A stretch of 64,000 bases of DNA from Utricularia gibba (lineage: Eukaryota; Plantae; Magnoliophyta). Below are positions 1 to 64,000 of the stretch, in pieces; position 1 is the first letter of the stretch, and each line of letters begins with the position of its first letter. The DNA is taken from the NCBI GenBank assembly GCA_002189035.1, contig NEEC01000004.1, positions 558,001 to 622,000 of the forward strand. The letters run 5' to 3'. Position numbers and translations under genes: made by a program. The notes beneath the pieces were generated by a model, which was given only the letters and a program-made list of their open reading frames with translations, did no database searches and was not told where the DNA came from.

Positions 1-59
1 CGCGAAGTTCGAAGTACTGGAGCAAAGAAAAGGTGCAGGTTTTTGGTTGAAGGACGAAC

Positions 60-728
60 CTGCTTCTTTTTGAGATTGGGGAAGAGCAAAAAGCCCCGGG
101 AAAGGGAATCCATGTTCTCCAGGGACGGGAACCTTTTCCAATCCCAGATTGATAATGGCCTTAGTTCCTTCAGCCAATGTCCTGCAACCTTCCAGCCTCT
201 TTAGTGCAGTATTTATATAAAATGTGAGATAAATAAGAAGCTTATCAGCTGAACTCTGGATGTCGAAGTTTCTGAAAAAGACATTGGCACGAAAAAATGT
301 AATTGCTTCATCGACGATATCTGTGCTATCTGCAAATCCCACAAACAAATTCTATAAAAATCCATGCTTTCCATAAAAAATGTGATTTACTTGCGACAAA
401 GGCACCTTGCTCAGACGCCGGAGCTGGTCCTTTTATGTGACTCTTCAGGGGAAGCAGTGGACAGCCGCATGCTCTAGCGGTTTCTTCATCGTCCACAAAA
501 CTTGAGTGGTAAACCTGCAGTTTGCAAATTCAGAAAATGTTTTCCAATTCCCTGCCAGGATCTTACACAAACTACAAAGGAAATAATCTATAATCCCGAA
601 ACCAACCAGACAAAACTGTAAATCCCAAAAGAAAAACCCATATTTTGGACATCAAACAACGAGGAATTGAAGCTTATACAACGTAATAATCCCAAAAAAT
701 TAGCCAACTTTCAAGCAATACTCACCAT
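60..728 (-). CDS. ARPC3: Actin-related protein 2/3 complex subunit 3; 3' end lies outside the window
   Basis: Exons 726-728 (ATG), 406-514 and 60-329 with GT-AG ends translate to MVYHSSFVDDEETARACGCPLLPLKSHIKGPAP...DIVDEAITFFRANVFFRNFDIQSSADKLLIYLTFYINTALKRLEGCRTLAEGTKAIINLGLEKVPVPGEHGFPFPGLF, recognisable as plant ARPC3. Confidence 0.93.
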
Positions 729-1270
729 GTCAAAAGTTAGCCTACACAGGATCTCGCTTCTGCAAATTGGTATTCGATGATCCAAATAGCAACGATCCAC
801 AACTAAATCAAACGCAGCGTTCAAGAGAAGCAGATACCCTGAAACGCTGCTCAGAATTTCGCGATTCCCAAACAAGAAAACAATCGCAAGTTCTTTCTCC
901 TTCCCAAAATTATTATTTTAATTTTTTAATAGTATTCCATTTTTAATTAATTTAAATACATTCGGGTTTACTTTCTACTGCTTTGAAGAAGAAACAGAAA
1001 GAAACAATGCCAAGCCAACACAAATGATAAATCTGAGCTGAACTTCGGCATGGATTCTGTGTATAGCAGCAGCACATCAAATACCGGGGCTTCTTCTTCT
1101 TCCAATATGAAACCAGAAAAGGGAAAACAACAAGATGATTCATCGGCCAATATCAGTAGATAGACACTTCATGTGTACGTACAGCTCCTTGGACTCTTTG
1201 ATCTAAACAGATCCTAAATCCAGAATATTTGTGATCAAGTTGAGATACTGGAGCATCGTTCAAACATCAC

Positions 1271-2657
1271 CTACGAGGACGACGACGTCTGGCCTAAGCA
1301 AACAGGGCAAGGAGGGTCGCGCTTATGTTCAATTCTTGTTTTCTGTTCAAGACAGTCTGCGTGGTATGCGTGTCCACAAACCAAAACTGCCACAGAGCTG
1401 AAGGGGTTCTTCCTCAAGCCTTCCTGACAAAGCCTGCACTCCATCTTCCTTGTATTCCCATAAATCTCGTTTGGTAGAAACAGTCTCGACCTTATCCTCT
1501 CCGGTTTTATTAATGTTCTGTCCCGGCGCCCTGAAACCCAATGCACCACAAGTGAGATTCATAAGAAAGTTGAATGAAAGGAGTTCATCATTGTTTCATT
1601 CGGCTGACCTACACTGCATTATGACACATACATGAATGAAAGTAAAAAGACGCTGCATCAGAACTTTCTTTTTAAAAATGAAGTAAACAACATGGCGTTG
1701 GACTCAATGGATACATCTCAGAACTCAGAACTTGTAGTTAGGAGTTGGGGGTTTTTTTTTTAAAGGGAAGATGTAAGCATATCAGTTGTTCGGATGCTAA
1801 CAATAGAGTAAAGAACGATAAGGGAAACCTCCAAAGTCCAAAAGGCCTTTATTTTCCAGTTTGAATGAGAACTTAGTATCATAAGCTGTAGAGCCCTTCC
1901 AATGAGAAGGCGATGCATCTGAATTAATAGAAGAGCCTCTTCTGGAATATAAGCGACCAAAGGGATAACGAGAATGTTTCGCCAATTTTGCCCGGCCAGA
2001 GAAGTGGCTGTGATTAGGTGATTGGTGAGTTGCTGGTCTCTCCATTGAACTATCCGCAACTTCTAACACAGGTGGAGACTGAACTGCATTACTTTCGGCT
2101 GGTTCAGAAGATCTCTGGGTGAAATCAATCAAAACAAATAGGACAAAAATGAGGATATGCACTGCATACAGTGACAAAGTTTAAGGAAATTCTACACAAT
2201 ACACAAACCTGTTCAGAATGCAAATCCTCCAGGGGAACCTGCTGCGTAGAATCTGAAAATTGCACCACAACAACGGTAAGCATCAGAAATGAAAGCTTGC
2301 AACTTTCCAAACCCCATCAAGGGAATGGAGAATACAAGGCCTAAAATCAATAACATCTGTTGAAGAATCAGAATGTGGAAGCAAAATACGGCCATTTCTA
2401 TCACAATCTGAGAGCAACAAAGATGATTCATTTCATGATTAGCACCGAAGGAAAAGAACATCATTGCCGTAAAATTCAACACCTAAAAAGAATCAACAGC
2501 AAATGTTCATCAAAATAACCACTACCCAGAAAAAAAAAAGGAGTGGAGGTAGGAGAATAAAAATCAAGAATCAGGAAAGGGAGGAGATAGATATACAGAA
2601 ACTACCAGATGGAGATGGGTCGTCTGGGTGATCAGGCCCTCTTTTTCTCTTTCCCAT
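1271..2657 (-). CDS. Plant RING-finger protein (C-terminal C-x2-C...CGHAYHADC...CPVC)
   Basis: Exons 2606-2657 (MGKRKRGPDHPDDPS), 2209-2252, 1829-2114 and 1271-1530 splice in frame; the last exon encodes CRLCQ...AVLVCGHAYHADCLEQKT...DPPCPVC. Confidence 0.8.
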
Positions 2658-4388
2658 TACGCTATAAACACCAAATTCTTGAAACGAAGGAGAGCAGAGG
2701 AGCGAAATCGAGGATTGGGACAAGGGTTTAGAGTGATTAATGGTGTGAGAAGAGATTGCAGACGGACGAGGAAGCGTGAATCGTGGCGGAGCGAGATTCT
2801 TGCTGTAGATAAAAGCGAGTGTGGGGGAGAGAAGGAAGAAATAGGTACCCCACGCACCTAAATACACACGAAGATCAGATCATCCAGCTTCTTCCTCAGA
2901 GGGATGCTTCCTCCTCATTCTCAAATTGTTATAATATTACATAATTAATTTCCTTCATATCGCAGATGCGGGTTAGATTTCATTAGACGAGAGTGAGACC
3001 CTCATCTGGGCTCATGGAGCTTCACGACCCCATAGCCATCTCCCCAGATACATCTCCAAGTGGAGCCACCCTCCAACTCTCCTCTCCAGTCACCGGAGTT
3101 TCTATCAGAGGGAGCGCCCAGTACAGCGACAAGGACACCATCCACTCGAGTTTCTTAGGTTTTACACTATCCGCTTCAATTCCATCTCTGAATCACATCG
3201 ATGGGAGGAAGGTAAGAGTTTCATTGCAATCCCAATCCTTTTGATCAATGCAATTACACGAACGCCGATTGTTCTTACAAGTTTTATTTACGTCAAAGAT
3301 TTGAAAAGCTACTATTTTTAAAAAAAAATTTCAAATATTTACTCAATTTTATCCACGAATGATTTTTTTAAATAATTTTTTCTATCCGGAAAATCATTCA
3401 TGAGATTTTAAAAATCATGATAATCATATTTTTTTTATAAATAATTTCACTTATCATTCATTTTCAAACATCAATATAATTAAATATATTATTTACTATA
3501 ATTCTTTACTTTTCAAACGTAAATTCATTTTTATAAATACTATAAATGGACATAATGTAGGTAATATTATATAATTTGAAATTATGATTCAAATTATGTA
3601 TAATAAAATTATTTTTTTAGATTATATGAATATAATTAATTTAAAATATAAATTTAATATGAAAAATTATATATTATAACATTTAATAATCTCTTAATTA
3701 ATAAATGAACTAATATTTAATGAATTAAAATTAATCATAAATCTAAATTTTTTATTTTATTATTATAATATTTAAAATTTAAATAAATCACTTAAAAAAT
3801 TTATGTAAAACAGAACATGCTCGTATTCTAATACAAAAATTAATCTTTCAACTGAAAAATAAGAAAGGAGTTGAGTAGTTGTCTTTTGAATTATTTTTAT
3901 AAATGTATTTTTTTGTACTTTTAAGAAGTATAATTTAAAAGTGTTTCAAGATGGAGGAATACCTTTTTTCAAGTGATTCCTCCTTTAGAAATCCTCCTTC
4001 TCGTAGAATATTTTAGATTTTTACTTTTTAAAGTAGAAATGGTTCATGTTAATCTGAAATCTTTTTACAAAAATAAAATCATGATGTTTTTTGTAAAAAA
4101 AAAAAAAAAAAATTATGAAAGGGAGTGGGAAGAAGTGAAGGCGAGGAGGCGTATTTGGGAGATGAGGATTTGAGTTGTCTTCTCGCTTCCATGGAGTTTC
4201 TCAACTCTTATCTTATCCTAAGCCATCACGCGCGCTAACGAACTTGAAGCAGCGCCAAACCCTACCCAGCTTCCCAAATCCGTTTCTTTGCTATAAATAC
4301 ACGCTTCGCTTCTTCGTGTCCGCACGTTTCATCTCACCGTTCTCCCACCATTTTCGATTTCCCAAAGGGGCTCTGTGGGTGAACGGGT

Positions 4389-7300
4389 ATGGGCGAGTAC
4401 ACGCTCCTCTCAGATCTCGGCACCGAGATCCTCATTCCAGTTTGCGCGCTTGTTGGCATACTCTTCGCCATCCTGCAATGGTTCCTTGTCTCTAAGGTCA
4501 GCCTTGCTCACGGCAAGCCACAAGGGAATAATAATGGACTTAATGAGCCGCTCGTCGAGGAGGAGGAGGGCTCTTCAGACATTTTCGTCGTGCGCAAATG
4601 CGCTGAAATCCAATCTGCAATCTCCGAAGGTCGGTCTCCCTGTCTTGCTGGTTTTTTTTCATAAGAAAATAGGGTGGATCTTCTGTGGGTCTGTCTGGTT
4701 TTATGAAAATGAGTTCGTGATTGACGGTATCTCTGCCATGCTGTGTGTTGCGTGGTTTTTTTTTTTTTTTTTTTTGATGATTTGTTTTTCCAACACTTGT
4801 TTGCTCCCAGTTTGGTTTGCGTGATGTTCTTCCCATTGAAGCATTTTACACAACGAATTTTTGATGCTTCGATTCTTCAGAATATTCTATTCAAATAAAA
4901 TTTTGAATTTTCTTTTCAGTTGTCGGTGAAATGGGAAAGGGCGCTTAGTTTGCTTTGTGAGTGACGTGGAATTTTCGTACAACTGTTCTTGTCTCTCTTT
5001 TTTAATGTGCTGCACCTGAGTACTGTTATTGGTTTTTATTGGCACGTGCTTTGTGGACCTGAACTTGCCATGGTCTTCTTGCTTGAGGTTATGGTTGATC
5101 ATTATTAGTACTCTGTAGTGAAGCACTTTCATCATTTTATCATTTTCTTACCCGAATTCTATGCTGAAGTAACTAAAGATTTTAGTTTTATTTCTGGGGG
5201 TACTTGAATTTACGTTTTAAAGTACTACAGTTGATGATGGAATGCCGTTCTTTTTGTCTTGATCACTATCGTGATTTCTACTTTCTTTGAATACGTCTGT
5301 TTATGACAATAATACTGGCCGAACATAGAAGAGAAACTATGCTGCTGCAACCTTTTCGTAGCGTCGCTTCAATTTATGTTATGATGCAGGTGCTACGTCA
5401 TTCCTTTTCACGGAATACAGGTATGTTGGCACCTTCATGGTTGCCTTTGCTGTACTCATCTTCGTCTTCCTTGCATCGGTTGAAGGATTCAGCACCCAGA
5501 GTCGACCTTGTGCATTTGACAAAAGCAAATTATGCAAGCCTGCTCTCGCCACAGCTATCTTTAGTACCATATCCTTTCTGCTAGGTGCTATTACATCGTT
5601 GTTCTCTGGGTTTCTCGGGATGAAAATTGCAACATATGCCAATGCAAGAACTACTTTAGAGGCTCGAAAGGGTGTAGGAAAGGCTTTCATTATTGCATTC
5701 AGGTCTGGTGCAGTCATGGGTTTCCTTCTTGCCGCAAATGGTCTTCTAGTTTTATATATCGCCATCAACTTGTTTAAGCTATACTATGGTGACGACTGGG
5801 AAGGTCTGTTTGAGGCCATAACTGGTTACGGCCTTGGTGGATCTTCAATGGCCCTGTTTGGGAGAGTTGGTGGGGGTATCTACACTAAGGCAGCCGATGT
5901 TGGTGCTGATCTTGTTGGAAAAGTGGAAAGAAATATCCCTGAAGATGATCCCAGAAACCCTGCAGTATGTTCTAGTTGAATTTGGTTTGCAGCAAATGTC
6001 TTAGCTATTTTCTTCTGTTCAGCTTATTTTTTCTTGCCGTTCTTCCAGGTTATAGCTGATAATGTAGGTGATAATGTGGGGGATATTGCTGGTATGGGGT
6101 CTGATCTCTTCGGTTCATATGCTGAATCTTCCTGTGCGGCCCTCGTTGTAGCCTCCATTTCATCTTTTGGCATCAATCACGACCTGACCGCTATGCTATA
6201 TCCGCTTCTAGTCAGTTCTGTTGGAATTCTTGTCTGTTTGCTGACCACACTCTTCGCAACTGATTTCTTCGAAGTTAAGGGTGTCAAAGAAATTGAACCA
6301 TCATTGAAGAATCAACTCATTATATCTACTGTACTGATGATTATTGGTATAGCTATTGTTAGTTGGATTGCACTTCCATCCTCCTTCACAATATTTAATT
6401 TTGGAGCACAGAAGGCAGTTACTTGGTGGTGAGTACTCGTCTTCTTTGGCTTGCCAGCATGCATTAAAACGTCGTTTCAGATTCACAGCCATTACTTGGG
6501 TATCTTTTCTTTTCGAATGAAAAATTACTTTTTCTGGCCTAGTTATCCCCTAGCTGTGTTGTCTCCAAGTTCTGCAGCAGCTCTGTTCAAGATGCTTGAC
6601 GACTACACGCATATACCACCTTTCACCGCTTGTGAAATTTCTAAGCTGTTTAAAATTCGCTGCTTGCAGGAAATTAGCCCTGTGTGTTGGTGTTGGCTTA
6701 GTAGCTGGCCTTATCATTGGTTTTGTGACCGAGTTCTATACAAGCAATGCCTATAGGTATTCCTTCTGCAGTTTTTTTTAACTAACGCTGTGTAGTGGCT
6801 ACTATTCTAACACATTTCTATCTCCCTTGCAGCCCTGTGCAGGATGTTGCTGATGCATGTCGTACAGGAGCAGCTACCAACGTGATATTTGGCCTTGCAC
6901 TGGATACAAATCAGTCATTATCCCAATTTTTGCTATAGCAGTTAGCATTTTTGTGAGTTTTAGTTTTGCTGCTATGTATGGGATTGCAGTGGCAGCCCTC
7001 GGTATGCTAAGCACAATTGCCACTGGCTTGGCCATTGATGCATACGGTCCCATCAGTGACAATGCTGGTGGTATTGCTGAGATGGCTGGGATGAGTCATA
7101 ATATAAGAGAGAGAACAGATGCTCTTGATGCTGCTGGAAACACTACTGCAGCTATTGGAAAGGTATCTGCCTCGTCTTATCTCTGTGTCTCACTTGTGAT
7201 AATTATTGCTGATTGTATGTAGTTCCGTCTTTTCTTACCAGGGATTTGCTATCGGCTCTGCTGCTCTTGTTTCGCTTGCGCTGTTTGGAGCTTTTGTCAG

Positions 7301-8074
7301 TCGTGCGAATGTGTCAACCGTAGATGTTTTGACTCCAAAAGTATTCATCGGATTGATTGTAGGTGCCATGCTTCCGTACTGGTTTTCAGCCATGACAATG
7401 AAGAGTGTTGGTAAAGCTGCTCTCAAGATGGTTGAAGAAGTTCGCCGGCAATTTAACACAATCCCTGGTATCATGGACGGCACCGGGAAACCAGACTATG
7501 CCACTTGTGTGAAAATATCCACTGATGCATCTATTAGGGAGATGATCCCCCAGGTGCTCTTGTCATGCTCACACCACTCATTGTCGGCATCTTCTTTGGC
7601 GTGGAGACCCTTTCCGGTGTGCTTGCTGGCGCTCTCGTATCTGGTGTTCAGGTAATGCTAAATGAATGCATTCCAATGCAAAAAAGTCGTTCTTGCTACG
7701 TGTTTCTTGATGATGTACGTACACATACAGATAGCTATATCCGCTTCCAACACTGGTGGAGCGTGGGACAATGCAAAGAAGTACATCGAGGTAAACATTC
7801 TGTTTGCATTTTTCACACAGCTATAGAATCATTCAAACTCATTTGCTGTTTACAGGCTGGTGCTTCAGAGCATGCACAAAGCCTTGGCCCCAAAGGGTCA
7901 GATCCACACAAAGCTGCGGTGATCGGGGACACCATTGGAGACCCTCTCAAGGACACTTCGGGGCCCTCGTTGAACATTCTCATCAAGCTAATGGCAGTGG
8001 AGTCTCTGGTTTTCGCCCCCTTTTTCGCAGCTCATGGAGGATTGCTTTTCAAGCTCGGAGATCTTATCTTCTAA
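4389..8074 (+). CDS. AVP1: Type I (K+-dependent) vacuolar H+-pyrophosphatase, 8 exons; two apparent 1-bp deletions
   Basis: Exons 4389-4629, 5390-5964, 6049-6428, 6670-6756, 6833-7162, 7242-7651, 7729-7790, 7856-8074. Motifs [48 protein letters not shown] (Ala = K+-dependent type, established rule) and [14 protein letters not shown]. Frameshifts at 6902-6903 and 7547-7551. Confidence 0.95.
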
Positions 8075-8681
8075 AGAGGGAAGGACACTTCTTCCGTCAA
8101 TTCTTTCCATCCATCAAAGTTACAATCCATCTTTTGTTTTGCATTGTCATTTGTTCAGTTCCATCTTGTAGTCGCCTTTTGCTTATGCTCTTTTTATTCC
8201 TCGATCATGTGATTCTATTTCAAAACTCAAAATTTCGCAGGGGATTCCTATCCCTTCTGCTCTTTGGAGAAACTAGAAACGGTAGAGAAGAACAATGGAA
8301 CATTCGAATTTTATGTATCCATTTCATATCAGTCTCACAGTTTTCGTTCAATGCTGTTTGATGCCTGGAGTTACCATGACCACTCTTCATTCGAGCTTAT
8401 ACTGTACAAAACATTGCATTTCATAAAGTATAGAAAAAAAATGTGTATTTCCACTTGGGGTCAATGTATTCCATACAGGGGTGGCGTTGCTGCCTGCTGA
8501 TATTGTTTTGTATGTCCGTAAATTTTGTACAGTGAAGAAGATAGCACACTGGAATGATGATATAAATGCTTGGCTCTGTCTCAACGTTTGTGATTTTCTT
8601 CAGGTGCACTTACCCTGCCGCTTATGTTCTTCAAATGATGAATGCATCTTGTCTCTTATCTTGTGGTTGATCACATTTCAT

Positions 8682-10833
8682 TTACGTTTGTGCAAGAGCG
8701 TGGCAGAGCTTCGATACTCGTCTCCGAAGAAGCGGCTCTATCCGAAAAGAGGAAAGCTTGTTTTGCAACTTCTTTGCTTCATACATGTCATTCCATGCCT
8801 GTATTATCTCATCGATATTGAATCCTAGACCTGCATATGACAATCACTTTCTTTCCATTATGAGTTAACTTGTGAAAATGATTTGTATGTCATTGGGTCA
8901 CCTTCCAATCCTGTGCCGCTGGAGCAATGATTCTTCATCATGACACCAATGTCTGTGGGAGAAGCTCCCGCAAGCTCGAACTTTTTGATGGCTGCATCCA
9001 AACACTCCTGCCACACAGGAAGTCCTAGTTTGAATTCCATGTTTGATCTTTCATACAACATGGTGCCCCACAGGACATATATTTGAGATCTTATGTTTGC
9101 TGCCTGCTGCTCAGCTTCTTCCTCAGACACATGCTTCAACATCTTGTCCAGATTCATTTTCTTCAGGAGGGATTCTGTTGAATTGGGCTCCAGAGGTTTG
9201 ATCCGTCGCAGCTCCTCTCGCTCCTCCCACATTTTCATCCCCTTTTCTACGTTCTCTTCTGCATTGTTATACAGGAATAGAACTTCCCCTGAAGGCCATT
9301 GCTCGAGATCAGCCCCTGTAGCAGCTGCAAAATACCAAGAAAGCTTTGCTTGCTCGAACTGCTGCTGCCCAAGAGCTAAAACAGCTTCATAAAAGTTTGC
9401 TTTAATCCTCAGAGCCTCCTCATACCGCCTCCCTGCTTTGGTGAACTCGTCCTGTGCCCAATCGTAAGCATTTCGAATTTTCTCTAGCACAGATTCTTGC
9501 GCCGAATCCTCGCTGAAATGAATCCTTTTTCTTGCCCTCGACATATGAACATTTCCCCAGCTGAACAAAGCCAAAGCTGCCATCTCCTGAAACTTATCAG
9601 CTGCTAGGCCGAAAAGATCTTGAGCCTCTTCACTAGTTACAGTCTCTTCCATGGCTTCAGAACACAGTTTGATTCCCAGCTCATGAATGTCTAAATGGGC
9701 ATCAATGTCAAACCCCACATAGTTTTTGAAAAACTGAGCAAACTGGATGATCCAATCGTTTAGACAAGTAGAGGATTCGCTACAAACTTCCATTTGCTTC
9801 CTCTCCACATTCCCAGCATCGCTGAACTGTTTCACGCCATGATTGTCTTTCTTTAGCTTCTGAAGTAAAGGATCATAATCAGGATTCACTTCAAACATGT
9901 GAAGTTTCAAGGAACCAACCCCTGTAGATGCCTCAGCCCACCGCAGGTCCTCCGTAGTGGTGATGGTCACCAGATCACCTTCTTGATCCTTATATTTGAC
10001 AAGAAAAGCTTTCAAAGATGGAAAGTGATCTGAAATGATCTCCCTCATCTTCAGTATGCTGCTATTAGTCGGAACACGAGCCCATCGAATGTCTTCTCCA
10101 TAAACCAACTTCATTTTCCTTCTGCATGCTTCTTCTGAGACACTAGTAATTTTTTCTTCCTCTACAGCCAGCTTGTCTTCAGTATTTTCATAATCAGGTT
10201 TCAGTAAATCAAGCTTTCCTTTTATTCTACTCCTAAAACTCCTCCCCTGCTCAACAATGCTACTTTTCCTAGACATCATCTCACTCGAATCCTGGCCATG
10301 GGGCTCTCTGGTCTGAGGAGAAGCCAGTGGCTCTGCATACTCAGGCAAGGGAACCAAATCCACAGCAGGCTCCATCAGCCTTGACCCTTGTCTCACAAAT
10401 GTCTTTCTCAACCTCTGCTCGAGATCATTCGCCATGAGGTTACTCGGCTCTGTCTTCAACACTAATCTAACATCTCTGAGAGCCAAATCGAGCTTGCTCA
10501 AGGCCTCATAGCATCTAGCTCTCTTCAACAAAGCTTTACTATACGTAGGTGTAACTTCAAGGGCCAAGTTACACTCATCAATTGCCCTTGGGTACTTGAG
10601 GACTCCCATCTGCATATAACATTCTGCCATATTACTTCTGATATAAGAGATATCCACATGATTCTCAGGAAGCAATTGTATGGCTTTGTCATACTTGATC
10701 AACGCCCCGTCGTAATCCCGTCTCTGAAAGCAACGATTACCTTCATCCTTGAGTTCTTGGGACATCGAAATGAAGATAACGTGTCCTTATCATACCCTCT
10801 CAGGCTACTTTCATTCGATCGCATCTGCCTCAT
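8682..10833 (-). CDS. PHOX/CLMP1-family TPR + PB1 protein; start uncertain, apparent frameshift near 10780
   Basis: 635-aa ORF with TPRs ([20 protein letters not shown]...[15 protein letters not shown]) and PB1 ([15 protein letters not shown]). An intron at 8831-8901 joins a last exon 8682-8830 ([20 protein letters not shown]...[14 protein letters not shown]). The family motif YDKDT[10 protein letters not shown] is split across two frames at about 10780. Confidence 0.88.
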
Positions 10834-12562
10834 ATATGTTTCTCTCCATTTGTTGCCATAGCGAGCCTGATCACTTGCACTATTTCTCCTCCTCATGCTC
10901 ATCGCAGAGCCCTAACACCTAACAACCAGCAATTACCTTCTCCAATGAAATCCAGAGGATACCCATCTCATACATTACAAAACATCAACAATCCAATATC
11001 ATCAATAGATCAAGAACCCACCTTTTTTATCAGGGGCGCCAACCAATCCTCAAATCAAATACGCCCGCCCATTGTCAGGATCGAAAGCAAAATTCCCATC
11101 CAGATCAAGGCATTTGTGGGTTGTTGAATGAGAGGATAGGAATCCGCCATTGAAACAGAGTCTCTTCGTTATATTTACAGCCAAAAATACATATCAATGT
11201 GGAAGCATTCGCAGCTTCAATCAAATACCACATAAATGATCGATCGATCGATCGTCCCAAAGAATCAACTTTTCCAGTTTGACCGGAAATACAGAAGACT
11301 CCGCCAACGGTCCACCACAATCCGCGGGAAAACAAAATCCCCTTATCCGCGGGAAATAGACAATAAAATATTGAAATTCATTTATTATTCTTATATTATT
11401 AGATAAGGCAGTCATAATGCCAAATACGACAAAAAGATAATCGGATGATTTAAAGCAAATGAGGAAATTAATGACAATTTAAAATTGTTTTAAGTCAAAA
11501 GGGAAAGGATACCTACCCTCTAGACATTGACCCTAAATCTAGGCTCACTTGTCCTAAGGCGTCACAGGCCAAATATTTTAACTTTTCAAACATCCAGCGA
11601 AGCAAATAATTGTTTGTATGGGCAGTGCAGGTAAGGAGGCTCCACGTGGTCCGGTCGTCCACGTCATCAACGGGGACCCACTCGAGAGACAGCGAATCGC
11701 CACCGCATCACACAAGGGTCCCAGTGCATTCACGCCTCACAACTGCCACTCACTCCCTCCTGTCATTACTGTTCTGCAACTGCCTCAACGAACATTCTGT
11801 TCCTGCCCTAATTTTGCTTTTGAGGCTATTTGACTGATCTTGCGCATGCTCCTGGGATCCTGAATTTCATTGAAAATGACTTAACGTTGTTGTGGTTTAG
11901 TGGATGTTCTTCTTCACTTGAAGAAACAGAGGTGCGTACCTGCAGTGTTTGAGTTCGAAATTGTGCTGCTCCGTGCAAATCTCCATCTCCTGATCACATG
12001 GTGGTGCGTATTATGACCCAATCAAGGCGTTGATCCTACAGAAGCTGAAGGGTGAGATAGCAGAAAGGTACCTCATTGATCTTCCAATCGGGTGACCACC
12101 ACCGACCCTGGAAAACGAAACCTAAACAGCCGAAACCTGCCGGCAACGCCCATCCCCACTCCGCCCCCGAACGCCCGAATCATGTCGATTCCGTTGCGTT
12201 GAGTCGTTGTTGTCGTGTCGCGCAGTATGCATGACCAGCCATGAGGGTCTCGGACCCCTAATTTTTTGCAGCAAAGTTTGAACAAAAACGATGTGCGCAA
12301 GGAAAAGGGCATGTCCCTTGATACTTGGTTGGTGCCATGTCTTTCATTCTAGTGACTGGCCACGGAACACTGCATCTGTTGTCACAATGTAGAATACTAA
12401 CATGGGACCGTGTGTTTCGCATTTAATATATTTGTCACGTTGCATGTCTCTCTAGGTGTATATATATATGTGCACGCAGACGAAGTTGGAAGGAAGAATC
12501 AAAGCCAACGTTTCAATTGAAGCACAGAGATTAGATCCTCAATTTCCCCTTTTGGAACAAGA

Positions 12563-13319
12563 ATGAGGTTCTCTTTCTTTGCGGTTCTACTTCTTGTGGG
12601 GTTTCTCCATGTCCACGAAGCTCAAGGTATGTAAACAAGGGCGGGCTCTAGGAACACCTCTTTTTTCTCCTCAGAATCACAGTAATCTCATCGATTTTCT
12701 GCAGGGAGAGAAGGATTACATCGTGATCTAGAGATTGAACAAGAGAGAAGTAGAAAAGATGGAGGAGTTCTTGAGTCAGTTCTTTGCGAAAGCAGCCATT
12801 CTCGAATTAAAGAAATACCCAGTGAGCAAACAGTTTTTGTAGCTCAAGATTTTTTTTAGCAAGTTCTTTAGGGTTTTGTTTAATACTCCTGAGCACGTGG
12901 AGCTGCTTCATCCGAGTTAGGATCATGCCCAGCCCTTGCCTTTAACTCTCCCAAATTCACTGTTCATCAAAAGTTGTAGCCTACTCTGTCGTGGAATATG
13001 TGAATCTAACTCTATGTTACGAAAATAGCTAAATTCCATCCAATCCCATCTGCCCCAATTTCTCCCACATCATAATCCGATGCAACCCTGTACTTCATGA
13101 AGGTCTTACTAAAGTTTCTCAACTTCTTATGGCTTTGCAGGGGCTGCTAGGAAACTCCTCAACGAGAAGACTACTTCCAGCTCCTCCAAGGGAACCAACC
13201 GGAAAACGTCAGCAGTCGAAACGGCGGTGGAGGACCAGCAGCCACAGTTAACGGACATGGTGGACATCGTAGGAATGGATTACTCCGCGGCAAAGCGAAA
13301 GCCACCAATACATAACTGA
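12563..13319 (+). CDS. RGF/GOLVEN/CLEL sulfated peptide precursor (mature DYSAAKRKPPIHN); absent from the ORF track
   Basis: Exons 12563-12626 (signal peptide MRFSFFAVLLLVGFLHVHEAQG), 12705-12821 and 13141-13319 splice in frame with GT-AG ends. The C-terminus is MDYSAAKRKPPIHN-stop, matching the 13-aa DY...PIHN RGF/GLV motif. Confidence 0.9.
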
Positions 13320-14362
13320 GTTTCCATCCTTGTAAAGAGAACATGAGACATGTGTACAGAAATTGGAATCCATCACTATGAGCAGCAGCATGATGGTGTG
13401 ATTTTGCGTTTTTCCCATAAAACGCTGTGAGGGATCCATTTTCATCTGTTGAGCTGTACTAGAATGCATAGGAGATTTCTGTAAACCATAAATAAATCTC
13501 CCTTCACCCTCTGCACTTGTCTGAGCCACAAGGACTGAGAAGAGGTTGCAGAATGCTTGTAGATCGACTTTGAACACATGAGGTTCTGGACGGTTGAATG
13601 ACATGATGGAGCAATGAATGTGAGGTGAACTGTGGGAGAGCATGTAGGGCCGTGATAGGTCATGATGGATGCGACTGATGCTCCCCATCACCACGACATG
13701 ATTGGGATGCCACAGAATTCATATCATCCGCACACCCAAACAAAACAACCATTTGGCAATTGGGTGCGCATAATCAATCTAAAAGTGGTTATAAAACCCT
13801 ATTCCCTTCATCTTGACGTGATGTGGATGTGCATATTGATTATGTTGTGCATCGTGTAGACTCAAAGTTTTGGGAAGGAATAAAAGCGAAAAGTGCCTAG
13901 TCGTATTCTTGTGCTATCAAATGTGCATGTTTGGCAGGTTATTCTACATCTTCAAATACATATATATCTATGTTTGATAGATGTATTTTTCGATATATAT
14001 ATATATGATTTGTAAAACATTTGTCTAATATCTTTAATCATATTTACTAAAGCTAGTGTTTTACATGGGTTAAAGTGATTTTTTTTTTTTTCAATATAAT
14101 GGCATTATAAATGTATATTTGTAAAATTTATAATCTTTATTTTCTAAATACAACGTTTCAAAAAAACAGTATAATAATATATTACTGATTAGTCCAACAG
14201 CCGTTGGGCCCAATGACTATGAAACCCAAGCCCAATCCACAATCAGAACATCAAGCCCATCGGGCCATCTGTATTACATAATACTGGAATGTTAGAATAA
14301 ACAAAAATGGAGAACAGCAGTCTTTGTCTTGTAATTATACGTGGAATAGCCGAGGCTACACG

Positions 14363-15152
14363 TCATACGGCGGCGCGTTTCGGGAACTTCATCCGGCAAC
14401 AAGGGCAGTCATCTCGGGTCTGCATCCATGGCTCCAAGCAGCCGGTGTGAAAGCGATGGGCGCAGGGCAGTTGCGTAAGGCTTCCTGTGCCGTCCTCCGC
14501 CGCCGTGAACTTCTCTAAACACACGGCGCATTCCCGTTGCTCCGAGGACTTCCAGTTTATTAACTTCAACCAAACGCTCAGTTTCCTTGAACCCATTCGA
14601 CACCTCAAAACGTCTCCTTGCGGTTTTACTTCACTCCTGGTAGTAAAAAAGAGGAAAGAATACCGACTAAGAAACCGATTTCTCGAAGATCAACAGGAGA
14701 ATTCAATTCACTGTACACCTGGACTCCTAACAGTGTAGCAAGGGAAGAAGAAATAGGTATATACCGTTTCTGGTACGACTTCAGTTGTGGCTGCAGCTTC
14801 AGATCCAGCCTCCTCTTCGCCTCCCTCGCTGCCGAATCCAGTCGGCTTTCATCATAAGCACACCGCCTGTCCACCGGATCCGCCGCCTGCAATCAACAGA
14901 CCCATTGAAGCGAAACCCAAACTCGATCTTTTTTCCTTTCCACAGGGCAACCGAAACGAACAGGTGGTGTGCATACCGTGGGTGAATGACTAGAATGGGC
15001 TTGACGGGTGGTGGCAGCGTAGAGGCATAGCGAAGGGCGGGGGAGTGACCGGCGGCATCCGATTTTCCGGCGCCGGCGGTGGGATTACTGTTCTTCGTAC
15101 CGTGAAGCCGTCTGATTCTAGCAGCTTCAACCCCGGGAAGCATACCCGCCAT
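14363..15152 (-). CDS. RING-H2 E3 ligase of the MAGMLPGVE family; apparent 1-bp deletion at 15039-15043
   Basis: N-terminus MAGMLPGVEAARIRR, middle DESRLDSAAREAKRRLD, C-terminal CAVCLEKF...LPCAHRFHTGCLEPWMQTRDDCPCCR. Restoring one base in the G5 run gives RPSLCLYA and makes the exon phases fit. Confidence 0.85.
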
Positions 15153-15623
15153 GGATTGATTCCTGGAGATAAACGAGAGAAAAAAAAAAAAAAAAGAGCC
15201 GCTGATTTTGGGTTCCCTAACAGAATTATCAACTAATATATTTATACTCGAAGAATTGTGAACCTTCCTCGAACTTCACTCCCCATTTAAAAATATTCCC
15301 CACAGTTTTATAATAAATAAAAATTCTAGTACATTATTTCTTTTTCCATGGACACTTCTACACTTCACATCCCTCCACACCCCTTTACAGAACTAGAGGG
15401 CGAAAGTGAATTGATTCCAAGCATCAAACATCCAACTCCAGAATTCCAGTCTTTGGTTGCAAAATGCCAAGCACAATACCAGTTCCATGATAAACGGATA
15501 AGTATGCTGCATTTTGTAAATTGTTTAGATTTTTAGCTATATACTTTAACATAAAATATATTTTATAATTTGAAATAGATGAATTTAATTATAATAGATA
15601 AATTATATAAGAATTTTAATATA

Positions 15624-15646
15624 ACACACACACACACACACACACA
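15624..15646. repeat. (AC)n microsatellite
   Basis: About 11 contiguous AC units. Confidence 0.9.
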
Positions 15647-16507
15647 TTTATTTTATTTTGAATAAATACATAGAGCGGATTTAAATACTTATATAATATA
15701 AAATATTCTTAAAACCAACATTAAACACAATCATATACGCATCACGCATCTAATTTGATAAAATGAATTTAATACAAATACTTTTTTGTGTTCAGGTATT
15801 AATTTAAGTGTTGATTTACGTATTTTTTTAAAAAAAAACAAAAGTTAATCGTATTTACTCAATAATTTTTACCATCAAATGTGACTCTTCCCAACAACTG
15901 ACGCGGTTTTGGAAACGCGTCCCCCCTTCTTGACCGTACCTGCCACAATAACATATTGATCACGAAAATGGGCAGGAAGATCGAGGGAAACTTCATGGAA
16001 ATCCAGACTCTCCCCTCCCCACCTTTTCTTTTTCATTTTTTATAATGCAAAAGGATACGAAAATCAGATATATTTTTTTAAAAAGATGATTTTAAATTTG
16101 CACTTCGTAAATTATACACATTTTTTAAATTTTAATTGTGGGTTTGAGCATATTGTTTTTAATTTTAACTAATTCATATGTAATTCTTTAAAAAAATCCC
16201 GCGAGTATTTGGATATTGTAAACATTTTTATTACATAGATTTCTGTACCTATGTAAAATTAAATTTATATACCAAACAATCCAATCGTTTATCCTAATTA
16301 TTCAAATTTGAGACTTTCCATTTACAAAGTATTAGACACAAAGGACAAGTGGATAAGAAGTATTACCACTTATAGTTGTACATAATAAAACTAAATGATT
16401 TTCTGTTAATGTGTATTTTTTTTTTATAAGTACGGTACGGTGCTCTTCTTGTTGGTAGTAGTGGGTGGGTACGGGATTAAATCCCAGGCTGGACCGGCCC
16501 GGCCCAA

Positions 16508-16946
16508 TCACATGCAATACGTGTATTTGTTGGATCCTTTGGTGATGTCCGATTTCCACTGTAACTGAGACTGGAGTAGCCTCTGATCCAGCCGCCTCTT
16601 CGCCTCCTTAGCAGCCGGGTCCAGGTGGCTCTCGTCGTCGGCCTCTTCCTGTCCGATCAGCTGCCGTGACTGTTTTTGTTTTTTTTCCAAAGGACAACCC
16701 ACGAAGCAATTAAAACATCAGCAAGGTGTAATTGTGTGATTATGATTGATGGGTTACCGTGGCCCAAGGAGGTGAGATGAATTCCAGGGTACTGGAGTAA
16801 AGGCAGTAGAAGGGGCGGCGAGTGTGCCCCGAGCTCGAAGACGACGGCGACGGTGGAGGAACCTCGGTGCCGTACTTGATTGCGGCTTTGGTGTTGTAAC
16901 ACCTTCTTCTTCGTGCTGTTTCTATGCCTGGAAGCTGGCCTGCCAT
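16508..16946 (-). CDS. Tandem paralog of the upstream RING-H2 gene lacking the RING domain
   Basis: Exons 16758-16946 (MAGQLPGIETARRRR...TRRPFYCLYSS) and 16508-16669 (DDESHLDPAAKEAKRRLDQRL...YTYCM-stop). No RING-encoding exon was found down to 15.2 kb. Confidence 0.72.
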
Positions 16947-17634
16947 GGATTTCGAGATTTTGGGATTTGGATTTCGCAGTTTTATGGTTCTGGGTTATTT
17001 AAAGGTGATAAGATCAGCCGGAGCAAAATCAATTTCAGTAAATGCGTAATGGAAGTCAATCAAGTAATGCTTAGTAGAAGGTTCCAAGTTACTGCACAGC
17101 GCCTAATGTCAAAGATTGTGATAGGATCGATATAATTCACCAAAGACGATGGCTTTCCTCTTTAGTTGACGTATCTTCTTTTAAGATAAGGGTGTTTCCT
17201 GTGCCGGGATTCATGCGACACCGACCGGACGGAGTCGTCGGAGAAACCGAATAAAAGGCACAGGACACGGCACACCAGACACTACAGAGCACAGGGAGTG
17301 CGGATTTTACAGACGATAAGTTGCTGATTTTGGCATGCTCTATATCAACAATCATCTCACTTGAACAAACAATCATCTTACAACGTGTTCTTTTCAAGTT
17401 TTCCACAATATATAAACACACGCATACACATATATATAACCCCGTTTCTAGAATGCTGCAGTTTTCAAGCCTTTGCAATGGTTTGATCAATGTGGAAAGG
17501 AATTAAAGCTAGAAAAACTAACTTAGAGCAGCGCCTACGAGGATAACCATGAAATGCTGTGCCTTGAGTTGCTGTGCATGTCATTCCTTGGAGCTGCTGA
17601 GCGGTTTGTGACCGTGGAACTTGGAAGCTATTGT

Positions 17635-20056
17635 TCACACATAATGCTCATTGGCTGATGTTTTCCCACCTTCGCCACTATTTGACAGCAAGGGAAAACA
17701 AGCTGAGGAACTTGTATGATCTAGATTACTTTGTCGTCATTTCATAACAGAGAGATCTTGATGCCTACCTCTTGCGCTTGCTTTTCTGAGAAGACGATGA
17801 CGAAGGGTTGCTGTGCCAGTTGCGCTTTCTTTGATTGATGAACCAGTTGTTTATCTGTTTCAGCTGCAACCCTGTTTCTTGAACTAGTCTTGCCTTGTCT
17901 TCCTCCTAAAGGCAGAGATATAGCAGTTAGTGCCTTGTTTTACTTGTGAATGTAGGATACATTCGATCAGTCAGCGCAAGTGCTTCTTACAGTTGGATAA
18001 GGCCACTTGGAGTGTGCTTGCCACCAGGCTTTCAGCACTGATGTAGTATCGCCAGGGAGCTTCCCGGCCCTCCTTTTTCGTAGTATCTCTTCTCTGATAT
18101 CCACAATCTTGTCCTTGTAACCCTGCACAAAGAATCCAATGCCAGAACTGAGCAAACATTCCAGAAAGAAAGGCTTGGCAGGATAAGGGAACCGCATGTT
18201 TCCACCTGTTTAAGCTCATGCTTCAACTCCTGCCTCACTCTTTCCATCAAGGATCTCTCTGATTCCGTTGGAACTAATGGACCGAACCCCATGCTGTCAG
18301 ATCCATCGAAACTTTCATCGAACAAATTGGTATCGCTGTCTGCCTGATCCTCATCATCATCGGACATGGTTGCTCCGGATCCTTCTCCCGGGGCCACCCC
18401 TATGGCAAGGGAAAACAATGCAATCACTATCCGCTAACATACCCATATCATTCATTCGTTAGATCAATCAGTTTCATTGCAGTTTGCCCCTTGAAGCTTA
18501 GCCTCAGTCTAGTGATCCCAGGGAATGGCTGGTGAATGATTACCTGTCAAGCTCTGGAGAGATTGCTCAAGTTCCCAACATGCCATGACTGCTTCCATGG
18601 CATGTACACGAACGTGCTGCTGCAGCTGTTCTTTAAACGAGGATAGCAGAAGAACATAGTGCGTCTGGACAACAAGTGAGGTTCTCAGATTAGATACCCC
18701 ACTGAATATGCAGCCTCTAAGGAACTATGCCCCATGTCCATGATGAATTAGCACAGCAAAAGTGCAAAATTAAGTACATAGTGGAGCAGGAAAAGCTTGA
18801 GTGGCTAAAACGTAAGCCTTCAAATCACTGGAAAAAAAGAAAGATTAGTCCTTTGAATAGATAAGAAGAAGTGGTATTGCAGTCAGACCAGATAGGACAA
18901 TTCCAGTCATGTTCTTCCGGGAACCCATCCATGTGAAAACACCACGAACTACAGGATCCTAGTTTTGGGGTTTGCTTTTGTAACTGTGGACACTTTCGAC
19001 TTTTGAATCCAACTTTTCAAAACAGTAATTGCAGTGAGCAGCCTTAACACCATTACGAGGACAGTACAAAATCATAAGTGACTTCAACTTCACACAGATG
19101 CAAGATACTTCAGATACGCTGATACGCATACTCTTGTAAGATTTATCCGTCTATACACTTGTTTAAACTAAGTGCAAGCAAAGTTCAAGCTGGAAGACTT
19201 GTTATGGGTTGCAGAACCTCGAGATCAGAGCCAGAGATCCAAAAGTTGGTGTTGTGCAGAGAAAAAAGATTAAGAAATTACAAGGGGGGCTGAAGATTTT
19301 TGCTACGGGATGGGGGAGAATCAGAATCAGAAAGAACTTATGATCATCTCTGCCCAAGTAAAGGAATTAAGTTACCAGAAAAGCGTAAGCAATAAATTAT
19401 CAAGAAGAAAGAGACAATCGCAGTATTCCTTCCATATAGAAACAGTGCAGCATAAAATCTGTCGCCAGCGAAGAAGATGAAGATGAAGGTGATGATGAGG
19501 AAAATTACCATGAAATGGTCGAGGTCCTTTTCATCGAGCGGCGGCTGACCGTGCCCGAAAACGGAATATTTAGCGACGACTTGCTGTGACTGGGCGAGCT
19601 GGGCGTCGATTCTGGGTAACTGGTCCACCGGCGTTGCGATTCGAAGGCAAGCCACGTGCGCCGACAAGAGCTCCTCATACAGTGGGTGATTCAGAATATC
19701 GGCCTTACACTTCTCCCTCTCCCAGTTGGTCCCTCCACCGCCGCTGCTATTATCGGCATCCCCTCCGGGTCCGGGTCCGGCGTCGTGGAGTTGATGATCG
19801 GGTTTATCCCTAGGAGAATTCGAATTGGGGCTGGGTTGACTCTGGGTCGTGGGAGCCACTGGTGGTGGAGGACGGCGGCGTTGTTGAGCCAGGCCGTGGT
19901 TGTGGTAGGCTGCTGTTGTTTATCATCAGGGGAGTGACGGTGATCGGGAATCATAGACCGGAAAACCGAGGGCTGGGCAGTGGAGGGGTCGGCGGCGTAG
20001 TGGATGGGCATTTCCCGAGGCAGATGGTGGTGGTCCTGGAACGCCATAGCCTCCAA
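17635..20056 (-). CDS. Class II KNOX homeodomain protein (KNAT3/4/5-like); apparent frameshift in exon 1 at about 19844-19860
   Basis: KNOX1 ([37 protein letters not shown]), KNOX2 ([41 protein letters not shown]), ELK and homeodomain ([28 protein letters not shown]...[13 protein letters not shown]). Exons 19509-20056, 18544-18664, 18206-18399, 17991-18122, 17769-17905, 17635-17677. Confidence 0.92.
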
Positions 20057-21063
20057 TTTCTTGCTGTGAGAGAAGTGACGCCGATGATGTTATCACTGTT
20101 GTTATATAGTAGTCCCCTTTTCCCTCTCCTCGTTCACACTTTCACACTCCCATGGGGGTCCCCGTCGACATGGCCACCATCCCCCAATCCTAAAGCTCCC
20201 AGGACTTCCCGATCAAATCCAAACCTGTAGAAAAAAAGGGGAAGATTGAAGCACACATTTAATTTATTTAAAAATGTTGGATAATCACATTTTCTTATAT
20301 AATATATTTTTTAAACCGGGTCAGGGTAATCGGGTCGCGAAACATCAGATAATAACCAACCCTGACACCGAGGACGACCCCGTAGATTCGCCACGTGTTG
20401 ATCTGCACTTTCATGGACCACTGACAGCAAGGGACCACATCGAAACACGCGCCGATAGTAGGCCACCAGCCCATTGCATAAACCACACGCGCCGCCGCCG
20501 GGTGCGCCCCGCCCCACAAAGCAAGCGAGCTGCGGTCCCCGTGGGGCCATCTCATGACACGCCTTCTTTTTTGTTGTTTTTCAGAGTTATTTTGATTCTC
20601 TTTTTTTTCATTTTCGGGCTATTGAATTTAAATAGAATAAAAAAATAAATATTTACTAATGAAATATTTAAATAAATAGATACCCCATGCCTTATCTTTT
20701 GATTTATCTACTATTTTTTAAAATTCACTTTATTGTATAAAAATATACCAAACATTCTCTCACTTAAAGTTATTTTGATTTCACTTGAATTGTTTAAATT
20801 CAAGTGAAACACTTTAAATTGGGCGTCACCAAACATTCTCTCGCTCTCACACACATTAAATTAAAAAATTTATATTATAGATAATTATTTTTTTCATATA
20901 ATATTTGACATGGCCAGATTTATATTTCATACCACCAAAAATTGCTTAGTACGTGTAAGGTTGTATTGAGTGGTCTGAAATGGAATATGGAGAGGGCACC
21001 GGTTCATTCATTAAACCGGTTTGGTTGGATTTGAGATGGTCCCCTCGTCCCAGTTTGTCGTCT

Positions 21064-21512
21064 TTAGACTTGGCGCCGGTTGTTCTCTTGTACACATCCA
21101 TTGACCCCAACCCAATAAAGCTTTGGTCTCACCTCAGGACCACCATCTTCGTCCCATGGAAAGCAAAAGGCGTAACATGACAAAGCATTTGAGCCTTGGA
21201 TGGAGAAATGGAGCCAATTATTGAGTGTTTCACAGTACGGTGCCTTGTTTTCCCAAAGAACCATCCCATCACTGGGATGCAGCATCGCTTGAGGAGAAAA
21301 AGGGTCCGGTCTCCCAAGGACTCAATCGTGGTTAACTGAAATTTGCAAGTGTTGAGAAGAAGGTTAGAGGTTTTCTGTACTGGCAGAGGCCTTGAATGAA
21401 TGTCTAGATGCAATGGAACAGTGAATCTCGGGAAGAGGAACGCACACAGCAGCAGCAGAAAAAGAAGAAGAATCTGTGCAACTGTGATTGCAGATGCATC
21501 ATTCATGTTCAT
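21064..21512 (-). CDS. Candidate ~149-aa secreted Cys-containing protein split by a frameshift at 21313-21315
   Basis: A hydrophobic N-terminus (ILLLFLLLLCAFLF) in one frame is joined to a Cys/Trp-rich ORF (21064-21285 frame) by adding one base to a 3-nt run. Family not established. Confidence 0.35.
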
Positions 21513-22743
21513 AGCAGACAATAGAGAGAGCACCCGGAACTTGAACATGTCCAGCAACGCCTTCTGGTTAACCAGTCCGTTCAAGGTCTTCAAAGACAAC
21601 ATTTTCTGTATCCTTTTTTTTTAACAAAAGACAACCAATTTCTAGTTCAGACAAAACATTTTTGCTTCTCACACTGCAGCCACAATCTTCATGTGCTGTG
21701 TGTACATTTTAAGATACTCGAAAGTTGAAAAATCCATGAAAACTCAAAAATGAAAGCAGAAAGGGTACTTCTATTGGGCTTGAGGCTGAAGGGGATGTAA
21801 AATGCAGGCCAGAAGAAGTGGACACAGGACTGGGTTCGGATGCTTGGCTTTTGCTTCAAGCTCAAGTGTAGTTGTATTTTTTTAATAGTATATGAATACA
21901 ACTTGTGCTTGTGTTTTGGCTTAAACAAGTGTTTTCGACACTTTGTCATTACAAAAAGCTACAATCGTAAACTTCACTTCATGCCACAAATCCACCAAAT
22001 TAAATAATATATATTTATCCTTAATTTGATGGTAATTGATATTAATTCGATAGATTAATTATCAAAACAATTATTTTAATTTATGATGAAACATAAGCAT
22101 ATGTTTTGAATAAGTTTGGTTACTTATATGATATGAAAGGATAATACAATACTACGAATTATCAATGTTATTCTACTGATTAATAATGAATTCATTTTTT
22201 ATTTTAATATTTCATACAAATTCTAATAACATTTGAAGGTTAATATAAATATTATTCTTAAAAAAAATTAAACTATAACAATTTGATAATATTTTATATA
22301 AACATAATTATAAAATTATATATCCAAAATTTGTATTTAAATAATATTTTATATAAAATATTTTTTTCAAATCTATCATTTTTGTACAAAAATAAAGTCA
22401 TATCACACACGCAAAAGAAATATAAGCTACTTTGATGAATAACAATTTTCTATACGAAAATGATTGTATAGCATACTGTTTGTCGTGTAGGGACGAATTG
22501 AAAGCAGGTTTTGTAATTCAGTCTCATTGAAAAGATTGAAGGAATATACAAAAGAATGATGCTTCCAAAAAAAATTCTCACAACTTGGCAGTTTCCTTTA
22601 CCTTCAAGCAACTCCTCTCCATTTCATATGATTATTTTTGTCTCTTTATATAGCGACTACTGTTGATCCATCCCCATCCTCTTCTTGATTTCTGGTTAAT
22701 TCCAGTTCTTCTCTCGTGTTTTGGTAAAGAAGCAGAAGGAGCC

Positions 22744-23899
22744 ATGTATGCGGCCGGGAGGTCGGTCTCCGGTGGGGAGCAAGAAGATGACTTTGATGTG
22801 GCACAGCTTCCACCGGGTTTCCGGTTCCACCCCACGGACACCGAGATCATTGTGGACTACTTGTTGAAGAAGGCGGCGGACCGGGGCTTCACTTCTGTAG
22901 CCATCGGAGAAGCTGATCTCAACAAGTGTGAACCCTGGGATTTGCATAGTAACAACCCTCGTCTTTTTTTTTTTTTTTTGTTAATGGTCTTTCTGTCCCT
23001 CCTTCATGCTATGGTATGCATGATTCATGTTTGTGCAGGTAAGAGTAAGTTGGGAGAAAGGGAATGGTTCTTTTTCTTCCAAAGGGATCGGAAGTATCCG
23101 ACGGGGATGCGAACGAATCGCGCAACGGAATCGGGGTACTGGAAAGCTACAGGAAAAGATAAAGAGATCTACAAGGGTAAGGATGCAGATTTTCTAGTTG
23201 GAATGAAGAAAACCCTCGTTTTCTATAAGGGAAGAGCACCCAAGGGAGAAAAATCCGTTTGGGTGATGCATGAATATCGACTCGTGGCCGATCTCTCCAG
23301 CTGCAACCTCCCAAGGAATGTTACTATGGTACAAAAAAATAGAGTATGTTTGATTCTCAGGATGTTTGAGTAGTTGCTGAACAGTTTTCCTCCCCATGCA
23401 GGGGAATGGGTGGTTTGTAGGGTTTTCCACAAGAACAAGGCCTACAGACGAAACCCCGAGATCGATTTACCGCAACCTTCAGTTTTCGTCACAAGAACAA
23501 GGCCTATCGATTTACCGCAACCTTCCTCGTCATATCGAAGGCTCGCCATTGCCACAATCAAGAAACTACAGTGAAGATGATGATCACAAGGGAAACTTCA
23601 TTCATCCCCAACGCAACCACCTTCCCAGCCCTACTTCCTCATTGTCCATCTCTTATGATCCTCACCCTAACAACATTTTCTATTCCCAAAGCAACCCATA
23701 TCATCAGCATATCCCCCTGCGCCCTTCACATCCCATGGACAGTAATAGAGAATATCCCCGGTCGGAAAACAACCCGGCGATCAGACCTTCAGCAGAAGGA
23801 AGGGAGAACGGGGGCAAGGAAGGGCTTGATCTACAACTCAATGACATAAATCTCGGTCCCATCGACATTTCAGAGTTGAATTCTTTCTGGAACTACTGA
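22744..23899 (+). CDS. NAC transcription factor (C-terminal WNY, NAC100/ORE1-like); exon 3 reading frame anomalous
   Basis: [76 protein letters not shown]. Exons 22744-22948, 23039-23328, 23402-23899; ends [14 protein letters not shown]. Confidence 0.88.
23421..23525 (+). repeat. Imperfect tandem duplication (60 + 45 bp) in NAC exon 3
   Basis: cacaagaacaaggcct and atcgatttaccgcaaccttc each occur twice; the second copy is net 15 bp shorter. Confidence 0.85.
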
Positions 23900-24716
23900 C
23901 CCTTGTGATTTCGCTGGCAGTACAGGCTCTTTTTGCAGAATGGTATTGTAGCTGTGAATCCAGGTCTCTAGTATCAATGTACACAGACCCATAAACCATC
24001 ATTAATTTGAGGATACTTACCTCACGAGAAACATTGATTATAGCAACAGATTCCCCAAAGTTCCACACCATACCCACATTAGATGAATCTGAGTCCATCA
24101 GGTTCAATGCATGGTTACATTTATGTAGTAGATGCACTCAAGTGAAGATGCAGATAGATTCTGCGCAAAAGCGCGCATTAAAGGGCAGTGATGACTTAGA
24201 AGACGACAAGCAACATTGAGGGGTGACCCGAAGGTGGGTGAGCACTGGAACCAGAGACCTTCTTGTTGAAGATGATGCTTAAGCGAACGGCAAATTCCAC
24301 TTCATGTTTCCATCAGTTGAGCAACTTGATCCGGATCACCCGAACCCGGGGATTATCCATTTTCGACCCGATCCATTCAACAAAATGTTGATTATTCCGT
24401 CCTAATGCTGCGTGCACGCCACGTGTCTTGGAGTAAATTATATTATAATTATAGTCATAAATATCTAAATTAATATTACCTGCAAATTACTCCAAGTAGC
24501 GTGCCGACCCGAGTTACTACTACTATATAAGGAAAGGGGAGCGGCACGCTAATCTCGGATTACGTGTCCATAACCTTAGTTTAAGTCCACCTAAATCCTA
24601 TGACAAGATTTAAGGGCATTTTTATTTAATAAAAAAATAAAAGCTGAAAATATACGACTTCAAAAGATATTTGAAGGAACGATCAGATCTTATCGATCGA
24701 GGGTTCCTGGAGATCC

Positions 24717-25019
24717 TTACTCATCGTCTTCGGTGTTGCGGAGGACCAATTGCGAGACTGTCCTCGGGATCTCCGCCACAGGCGATGATGTCGCCGATCG
24801 GCCGGCGAGTATAAGACTGCCTTCGCTCCCCGAGCGGCGGATCGGAAACGAGAGGGTGTTCTTGTGGCCGTGGAGCGAGCAGTTCCGTCGTGATTCGTGG
24901 AGCGCGCAACTGCAGTTCCGGTGGTAGGGGCGCTGCTGGATGCCGCTGTCCTCCGCTGCAATACAAGCCTCGAACAGGCCGCGGAACAGTCCGTCTCCGG
25001 GCGCCGTCCCCGTCGCCAT
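24717..25019 (-). CDS. Plant-specific 100-aa protein with RPYHRNCSCALH motif
   Basis: Intronless ORF MATGTAPGDGLFRGLFEACIAAEDSGIQQRPYHRNCSCALH...LSFPIRRSGSEGSL; the motif is recognised from an uncharacterised plant family. Confidence 0.8.
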   Translation of the reverse strand: MATGTAPGDGLFRGLFEACIAAEDSGIQQRPYHRNCSCALHESRRNCSLHGHKNTLSFPIRRSGSEGSLILAGRSATSSPVAEIPRTVSQLVLRNTEDDE

Positions 25020-25386
25020 CGAAACCTTGACCTTGGACGGAAAAACGAAGACGCAGTAGTCGTTCAGCGTAAATAAGGAATCTCTGGACCGCGGGGCCTC
25101 AGGCTGGCAAAAAAAAGGCGCCCGTGTTTCGACACATGCTGCGGCCAGGTGTAAAGCAACGCACACGGCGCAATAATTAATAAATTCATGATATTATTTA
25201 TTTTTAAATTTTCCAACCGAAATAAAAAATAATAATAAAATACCAAATTAATTGTCTGATATGACCACTTTCGGAGGACCTGCGTGTAAATAACAAAAGA
25301 TGGAGGTGCAAATGTGAAAACAACCACCACTAATATGCCTGTCTCTGCGTGCGGCTCTGGAAGCAGGAACTTTTGAGGTAACAACG

Positions 25387-27360
25387 TCAGTCGAGCTTGA
25401 CGGAGGAGAAGAGGTAGTGAACGAACCAAAAGGATGACAGAAACCCGACGGTTCCGGTGGCGAGCATGATGAGGAGCGCCATGAAGAGCGAATAGCCGAT
25501 ATAGAGAGCTGCAGACACAGGCCCGCTCAGACTCTTGAGCTCGAAGATGAGGTAGTTGATGGAGTAGATGAAGATGTAGACGGCGACGGAGCCTGATGCG
25601 AAGAAGGATTTCCACCACCATCTCCAGTCTTCGACACAGAGGTGCATGTAGGTGAGAACAAGGGACACCTCTGCGCAGACAGCGATCAGCATTGTGAAGA
25701 CAATGAGCAGAAACCCAAAAACGTAGTACACGCGCCCCATCCATAGACTGGACATGATGAAGAAGAGCTCGATGAAGAGGGTTCCGAAGGGGAGTGTCCC
25801 AGCTCCGAGAACCAGGAGCCAGGATGGGTACTTCTGTGCTGGGATTTCCCGGGGAATTTGGTTGGTTCGAACGGGGTATTCGATGTAGGGAGCTCTTGCA
25901 CCAAGGTAGCCGCCAACGAGGGTAAGAGGGACGGAGATGCAGAACCAGAGTAAGATGAGGACGACGAACAATGAGAATGGGATAGCTCCTGTGCTACCGC
26001 TTCCCCATAGCAGGAAATTCAAAGTGGTGAGTATGAGGAATGCGATGCCAGGGAAGAAGGAAGAAACTTTCCATGAGATTCCCATCCATCCCACATGCTC
26101 TCCACAGTGTATGGTTCTCCACAAACGAACACCAACATACCCTGCTGCGATGCCGAGGATCATGTAGAAGAGGAGCATACCAGTTAAAAGTGTTCCACGA
26201 GATGCTGGAGACATGAATCCGAGGGCAGCGAATACAACTGTGACAATAGCCATTCCGAGGATCTGGATTCCATCGCCAACCATCACGCAGAGGAGGGATG
26301 GATAAGTTGGAGCACGAAACACGTCGCCGACAACAAGCTTCCATCCTGATAACTCTTCATTCATTTGGGCTTGAGCTTCCTTGTCAAGCTCCTCATACTT
26401 GGCCAAATCTCGCCGAACAGTTCTCATGAAGATCACCAGGACAATCCCAGCAAGGAAGGCGATCACCATGAGAGAATTCATAATTGAAAACCAATGCACT
26501 TTGGCTCCCTCCATCTTCAGATATGCATCCCACCGTGAGGGCCACTTGATATCACTCTCCACAAAGGAAACTTCATAGGAAAATGCGAGTGGCTCGTTCT
26601 CCCTGATGACCATGGCCACAGTTGTAGGATTACAAGTAATTGTAGATGGGTATTTGTCATACATTTTCAAGTTCTTCACAGAGCCCAGATCATGCCTGAA
26701 ACTACAAGGCACAACCTCGAATCCTACAACCATGTATCCAGAGGATTCACCTTCCAGGTTCCCCATACCTGTGATCACATCAGTCGCATCACCACTACCA
26801 ATTACACGAGCAGTATCAGCATTTTCTCTCTTATGAACGAGCACAGTGAACTTCAAGTGATTAAACAAGTAATACTCATTATCCAGTTTAGCACCAACAG
26901 GGTAACCGGTCCATCTCAACATAAAACCATCCTTAGAGGTATATCGAATCGCGGGCAAGTTATCAAGAATCACATTCACTTGATACATCTCATCAATCCT
27001 TGTTTTCAAAAGCTTAAATTCATCAGATGACAGAGGCTTTGATTGGCAAAGAAAAATTTCAGTCTCATTCTTGTACATCATAAACCTATACGGAGAATTC
27101 TCAATCCTATCTCCCATTAAAAGCTCCCCAAGATTTTCAGCACTGTCCTTTATACCACCCTCTGGCTGACAAAACGGCAAACTATAGTACCCATAAGGCA
27201 GTTCCGTATCAATTGATGTTAAAGAATTCACCTTCATATACAAGGCATCGCCCACAGCATACTTGTGACGATAACTTCCCGGGAGATAAAACCCCTTCAC
27301 GATTTGGCAAAACGCCAACACAAACAAAAGCCAGATCTTCATCATATCAAAGAAATCCAT
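25387..27360 (-). CDS. Transmembrane 9 superfamily / endomembrane protein 70 (TMN11/12-like), intronless CDS
   Basis: Signal peptide then FYLPGSY, VNSLTSIDTELPYGYYSLPFC, ENLGELLMGDRIENSPY, KVHWFSIMNS, nine hydrophobic helices and C-terminal LFSSVKLD. Confidence 0.95.
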   Translation of the reverse strand: MDFFDMMKIWLLFVLAFCQIVKGFYLPGSYRHKYAVGDALYMKVNSLTSIDTELPYGYYSLPFCQPEGGIKDSAENLGELLMGDRIENSPYRFMMYKNETEIFLCQSKPLSSDEFKLLKTRIDEMYQVNVILDNLPAIRYTSKDGFMLRWTGYPVGAKLDNEYYLFNHLKFTVLVHKRENADTARVIGSGDATDVITGMGNLEGESSGYMVVGFEVVPCSFRHDLGSVKNLKMYDKYPSTITCNPTTVAMVIRENEPLAFSYEVSFVESDIKWPSRWDAYLKMEGAKVHWFSIMNSLMVIAFLAGIVLVIFMRTVRRDLAKYEELDKEAQAQMNEELSGWKLVVGDVFRAPTYPSLLCVMVGDGIQILGMAIVTVVFAALGFMSPASRGTLLTGMLLFYMILGIAAGYVGVRLWRTIHCGEHVGWMGISWKVSSFFPGIAFLILTTLNFLLWGSGSTGAIPFSLFVVLILLWFCISVPLTLVGGYLGARAPYIEYPVRTNQIPREIPAQKYPSWLLVLGAGTLPFGTLFIELFFIMSSLWMGRVYYVFGFLLIVFTMLIAVCAEVSLVLTYMHLCVEDWRWWWKSFFASGSVAVYIFIYSINYLIFELKSLSGPVSAALYIGYSLFMALLIMLATGTVGFLSSFWFVHYLFSSVKLD

Positions 27361-27582
27361 TTTGGCGGCCCGCGGCAGATCCGGTTTGCCCAGATCAGAA
27401 ATCAATGTATATCCCAGAAACTTCACCTGGCTTCAAAAGGATTGATGACCCAGATCAGATTTCCGTGATCATTGTACGCTGCAACAAGCAATCATACATG
27501 CATCAAGAGAAAACCACTACCAATGGATTAAAAAGGAGCAGCGAATCGAAAGAAGAAACTACGAATTGTGATGTGACGTAAT

Positions 27583-27865
27583 TAATGGGGTAGATGCAGA
27601 TCCCGCAGCAAAGGAGTGACGACAGCCAGATCCGTGAGTGTAGATGGTAGAAATAAGGATCAAAAACGAAGTTTTTTTACCAGCGAAAGAATCACCAGTT
27701 GTTAAATCACCTGATTTTATCGGTAATGGGGTAGGATGCAGATCCCGCAGCAAAGGAGTGACGACAGCCAGATCCGTGAGTGTAAATGGTAGAAATAAGG
27801 ATAAAAAACGAAGTCTTTTTACCAGGGAAAGAATCACCATTTGTTAAATCACCTGATTTTATCGG
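27583..27865. repeat. ~141-bp near-identical tandem duplication upstream of the TMN CDS
   Basis: Copies 27583-27723 and 27724-27865 (taatggggta...atcacctgattttatcgg) differ by only a few substitutions and an indel. Confidence 0.95.
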
Positions 27866-28233
27866 CAAAAACAAATCTTCTAGCAGCTGAAATTCGCCAA
27901 AATTTATTGCACCAGGCAGTAAATTCCGGCGACTCTCTAACTGTAATCTAAATTTTTCAACGAATGAACCGATCCTATCATTAGCTGCTGAAGGGCGTTT
28001 TGGTCAATTCAATAGGAACGCAGACAATGACGGGCGTCCATCTCCATGTCCAAGCGCAGAAATAGCAGGGAACCAGACGAACGACGGAGGCAAACAAAAT
28101 CAAGCAGGAAGAAAAGATTAACGCGCCCCATTCAAATCCCAGGAACTTTAGGCGCCGAAATGCCGGTTATTCATTGCCTGAATACCGGATTCGTATCTGG
28201 GGAAGTGGGTTCGTGACTGGGTGTTCCAAATAA

Positions 28234-29831
28234 ATGGGAAATGTGACATCCGGCGTGGCTTCAAAGTTTGCGTTTTTCCCACCGAACCCACCAACTTACA
28301 ATGTGTACAGGGACGATCGGAATGGGAGGCTCGTGATGAGCGGATTGACCAGTGATCAACAGGTGAATGTGCATTTGCTCGAGACCGAAGGGGGGAATAA
28401 GATCGTGGCCACTTTTTGGAAACATCCGGCTGGGAGATTCACGTTGTTGTATTCCCATGGCAATGCGGCTGATTTGGGGCAGATGCAAGAACTGTTCATT
28501 GAACTCAGAGCTCATCTTCGTGTCAACATCATGAGGTCTGCTAGTGCATCACTTTTTCATTTCTGGTTATTTCTACCTTCTGGGTCCTCCCTTTATTACG
28601 TCTACAACCAGGTTCCTTGATTTTGTGCGTCATAATTTCTTCCATCTAAGACAATGATTCTGCTTTTGTTTTGTTGCTTGCATATTTCCAATCTAGAACT
28701 CAGCTGGCTTTGACGTTTGGCTCTTCCACAGGGCTGTCATTTTTGTTCTTGCTTGCATATTTCCAATCTGGGTCGCCTTTTTATTACGTCAGACAGACTA
28801 GATTCTTCGCTTTTATGAGAATCCTCTTTGTAGTGCATCTGAATTTCCAAGTAATGCAGCTCTCTTTTACATGAATAAGTACCCTCTAAAACTTTGAGGT
28901 CAAAACTCGAGCCTACCATAATCCATTCCCATCAACTTCTCAGCCTGAGAAGCACTGTCTCCTTTTTGACATCCTTTTCTCTCTCGTGCAGCTATGACTA
29001 CTCCGGCTATGGTGCGTCCTCTGGCAAGGTGAGACGCTTGTTCAGAACGCGTTCTTAGGAAAAACAAAGCACTTCACTGTGTGCTGATATCTGAGTTACT
29101 GTGCACTTACTTCAGCCATCTGAGTCGAGCACCTACTACGACATCGAAGCCGTCTACAGTTGCTTGAAGACTGAATACGGTATCAACCAAGAGGATGTAA
29201 TTCTGTACGGCCAATCTGTTGGCAGTGGCCCAACATTACATCTAGCCTCCAAGTCTCCAAGGTTGCGAGCTGTTGTTCTTCACAGTGCCATTCTTTCAGG
29301 CATACGAGTGCTTTACAACGTTAAAGTAACACTCTGGTTCGACATTTTCAAAGTAAGGCTTCAACCTCCATCAACCCTGTCATTATCTGGAGGTGCTTAA
29401 TCCCACTTGGATCATGTTCTTCCATTTCAGAACATCGACAAGATAAGGAATGTAAGCTGCCCTGTTCTGATCATACATGTAAGCCTCTGCCCCAGCTTCC
29501 TTCCTCTGCCTCTGTAAAATTGTGTTTTCTGGAAACAAAAGATGGAAATCATGGAACGCAGGGCACCAACGACGACATAGTCGACTTGTGCCATGGAAAG
29601 CGCCTCTGGGAGCTGGCCAAGGACAAGTACGAGCCTCTGTGGATAGAAGGGGGAGGCCACTGCAACCTTGAGACATTCCCTGAGTACATCAAACACCTAA
29701 AAAAGTTCTTGAGTGCAATGGAGAACCTCTCCTTCTCGAGACGGCCGGCATCGAAGTTGCCCATCGAATCAGAACCTCCGGTCACGGACTCCAAACAACA
29801 CACCAGATGCCTGAGATTTATGAAAAATTAG
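28234..29831 (+). CDS. Alpha/beta hydrolase, ABHD17-like
   Basis: Exons 28234-28535, 28992-29028, 29116-29352, 29431-29478, 29562-29831. Motifs [41 protein letters not shown], nucleophile [25 protein letters not shown]. Confidence 0.93.
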
Positions 29832-30124
29832 CTTCCCACTACAAAGATGCACAAGTCCATACTTGACACCCTGTGGGGGAACAAGATACATGACTGTTGT
29901 ATAGTTCAGAAGACAATAAAACTAAAGCTGCAAATTGAATTACCATAAATAAGAGGGGGGGAAAAAGCTATTTACCAAAAGTCAAAACCACCGGCCTCGT
30001 TGATCACCTAACGAGATAGCCAATTTTAAGTACCTACCACTGGTTGACTCTGGAGGGTAATTAAAGTCAAGCCTGAAGCCGTACAAACTCGGCAGTCGGC
30101 AGAAGAAACCTCGACCGGCGATCA

Positions 30125-31515
30125 ATGGCGGAAGCCGGGGACCGGCATATTCTTGTTTTCCCTTATCCGGCCCAGGGACACATGATTCCTCTCCTCGATT
30201 TCACCCACCGTCTCGCCGTTGCTGGGAACCGTCGTCTCTCAATCACAGTCGTGGTAACTACAAAAAACTTCGAGTTCCTCAGCCCAATCCTCGCCGCCCA
30301 CCCCACTGTCGTAACTCCCCTCGTCTTAACCTTTCCGCCGCACCCCTCCATCCCCGCAGGCGTGGAGAATACCTCTGGTATCTCTGCCTCCGGTTTCTCA
30401 CACTTCATAACAGCCCTGACCCAGCTTCGGGATCCTCTCCGCCTCTGGTTCCTCGGCCAAGCCTCACCGCCGACAGCTATAATTTCTGACACGTTTCTCG
30501 GGTGGACCCACCATCTTGCATCAGAGATCGGCGTTCGCCACTACGCTTTCTGCTCCACCGGCGCTTTTTTCTACTCCACAACTCATTACTTGTGGGGCGA
30601 GATGCCGACAAGGAAAGATTGCAACGACGAGAACGAAGCGGTGGCGATGGAAAGGATTCCAAATTCCCCTGTTTTCCTGTGGAAGCATCTCTCCGCCGTG
30701 TATCGATCTTACGTTGCCGGAGATCCGGCGTGGGAATTAATCAAAGACTCTTTTCGGATGAACTCCAGAAGCCATGGAATCATCATCAACACGTTTACGG
30801 CTCTGGAGGGGATCTACGTGGCCCATCTGATGAAGGAACTGGGCCATAGTCGTGTATGGGCTGTTGGGCCCGTGTTCCAGGATAGCGATGGGCCCAGACC
30901 ATCCTCCGTCTCACCGAACGAGATCTCATCTTGGCTGGACACGTGTGCTGATCGAACGGTCGTCTACATCTGCTTCGGCAGCCAACACGTGTTGACGGAG
31001 AAGCAATTGGAAGCCATAACAACCGCCTTACGCAGCAGCGAGGTGAAATTCATCCTAGTGGCGAAGCAAGGAGAAGGCGTGCTCGGCGCAGATCTTCTCC
31101 AAGCCTTGGAGAATCGCACAGCGGAAGGAGGAGGAGTGGTCATCAGAGGATGGGCGCCGCAGGTGAGCATACTGAGGCACAAGGCTGTTGGCGCATTCAT
31201 GACTCACTGCGGTTGGAACTCGTCGATAGAGAGCATCGCCGCCGGAGTGCCGATGCTTTGCAAGCCAGTGTATGCCGATCAATTTGTGAATGCGGCTCTG
31301 CTGGTCGATCAATTGGGCGTCGCAGCTAGGGCTGGCGACGGGATATCGACCCGAACGCGCTGTCCCGGTTGCTGATCGATGCGACGAGCGAGAAGTGGGC
31401 CGACCGGAGGGCTCGTGTTGCGGCTCTGAGCGCTGCGGCTAAAGCCGCTCTAGAGGAGGGAGGGAGCTCACTGAGTGATCTAGTCGGGTTTCTCGGCGAT
31501 GTCAACGATGGTTGA
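30125..31515 (+). CDS. Family-1 UDP-glycosyltransferase (UGT89-like), intronless; apparent 1-bp deletion at 31340-31342
   Basis: HILVFPYPAQGHMIPLLD and the PSPG box WAPQVSILRHKAVGAFMTHCGWNSSIESIAAGVPMLCKPVYADQ. Adding one G restores the C-terminus ending ALEEGGSSLSDLVGFLGDVNDG-stop. Confidence 0.9.
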
Positions 31516-31686
31516 GCTCCACCACGGAAGTAATTGGGTTTTACTGTGGGTAAAAACACCTTGGAATGGATTCGTCTTTTCTGTTTTCACATGTTAGCCT
31601 CTATTCCTTCAGTTTGCGACTGCTTTCTCTAACACAAGCACCGCCTTAGGTGTTCTTGTTGGGTATTCACTTTTTTACATCGGGAG

Positions 31687-33059
31687 TTAGAACCTCACGC
31701 TATGCTTCTTCAATTGCTCCACTGTATCACGGTGCTTGTCATCCATTTTGGAGTTGGCACCGACATTTTTCCCCCCTTTGGTTCTTTGTCGTTTGATGAC
31801 GGCTGCGGCTCATCTTCCGGCCTCCGTGGGTTTCTCATCCGGCGATGTACTGGTATGGGTTGTTGGTTCCCTGCTTTTGCTACTGCTTCGACGACGCCAC
31901 GGAATTCCTTTCCTTTTGGCTGACCCAACGTTCGAGCTTTGACCATCTGCGCTTGGACCGATTCTCATCATCGGAAGAAGCCTCCTCTCCTTGCTTTTTC
32001 GAGACTGCTGCTCCTCTCTGCAATTAAGCATGATATAACTACTGTAAGAGCCAAATCAGTAGAGGCATAAACTGCATCCTAAGCTTTGACAGCAATCTCA
32101 CAAGTCACATACGACTGATGATTAGAACAAGAAAAGTTGTTTCCAAAAAGGCAGATTTGAAGTATGTGGAACTTTAGTATCCGCCCTTCGGATATTACTA
32201 CTCTAAAAACAAAAGTATGCACCAAAAGAGAGGAAAAGGTGAGCATCAGCTGATTTATTCGACCAACAGTACCGACGAAGAACATCTTGACAAGGTTGAA
32301 GCTTGGTCGTTAGCAATCACATACATGCATCAATTTTTTAGACTTTTTTTTAATAATGTAAAATCCATCCACATGAAAGAAGTTTAAGAACAATAGTTTG
32401 GAAAATTTCATCGTTCGACCAGATAAGAGCTCAGGTACATTAGTAATAACTAACTTCAGTGTAAATGGAACTGAAAATAGCACTATATGGCAATTACAAT
32501 GGCACCTAGAGTCCAATTGGCAAACGAATTTCTGACCAGACAAGATGCTGACCTTGAACTGCGAATGAAGAGGATGAGGATACAAGTGATTGTTTAACAC
32601 TGTCCTTGGTGGCACTACCGCAGGTACTGCAGCTCCTCCTCCATCAAACTCAGCAGCATAGCCCTGCGTCTTCCTCTCTCCATCTACTCCAGGCCCCACT
32701 TCCTCACTTTCCACTCTTGCTCATGATCATGAACCATCGCCATCATCTGCTTCGATAACCGAAGGCTCCCCTTGCCCATCGTCATTGCCATTTAGTCCCT
32801 TCATGAATTCAATTGCTCTATTCCCATCGCCATTGTCGTCCAAATTCGATTCAAGGCCTCCACGAGAAAGTTTTTTCTCTAGAGCCGGCGAAATCAATTT
32901 CAGATTCAAAATCATAGCCCGGGTTTTCGACTCCGAAGCTCCATATAGCCCATCGAACGCCCAATCCACTAGGGAGGACCATCCATTCGTAGTGGAGGCT
33001 TAGCCTGAAGAGGCGAGGACGTCAACGTAAAGACCTCCAAACTCTTCATCCTCCTCCAT
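31687..33059 (-). pseudogene. Internally deleted FIP1[V]-like (polyadenylation factor) pseudogene
   Basis: N-terminus MEEDEEFGGLYVDVL and HPLHSQFK|intron donor in one frame containing 3 stops. C-terminal remnants SSDDENRSKRRWSKLERWVSQKER and DDKHRDTVEQLKKHSVRF*LPM resemble FIP1[V] termini from memory; no central Fip1 motif found. Confidence 0.75.
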
Positions 33060-35063
33060 CGGCTATAGCTGGTGCAAGCGAGAGTAACCGAGCGTCTGCG
33101 TAGAGCGAACAACAACATGCGAAATGAAAAAGGAAAGGGTAACTATATTACACGCTTGAGTTCCGAATCAACTACCAAGCCCATGTCATACCAGATTCAG
33201 AGCTGCAGTTGGGAATCAGGCCCATATCCAAACATGGCCCATTTTCGAAACGGCCCTGACTCATCTCAGGAAGAGAGAAGAGTATGTCGGCATCATCCTG
33301 AACGATGCGAATATTCCATTCCTCTCGCTTTCGTGGGAAGATACCTCCGAGCAGCAAGTTGCCTCCTCCTACTTGATGCATGCATTCTTTCATGTGTAAT
33401 TATTCGTTCAGGGGCTCCATCACACACATTACACGTCCAAATCATCACAAATAGCAATCATATTTCGGACCCTTCCAAACACCTTCTCCTTGTCCAAAAA
33501 CATTATTTTTTTTATTTGTTTGGAATATAACTAAAATCACGTTCTAAATTATTGAATCAAACCGAAATTTCCTCCTTTTATGAATCGATGATTTTTTTAT
33601 TAATATATGTGTAAAAAATTAATTTTTTATTTCACTAAAAACAAAATATTCTGTGTTTTCTTAGTTGGCACTAAAAGAAGTTTCTATATATAACACATAA
33701 ATGACAACCAAACAACATTTGCAAAAAAACAAAAACCACCAAAACATATGCTTAAATGTCCGCGGCATATTTTGAAAATTCAAAATCACCTCAAAGACGA
33801 CGGCGATGACGCTCTCCGTCGACTCAAAAGCTTGACTTCCGAGCCTTTGAATGATCAAACGCACATGCCATATATATAATTTAGAATAATTGAATATATT
33901 TCAATAATTTTAATAATATTTAATTTAAAAAGCGTGCTTCTATTGAACTACTACGAATTTAATTCCAATCGAAAGAATATAAAAATGTCAAGATAACAAG
34001 TCATGTACTATTACTTGTCAAGTCCGTGACAATGGGCCCGCGGGGCCGTCAACCTCCATTATTATTATTTATTATTAAAGTATATTTGCAACCGTTTATT
34101 CTCATAAAAATAGCATGCTTTATTATACAAAATAAATGTAAGTCAAGTTTTTCTTCTTTTTGAAAAATATAAAAAAAACAGTTTTACTAGTTTTATTTCA
34201 TAAAATGATGATTACTCCCAAGTACAAACCAAACATTACGTGTGTCTCAAGTCTTTTAAATGAGCACAAGAAAAAACAGAACCTCAAGTCAACATTATCA
34301 CGTGCGTTTAATTACTCGGAATTCCAAATCTATAATTAGAGATCACATGTTTTGTTTTTGAATAAAAACTAGGTTATATTTTGTGAAATAGGACCCCAAC
34401 CCATGATCATGTCACATCATTTCCGGCAACGCGGTGGGGCTCACCAAAGGGGGCGATGAGCCCATGGAATGGACGCCATAGCCATACGGCGCCAGAGGTT
34501 TTTTTTTTATTGTTCCAGAAAAATATTTGATAATTAATTATATTGTGGAAGGTAATAAATATCTGGGGAGATTTTGGAAATGTCGGACATTGTGGTGCTG
34601 GTTAATGTATTTTATTTACTCTTTGCGCGACAGCGGGTTTGGTCGCCTTGGGAATGGACGATGGTGGCGTGTGGGAGGAGATAAGATTCCTTCAGCACGG
34701 GCCCCAAGGAGGCAGACGGGCAGAGGAGGGTAAAATGGTCATTTGGATGGGGGTGGGTCCCACCGAAACAACTTGGGCGTGCTTGGGGGATAAAATGGTA
34801 ATCTCGCAATATGTTTATGTGGCGGTCGCAATAATGGCCCGTCCCTAATGCGCGTCGCAAGCCGAAGAGGATCTGGACTCGAGGTTGAAGGCTAGCCGTT
34901 GATTCTGGGGTGGTGGTGTAATTACGGTTCTACCCTTTTGTTCTATATAAATCACGTTGCTGGTGGCGGAGGGTGTGATGCTTGCCTGATTTTCGATCTG
35001 TGTGGCAAACCCTAGAAATTTCTGAGGTATTCGGTGAGGTGACTCATCAGGGAATGCGGAGAG

Positions 35064-35168
35064 ATGAGAAGATCTCCGGCTTGTAGACATCGATTTTCAG
35101 GCGGGAAGGCCAATTTACCGCTTACCGGCGGCCGGAATTGCCATCGGAAGCACGTGGAGGACGGGTGA
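35064..35168 (+). CDS. 34-aa upstream ORF in the CIPK leader, probable conserved peptide uORF
   Basis: ATG...TGA encodes MRRSPACRHRFSGGKANLPLTGGRNCHRKHVEDG, ending 78 nt before the CIPK ATG. Arabidopsis CIPK6 is established to carry a conserved ribosome-stalling peptide uORF. Confidence 0.7.
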   Translation: MRRSPACRHRFSGGKANLPLTGGRNCHRKHVEDG

Positions 35169-35246
35169 ACCCGTCTGTCGTTCCGGTTTTACGTTTTCTT
35201 CTTCGATTTCTGCAGAAAATCTCTAGATTTCGTTGTGGTTTCAACC

Positions 35247-36536
35247 ATGTCTGCTGAGGAGAAATGCGGTGTTCTTCATGGGAAGTATGAGCTTGGACGT
35301 CTGTTGGGGCATGGGACATTCGCCAAGGTTTATCACGCGAGGAATTTGCAGACGGGGAAAAGCGTTGCGATGAAAGTTGTTGGGAAGGAGAAGGTGATTC
35401 GGGTGGGCATGATGGAGCAGGTGAAGCGTGAGATTTCGGTTATGAAGATGGTTCACCATCCAAATATTGTAGAGCTTTACGAGGTGATGGCGAGTAAGTC
35501 CAAGATTTACTTCGCCATGGAGTTCGTCCGCGGCGGCGAGCTCTTCTCCAAGATTTCTAAAGGTCGATTACGCGAGGATTCTGCTCGCAGTTACTTCCAG
35601 CAGCTGATTTCAGCGATCGATTTTTGTCACAGCCGTGGCGTATACCACCGTGATTTGAAGCCGGAAAATCTTCTCCTCGACGAAGAAGGTAATCTCAAGG
35701 TGACGGATTTTGGGCTGAGCGCTTTCGCAGAGCATCTAAGGCAAGATGGCTTGCTGCACACGACGTGCGGTACTCCGGCGTATGTTGCGCCGGAGGTTAT
35801 CGGGAAGAAAGGCTACGACGGTGCTATGGCTGATATCTGGTCCTGCGGCGTCATTCTGTATGTATTACTGGCTGGTTACTTGCCATTTCAAGATGAAAAC
35901 ATTATGTCGATGTATCGGAAGATCTACCGAGGGGATTTCAAGTGCCCGCCATGGTTTTCACCCGAAGCAAGGAAGTTAGTCACGAGGATGCTGGATCCAA
36001 ACCCTGCTACTCGAATCACCATAGCCAAGATCATGCAGTCTTCTTGGTTCAAGAAATCACCGCCTAGAAACGTTAGATCTCCAAACGCAGAGCAAGAAAT
36101 CTTGGATGGTGGAAAGGGTAAAGATGCAGCAGCAGAGACGCTGAATGCGTTCCACATCATATCCCTATCGGAAGGATTCAACTTATCTCCTCTGTTCGAG
36201 AACACCAACAAGACGGAGAAGGGAGATCTGAGATTCGCCACCGCGAGCCCAGCCAGCAGCGTGATCGATAAGCTCGTGGAAGTTGGGAGGACGAAGAATT
36301 TCACAATTAAAAAGAGCGAATCCTCCGTGAGTCTGCAGTGTCTGGAGAACGGGAGGAAGGGGAAACTCGGTATCGCCGCTGAAATCTTCGCGATGGCGCC
36401 GTCGTTCGCCATGGTGGAGGTTAAGAAATCCAGCGGCGACACCTTGGAGTACAACCAATTCTGCAGCCAGGAGCTCCGGCCAGCACTCCAAGACATCTGC
36501 TGGACGTCCGCGACGGAGAATTCAACCCCAGCTTAG
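35247..36536 (+). CDS. CIPK6: CBL-interacting protein kinase (SnRK3), CIPK6-like, intronless
   Basis: Kinase motifs [19 protein letters not shown] and [10 protein letters not shown], plus NAF/FISL motif [21 protein letters not shown]. Ortholog assignment rests on the uORF and the MIR156 neighbour. Confidence 0.9.
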
Positions 36537-39391
36537 CCCCTCCCTCCCCTGTTCAATCAACCACCCTGTGTTCATTGTTTCAAATAAGTTTTGCTGTTAG
36601 AGCAATGGCGTCTATATTTGTGCTGTATGCATGTACTGTAAGTGCTGTGTTGTTCATTCTTTGTTCCTCCAATTCCATGGATGGGCGGTTTCTGGGGAAG
36701 AAGAAGCAGTACCAAAGACAGACGGCAATGACGCAAAATCCTGGAAGGAGTAAAATAATAAGAAATAGGAACCAATCATGATCTTTCTCAACGGGGCCTC
36801 TACGGAGACAAGAGGCACAGAGCACCATGTGCATGATATGGACGTGCCATCGGTCCTTCTGATGTCCATGAAACTCACGCAATTGCGTCTCTTCCCTTTC
36901 CACAACTTAACTAACAAGCGACTTAGTAATTAAACCAGATGTATTAGTTATACATAAATGATCATATGCGAATTACCAAACATCACAAAGCATTATTAAG
37001 TAACATGTGCGCCTACCAGACTGAGTCAGAAGGCTCCCCACGATAACAACCGAACAGGCCGAACGGCATCATCGCATTCTTCTCCATGTGATTCCTTCAA
37101 TCAACAGCGGACGACGGTACGGGCGATAAATTCCCCGGTGTAAGTTGCTACGGCGAAGGGAGAGCCGAGCCGGACCTCTGCCTGTCAACTCGCATCCACC
37201 GTGCTTCGCCTGCACGAGATTTTCCGATTGAGTTGCATTGCGGAACCGTGTGTGACCTGGCGAATTTGGGGAAATCGCCTACACCGACCTGCAGAGATTG
37301 ACAAATTGTCAATTCCTCTCTGTTTGCTGCAATCGCCAGATGCATCCACTCCGCCGCCGCCGCCATTTCTTTTCGTGTCTCGCTCGATCCCCCGCCGGAA
37401 CGAGCACCGAAAGAAAGCATCTCGCACCTAGCATCCTTTTTTTACGGTTGCTACTCACTTTGCCGACTAAAACTAGTCAACAATTTACCTCATTGCAAGA
37501 GCGAAAGGACATCAGCGTCAACCGTAGCAACCGCAGCCGTCTCGGAGGAACAAGCTTCCGGCGCCATCCCAAAACAACATAATGAATGCGGATTAGGGTT
37601 TTGCTAAAATAAAAATAAAAAATTAGGAAATCTGCTCCGGATGAGTTAAAGGCAAAAAACCATCCAAAGGAACATGTACTAGCTCTGTTACCTGTTTCCT
37701 CCTCCCCACTCCACTCTCCAACAACAGCTGATTGACGTTTAACCGTACCTCCTAATGACTGTAGCAACTCATAGATTTCAGAAGTTTCAGGACAAAAATA
37801 CGGGGAAACAGGACAGGGGCACCTGCACTTCCCCTACAATTTCCTCCCTTTTCACGGTACCATTTCCTCACCTGAGAGTACATCCGTCACAGACAGCAGC
37901 CATTATTGTTTTCCCTGCAGCACCACCATAAGAAGAAGAAGGCTACTAGCTTCTGATTCTTTACTCTGTATTTATTTGAGGAGCCATGAAGAACAGGAGG
38001 AAGGGAAGCAGCTCCCACCCGAAACAAAGAAACAACGGAGTGGAACCTCATCAGATATCCACAACTGAATAGTAAGCTCAAACACTAGAGTCCATGATGC
38101 ATCTGAATCCCCATAACCTAAATCACATGATCATCAAGCTTGCATTGAATCGGTTGCTGGTCATAGGAGCATTCCACGGATCCCAGTTATTAGAAGAAAC
38201 CAGAAGAGTGAGTGGTTTTAAGCCGACCAAACAACATCTCGTGTTAAAAAAAAAAAAAAAAATCTTCCCTTTCTCAACACTGTGGCTTCAGGATACGAGC
38301 AAGATAGAATGGCTCATATGGTCACATTTGGTGGGATGACTTTGAACATGACGTGTCCCTCCTTTAAATTAGATAGTCAACACAGGTGAGCTCTAGATTA
38401 CAAGCATATGCCACACCTTAGGTGGAAGGGATGGTAATGCAAGGGCAAAACCCCAGAGGGGTGAATTCGGATCCTTGGGCCTGTGTTCATGCAACAGTGA
38501 TGAGTGACGATCAGGATGCTCCACCGACTTTAGTATGCTATTTTGCTTTTGAAAATAGAATGTTCAGCAGCAAATCTTTACAAGAAACCAAGCTACTCAC
38601 ATGAGCTAACGAATGATGTCACTTGAATTAAAGCAGAGGCTTTGAATCTCCAACAAATCTAATCAAACTGAGTGGAAATGAAACGAGCAAATACCTGGGA
38701 AACGAGTTTGGACTAGTTCCTCTTCCTACCAGAACAAGAATCTGCTACACAGCAAGGTGACTACACCTGAAATTTACTTACAAAATGAAGAAATGGTGAT
38801 CTTTCCCTTCGGGAGTTTTACCTGAAACACCATATATCATGACACACAGAATGTGAGATTCATTGACCCCTCTGCTTCTTCTACTACCTTCCTTCACCAG
38901 GAACAAAATGTGAACGATTTTAAACTCAGTCAAACCCCAAGACCGAGGCAATGATCAGAAAGTAAAAATCAGCAGAAAAATACTGGCTGGTTACACTCCA
39001 CCATCACACATTCAGACCGGGCACGAGAGTAATGATCACAGAATAGTAAAATCGCAGGGTTGTACGTACCCAATAATTATTCTATTCGACAAAATTGAAT
39101 ATTCCTCTCTACAGTGGCGTAGCTTGCTGGTTTTCGTCCTCTCATCATCATTTCCAAGAAGAGAAGGTATCAAAAACCCAGCAGATACATTAAACAGGGA
39201 CTGAGAAGACATGCCTTGAAACCCTTACATTCCCGAAATTTGGGAGTAAACAAAGGATTAACCTTCACGACAACCACAAGAAAACCCCAGGCAGGCTCCA
39301 GAGGGAGTTAAGTTACTTTCAAGCGCTCCAAATGAAAGATTACCAGAACAAAAACAACAGCATGCAGATGAATGAATCATCTTGTAAGAAG

Positions 39392-39494
39392 AGGCGCAAG
39401 AGAGAGAGGAGCGAGCACCGGCATGTGCAAATGTAAATTTTTCCTCTTTCATTTCACAATTGCCCTCCAGTGCTCGCTCTCTTCTGTCAGCCTT
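39392..39494 (-). ncRNA. MIR156: MIR156 hairpin B (variant mature UGACAGAAGAGAGCGAGCAC at 39470-39489)
   Basis: Mature sequence differs from canonical miR156 by U14C. The 3' arm GTGCTCGCTCCTCTCTCTCTTG pairs with it, with bulges near the mature 5' end. Confidence 0.8.
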
Positions 39495-39615
39495 CTCATT
39501 TCATGATTTAACAGTTGCCAAAACACAAACCCATTCATTATAACAACAACAACAACAGGATGCCGATGAATGATTATCACAACAGGAAGAACGAGAGGGT
39601 GAGAGGGGTAGGGGG

Positions 39616-39720
39616 AAAGCTGACAGATAGAGGAATGAGCACCGGCAATGCGCAAAGGTAAGGGGTTTCCTCTTTCTTCTTACAATTGCCCTCCAGTGCT
39701 CACTCTCTTCTGTCAGCCTG
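39616..39720 (-). ncRNA. MIR156: MIR156 hairpin A (canonical mature UGACAGAAGAGAGUGAGCAC at 39696-39715)
   Basis: Exact 20-nt miR156 on the 5' arm, with star arm GTGCTCATTCCTCTATCTGTCA at 39621-39642. Confidence 0.95.
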
Positions 39721-39848
39721 CTCAACCTCATCATCCAACCATTGCAAAACACAAACCCGTAAAAAAACCTTCTTGCAAATACATTCAAGCAGCAAATGGT
39801 CAGATCTGAAACCCCAAGGTATCTTTGTCGTTCAGAAGAACCGCTGTT

Positions 39849-39867
39849 AGGGTTTCCTTATTTATAG
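39849..39867 (-). promoter_or_regulatory. Probable TATA box and telo-box at the pri-miR156 start
   Basis: The minus strand reads CTATAAATAAGGAAACCCTAA about 150 bp upstream of hairpin A. Confidence 0.6.
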
Positions 39868-40436
39868 ATGCCACATTTTTCCAGACGCTGTCGGCATGCT
39901 TCAATTCAAAACAGTACTCTCCATGTGAAAGAAATAGGACCGCCACTGAAATGGTCCCCCATATTTATATTACTTACAAATAAAATACGAAAAGAAATCA
40001 CACACAGAGAGAGTAATGGTGGATGCAGTCACAGAGAAGGGGTTTTCCTGCTATTCTCGGGGTGAAAGGACCATGGGCTTCAGGATTAGTACTTGTTAAA
40101 CAGTTCATCATGGCAGTTAGTGCGTGTTAATGGTAGTAGACAGATGTGGCATCGAGTGACTGAAAGAGCACTGCCCAAGGCCTTGTTTTGCAATGCAAGA
40201 CAGTCAAATGTAAGTGAATGAAGGGGAAAGCAGGTAATGGAGTGTCCAGAAGAATGTCTATCAGAAGAGCATAGAAATGAAAACTCAGCCAACTTCTTGC
40301 ATGCACAAGATTACATAGACACACTACAGCCTAAGCTCCAAAGGCTCCATATTTCTGATAAAGACTAGAAAACCGATCTTATTCGAGCAAGAAGCAAGCC
40401 TTACGAATCGTGGCATGGCAAGCTGTGGATAAAGCT

Positions 40437-42585
40437 CTAGCCCATCGAATAGGAGGGCGAGGGCAAGTTGATCACGGTGGTCTTGACCTTTGTCATCATG
40501 TTGATGCTGTTGGTGATGCCCTGAGATCCAATTCCACTATCCTTGATGCCCTGCAGGGGCATTGCTTGTTCATAAGTTTCAGTTTTGTGTTGATGATTTA
40601 GACAACTGCCTTACTTGGAATGGGAAATGATCCGGTCCCCGAGCAGGGGCCGAGTTGATCTGGACCGTCCCTGTCTCCATAGCGTCACTGATGAGAATAG
40701 CCTTGTTGATGTCTTTGGTGAAGACACAACCCTGTGTGTTTTTTTTGTCCAATCAAGATCAGGCCATGTGATGGTGAGCAGAGGTGTGTTTGTGGGGTAA
40801 GAAGTTTTCACCTGAAGCCCAAAGTTGCTAGCATTGCAGTGATGTATTCCTTCTTCGACAGATCCAATGCGGATGACGGGAAGGACAGGTCCAAACGGCT
40901 CCTCCCAAGCAATCCTCATGTCTGGCCTCACATGATCCAACAACAATGGCCAGATGAGGTTACCTTCTCTCTTGTACTCCTGGCAAAAGGTGGCCTCCTT
41001 CTGTTTAGCATCCATGACAAGGCCCTCGATGAAGTTTGCTGATGACTCTGATACCACCGGAGTAATGTCAGAATCGTCCTCAGGTGAGCCAACGGTCAGC
41101 TTTGCAACTTTGGATTTAACTTTTTCGACAAGAGCATCAGCTACTGATTCAATCACCAAGACAACCTTCACTGCCGTGCATCTCTGTCCACTGTTGGGGA
41201 GTTCCTCAGCGTTTCATGCTTTGCCCACAGCAAGAAGAGGATGAAGAGGGAATGTGTATACCTGTAAGAAAAACCCCCTTTGACGATGCTTGATGCAGCC
41301 AGGTCGAGATCAGCATCTTCGAGAACAATGCAAGCATCTTTCCCTCCAAGCTCCATTTGAAGAGGAATCATGCTGGCTTTCTTCGATATGGCAATACCCG
41401 TGTCGCCACCAGTAAAGCTAAAGCAAGAGTAGGAGATTGCGTCCATCATGGCGAACCCATAAAGAATGCTGGAACAAGGAGTAACGAGTCCGAGAGATGC
41501 TCACCTAATGCAGTTCACCCCGGGATGCATGGTGAGAAAATCACCAATCTCAGAGCCTTTCCCTGTGATGCAACTGATAAGTCCCTTTGGGAACCCTGCT
41601 AAGTGAAAGCAGTGTACCATATGAAGGCAAGCTACGGCACCCTGTATCAAAACAGAATTATTATAGATCATGAGAAACAAGCAGTAATAGTGAAGTTTTT
41701 AAACCAGTAGAACATCAAGGTGTGAAGTTACCTGAGTTGGAGGCTTGAGAACAAGGGAGTTGCCAGCAATGAGAGCTGGTGCAATTTTAGAAACAGCGAG
41801 ATTTACAGGGTAATTGAAAGGCGGAATAGCTAAAACAACACCGAGCGGAATCTGTCAACCAGAGACGCAAACCAAGATAAATAACACAAGAATACGCAGG
41901 CAAACAATGTAATCACACATCAGTTTAGCAAAAGCATTAGTTTACCTTAGATGTTAGGCAGTACTTGGTTCTGTCATTCCCTGGAAAGCTATCAGATACC
42001 AGGAATTTACCCTCTCCAAGTATCCGAACTCCTTCCTCTGCAGTGTAAGATATGAGATCTCCAGACCTCACAACCTGAATCAGATCCCAATTTTCAAGAT
42101 GATGATAAGGTACTTGTTTTCATTATGGCTTCACACAGCATTTCAAAACATAGCATTCTCATACCTCAGTAACAGAATCTTTAGCAGGCTTTGCAATTTC
42201 CTTCACCAAAGCTTCTGCAATTGGGGCTTTCTGCTCTTTAAGAATAGCTGCAGCCTTGTGGAGAAGCTCTGCACGCTTCCATAGCGGCATTTTTGCCCAC
42301 AACTTTTGTGCAACTTTCGCGGCTTCCATTACCTTATTCACCTCCTCTTGGGTACAAGCTTAAGATAAAGAAGACACATTCATAATCAGTAGAGCAGTCA
42401 GTTGCATGCAAAGGTGAAATCCTTAAGCAGCCCATCATACCTTGAACTCTGTACTCTGTTTTCCTTGTAGTGGGATTCACAATGGAAACAGATTTCCCAG
42501 AAGAAGACTTCTTCCATTCTCCGTCAGCATAATATTTAAACACCCCATCATCTATAATATCTGCAAAAACACCGGTGCCCGCCAT
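40437..42585 (-). CDS. GAPN: NADP-dependent non-phosphorylating glyceraldehyde-3-phosphate dehydrogenase (ALDH11)
   Basis: [11 protein letters not shown]...[45 protein letters not shown], catalytic [19 protein letters not shown], end [27 protein letters not shown]-stop; multi-exon. Confidence 0.95.
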
Positions 42586-43594
42586 AGATGATCCTCAAAC
42601 AAGCTGCAAAATCCTTCACCTTTGGTCTCAACTCACCAGAGGAGCGTCTTAAAAGAGTGAGGACTTTGGGCTCTCCTCCCAACTTTCTGGTGGTTGAGAA
42701 AAAACTAGATACGTGTCCAAAGAAAGTGAACCACACGTTGATTTCCAAGGCGCAATTTTTATCCCAACCATGGTGCCCACGAGGTGGAGGGTGTTTCTTT
42801 TTCTCATTTTTTAATGCAAAAACAAAAGAAACCGAGGTGCGTCACCTACCCCCACACACATCCGAAGCAGGATCAATCTACCTATAACCCACAATTCCCT
42901 CCTTATCCACTCACAGTTGATCAGTATGTGTCACTCCCAAACCTTCTCCAACTTAACAAGATTGAATCTTACTCCCTCCTCAGTGTTTTTTGGAGTACAA
43001 TGATGCCGCAACAACCTACAATTCAACCCTGGTTTGCAACATCGATGATGCAGGGCTGAACAGAGTGAGATCGGACGGATGAAACAGAATCTAGCCATCA
43101 ATAGCTATGGAATATTCGCTTTCTGTAATAATAATACCTTTGCTTCTGCAATCAAATCAATGATTGCTCATCTTGTGGTTTGAACAAAAAGTAAAAAATG
43201 AGAAATTAAGAGACTAGAAAAGAGCAGAAGCAAGGTTGGTTGGCACCTCTTCTCGACCGTTAATTTTCCCCAACAAAGGTCCGCCACGAGATGTAACCAA
43301 CTTTCCGGTGGGCCCAAAAAGCCCAACTAAGTTCATTATATGTTCCGGCCCACTAACGCTTTTTTTTTGGTTGGTACAATTTTATATTTTTTTAATAGAT
43401 TAAATAACCACCTCCCTTCAATCAACAACTATTCAATTAAGATTTTGATATATTTTTTTATAAAGATATCTTATATATTTTTAAAAAAAATAAAAGATTC
43501 AATCATAATTTAAAATATAATACCAAATCCTCGAACAAAAAATAAAAGTTTCGTCAGCCACAAACGCGCTGAAATCTCCCTGCGTAAGAACTCC

Positions 43595-45798
43595 CTAACA
43601 GGACACATCAAGCCTGCAAAAAGCAGGAAAGAGATGCAAATACTATGAAGTGGTGGTTGTAAACCAGAAACTGAAGCACTGGGATGCGGAGATGGTGCTA
43701 CCTTTTTGAGCCCTTGCCCAACTTCTACACGGATGAAGTTGGCGATCTTCACCTCGGAGCCGACTTGCTTCGACAGGTTGCTCAACACGGTCTGGAAGAG
43801 AAGGTAGATATATATATATATATGGGGAAGGGTATTAGAGATGATTAGAAATGGGAGTTCTTACCTTTATGTTCAACGTGTCATCGACAACAAACTTCTG
43901 TTCGAGAAGAACTACTTCCTCGAAGTACTTCCTTAAACGCCCTTCAACCATCTTGTCTACCGCCATCTGTGACTTCCCAGAACTTTCTGCCTGCAAAAAT
44001 GTAAATGTTCGTATCCATACCGAAAGTAAAGCTGCGGAGCATAATAAGAGCGTTGCGAGTTTGTGATGATTTCTTGAATCACCTGCGACCTAAGGATTTC
44101 TTGCTCATTGCTCAATGCATCAGAAGATACATCTTCCCTGGTAAGGAACAGTGGTTTTGCAGCTACGATATGCATTGCTAATTCTGACCCAACACGATGG
44201 ACAGCATCTAATGGAGCAGCCGTGTTCTCTAACTCCAGTGATAGAACTCCAGCAATGCGTCCAATGCCTGGATTTAAATTCAAAGAACGAAGATGTTGAA
44301 TGGGAAGAATTTCATGATGCAATAACGCTATCGGGATGGAAATAATGCTTTACCTGGCTGGGGACTGTTATGGAGATATGTGGACAAGACCCCGTATGAA
44401 GGAGCCGACAGTAAAACACCTCCACCAAGTTTGACATTCTCTCCAACCATAGCAGCTACTTCTGTAATAGCACTTTGGACAGTTTTCTCTCCAGAAAACT
44501 TTGGATGGTCAAAATTCAGAGTCAGATCCTGAAAGGAGCACAAATAACGAAATAAAAATGAAAATTTAGTTCCAATAGGTGCCATGGGGCATTAAAAGGG
44601 GAAAACATGAACAGTACACCCTGAATGCTCATTAGATCATTGCAAAAACAAAATCCACACGCTGAACATTAAAAAAAAACAGGACCTAGGAGCGAGAATG
44701 TGTTACACCAAGGATTCATCCTGATTTCCAATAAGTTTTGGATACCTGGAGCTTATAGTAGTATTGTGTCTCATGGACATAAAAGCATCTAAAGAATCAG
44801 ACTGTTCAACTTCAGTCCGTGACTTGTAAAAATAACTTGTTTGTCAAAAAAGCACAGAAAAATAAGTTTTCACATAATATGAAAGACTACTCACCTCCAA
44901 ACGATCAGCACTGACAGGTGTTAATAAAGAATCATGCTTAGATCCTTCAAGTAGTAAAGCAGACTTGGCCAAGGATAAGGCCTGCAGGAACCCGAATTTT
45001 AACGAAAAAAGAGATTCTCAGAGTAGATCAGCAAATCAGACTAACAAATAGGATGAAAAAGAGACTGTATTTGATAACTGAATAAAATAACTGGCAACTG
45101 CAGGGTCCTAAAAACATGATAATCAAAATAACCACTTAAAGCTGACATCATTCTGTAGACAATAAGTCTTACGCATGGAAAATCCTTGAGAGCTAACATC
45201 TAAGTTGCATCAAATAATAATCCAAGAGTGCTAGTGAATGATATACCAACCAAATGCTGGAAAATGTCATTTCTAGCTACAAAGTCTGTTTCGCAATTGA
45301 GTTCAATAACAACAGCCTTCTCCTGATTTTGAGCTAATGCAAGAAGACCCTCGGCTGCAGTTCTAGAGGACTTCTTAGATGCAAGAACCACTCCTCTTTT
45401 TCGCAAATCCTTTTGTGCTACATCTGCATCAACCCACCACAGGCCCTCCCTCATTCTTATGCAAAAAGGCTGAACAGAGTGCCAGAAAAAATCAGCGGAG
45501 ATAAAGAATATTTTAGCTCACCAACATCCCAGTTACTAGCTACTAGAGCTGACTTCACATCCTTGATAGGAGCACATGTTGCCTCCCTCAACTTTTTTAT
45601 GAGATTCATTTGGTCTCCAGGTGATAAATCGGAGTAATAACGAACAGGAGATGCTCTACAAGGATTTACTGGATGGCCATAACTTGGTCCCATCATGGAA
45701 CATATCCCTTTATGTGATATCGAAGTACAATAGCCATAACTACTAAGCGCCTTATACAGAATCCCAGTCGAACGATTCATCACCCGTGCAAGGCCCAT
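43595..45798 (-). CDS. Mitochondrial elongation factor Ts
   Basis: Transit-like N-terminus, then [63 protein letters not shown] and [13 protein letters not shown]. Frame of the last exon is ambiguous. Confidence 0.9.
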
Positions 45799-46666
45799 GG
45801 CAGTAAAATCGTTCACGGCCTACATTGACGAATAGGCAATCAGAACACCCAAAGGAAGCAACTTATGCACCCAGGCATCTCCAGAACAATAAAAAACACA
45901 AAAACATCGAGAAACGTAGTTTTTTGTTAATACCAAAAGACATACAGGTACTTCCTACTACAAGAAAATACGATCCAGATGCATTATGGCATATTCAACA
46001 AAGAAAACCGTGGCGACACTGACGATCTACCTCAAATTCAATCGAATGATGGGACGCCGCCGATTCACTGAACAGCGCCGGCCGCACCTCAGCTAACCAA
46101 TGACAACTAAAATGGATGCTTTAACCGGATATCGGACGAAAAACCCTCGGAAAAAACCGGTGAACACCAAACACCAACAGCCTAGGGTTTAAGAAAGCGC
46201 TTTCCAAATTCTAACACTTTTGCCTTCAAAGTCACACACAATCGTTTCAATTTTTTATTTTAAAATTTAATTTCTATGACACCTTGCCCTTTTCTCATCC
46301 CTTTATTTCATTTTATATTTTAAATTTTCTTTATAATATTATTTTTTTTAGTAAAACTCGACAGCGTGGGTCAATTTAAATTAATATACATGAAATCATT
46401 TATTAAAAAAACACCGTAAAATATATTGTAAGGTAATTAAAAACGAATATTTGGAACTATCAAGGCTCATCTACACTAGAGGACACGGGGACACGCAAAA
46501 CCTGATTATTAGGACACCGCTTCAACGGAGCGTCCACATAAGACAACCTTACAGAGACGGACACGTGTACCCCACACAACCTCCGTACAAGACACTAGCA
46601 GACGCCTCTGTCAGCAAGACAAGTTCCCATGCTGTTATCTTCTTATATCCATCCCTGTTTACGATT

Positions 46667-49381
46667 CTATCTTGGCCCAGAGAGCTCCATACAGTGGCGA
46701 TCGTAGTCATCATCCATGGCCATGGTTGCCGATGGGTTACGATCACTGTCTTCAAGGGTGAAAGCCAGGTGAGATTTGGTGTTGAATGAAAAACTGGAAG
46801 AAGAAGAAGAAGATTGTTGGATGAAGTTGTGTGAGGCTGCCCATTTCTCTGCTAAGCCGTCGCCTTCGAGCATCCTCACAACTTCCGACATTTTGGGACG
46901 ATGAGCCGGGAGATGCTGCGTGCAGAGGAGAGCCACTTGCAGCATTTCACCTACCTCGATGGGATCATACAATGTTCCAAGTTCCCTGTCCACCAGCTGC
47001 TCTGTTTTCTTCTCTTGTTGTATCTTCTTGATCTGAAAACAGGGCAAGTGTTATACGTCTGATGTGATTGCATTCAATGTGAAATGCAAGCTTACCACTT
47101 GAAGAAGCTCTCCTTTCTGGTTAACTGAGTTGCCAAACTCAAGAGCTCTCATCCCGGTAATGAGTTCCATCAGCAGAATCCCAAATCCGAAAACATCGGT
47201 TTTCTCAGATGACTGGCCGGTGGAGAGGTACTCCGGGGCAATATGGCCTACGGTGCCTCTCACGGCTGTTGTCACATGGGATTCAGCATGATCTAGAAGC
47301 TTTGCGAGGCCGAAATCCCCAACAACAGCCTCGTAGTATTCATCAAGAAGGACATTGGCAGCCTTCACATCTCTATGGATTATCTTTGGATCACATTGCT
47401 CGTGCAGATAGAGTAGGCCTCTTGCTGCTCCTACAGCAATCCGTTTCCTGGTATTCCAATCTAGAGCAGGTTTTGCTGTAAAGATTGCTCATTAGCCGGA
47501 GTCCAGCTGAGGTTATCTGCTAGTTAGATGTATGAAATGAAGAAAGTGAAAAAAAGGAAACCTTTGAGTCTGGAAGCCACGCTCCCATTAGGCATATAAG
47601 GATAAACAAGAAGTCTGTCACTTGGCGTGGCACAATATCCAATTATGCGAAGCAGATTCCGGTGGACTGCTAAACTGATCATTTCCAGCTCGGTCCTAAA
47701 CTGCAACTCTCCTGTTGATCCTGTCATATCCTTGAGCCGTTTGACAGCAACCAAAGTACCGTCTCCCAGTTTTCCCTGATAGACATTGCCAAAGCCCCCA
47801 ACCCCAAGAAGATTTTTCATGCTGAAGTTGTCAGTAGCATTCTGCAGCTCTTTGAATGCGAAGTTCTTAAGATTCCCAAGGCCGGTAATGCCAAGATCCT
47901 CCTCTTGCACATCTGAAATGCGAAAATGAGTTATGCTCTAAAAACTAGAGGTATCACATGTAATGTTCTTCACAGACCTGTGTATTTCAAAATTGACTGC
48001 TTGCTGTTCTTGTGTCTTCTCCAGAAAAGAAGCAGAATGACTAGCAACAAAACAGAGCTGAAGCTGAGGCTCACCCCCAGAGCAGCTGCTAGTTTCCTGG
48101 AGCTGGTTTTGTCTGAAGTAATACAAATTAGCATTCAACTTTTTGTTAAGAAAACCAGAAGCTGTTACAGAACTGATGGCTTACCTAAGGATGCATCAAT
48201 GTAGAATGACTGAGAATTGGGCAGAACTGATCCAAAACATGTTTCACTAGAATGGGTTCCACAGATTAAAGGGTTCCCAAGAATACTGCAGGAAAGTTAA
48301 AGAAACTGTCACACCGTGTGAAGAGTGAGTAAAAAATGGCATGACAAATGTAGCCATACTTGAATGTTTTGGCAGGAAAGATTGGAACAGGTTCACTGAG
48401 ATTGTTGAAGGATAAATCCCTGAAACGTTTCATCATATTAGTGAACCCAAGCCTCAGGAGTCTTTTGCGTATTAGAAACTCCATGAAAAATCATCAAAAA
48501 CACTCACAAGAAAGCAAGTTGAGGGAGACTGGCTAAGGACATAGGCACCACCCCAGTCAAACTGTTGTTATTCAATCGTCTACGCATTACAAGGCATAGA
48601 AAAAGCTCAGAAACAGACACTGAATGAGAACAAATGTCAATAGCAATTAAAGTAGTTCAGTCTCACAAATACTGCAGACACTTCAAGAAGCCAAATGACT
48701 CGGGAATTTGACCAGTTAATTTGTTGTTGGAGAGATCCAAGGTCTGAAGGTTAGGAAGATAGGCTATTTCTTTGGGGACATGACCAGAAATGTTATTGTT
48801 CTGAAGTAATCTGCAAGAAAATGAGAAGGAATTTCCTCATAATCGAGCAACACGAAACATGACGCTAAAGAAATGTGAGCTAGCTTACAGTTGTTTGATA
48901 TTTGTTAGATTTGCAATCACCCATGACAAAGTCCCTGATAAGCCCTGACTCGGAGCCTCTCTGTATCAACCACAAACAAGATAAAAAACCGAAATGATGG
49001 AATGAAAGCACCTTCTGATCATTCATAACTCAAACTTTATGCAACAAAACGTAGAAACTCACAGTGCAGTGACAAGATTGTCATTATTACAAGTGATCAT
49101 AGACCAGCTACAAGGGTCCACAGAGTCTTCATCCCAATTACTTAAAGCTCCATGGGGATCCTCCAAACTTTCCCTTATAGCAATAAGAGTCTCAACTAAA
49201 GCCAGAAAAAAATATGAACGTGAGATCAAGCATTTCATTTCAAGGACAAGAAATGCATATCGAGAATACAACGATTGCTACCTTCAGGATTACGGGCCTC
49301 GAAAGAGAGCACAAGAGTGAAGAACAATGCGTAAACAAAAAGAAGAAAAGGGAAGTTGGAGAGAACGAGAGGCATGATCAT
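46667..49381 (-). CDS. LRR-RLK subfamily II, CIK/CLERK/SARK-like
   Basis: Signal peptide...[26 protein letters not shown], short LRR exons, TM helix ([24 protein letters not shown]), and kinase [54 protein letters not shown]; end MELSGPR. Confidence 0.92.
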
Positions 49382-50992
49382 GGAATCACGATGAGATAAA
49401 AAAGGAGAGTTTCTTACATTTGATTCACCAACTCACACATTTAATGTGTGCCCTCCTCACAGGGTTCTACAAAAATTGCAAAACAAAAGTGTCCATTTCA
49501 GCTCTGCTCGCTTCTTCCTTTTCTAGTATTTTCAGAAACTCTTTAAATTTATCTCTCACGGCACTTTTGTCTTTTGAATGTGGGCAATGAAAAAGAAAGG
49601 CCATTCAAAAGAAAGACATTCTTATGCCACCATCCTTTGTACCGAAAAAGAGTCTGCAGTTGGAGTTGCTTTTCATTTTCCCTTTGCTTTTCTCTTTGCA
49701 GAACATGTTTTTTTTTACTGGATCCTAATCTCATATACCTTACCTTAATCATTCACAGTAACACATTACCATTTGGGTTCTCTTTACCCTCATTCCAAAA
49801 TCCTTTGGCCCCATCTTCCCTGCAAATCCAGATTCTTCATCCTTGTGGGTTCGCCTGCTTTCACCTCCAAATTCAAGATTCTTCATTTCTTTTGTGGGTA
49901 CCTTTCTTTTCACTCCTCCTTTATCCCCCTTCCACGTTTTCCCACTAACCGTAAAATGTGAAAAGGATAACATATCGACCATGCTTCTGAGTCCTTCAAA
50001 CCAGTTCCATCTGTCATATTGGTCTAGGTGAAAATTCAAGCAAGAAAACGATGGGGAGTAAATGTTTGAACTTTGCAGTAATCAGTAATCACTTTTTACC
50101 ATTTCAATTTGTGAATTATTCACATCCATATCACAATCATATCAAAGCCAAGCTGCAACTTACTACAGGTAATTTCTCCATGGCGCACTTCGCTCATGTG
50201 AGCTGTAAATGAATTGATGTACAGAGATGGGTGTTAAAGAGTCATCCGTGCCAATGTTACGTGGTAGATGGTAATGTCTCATTTAAATTGAGTATTTGAT
50301 AACAAAATTTTATTTTTCTAAAAAATAAAATGAATTATAAATCAATTTTAGATCATTTTAAACATGCAAATGCATTTTTTAGAGAACAAAAAATTGATTT
50401 TTTTTGTTTTTTTAATATCATAGATAATTTAAAATTATATTCAAAATAATTCTATATAATTAAATATATCTATTCAATATTATAAATTTAAATTCATAAA
50501 TTAACTCATATAATTTAAAAGTTAACACAAATTACTGATATTATATTTTATAAATTTATTATTCTCAAAAAATATAATTATACAAATATACTTATAAAAA
50601 CTAACATATATATCAATACACCTTCAATTTAATCATATAATATATAACTATTTAATGTACAAATAATCCAACATTAATTAAATTGTCTTGTCCAACTCTT
50701 CTAAAAAAATAATAAATTATTTACTTTAAAATAATAAGTCAACTGCCTAAATGGAGTGGAATTAAACGTACCTATTAACGGCGGATTAATATCAAGTATG
50801 TAGTACTTTGATGTAACTATTCAGGTAACTGGGCATAAAATGGGGTATAAGAATTGTACGTGGCCTAACGTCTATGTACGTAGCAATTAATTTTTGGTGC
50901 CCCGTAGGGTAAAATTGTCCATATCTAAGTTTATTTTTTATTTTTTAATTTATTCTTCGGCCAGCTAAGGTAATAGTGATGCTTTAATTTAA

Positions 50993-52012
50993 ATGACGGA
51001 GATAATATGGGAAACGGGCAATTCTCAACTGCCAACTCATTTTCTCCCGCCGCCGATGGGCTCAGTCGGATTCCACAAGTCGGCTAGCATATTCGTTGCC
51101 GGCCATCGGGGCCTGGTTGGATCCGCCGTTGTGAGGCGGCTGAACTCCCTTGGATACAATAACCTTATCCTCCGCTCCCATTCCGAGCTCGATCTCACGT
51201 CTCAATCTGCCGTTGACGCTTTCTTCGCCGCGGAGAAGCCACAGTTCGTCATCCTTGCCGCGGCGAAGGTAGGCGGGATTCACGCGAACAACACCTACCC
51301 GGCGGATTTCATCACGATTAACCTTCAAATCCAGACGAACGTCATTTCCGCGGCTTTTAGATTTGGAACCCTAAAGCTTATCTTTCTGGGTTCATCCTGC
51401 ATTTACCCCAAATTCGCTCCACAGCCCATACCCGAATCCGCTCTCTTGACCGGACTACTGGAACCCACCAATGAATGGTACGCTGTTGCTAAGATTTCAG
51501 GGATCAAGATGTGTCAAGCATTTCGGATTCAGCATTCTTTCGACGCGATTTCAGCCATGCCCACAAACTTGTACGGCCCCAATGACAACTTCCACCCTGA
51601 AAATTCCCACGTATTGCCTGCACTCCTTCGCCGGTTCCACGAAGCCAAGGTAAATAATACAGAGAGAGTTGTTGTCTGGGGAAGTGGGAAACCACTGCGC
51701 GAGTTCCTACATGTGGATGATCTTGCTGATGCTATCCTGTTCTTGCTTGAGAATTACTCTGGATTAGAGCATGTGAATGTAGGGAGTGGGAAAGAAGTCA
51801 CCATCAAGGAATTAGCTGAATTGGTGAAGGAAGTTGTTGGATATCCAGGGGAGATTGTGTGGGATTCCAGTAAGCCTGACGGAACCCCAAGGAAGCTGAT
51901 GGATAGTTCGAGGCTGGAGGAGTTGGGATGGAAGCCCAAGATTTCTCTCAAGGATGGACTCAAAGATACTTATCAATGGTATTTGGAAAATGTTGTTTAT
52001 TCAAAACATTGA
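50993..52012 (+). CDS. GER1: GDP-L-fucose synthase (GDP-4-keto-6-deoxymannose epimerase/reductase), intronless; true start may be 51056
   Basis: [77 protein letters not shown]. Confidence 0.95.
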
Positions 52013-52992
52013 CTTCCTTGATCGTACTCCATGAGGGACTGAAGAATGTTGTTTAAAGTGATGATCTTGTTGTTTTATCCCATATGCCTTGAGATGAGCA
52101 AGCTGCTGGTTTAGGCATGCCTTACAGTGAAACTTCACATTGTCTCTTGTCTTGCTCATGGCATGTATACTTACGAAGCAATGAATAAACAAACACTGCT
52201 CTGCTTTCATTTTAACTCTTGTCTGAGAAGAAATGCATATTAGCCTTCATTTGTGTTTGACATGTCCTATTAATCGTCATCATCATCATCATAACCCCAT
52301 TTCTTCAGTCCTGATTCTCCATAGCTGATAAAGAGCAGGTTTCCTTGGAAACAAAATGATCCACAGTTCCTGCTCATCGGCCCTGCACCCGCCGGCCTTG
52401 GAAGGATTGTAGTTTGCGGCATTGCAGTTCAACGTGAAGGAATGTGTCCGATCATTTAATTGCATTGAAGTTGACTGTATTTATTATCTTTATTGGATAA
52501 TGTCCGGCAGTTTCTATTTTGCAAACGACGAGCATAGGAGAACCTGAACACGTTGCCAAAAGAGGCTCGTCCCCATGTTTTCCGAAGGGGCTCTCTGATC
52601 ATTATTCAAGTTCGTTTAAGCAGTCTGATTGCTCACTGGAAACTGCGTTTGAAATTTGAATGAACGTGTTGCGCAAGTGACGAATGAGCCAGTTATTGCA
52701 AGAGGTAAGTATGATTTGAGCTTAATCTCAGTAATCATCTGTGTTTTGTCTGAATTCGGAAACCACAGTAATGAACTGCTCAAGATCGCAACGTTCAGTC
52801 TACAGCGGGTAGAAGAACGTGTAGTGATTTCAGTTAAAGACACCAAGCTGGAGCTAAGCACGATATGTTCGATGAACTTGGCAAAAGAAGTGAAGAATCA
52901 AAACTCACAGCAGCAGACAAATGTAATTTTCCAACGCTAGCGGTAGAGAAAAAATGATGCCAGAGAAACAAGAAATAAAACAGAAACAAGAA

Positions 52993-53017
52993 GATTGAGC
53001 CATCCCGCCAATATCAC
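52993..53017 (-). ncRNA. miR171-complementary site with a net 3-nt central insertion (candidate target-mimic element)
   Basis: Minus strand GTGATATTGGCG-GGAT-GGCTCAATC versus the perfect miR171 target GATATTGGCG-C-GGCTCAATCA. No complementary hairpin arm seen within about 100 nt. Confidence 0.6.
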
Positions 53018-54246
53018 CGTGACCACCGCAACCATCTCCACCGGCATCACATGCCGAGACGACGGAGTAATGGGCAAGAAGCGAAGCCCCATTTTGGAAA
53101 GCTGCGACCTTGGAACAAGATCAAAACACAACAAGGAGCCGCCACCGCCATTTCCTCTATTCTTAAGCAAACCTCCACCGGCACAGTCGCCTCCCCCACC
53201 GCCAGAAAAACAGAACCCAGAACCCCATTTCAAGAGATCAACTAAAAGAAAAAACATTTTCTTGCTTTCTTCCCATGTGAACCACAAAGCTCCACAACCT
53301 GCAGATCCCCCTTTTTTCTCAACTGGGTTTCATTTCCAAAAAAAAAAACAAAAACAATGAAATCTTTGTGTTTGGAAATCAAGGGATGTTCTGTTCGAAG
53401 ACGGGATGGAGCAAGAAAGAGTCGGAACAATGAATGCTACTGCTTTGCTTCCTCTTGTGTTCCTGCAAATACGTCTGCAGTTTGTCTGTCTCCTCTACTC
53501 TCGATGTAGCCACGAAAATTTTCCTCTTGCTTTTTCTCTGTTGTTACTTTTCATTTTTTCTAAATAAATAATGTTTTTGTTTTTTCATCAACCTTATCTC
53601 CCTTTTTCTAATAAGAGTATAATTAAATTCCCAAAACTAATTTAAAAATTATATTATGAAACTTTAATGAAGAATTAGAATATAAAATACAAGAAAACAG
53701 AGGAAGTCACACGCTTAGTGATTTATTAGGTAATTTGTATTAATTAATTAATAATTAACCATAATTGATGCTACAGCTAATTGCATGTGGACGGGATCGC
53801 TAGATTTGCGGGACCAGAGCAGCAGTTCTGAAACAGCGACGCTTCAGAAGGTTCCACTTTTGCCCTCAACAGCGTGGAAATCCCCGATATACCCTTCTGA
53901 CCCATTTCGAGGTGCTCGAGGACTGCCCACTGGGCTTCCTTAGACCGGGGTACGGTAGTGCTGAAGTAATTTTATGAACCGGCACGTGATCGATCCCCTT
54001 TGGATTGGGTTCAAAAATTATTTTTGGGAATATTTTATTTTGAGATAAATTAAAAATCCAAAATTTCGACAAAATTCTTAACCATGGCGGGTCGGGTTCA
54101 CGCCCGCTATCGCCTAAAATTAATAGAAAAATAATTATAAATATATAAAGGGAAATTCAGGCCCAATCTTCTCCGGCTTCATCCACAGCCACCGGTTCTC
54201 GGTGAAATTTTGAAAAATACGGACCAAGTGAGAGCATCGAGCTTCC

Positions 54247-55129
54247 ATGGCAGGATCGGCGATGGCGACGGCATGTTTTCCTATACGCTTAGGTGCGTGT
54301 GCCGCTCCTAGGGCATTTTCGAGCTCAACGGTTTCGTTCACATCTTTTCCTGTCGGAAAATCCCGTGCTCTCAACCTCAGCTTCTGCAAGTCTACATCTG
54401 AGCCGCTGCGTATCTGTTCTGGAAGAAACATTGCATCGTGGAACTTGGGAAACCCTCGCCCTCTGAGGGTGGAATGCGTCAAGGGGTATAAGATGAAGAC
54501 GCATAAGGCAATCATTTGTTCATTTGTTTTTTCACTATTTTTTTTGGGAGTGGATATTCGTGCGTTGAATTGGGATTAATTCAGGCGTCCGCCAAGCGAT
54601 TTAGGGTTTCTGGGGGTGGGAAGATTATGAGGAGAAGAGCGGGGAAGCAGCATTTGCTTAGAAAGAAGAATACAAAGAGGAGAAACAGGCTATCGAAAAT
54701 GGTACGACTTCTTGACATAAATTTGCTACACTTCTTTCTGAATATATTATGATCTAGTTGCTTTTTTGATTGAGGTTGGTAATGGGTAGTAGGAATACTT
54801 GTATTTTGTGGTCATCTAAGAGGATACACAATCTCTAGGAAGGAAAGGTTCTTCTTTAGTATGAATGCGCAGCAATGTTTCCTACGGTTTTGCTGTTGAT
54901 TGGTAGATTTCTTGTTCGTTGTCAATTTAAAGTTCATTGCTTTGACACCCACGATGGAAATACACATGTACCTTATCAAACCATCACGACAGAACTAGCG
55001 ACTCATGGTACCACGCCATATTTGTTTTCGAGTTCTCATGCCTCTGTTTTGCAGGTGCAAGTGGATCGCAGCGACTACAATAATGTGATTGGCGCCTTGC
55101 CCTACTTGAAGGTAAACAGGGACAATTGA
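54247..55129 (+). CDS. RPL35: Plastid 50S ribosomal protein L35 precursor
   Basis: Exons 54247-54507, 54585-54701 and 55055-55129 give a transit peptide plus GYKMKTHKASAKRFRVSGGGKIMRRRAGKQHLLRKKNTKRRNRLSKMVQVDRSDYNNVIGALPYLKV. Intron 1 is GC-AG. Confidence 0.95.
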
Positions 55130-55756
55130 TGAAGAATGTGGTGGTAGTGGTGCTGTTGTGCAGTTTCTGGCCAGACCACTAAAAAGATTTCAACTTTTTT
55201 TTTGCTACGTTCTCTGTGGTTTATCATCTTGCCTTATGAATTTGACGTAAGAGAACTTGTCATTGGCTTCTTCAACATCGAACAACATAACAAGTTGAGT
55301 TGTACCTGTTTCTTGATCAGATTTCATTAGAAATTCTTTGAAATGCACCAACAATACCCCACAGATTAAAGTAATCAATCCATCTAGAGTGCATGATCAT
55401 TAGTTCCTTCACAAGCCTATGCCTACAAACATATTCCCTGCCTTGGTTTTCATGGCGATACAGCAATGCAACGTTTTCAAGAGAAGCCAATCTTCTATCC
55501 TTGTGTGGTGATGTTTGCATCCACGCCCATGGTTCTCAGGACACTCATCAGAGATGCAATATTGCTGTGAAGTTTTGCGACAAAAGCCTGCCAAATAATA
55601 AGGTACTGTTTGACAAGGGAGATTCTTGAAGAGTGTTGGTAACTTGAACAGGTAGAAAATGACCCCAGAGGGACTCTGTTTCAAATATCGAAGCATGATT
55701 GTACCGGTATTTCTCTAGGTCCCCCACCCCAAAAGGCAACCCATATATCAGAGCAG

Positions 55757-58273
55757 CTAAACAAGAAATAATGATTCACTCAATATCTTACGATCTGTTG
55801 ATTGCATAAGGGATAAATGAAAGTTACGGGGAATCAGAGATGCGAGAGAAAGGAATACCTCATCATTCTCTTTTCTATGCCTTACTAATTCCGAAGGCCA
55901 GTTGTTCGCTAGCTTTTGAAGTTCAAGTTCAATATCTAGCATTCTTGAACTAGGGAGGGTCTGCATAGTTCATTAAATCAGAAGATGCAACTAATAATAA
56001 TAAATAAGATGAAGAAACACGTGTCTTTTGAGGCACATCAAGGCATCTGCGTGTACCTGAGTTAGCATTTGAATAACCACAGCCGCATTTTCAGGCTTAT
56101 TCTCAAGGAGAAAACCCTGGAAAGAAATCAAGATCAATATCTTGCAAAACATAAGAATCATCTAAGAGAATGACTTGAGATCAATATCCGGTGCAAATTC
56201 ACAGAGTGAATGGTCGAGAACATACGAACAACCTTAGCACAAGAAAAGCCAGTCGACAGGCTATGTCTCTTCATCACTTCAGATCTCCAATTCTCAATCT
56301 TCCACAAGGACTCAACATCTCCTACAGCAGAATGCAAAATACATAATTCGGCATTTCTTATGCCAATGTAGAGTGGAGAAAAATAGCACGCAGCATAAAC
56401 TCATCTAGAAACAGTACAAAACTGAACAAAATTTTAACACCTTTTCTCACGGAAAAATCCATCCAAATGTCGAAGGAAGTCTGTCTGAGCTTAACTCCGG
56501 ACTTGACAAATCTCTTTCCGTATTTTGACATCAGTCCCCATCTGTCTGAATTAGAACATATGCTGTCACATGAAAAACCCAGGAGGGAAGTTAATTGAGA
56601 GCAGATTAGGCTCTGTAAATAGGATATACATAAAACCCCAAGCATCTCCAATATTCTTATTACTTTTACATGATTTTGCTAACAATGCATTCTTCCTACA
56701 CTACACTATCCATTACTGCAAGCTATTTTCAACCACGCAAGACAGATCAAATCTAGGATACTAGAAGAAACAATTCCAAGACATAGAAAGATCACGTACA
56801 TAAATATGCAGAGACAGATGAATCAGAAAGAAAACATTTGCATTAACGTATACCTGAAGACTATATCCGCCGTTCCAGGTTGCACAGCTAAATCATTTTT
56901 CTTGACAAGTTTCATTACTTGAACTAAGAGATCTGAATCATTATTCTCTTTAGCATGTAACTGCATTACAAGAAGTCGTTTCTTCGCTGCTATCATTGAG
57001 CACTTTAACATTGCCAAAAAGAAAAAACCACGAACAATACCAGCAGATGATGTGCAGCTCCAATGTCAGGTGTCAGACCATATACATTATGCTTCCACAA
57101 AGTTTTCATGCCTAGTGACAAACAAATCAAGCTCCTTTAAAATTTTTAATTTTTCAAAGAATTAAAAAGATAAAGAAACATGTTCATTTAATAAATTGAC
57201 ACTGCTATTAATAGCAAATAAAATTTTCAAATGATTGGATATTTCTTCTAACACATGACAGACAATAATAAGTTGACCAAACTGAAGAAACTGCAAATTA
57301 AAATCTTAAGAATACGTCCACATGGATAAACCAGCAACTACTCCAGCTTACCAAAGTCAATGGCTCCAGCACGAACACAGGCTTTAGTAACTTCCCGGCA
57401 AAGTGCAGCGTTAAAGTCCTCAGATATCCGTAGATTGGATAGTCTCTGAAGCCCTCAATAGGCAACCAAAAGAGATTCGCCTTAAATGTGGATTAAATAA
57501 CTTTGGACCAATACATGTATAGCTCTACTCACAAATATCCGAAGCTTCTGCATTATGTCAAACAAAAGTTGAATATCTTCCTTCCTAGAACATTTAGCAA
57601 TTAAAGACCACAACAAAGCATTTGGAGGTGCAGTTCTTTTCTTCGAAATGGAATCGAGTATCTTATCGTAGACCCCTTGCACTGTTTCTACATCTGAAAA
57701 GAAATAATGTGCTCCTTATAAATCATAAAAACTCCAACTTATTATAAGGGACAAGACTAAAAAAAACCTGAAAAATCATTTTCTGCTGATGTAGAAAACG
57801 TCCTTCTAGAAATCATTGAAAGAGAGGCTGACTCTGTAGTGCCTCTTTGCACATAACTCTTCTTCCCTGCTAAAAAAAAAGTTTCTTGATACTGTTTTTC
57901 ACACCTGAGCAATGGTATATAAGGAGAATTTTCACGCTAGCTGCTCAATCACAACCATTATCTAACAGTCAATATTATCATTACCATTGGTGTCCTACAT
58001 ATACTAAATTAACTTTCATTACCAGGGAATCCAAAAACTAGAAACGGCATTGGCAAGTGTAACCGAATACTCACCAACATCCAGGTGCGATTCTAAAAGA
58101 GTGGGCTTGGGTTTCATCTGTCGAGCACTTATTCCATTCACCAATTCCTGTAACGGCGATTCACGACGATTTGAGATCTTAAAAAGACCATTTTGAAAAC
58201 CTCTACCACAAAATTGTTCATAATCAGCAAGGCAGCGAAGCTTCTTCAACGGGTTTCCAATTGCCCGCTTCAT
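55757..58273 (-). CDS. Mitochondrial degenerate PPR-like protein, homolog of Arabidopsis At3g21465/At4g15640 (legacy name 'adenylyl cyclase')
   Basis: Exon peptides PPNALLWSLIAKCSRKEDIQLLFDIMQKLR, LVKKNDLAVQPGTADIVF, DRWGLMSKYGKRFVKSGVKLRQTSFDIWMDF and ELQKLANNWPSEL match that family from memory. Not all exon boundaries resolved. Confidence 0.75.
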
Positions 58274-58357
58274 CTCAAGCGCAACAAAGCTTCACAGCAA
58301 CAGCCGGAAACTGAAGAATGTGACTCCAACTTGATGAAAGCACGGGCAGCCCCATTT

Positions 58358-58423
58358 TGGGCCTACAACGGCCCAGATCAGATTTCCGAGTGTGGAAAGT
58401 CCAGCTCAAATAAACCATGGGCC
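58358..58423. promoter_or_regulatory. Site II (TGGGCY) cluster in a compact bidirectional promoter
   Basis: TGGGCC at 58358 and 58418 and GGCCCA at 58370, between the divergent genes at 58273 (-) and about 58.6 kb (+). Site II elements are established TCP-binding motifs of mitochondrial and ribosomal genes. Confidence 0.6.
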
Positions 58424-59110
58424 TTTTCGACCCACACAATCATTAAATTAAAATAGAAAAAAAGAAAATAATGGCTGAAAGCGCAGCGGTCAGCAAGCAT
58501 TAAAGGAGTGATTTTATGTTACATTGGCTAGAAAAAGGGGAAACAGGGACGAGACGCACAGTAAATTGTAGCAGTGATGTCGCAACCTTCGCGGTCAAGA
58601 ATTTCCGATGACCAAGCGGTACGGTTTTCCTTTTTTTGCTACTGGAATTTCTCTTGAAAAGTTCAGTTTTCTTCACCGATGAAGTTGGGTTGCATTTGCC
58701 TTCTGGTGATTTATCGAATTTTATGTTAACATGCCGATCACTGTTGAGGTTTTTTTACTTGATTTCATGGCGACATTCTGGTTAAATTGTTGAAATTTCT
58801 TGGCTGCACTTTTCCTGTGCTTTATTTATGTGTGATTATGGCAATTGGAAAAGATGGCATCTTTATTCTATATATACTGGTAAATATGGGAGTTTGTTTT
58901 GTGGTTCTTGATCCGTATTTGTATGATCATTTACAGTTAACCCCACCAATCAATACCCAAGTTCAGATTTCCTCAAATCAACAGCCAGAACAGTTTTCTC
59001 TTGTCATTTGTGGATACCCGTAGTCACACGGGAATGCCATTTGTACATTATCTTATGAGGCTTGCATTGATGATCTGATAAATTTTTGTTTGCTATGGAT
59101 ATTACAGTTA

Positions 59111-59774
59111 ATGTACATTCGTGTAAAGCGAAACAAGACAACTTTTTTTCTGCAATGTGTGCCAAGTGAGACGGTTCTTCAAATAAAAGAAAAACTAGAG
59201 GAACTCATTGATCAACCGGTCAATGATCAGCGCCTGGTATTGATGCCAAGCTACCAAGTGTTAGATGATTATAAATCACTTGCAGATCAGAAGGTTGCTC
59301 CAATTTTATTTCTTTTTTTTTCATATAGACTTCTCGTCTTATTCCACTTGACTTTTTGTACTCTACAACTTTCATTGATGACGAGAACCACTCTGCAGGT
59401 TGAAAATGATGCAGTTGTTGCTCTGACTCTGAGAAAAGGTTTACATCCTACACAACTGAATTTCTTCCACGCAGTTAAAATTACATACTTTTCATCACAC
59501 GCTCTCAAAATTATTATCAAGACTAAATGCCGGGGCTCAACTTTTTTACCCTTTTTCCAAAATTATTCAATCTCCCAGTTTACTTCTGAATCGTGTGATG
59601 CTTGCACAAAGAACACGTTCCTTTATTCTAACATAGCTGGCTCTATTTCGTTCCTGAGAAAAAATCATTCTGCTTTCGCTTTCAGATGATGATGAATTCG
59701 AAGAAGTTAATATTGTGAGGCCATCCGATTCTCTGCCTCCCTCGGAAGTTGCAGTCACAAGCAGCAGCACCTAA
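59111..59774 (+). CDS. Elongin-B-like ubiquitin-fold protein
   Basis: Exons 59111-59293, 59399-59438 and 59686-59774 give MYIRVKRNKTTFFLQCVPSETVLQIKEKL...LADQKVENDAVVALTLRKDDDEFEEVNIVRP. Confidence 0.85.
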
Positions 59775-61062
59775 GGGCCTCCACCCTTATTCTTTCACCC
59801 GCCCTGTGGAATGGGTTGTTGCATGAACTCTGAGTTACGGGTGTGCTATCTTAGTTTGAATTGAGATTCATTGAGGACCCTTGGTGCATTAGATGAAGTG
59901 GTTGTAGCAAACTGTGCCAGGGACGCTCTCTTATGTGCTGAATTGTGCACAGAGCAGCTTGAAGGAAGATAAAAAATTTATGAACCAAAAAGGGCCTTCA
60001 ACGTCCCATTCAAGTTTCTGGATTTTCATTCTAATTCCCAAAGAATGATGTTTTATTACTTCTAAGATGCTCTCCCATTTTAGGGTCTTTTCTTTTGGAG
60101 AGCAAAACAAACCGGTGATTTTGCATGGCTGAAAATTGCAAAGATGCCCCCAAAAGTTGGGAATGTGTTGCATTTTCGTCCCTACGCATTTCCAATATAC
60201 TCAAGTGCTCCAAATGCTTTCATGACAGGAATTCAGGCTCAATTGTAGCCAGGATTTTTTGTTTAAGTGTCAATTTATAGAAAACTACATTGAGATTATT
60301 ACATTACAATTTTTGTTTTTGGTAATATCAAATTAATAATAATAATAAAGTATATATATATATACATAATAATACTAGAGGTGCAAAGTTGTCCCTAGGG
60401 GAATTTATAAATTTATGATTTTAGTCAGAAAATTAGTGAGTTTTTTTTCATTTGGAATTTAAAAATTAATACTTAAAATAACAGTTAATAATACTGAAAT
60501 ATTTCGAGAAAAAAAAAAGCAAATACATTATATACATGAGGCGTTTTGTGGGAAGAAGGCAGTTTGAACTAAAAAAAATTAAAAAAAAGGGGGGAAAAGA
60601 AATTAAATATTATTCACATTTGAAACCATTTATATTTCTAGAAAAACATTTCTTTTACCAAACATAAGTGACTTATATTAAAAAATAAAAATGAATTTAG
60701 TAATTATTAGCTTTTATTTTATTCCAAGTTAGTGTAGCTACAATGAATGTAGGTACGTAGGTAGGCGTAGTGCATTGAATTGAGGGAAGTGTCCATTGGT
60801 CCCAAAATTGTGAGTACATTGATGGGCATTTGGCCCCGCAGCGCGCACCAACTTGTCTTTCCGACGAGCCATCCGCGCCATCATTTGGGGCCATGCTCCC
60901 AGCCCCAGATCATTCAATGTGGATTGTGGAAGCAACGACACATCTCACATTTGTTTCTGATCCTCACAGCCCATCCATCTCATTCTCGGACCTTTGATGT
61001 GATTCAAAATGGTAATGACGTGTTTGTATAGGCTGGCTATACCATGCATTTTGGTTGTTGCA

Positions 61063-61082
61063 ATGATGATGATGATGATGAT
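61063..61082. repeat. (ATG)n microsatellite in the probable QWRF leader
   Basis: About 6-7 contiguous ATG/GAT units. Confidence 0.85.
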
Positions 61083-62549
61083 CGGAAGGTGCTAACAGCC
61101 GCCGCATGCTCTCCGGCGATGAAGCAATTCCTCGGGCTGGCTTTTGTTTTTCTAATCTTGATGAAATGAAGTACTGGGTGCGTTTTAGGTAGAGGTTAGG
61201 TGAGATGTGTGAAAGTTACGGAATGCTGCTCTCTGGAGAATAACTCGAAGGTGATCCGTCAATGCCTCATGATTCTGGTGTGATTTCTTCAAATATTTCA
61301 TTTCTTTGGTTTCTGGAATTGGGTGTGATCGTTTGTTGGCTATTTTTCTCTTCAATTTAAGGGTTTATGTTCAATGAGATCTCTGGATTTTGGCGAAATT
61401 GGAGGCTTTAAAATCCCACGCATTTATTCGGGTTGTTGAGAATTCCTGTCTAAAAGACAACCTTTCTGCGTATAGTAAACCCTATACCTACTGGTTTTTT
61501 GTTCCTGCTTCTAGATCCTTTTGTGGTACGCCACTTACACGCTGCATCAAAGTTGCAACTTGCATTTGTTTTATCAAATTTTCTTGGTTCACTTAAGGTA
61601 ATGACAGCGATCTCGGCATACACGTGATCTATAGTTTCCATGGTTTCCATGTTCCTGCAAATGACAATTTACAATTATTGATTGTTGTTTCCTTCTTAAA
61701 AGGAAAAAAAACTTTGTCTTGCATGTAGAAAACAGATCTTAAAGTATTTTTATGGGAAATATTTCACGCAAGCAGGTCAAAACTTGGAGTTATTCATATT
61801 TATATGAAATGACACCCCCTATGGTCCCATGTTGTACTTTTCCTCTTGTTCTTGGTCCAAGGTGGGTTATTCTATGTGCAAGAGAATATGGGGATATGAG
61901 GTGTTTTAGTTTCAGAAAGTTTCCTTTGATTAACAGGAAATGATGGAAAAAACCCAGATTCAGCTCTCAAAGGGGGATGTACGAGCTTAATGAATAGCTG
62001 TTGGACGCTGGTAGTTCCAGCCTATCCAGCCATGGCATTCCCGTGACGGGGACCAATGCCTAGGGACCATGTCCTTAGACAATGGGGGAAAAGAAGGAAA
62101 TAAAAATAATTTAGTAGGAGAGAGGGCATTCTTATCCCATACAACCTCTGCATTTGTTATTCAGCTTTCCCAAGTTACAGCTTTTCTTTTTCTACCCCTT
62201 CAAACGCTGGGAGAGGCGTATCTTTCACTTTACCTCCTCCCGTATCTGTGACATGGAGCATTTCATTTTTTTTCTTAGATTTTGGTTGTCCTGAATCTGG
62301 TTTATGTCATTAGATTATTTGGGAAGGCCCAGGTTTCTGTTAGCTTTTGCTTGGTTGAGCTGATGCTGTCCACCTCTAGAATCTTTGAGCATCTCTTGCC
62401 TCATGTTCATGGACTGGCAAATTTCTGTCTTTCTTCTGATCTTGAGTTTGCTTGACAGATTCAATGACTGAGAAAGTATTTTCATTGTTTTGATTGGTAG
62501 CACAGTTTGGGAAAGAGGACATCAATGTGGTCTAAATTACACAGCTCGA

Positions 62550-63740
62550 ATGGAGGATGTATGTGAACCGGAGCAAGTGTTGCGAAAGCAATCTACCTCA
62601 TCGGCTGCAAGACTACCCCTGGTTCCCACTGAAAACAAGAATGGAGCTTCTCGCCAAGGTCGAATCAGCTCAAGGCACCGGTCACCTACACCATCTGCGG
62701 GTACTGGTTCAAAGCGGCATCCTTCTCCAAATGGACGTAATGCATCATTGCCTTCAATTCTGTCAACACCAAAGAGAGCGACATCAGTTGAAAAAATGCG
62801 GCCATATAGGTCATCTTCATCAACCCCTGTGCAGGAGACGGTTGAAGGGGAGTTTTTTGTAAGGAAACAACCTGGCAGTAAGTTACCTGAATCTTTATGG
62901 CCATCCACAATGCGGAGTCTTGCTGTTTCTTTTCGATCAGATGCTCAATCACTTCCAAGTAGTAAGAGGGAGAGGCATGTTTCTTGCACACCTTCAAATG
63001 TCACCAGTAAATTGGCTGAAGCTTCTGATTCCAGGAAGCCAACCCCAGAAAGGATGAGGAGTCCAATTAAGGGAAAAAATTCTTCTGACGAGTTAGAGAA
63101 TTCGAAACCTGTTGATAATTTACCCCTTCGCCTAGCAGATAAACATAGATGGCCAAGCAAAACAAATGGTAAAGTGTCAAGTGCTCTTAACAGAAGTATT
63201 GACCTGGTTGACAAGAGTGCCAAGTTTTCATCATTATCATCATCAGTATCTGGTTCGTCTTCTTATAGAAGACTTTCTTTGGACGGAGCAACTAAGTCAT
63301 TGTCCAAATTGTCAAGTGATTTGCTAATGCAACTGTCTCGTGATGACAGTGCCCTGCAAATGCAAAAGCTTGGCTCAACAATGTCATCAGATAGATTGCA
63401 ATTGGCAAATGCGGCAGCTAGAGCTCTGTCCTCACCATCTCATGGAATGCACCCTCGCTCACGATCTGTGACCCGAGGGAGCAGTCCATCTCAATCAAAG
63501 GTTGCCCCTTCTTCCAGAGGATCCAGTCCGTCTAGGGTAAGACAACCGAGTCCATCTAGGCAACCTCAGATTCCAACTTCTGTCTTGAGCTTTATTGTGG
63601 ATATTAGAAAAGGAAAGAAGTCTGCAAGTTACATTGATGATGTACATCAACTAAGGATGCTGTATAATAGACAATTGCAATGGAGATATGCAAATGCTCA
63701 AGTTGATGCCGCAATGCAATCTCAGAAAGTAAAAGCAGAG
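62550..63740 (+). CDS. QWRF-motif microtubule-associated protein (QWRF4/8, AUG8-like); first coding exon only, gene runs off the window
   Basis: Ser/Arg-rich open exon with PESLWPSTMRSLAVSF, SDELENSKP, SVLSFIVDIRKGKK and DDVHQLRMLYNRQLQWRYANA; donor at 63741. Confidence 0.9.
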
Positions 63741-64000
63741 GTTTGGTATTAAATCCTGGTGTTTTTCAACAATTTTTTAAATGACTATATATGTGACCAT
63801 TTACTTAGCTACACTTCATAGTGTTTTAGTTGTATCATTGATAATAATGGTCGATTCTTACTCTAGAAAATGTGATTTTAGCTCTTAACGTGAAGCATTT
63901 TCTTTCCCAAGAGGCAGGAAAATGTAGAACTAGATTCTCCTTTTTATAAACTCAGAGTCATCCTTTTTAGCTAAATGTTATTTGGTAATGCAGAAGATGT

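Follow-up and report, generated by a model that had tools for sequence, protein, structure and literature searches.

An interrupted miR171 sequence between GER1 and rpl35

Between GER1 and rpl35 of Utricularia gibba the plus strand carries the sequence of miR171 with extra bases at its centre, which raises the question of whether the opposite strand gives rise to a decoy, or endogenous target mimic (eTM), of this microRNA. In the 64-kb stretch of DNA that was analysed (the window), positions 52993-53017 of the plus strand read GATTGAGCC ATCC CGCCAATATC AC, as the initial annotation had described, and the interrupted miR171 sense sequence itself covers 52993-53015. Since the miR171 sense sequence on the plus strand is interrupted by extra central bases, a minus-strand RNA would contain a miR171 site with a bulge. 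This putative target-mimic site forms a 26-nt miR171-complementary island on the minus strand, from 52992 to 53017, with the sequence GU GAUAUUGGC GGGAU GGCUCAAUC U, and its bulge region, derived from RNAduplex structures, lies at 53003-53006. The window has a single copy of the gapped miR171 pattern and none of 100 shuffles has any; the chance expectation, by our own estimate, is about 4e-6 per window and about 0.03 per 500-Mb genome. No ungapped miR171-like 21-mer with three or fewer mismatches was found in the 64-kb window.

GER1 (GDP-L-fucose synthase; 50993-52012, plus strand), whose product is 82-89% identical to asterid and rosid GER proteins, is convergent with the site, lies outside the RNA described below and served as the synteny anchor. 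The GER1-rpl35 interval, initially given as 1 kb, measures about 2.2 kb.

A discrete RNA unit carries the site

Assembled RNA contigs from four runs in three studies define an unspliced transcription unit at 52792-53505, assigned to the minus strand, whose ends are minimum estimates. The contigs extend over 52792-53505 in X1 (717 nt), 52924-53317 and 53323-53486 in X2, 52857-53226 in X4 and 53079-53303 in X7, and those spanning the site are colinear with the genome and have no joints. As the contigs of X1, X2 and X4 cross the site without any indel, the extra bases are retained in RNA and are not an assembly error. The depth was zero in all runs at 52229-52771 and 53677-54038, and the GER1 RNA contigs terminate at 52194-52215; the empty flanks indicate that the unit is neither DNA carry-over nor an untranslated region of GER1 or rpl35. 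The assembler depth of the unit, which according to the tool is a poor measure of expression, was about 0.02-0.44 times that of GER1.

Concerning the strand, the template-switch oligo was found 5′ of plus-strand genes at 51808, 54175 and 55111, and in reverse complement to the right of 53226, indicating a minus-strand RNA in agreement with the transcript that had been predicted over the site. What carries the site is an expressed non-coding RNA of the miR171-complementary strand; the evidence for this strand is thin, as it comes from one template-switch junction of one run, the remaining contigs being directionless.

Predicted pairing with miR171 isoforms

Duplexes were predicted with miR171a, miR170-type and miR171b/c sequences, from which the isoforms of U. 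gibba itself may differ. RNAduplex placed the bulge at miRNA positions 11/12 for miR171a, 12/13 for the miR170 type and 9/10 for miR171b/c, and the predicted energy of miR171 binding at the site was -30 to -32 kcal/mol, about 80% of that of a perfect site. With the GUG-type miR171 the unpaired target bases are GGG (plus-strand positions 53004-53006), and in register 0 positions 2-12 of this isoform are fully paired, with the bulge at 12/13, outside the classic 10/11; in the miR171a alternative the unpaired bases are GGA (53003-53005). The target U opposite plus-strand position 53002, adjoining the bulge, forms a G:U wobble with the miRNA in U. gibba.

By the eTM rules of Wu et al. (2013), cited from PMC5148581, positions 2-8 must pair perfectly, a bulge of 3 nt must fall between positions 9 and 12, and at most three mismatches may occur elsewhere. 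Positions 2-10 are Watson-Crick paired for both miR171a and the miR170 type, and so the 2-8 segment is perfect with either; for the isoform in the +3 register (miR171b/c), position 8 is a G:U wobble in U. gibba and a G-C pair in five other genomes. Three unpaired target nucleotides fall between positions 9 and 12 with miR171a and with miR171b/c, while the minimum-energy pairing of the miR170 type puts the bulge beyond this span. Outside the bulge, the deviations are a U:U at miRNA position 1 and the G:U adjoining the bulge, within the limit of three mismatches or G:U pairs. The predicted miR171a duplex agrees with all of the quoted pairing rules.

The bulged site is conserved across core eudicots

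The initial annotation had proposed that the site would be kept in syntenic intervals while its flanks diverge, and comparative alignments bore this out. Downstream of their GER orthologue, and with side and strand unchanged, a bulged site is also present in the genomes of Striga (L002, 12809-12831), Salvia miltiorrhiza (L003, 11115-11137), Fraxinus (L005, 17087-17109), Coffea (L008, 16701-16723) and Ipomoea (L012, 18561-18584). Across the six genomes, which represent three lamiid orders, 24 of the 26 island positions are invariant, and the flanks are near background and unalignable. Matches were accepted with at most one mismatch over both arms combined, because two mismatches per arm gave about 1.5 chance matches per shuffle of all loci. 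Within 8-10 kb, the site was absent from 7 of the 12 GER loci fetched (Handroanthus, Primulina, Nicotiana, Salvia hispanica, Salvia divinorum, Forsythia with two copies, and Actinidia), and these loci may be GER paralogues, may have their site farther away or may have lost it.

A metagenome scan recovered the same arms in 35 contigs forming 15 clusters, against about 0.2 expected by our own estimate; among these clusters were some with the centres GGAAA, GGGAC and TGAAC. In two clusters a GER gene lies in convergent orientation at a distance of 5.5-7.3 kb; as its identity to Salix GER is 97% in one and 93% in the other, these clusters are poplar paralogues. A further cluster derives from a phaseoloid legume, and no GER gene was seen on the contigs of the legume copies.

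The consensus of the 21 loci is GUGAUAUUGGC-NNN-A-Y-GGCUCAAUCU: the pairing arms are fixed, the A after the bulge is invariant, and the bulge itself reads GGG, UGG, UAG, UAC, AAG, UGA, GGA or GGGG, with a constant length of 3 nt save in Ipomoea (4 nt). Fixed arms, drifting bulge letters at a maintained length and unalignable flanks are exactly what is predicted for a target mimic. As judged from these alignments, the pairing arms and the bulge length have been under purifying selection across core eudicots. The comparative data also favour the alignment with the GUG-type isoform, in which the target reads GGC-[GGG]-A-U-GGC; within lamiids the alignment with the GCG-type miR171a (bulge GGA), on which the initial annotation was based, stands on an equal footing.

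That the element has stayed tightly linked to GER for more than 100 million years could also be expected if the conserved 26-mer worked as DNA, such as an enhancer or insulator in the vicinity of GER, or bound another factor, the match to miR171 being functionally irrelevant. We consider this very unlikely, since both arms match miR171 exactly (9+9 to 10+10 nt), the conserved block spans both known miR171 registers (the 5′ GU of the site included), its central letters are free to vary, unlike those of a protein-binding DNA motif, the region is transcribed, and the legume copies come without GER on their contigs. Even less credit can be given to the view that a MIR171 gene or a piece of a HAM/SCL6 GRAS gene left this element as a relic with no function. 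The translation of the site, VILAG(R/W)LNL, does correspond to ILARLN, which we take to be the GRAS target peptide, plus one extra codon, and for this reason the element may have originated from a HAM fragment; a relic, however, would hardly keep 24 of its 26 positions in Lamiales, Gentianales and Solanales amid decaying flanks, nor both arms in poplar and legumes, and neither GRAS similarity nor a hairpin was found.

Coding potential and hairpin analysis

An ATG-initiated ORF of 106 codons (52940-53257, minus strand) runs through the site and ends in a hydrophobic stretch, and the initial annotation had considered that it might be translated. This would make the locus a gene for a small tail-anchored membrane protein whose mRNA is regulated via the miR171 site, which we regard as highly improbable. 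The ORF is lineage-specific, being open only in U. gibba: the stop-to-stop frame across the site is shut within 26-56 codons in the other five genomes, the 4-nt bulge of Ipomoea is a frameshift through it, and in rosids the bulge UAG together with the UGA of GUGAUA brings stops into two of the three frames. No homologue of the 106-aa product was found among 5.8 billion proteins, no Pfam family matched either of the two long ORFs at E≤10, and the start is not conserved. Two AUGs precede the ORF, opening short frames of 4 codons (ATG 53333) and 12 codons (ATG 53277). The 106-codon ORF is probably not a gene.

The same searches bear on two other candidates. A HAM/SCL6/NSP2 GRAS target gene was rejected on the missing Pfam family, the lack of homologues and the non-conservation of the ORF, and the flanks are not those of a decayed GRAS gene. 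A MIR171 precursor was likewise rejected: the mature sequence is interrupted, the Rfam search returned no MIR171 family, whether in the whole window at the gathering threshold or in the region at E≤10, where it gave only noise, and no complementary arm was detected, as already remarked in the initial annotation, since in six species the strongest pairing of the motif with the 250 nt on either side stayed at the shuffled background on both strands.

A second short block is found about 75 nt upstream of the site, at 53084-53113 on the minus strand (..CAAAATC..TTT..AA.TGGGGCTT). It is kept only among four Lamiales sequences and is indistinct in the alignments of Coffea and Ipomoea; its inner ATG is replaced by GTG or GTT in Striga and Fraxinus, and it therefore does not represent a conserved start codon.

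A putative decoy of miR171

Taken together, the data support the miR171-decoy reading of the initial annotation, and we assign a probability of roughly 75% to the minus-strand RNA between GER1 and rpl35 being an endogenous target mimic of miR171. It would belong to a known type of natural decoy and is very probably a real one. In the proposed mechanism, minus-strand transcription between the two genes would yield a non-coding RNA that is unspliced and at least about 0.7 kb long; its sole strongly constrained element is the 26-nt site, predicted to pair with miR171 on either side of an unpaired 3-nt bulge. The bulge is predicted at or beside the slicing position (9/10, 11/12 or 12/13, depending on the isoform), so that AGO1-miR171 would be bound tightly yet be unable to slice; miR171 would be titrated or destabilised and the GRAS targets of the HAM/SCL6 type would be relieved. 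That the RNA stays uncleaved, sequesters miR171 and has a physiological effect is what we infer from the parallels that IPS1-miR399 and engineered bulge decoys of miR171 provide.

The pairing itself could instead be read as that of a true miR171 target, a lncRNA that is cleaved or repressed and has another function under miR171 control, with the bulge tuning the efficiency. The scissile 10/11 position is predicted to be paired both with the GUG-type isoform, contiguous through positions 2-12 in register 0, and with miR171a, whose bulge falls at 11/12, and the second conserved block in Lamiales hints at a further function. A bulge length kept at 3-4 nt in 21 of 21 loci despite the drift of its letters is, however, hard to explain unless the bulge is selected, and nothing besides the site is conserved between orders. 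Genuine HAM targets have no bulge. We consider a true target unlikely.

Returning to the decoy, the comparative data would allow a broader proposal, which is possible but which we hold at somewhat less than even odds. The RNA may belong to an ancient family of syntenic lncRNAs, eTM171, predating the rosid-asterid split and convergent with GER in lamiids and poplar, whose only constraint would be the 26-nt bulged site fitting both miR171 registers; it would then be a second deeply conserved decoy of the IPS1-like kind, at the core of the miR171-HAM module, not yet described as such.

The miR171-HAM module controls meristem maintenance, branching, chlorophyll synthesis, somatic embryogenesis and root symbioses, and a conserved brake on miR171 would bear on all of them. 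Its 26 nt would also make the site a small and precisely defined target for editing the genomes of many crops and model plants. The maintenance of the arms and the bulge length for more than 100 million years in a fixed neighbourhood is strong evolutionary evidence of selection on a decoy. The physiological weight of natural target mimics is debated, as most are single-species predictions tested by over-expression (PMC5599236).

Comparison with known target mimics

Decoys of this type are not new, as rice (MIKKI), lily and poplar are known to have miR171 mimics; what may not have been reported before is how deeply the site is conserved and that it is linked to GER. In a full-text literature search no paper contained the versions of the site sequence, and the term eTM171 retrieved only lily and apple papers.

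The closest parallel in mode is with IPS1/At4, the target mimics of miR399 (Franco-Zorrilla et al., 2007, as summarised in PMC3121747 and PMC5599236). Like these, the present RNA is short and non-coding, conserves only a miRNA motif of about 23-26 nt with a 3-nt bulge amid divergent flanks, and spans several orders; it differs in addressing miR171 instead of miR399, in having no sequence homology to them, in having no known link to phosphate starvation and in the predicted position of its bulge, which is 9/10, 11/12 or 12/13 and not 10/11. Membership in the IPS1/At4 family was rejected, since the 23-nt miR399 motif is absent, and the likeness is one of mode.

MIKKI, a retrotransposon-derived sponge of rice, lowers miR171 and protects SCL/HAM mRNAs (PMC5599236). 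Like MIKKI, the present RNA would be a natural miR171-binding RNA that escapes cleavage. The MIKKI site arose by splicing of an LTR retrotransposon, has mismatches at positions 11 and 14 and no bulge, and is confined to Oryza (PMC5599236), whereas the present RNA is unspliced, bulged and conserved across core eudicots. A sponge of the MIKKI type was therefore rejected, the RNA contigs being colinear and jointless and the site bulged.

For Lilium, the text of PMC9171120 describes lpu-eTM171a/b as miR171 mimics predicted from the transcriptome, and for Populus x canescens, that of PMC9135444 describes the lncRNAs MSTRG.13550.1, MSTRG.6097.1 and MSTRG.27072.1 likewise; over-expression or transient assays support them as decoys. 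As presented in these texts, both sets are single-species candidates, with no cross-order conservation or GER linkage reported there. The poplar lncRNAs may correspond to the two GER-linked poplar copies found here.

The present site also resembles the artificial decoys MIM171 (Todesco et al., 2010, as cited in PMC8910752) and miR171_3B, with which it shares a miR171 complement carrying three extra central nucleotides; these constructs differ in being driven by the 35S promoter and in having the insertion exactly between positions 10 and 11. The phenotypes described for them concern leaves, chlorophyll and flowers, and in Arabidopsis the engineered 3-nt bulge of miR171_3B depletes miR171 and raises SCL6-III (PMC3121747).

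An interrupted miR171 sequence lies between GER1 and rpl35

The plus strand reads GATTGAGCC ATCC CGCCAATATC AC at 52993-53017, and direct reading thus confirmed the interrupted miR171 sequence on which the initial annotation was built. In a pattern search for the two miR171 arms separated by 0-8 nt, this was the single match in the window, and none was obtained in 100 dinucleotide shuffles. By our own arithmetic (19 fixed bases, nine gap lengths), chance would provide about 4e-6 matches per 64-kb window and about 0.03 per 500-Mb genome, so the gapped match is not attributable to chance. No ungapped miR171-like 21-mer with three or fewer mismatches was found anywhere in the 64-kb window. The isoform strings used, UGAUUGAGCCGCGCCAAUAUC and UUGAGCCGUGCCAAUAUCACG, are both found verbatim in the published literature.

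The motif could instead belong to a MIR171 hairpin, which the initial annotation had already discounted. Rfam returned no family for the whole window at gathering thresholds, and noise alone at E ≤ 10 for the region 52000-54200. Moreover, no complementary partner for the motif is present within ±250 nt on either strand, the duplex energies of -7 to -23 kcal/mol being those of shuffled flanks; a MIR171 hairpin is therefore ruled out.

The site is carried by a discrete, probably minus-strand RNA

Assembled RNA contigs from four runs of three studies were mapped over 50600-56000. On the plus strand, the site is flanked by the GER1 gene for GDP-L-fucose synthase (ORF at 50993-52012, assigned by protein similarity), whose nearest relatives are from Lamiales (Handroanthus 89%, Striga 87%, Salvia 86%), and by the gene for the plastid ribosomal protein L35 (rpl35), starting near 54247. 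The GER1 ORF opens 21 codons upstream of the start of its homologues (query coverage 90-93%) and its RNA contigs start at 51026 and 51055, so the second ATG, at about 51056, is probably the true start codon. In rpl35, the contigs show a GT..AG exon joint from 54700 to 55054. Right after the plus-strand rpl35 exons, a CT..AC joint at 55586-55858, that is a minus-strand intron, suggests a convergent minus-strand gene overlapping the rpl35 3′ end.

The GER1 contigs stop at 52194-52215 and those of rpl35 begin at 54175-54257, with zero depth in all four runs at 52229-52771 and 53677-54038. Between these two silent gaps lies a separate, colinear unit without joints, represented by one contig of 717 nt in run X1 (52792-53505), two in X2 (52924-53317 and 53323-53486) and one each in X4 (52857-53226) and X7 (53079-53303). 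The silent flanks exclude both DNA carry-over as the source of these contigs and the identity of the unit as a UTR of GER1 or rpl35. Since the X1, X2 and X4 contigs cross the site without any insertion or deletion, the extra central bases are real and retained in the RNA. The assembler depth relative to GER1 ranged from about 0.02 (X7) to 0.44 (X1), which suggests variable expression of the unit, depth being a poor measure of expression.

The strand was read from the libraries of one study (P1), prepared with a template-switch oligo with ...GATATACGGG at its end. This oligo was found, in run X4, 5′ of plus-strand genes at 51808, 54175 and 55111, and its reverse complement behind 53226, next to a genomic CCCC (GGGG on a minus-sense RNA). 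Either origin of this junction, a genuine 5′ end or strand invasion, assigns the RNA to the minus strand; the minus orientation anticipated in the initial annotation is thus probable, from a single junction in one run. In Striga asiatica, the public annotation holds a minus-strand gene of 155 residues without Pfam match (locus L002, 12833-16954), whose coding end (TAG) adjoins the miR171 site, which would start its 3′ UTR; this lends weak independent support to minus-strand transcription in Striga.

The RNA is best read as non-coding

The suggestion that the transcript also encodes a protein of about 106 residues did not hold. For the ORF of 106 codons from ATG (52940-53257, minus strand), a search of 5.8 billion proteins gave no homologue and Pfam gave nothing at E ≤ 10. 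Two upstream AUGs, opening 4 codons at 53333 and 12 codons at 53277, come before this ORF. In five of five other genomes the stop-to-stop frame over the site spans 26-56 codons, mostly without a start codon. One frame encodes VILAG(R/W)LNL in all species, which corresponds to ILARLN, the GRAS peptide at the miR171 site of HAM genes, plus one additional codon. An origin of the site from a HAM fragment is compatible with this likeness, which already follows from nucleotide conservation.

The bulged site is conserved beside GER genes

The DNA around GER orthologues of other plants was scanned for the bulged site, tolerating up to two mismatches per arm. Bulged sites were found at five genome loci, downstream of GER and in the strand orientation of the window, in species covering Lamiales, Gentianales and Solanales: Striga asiatica (L002, 12809-12831; 3.9 kb from the GER stop), Salvia miltiorrhiza (L003, 11115-11137; 2.2 kb), Fraxinus pennsylvanica (L005, 17087-17109; 7.7 kb), Coffea arabica (L008, 16701-16723; 5.8 kb) and Ipomoea nil (L012, 18561-18584; 7.6 kb). 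When the whole GER1-rpl35 interval was compared by BLASTN with L001-L007, the matches were limited to a stretch of 39-74 nt at the site. The 26-nt island has 24 invariant positions in the alignment of all six sequences, against a mean column identity of 51% and with essentially unalignable flanks, so the site has been kept at syntenic GER loci while its surroundings diverged. The island shows three changes, all in or beside the bulge: a C to U transition in the window (G:U wobble), a G to U in Fraxinus and an extra G in Ipomoea. The Ipomoea nil bulge has 4 nt (GGGA or GGGG) vs 3 nt in the others, the bulge being retained and the frame not.

No bulged site was detected within 8-10 kb at seven other GER loci (Handroanthus, Primulina, Nicotiana, Salvia hispanica, Salvia divinorum, two Forsythia copies, Actinidia), which may be GER paralogues, carry the site farther away or have lost it. 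A second short block, ..CAAAATC..TTT..AA.TGGGGCTT, precedes the miR171 site by about 75 nt on the minus strand (53084-53113). Striga, Salvia and Fraxinus have this block in common with the window, whereas it is not clearly seen in Coffea and Ipomoea; it contains an ATG that is not conserved, and could be another binding site.

Beyond asterids, one exact-pattern scan of JGI metagenome contigs (GTGATATTGGC-N4-7-GGCTCAATCT) retrieved 35 contigs vs about 0.2 expected by our own estimate, in 15 sequence clusters, all with a centre of 5 nt. In two clusters a convergent GER gene lies 5.5 and 7.3 kb away from the site, with 97% and 93% identity to the GER of Salix udensis; judged by sequence, these are poplar-type Salicaceae host DNA with two paralogous GER-site pairs, which would place the GER linkage before the rosid-asterid split. 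Another cluster adjoins a gene with best matches to Vigna and Phaseolus proteins (78-84%), pointing to a phaseoloid legume as its host. The legume-type clusters (within L015-L048) form at least three paralogue groups with common downstream letters GTTAGC(TTAGTG), their bulged sites being present in several related hosts; these contigs carry no GER gene.

Arms are conserved and bulge letters are free

The 21 distinct loci give the consensus GU GAUAUUGGC NNN A Y GGCUCAAUC U. The search pattern itself imposed the arms and both outer elements (GU and U) on the metagenome matches. The outer letters are independent observations in the six genome loci, and the arm sequence in five of them, the window being the starting observation; of the two mismatches per arm tolerated in the genome scan, a single one was seen in total. 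The centre was unconstrained in every search. The centre has 5 letters in all loci except Ipomoea (6), the fourth is always A, and the first three vary (GGG, UGG, UAG, UAC, AAG, UGA, GGA). For a target mimic one expects, at the level of sequence, that the pairing letters are conserved, that those of the bulge vary freely and that the bulge keeps its length; neither a coding sequence nor a DNA-binding motif nor a decaying relic predicts this pattern.

By RNAduplex, the site is predicted to pair with miR171 isoforms at -30.5 to -32.5 kcal/mol vs -37.5 to -39.0 for perfect sites. With miR171a, 10 pairs, a 3-nt target bulge at miRNA positions 11/12 and 10 pairs are formed; the miR170 type gives 9 pairs, a bulge at 12/13 and 11 pairs, and miR171b/c 11 pairs, a bulge at 9/10 and 9 pairs. 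With miR171a, the site conforms to the published target-mimic rules as quoted in PMC5148581 (positions 2-8 perfect, 3-nt bulge within 9-12, at most three other mismatches). The consensus is the exact complement of GUG-type miR171 (...GCCGUGCC...) plus three extra unpaired nt; the lamiid bulge GGG also permits perfect pairing to GCG-type miR171a, GGA then being bulged. The conserved block covers the union of both miR171 registers (UGAUUGAG...AUAUC and UUGAG...AUAUCAC).

A putative miR171 decoy compared with known mimics

We consider it probable (about 0.75) that this is a genuine, selected miR171 decoy RNA. The IPS1-like decoy initially proposed is supported, apart from the 106-residue protein; what is shown is a bulged miR171 site that is conserved, transcribed and non-coding. 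By analogy with the published engineered, rice, lily and poplar miR171 decoys, AGO1-miR171 would bind the site without slicing, free miR171 would thereby be lowered, and HAM/SCL6-type GRAS mRNAs would be protected. The mechanism is known, and for a natural mimic the support from evolution is unusually strong; the conserved site also defines a clean 26-nt target for genetic tests. No description of the conservation depth and fixed GER linkage was found in the literature, in a comparison made without the Wu et al. (2013) survey and PeTMbase-type databases; poplar members may already be listed as anonymous lncRNAs.

miR171 mimics are an already known kind. Arabidopsis plants with an engineered decoy, in which 3 nt are inserted at 10/11, have strongly depleted miR171 and raised SCL6-III (PMC3121747), MIKKI has a like miR171-depleting and SCL-raising effect in rice roots (PMC5599236), lpu-eTM171a/b act similarly in lily (PMC9171120) and a lncRNA from poplar counteracts miR171 when assayed transiently (PMC9135444). 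Whereas the engineered insertion is at 10/11, the bulge described here falls at 11/12 (miR171a) or 12/13 (miR170 type), where the block of slicing may be less full. Unlike MIKKI, the RNA is unspliced and bulged, with no splice junction making the site, and thus differs in origin. It would resemble IPS1/At4 in its working, but lies outside that family, its miRNA being a different one.
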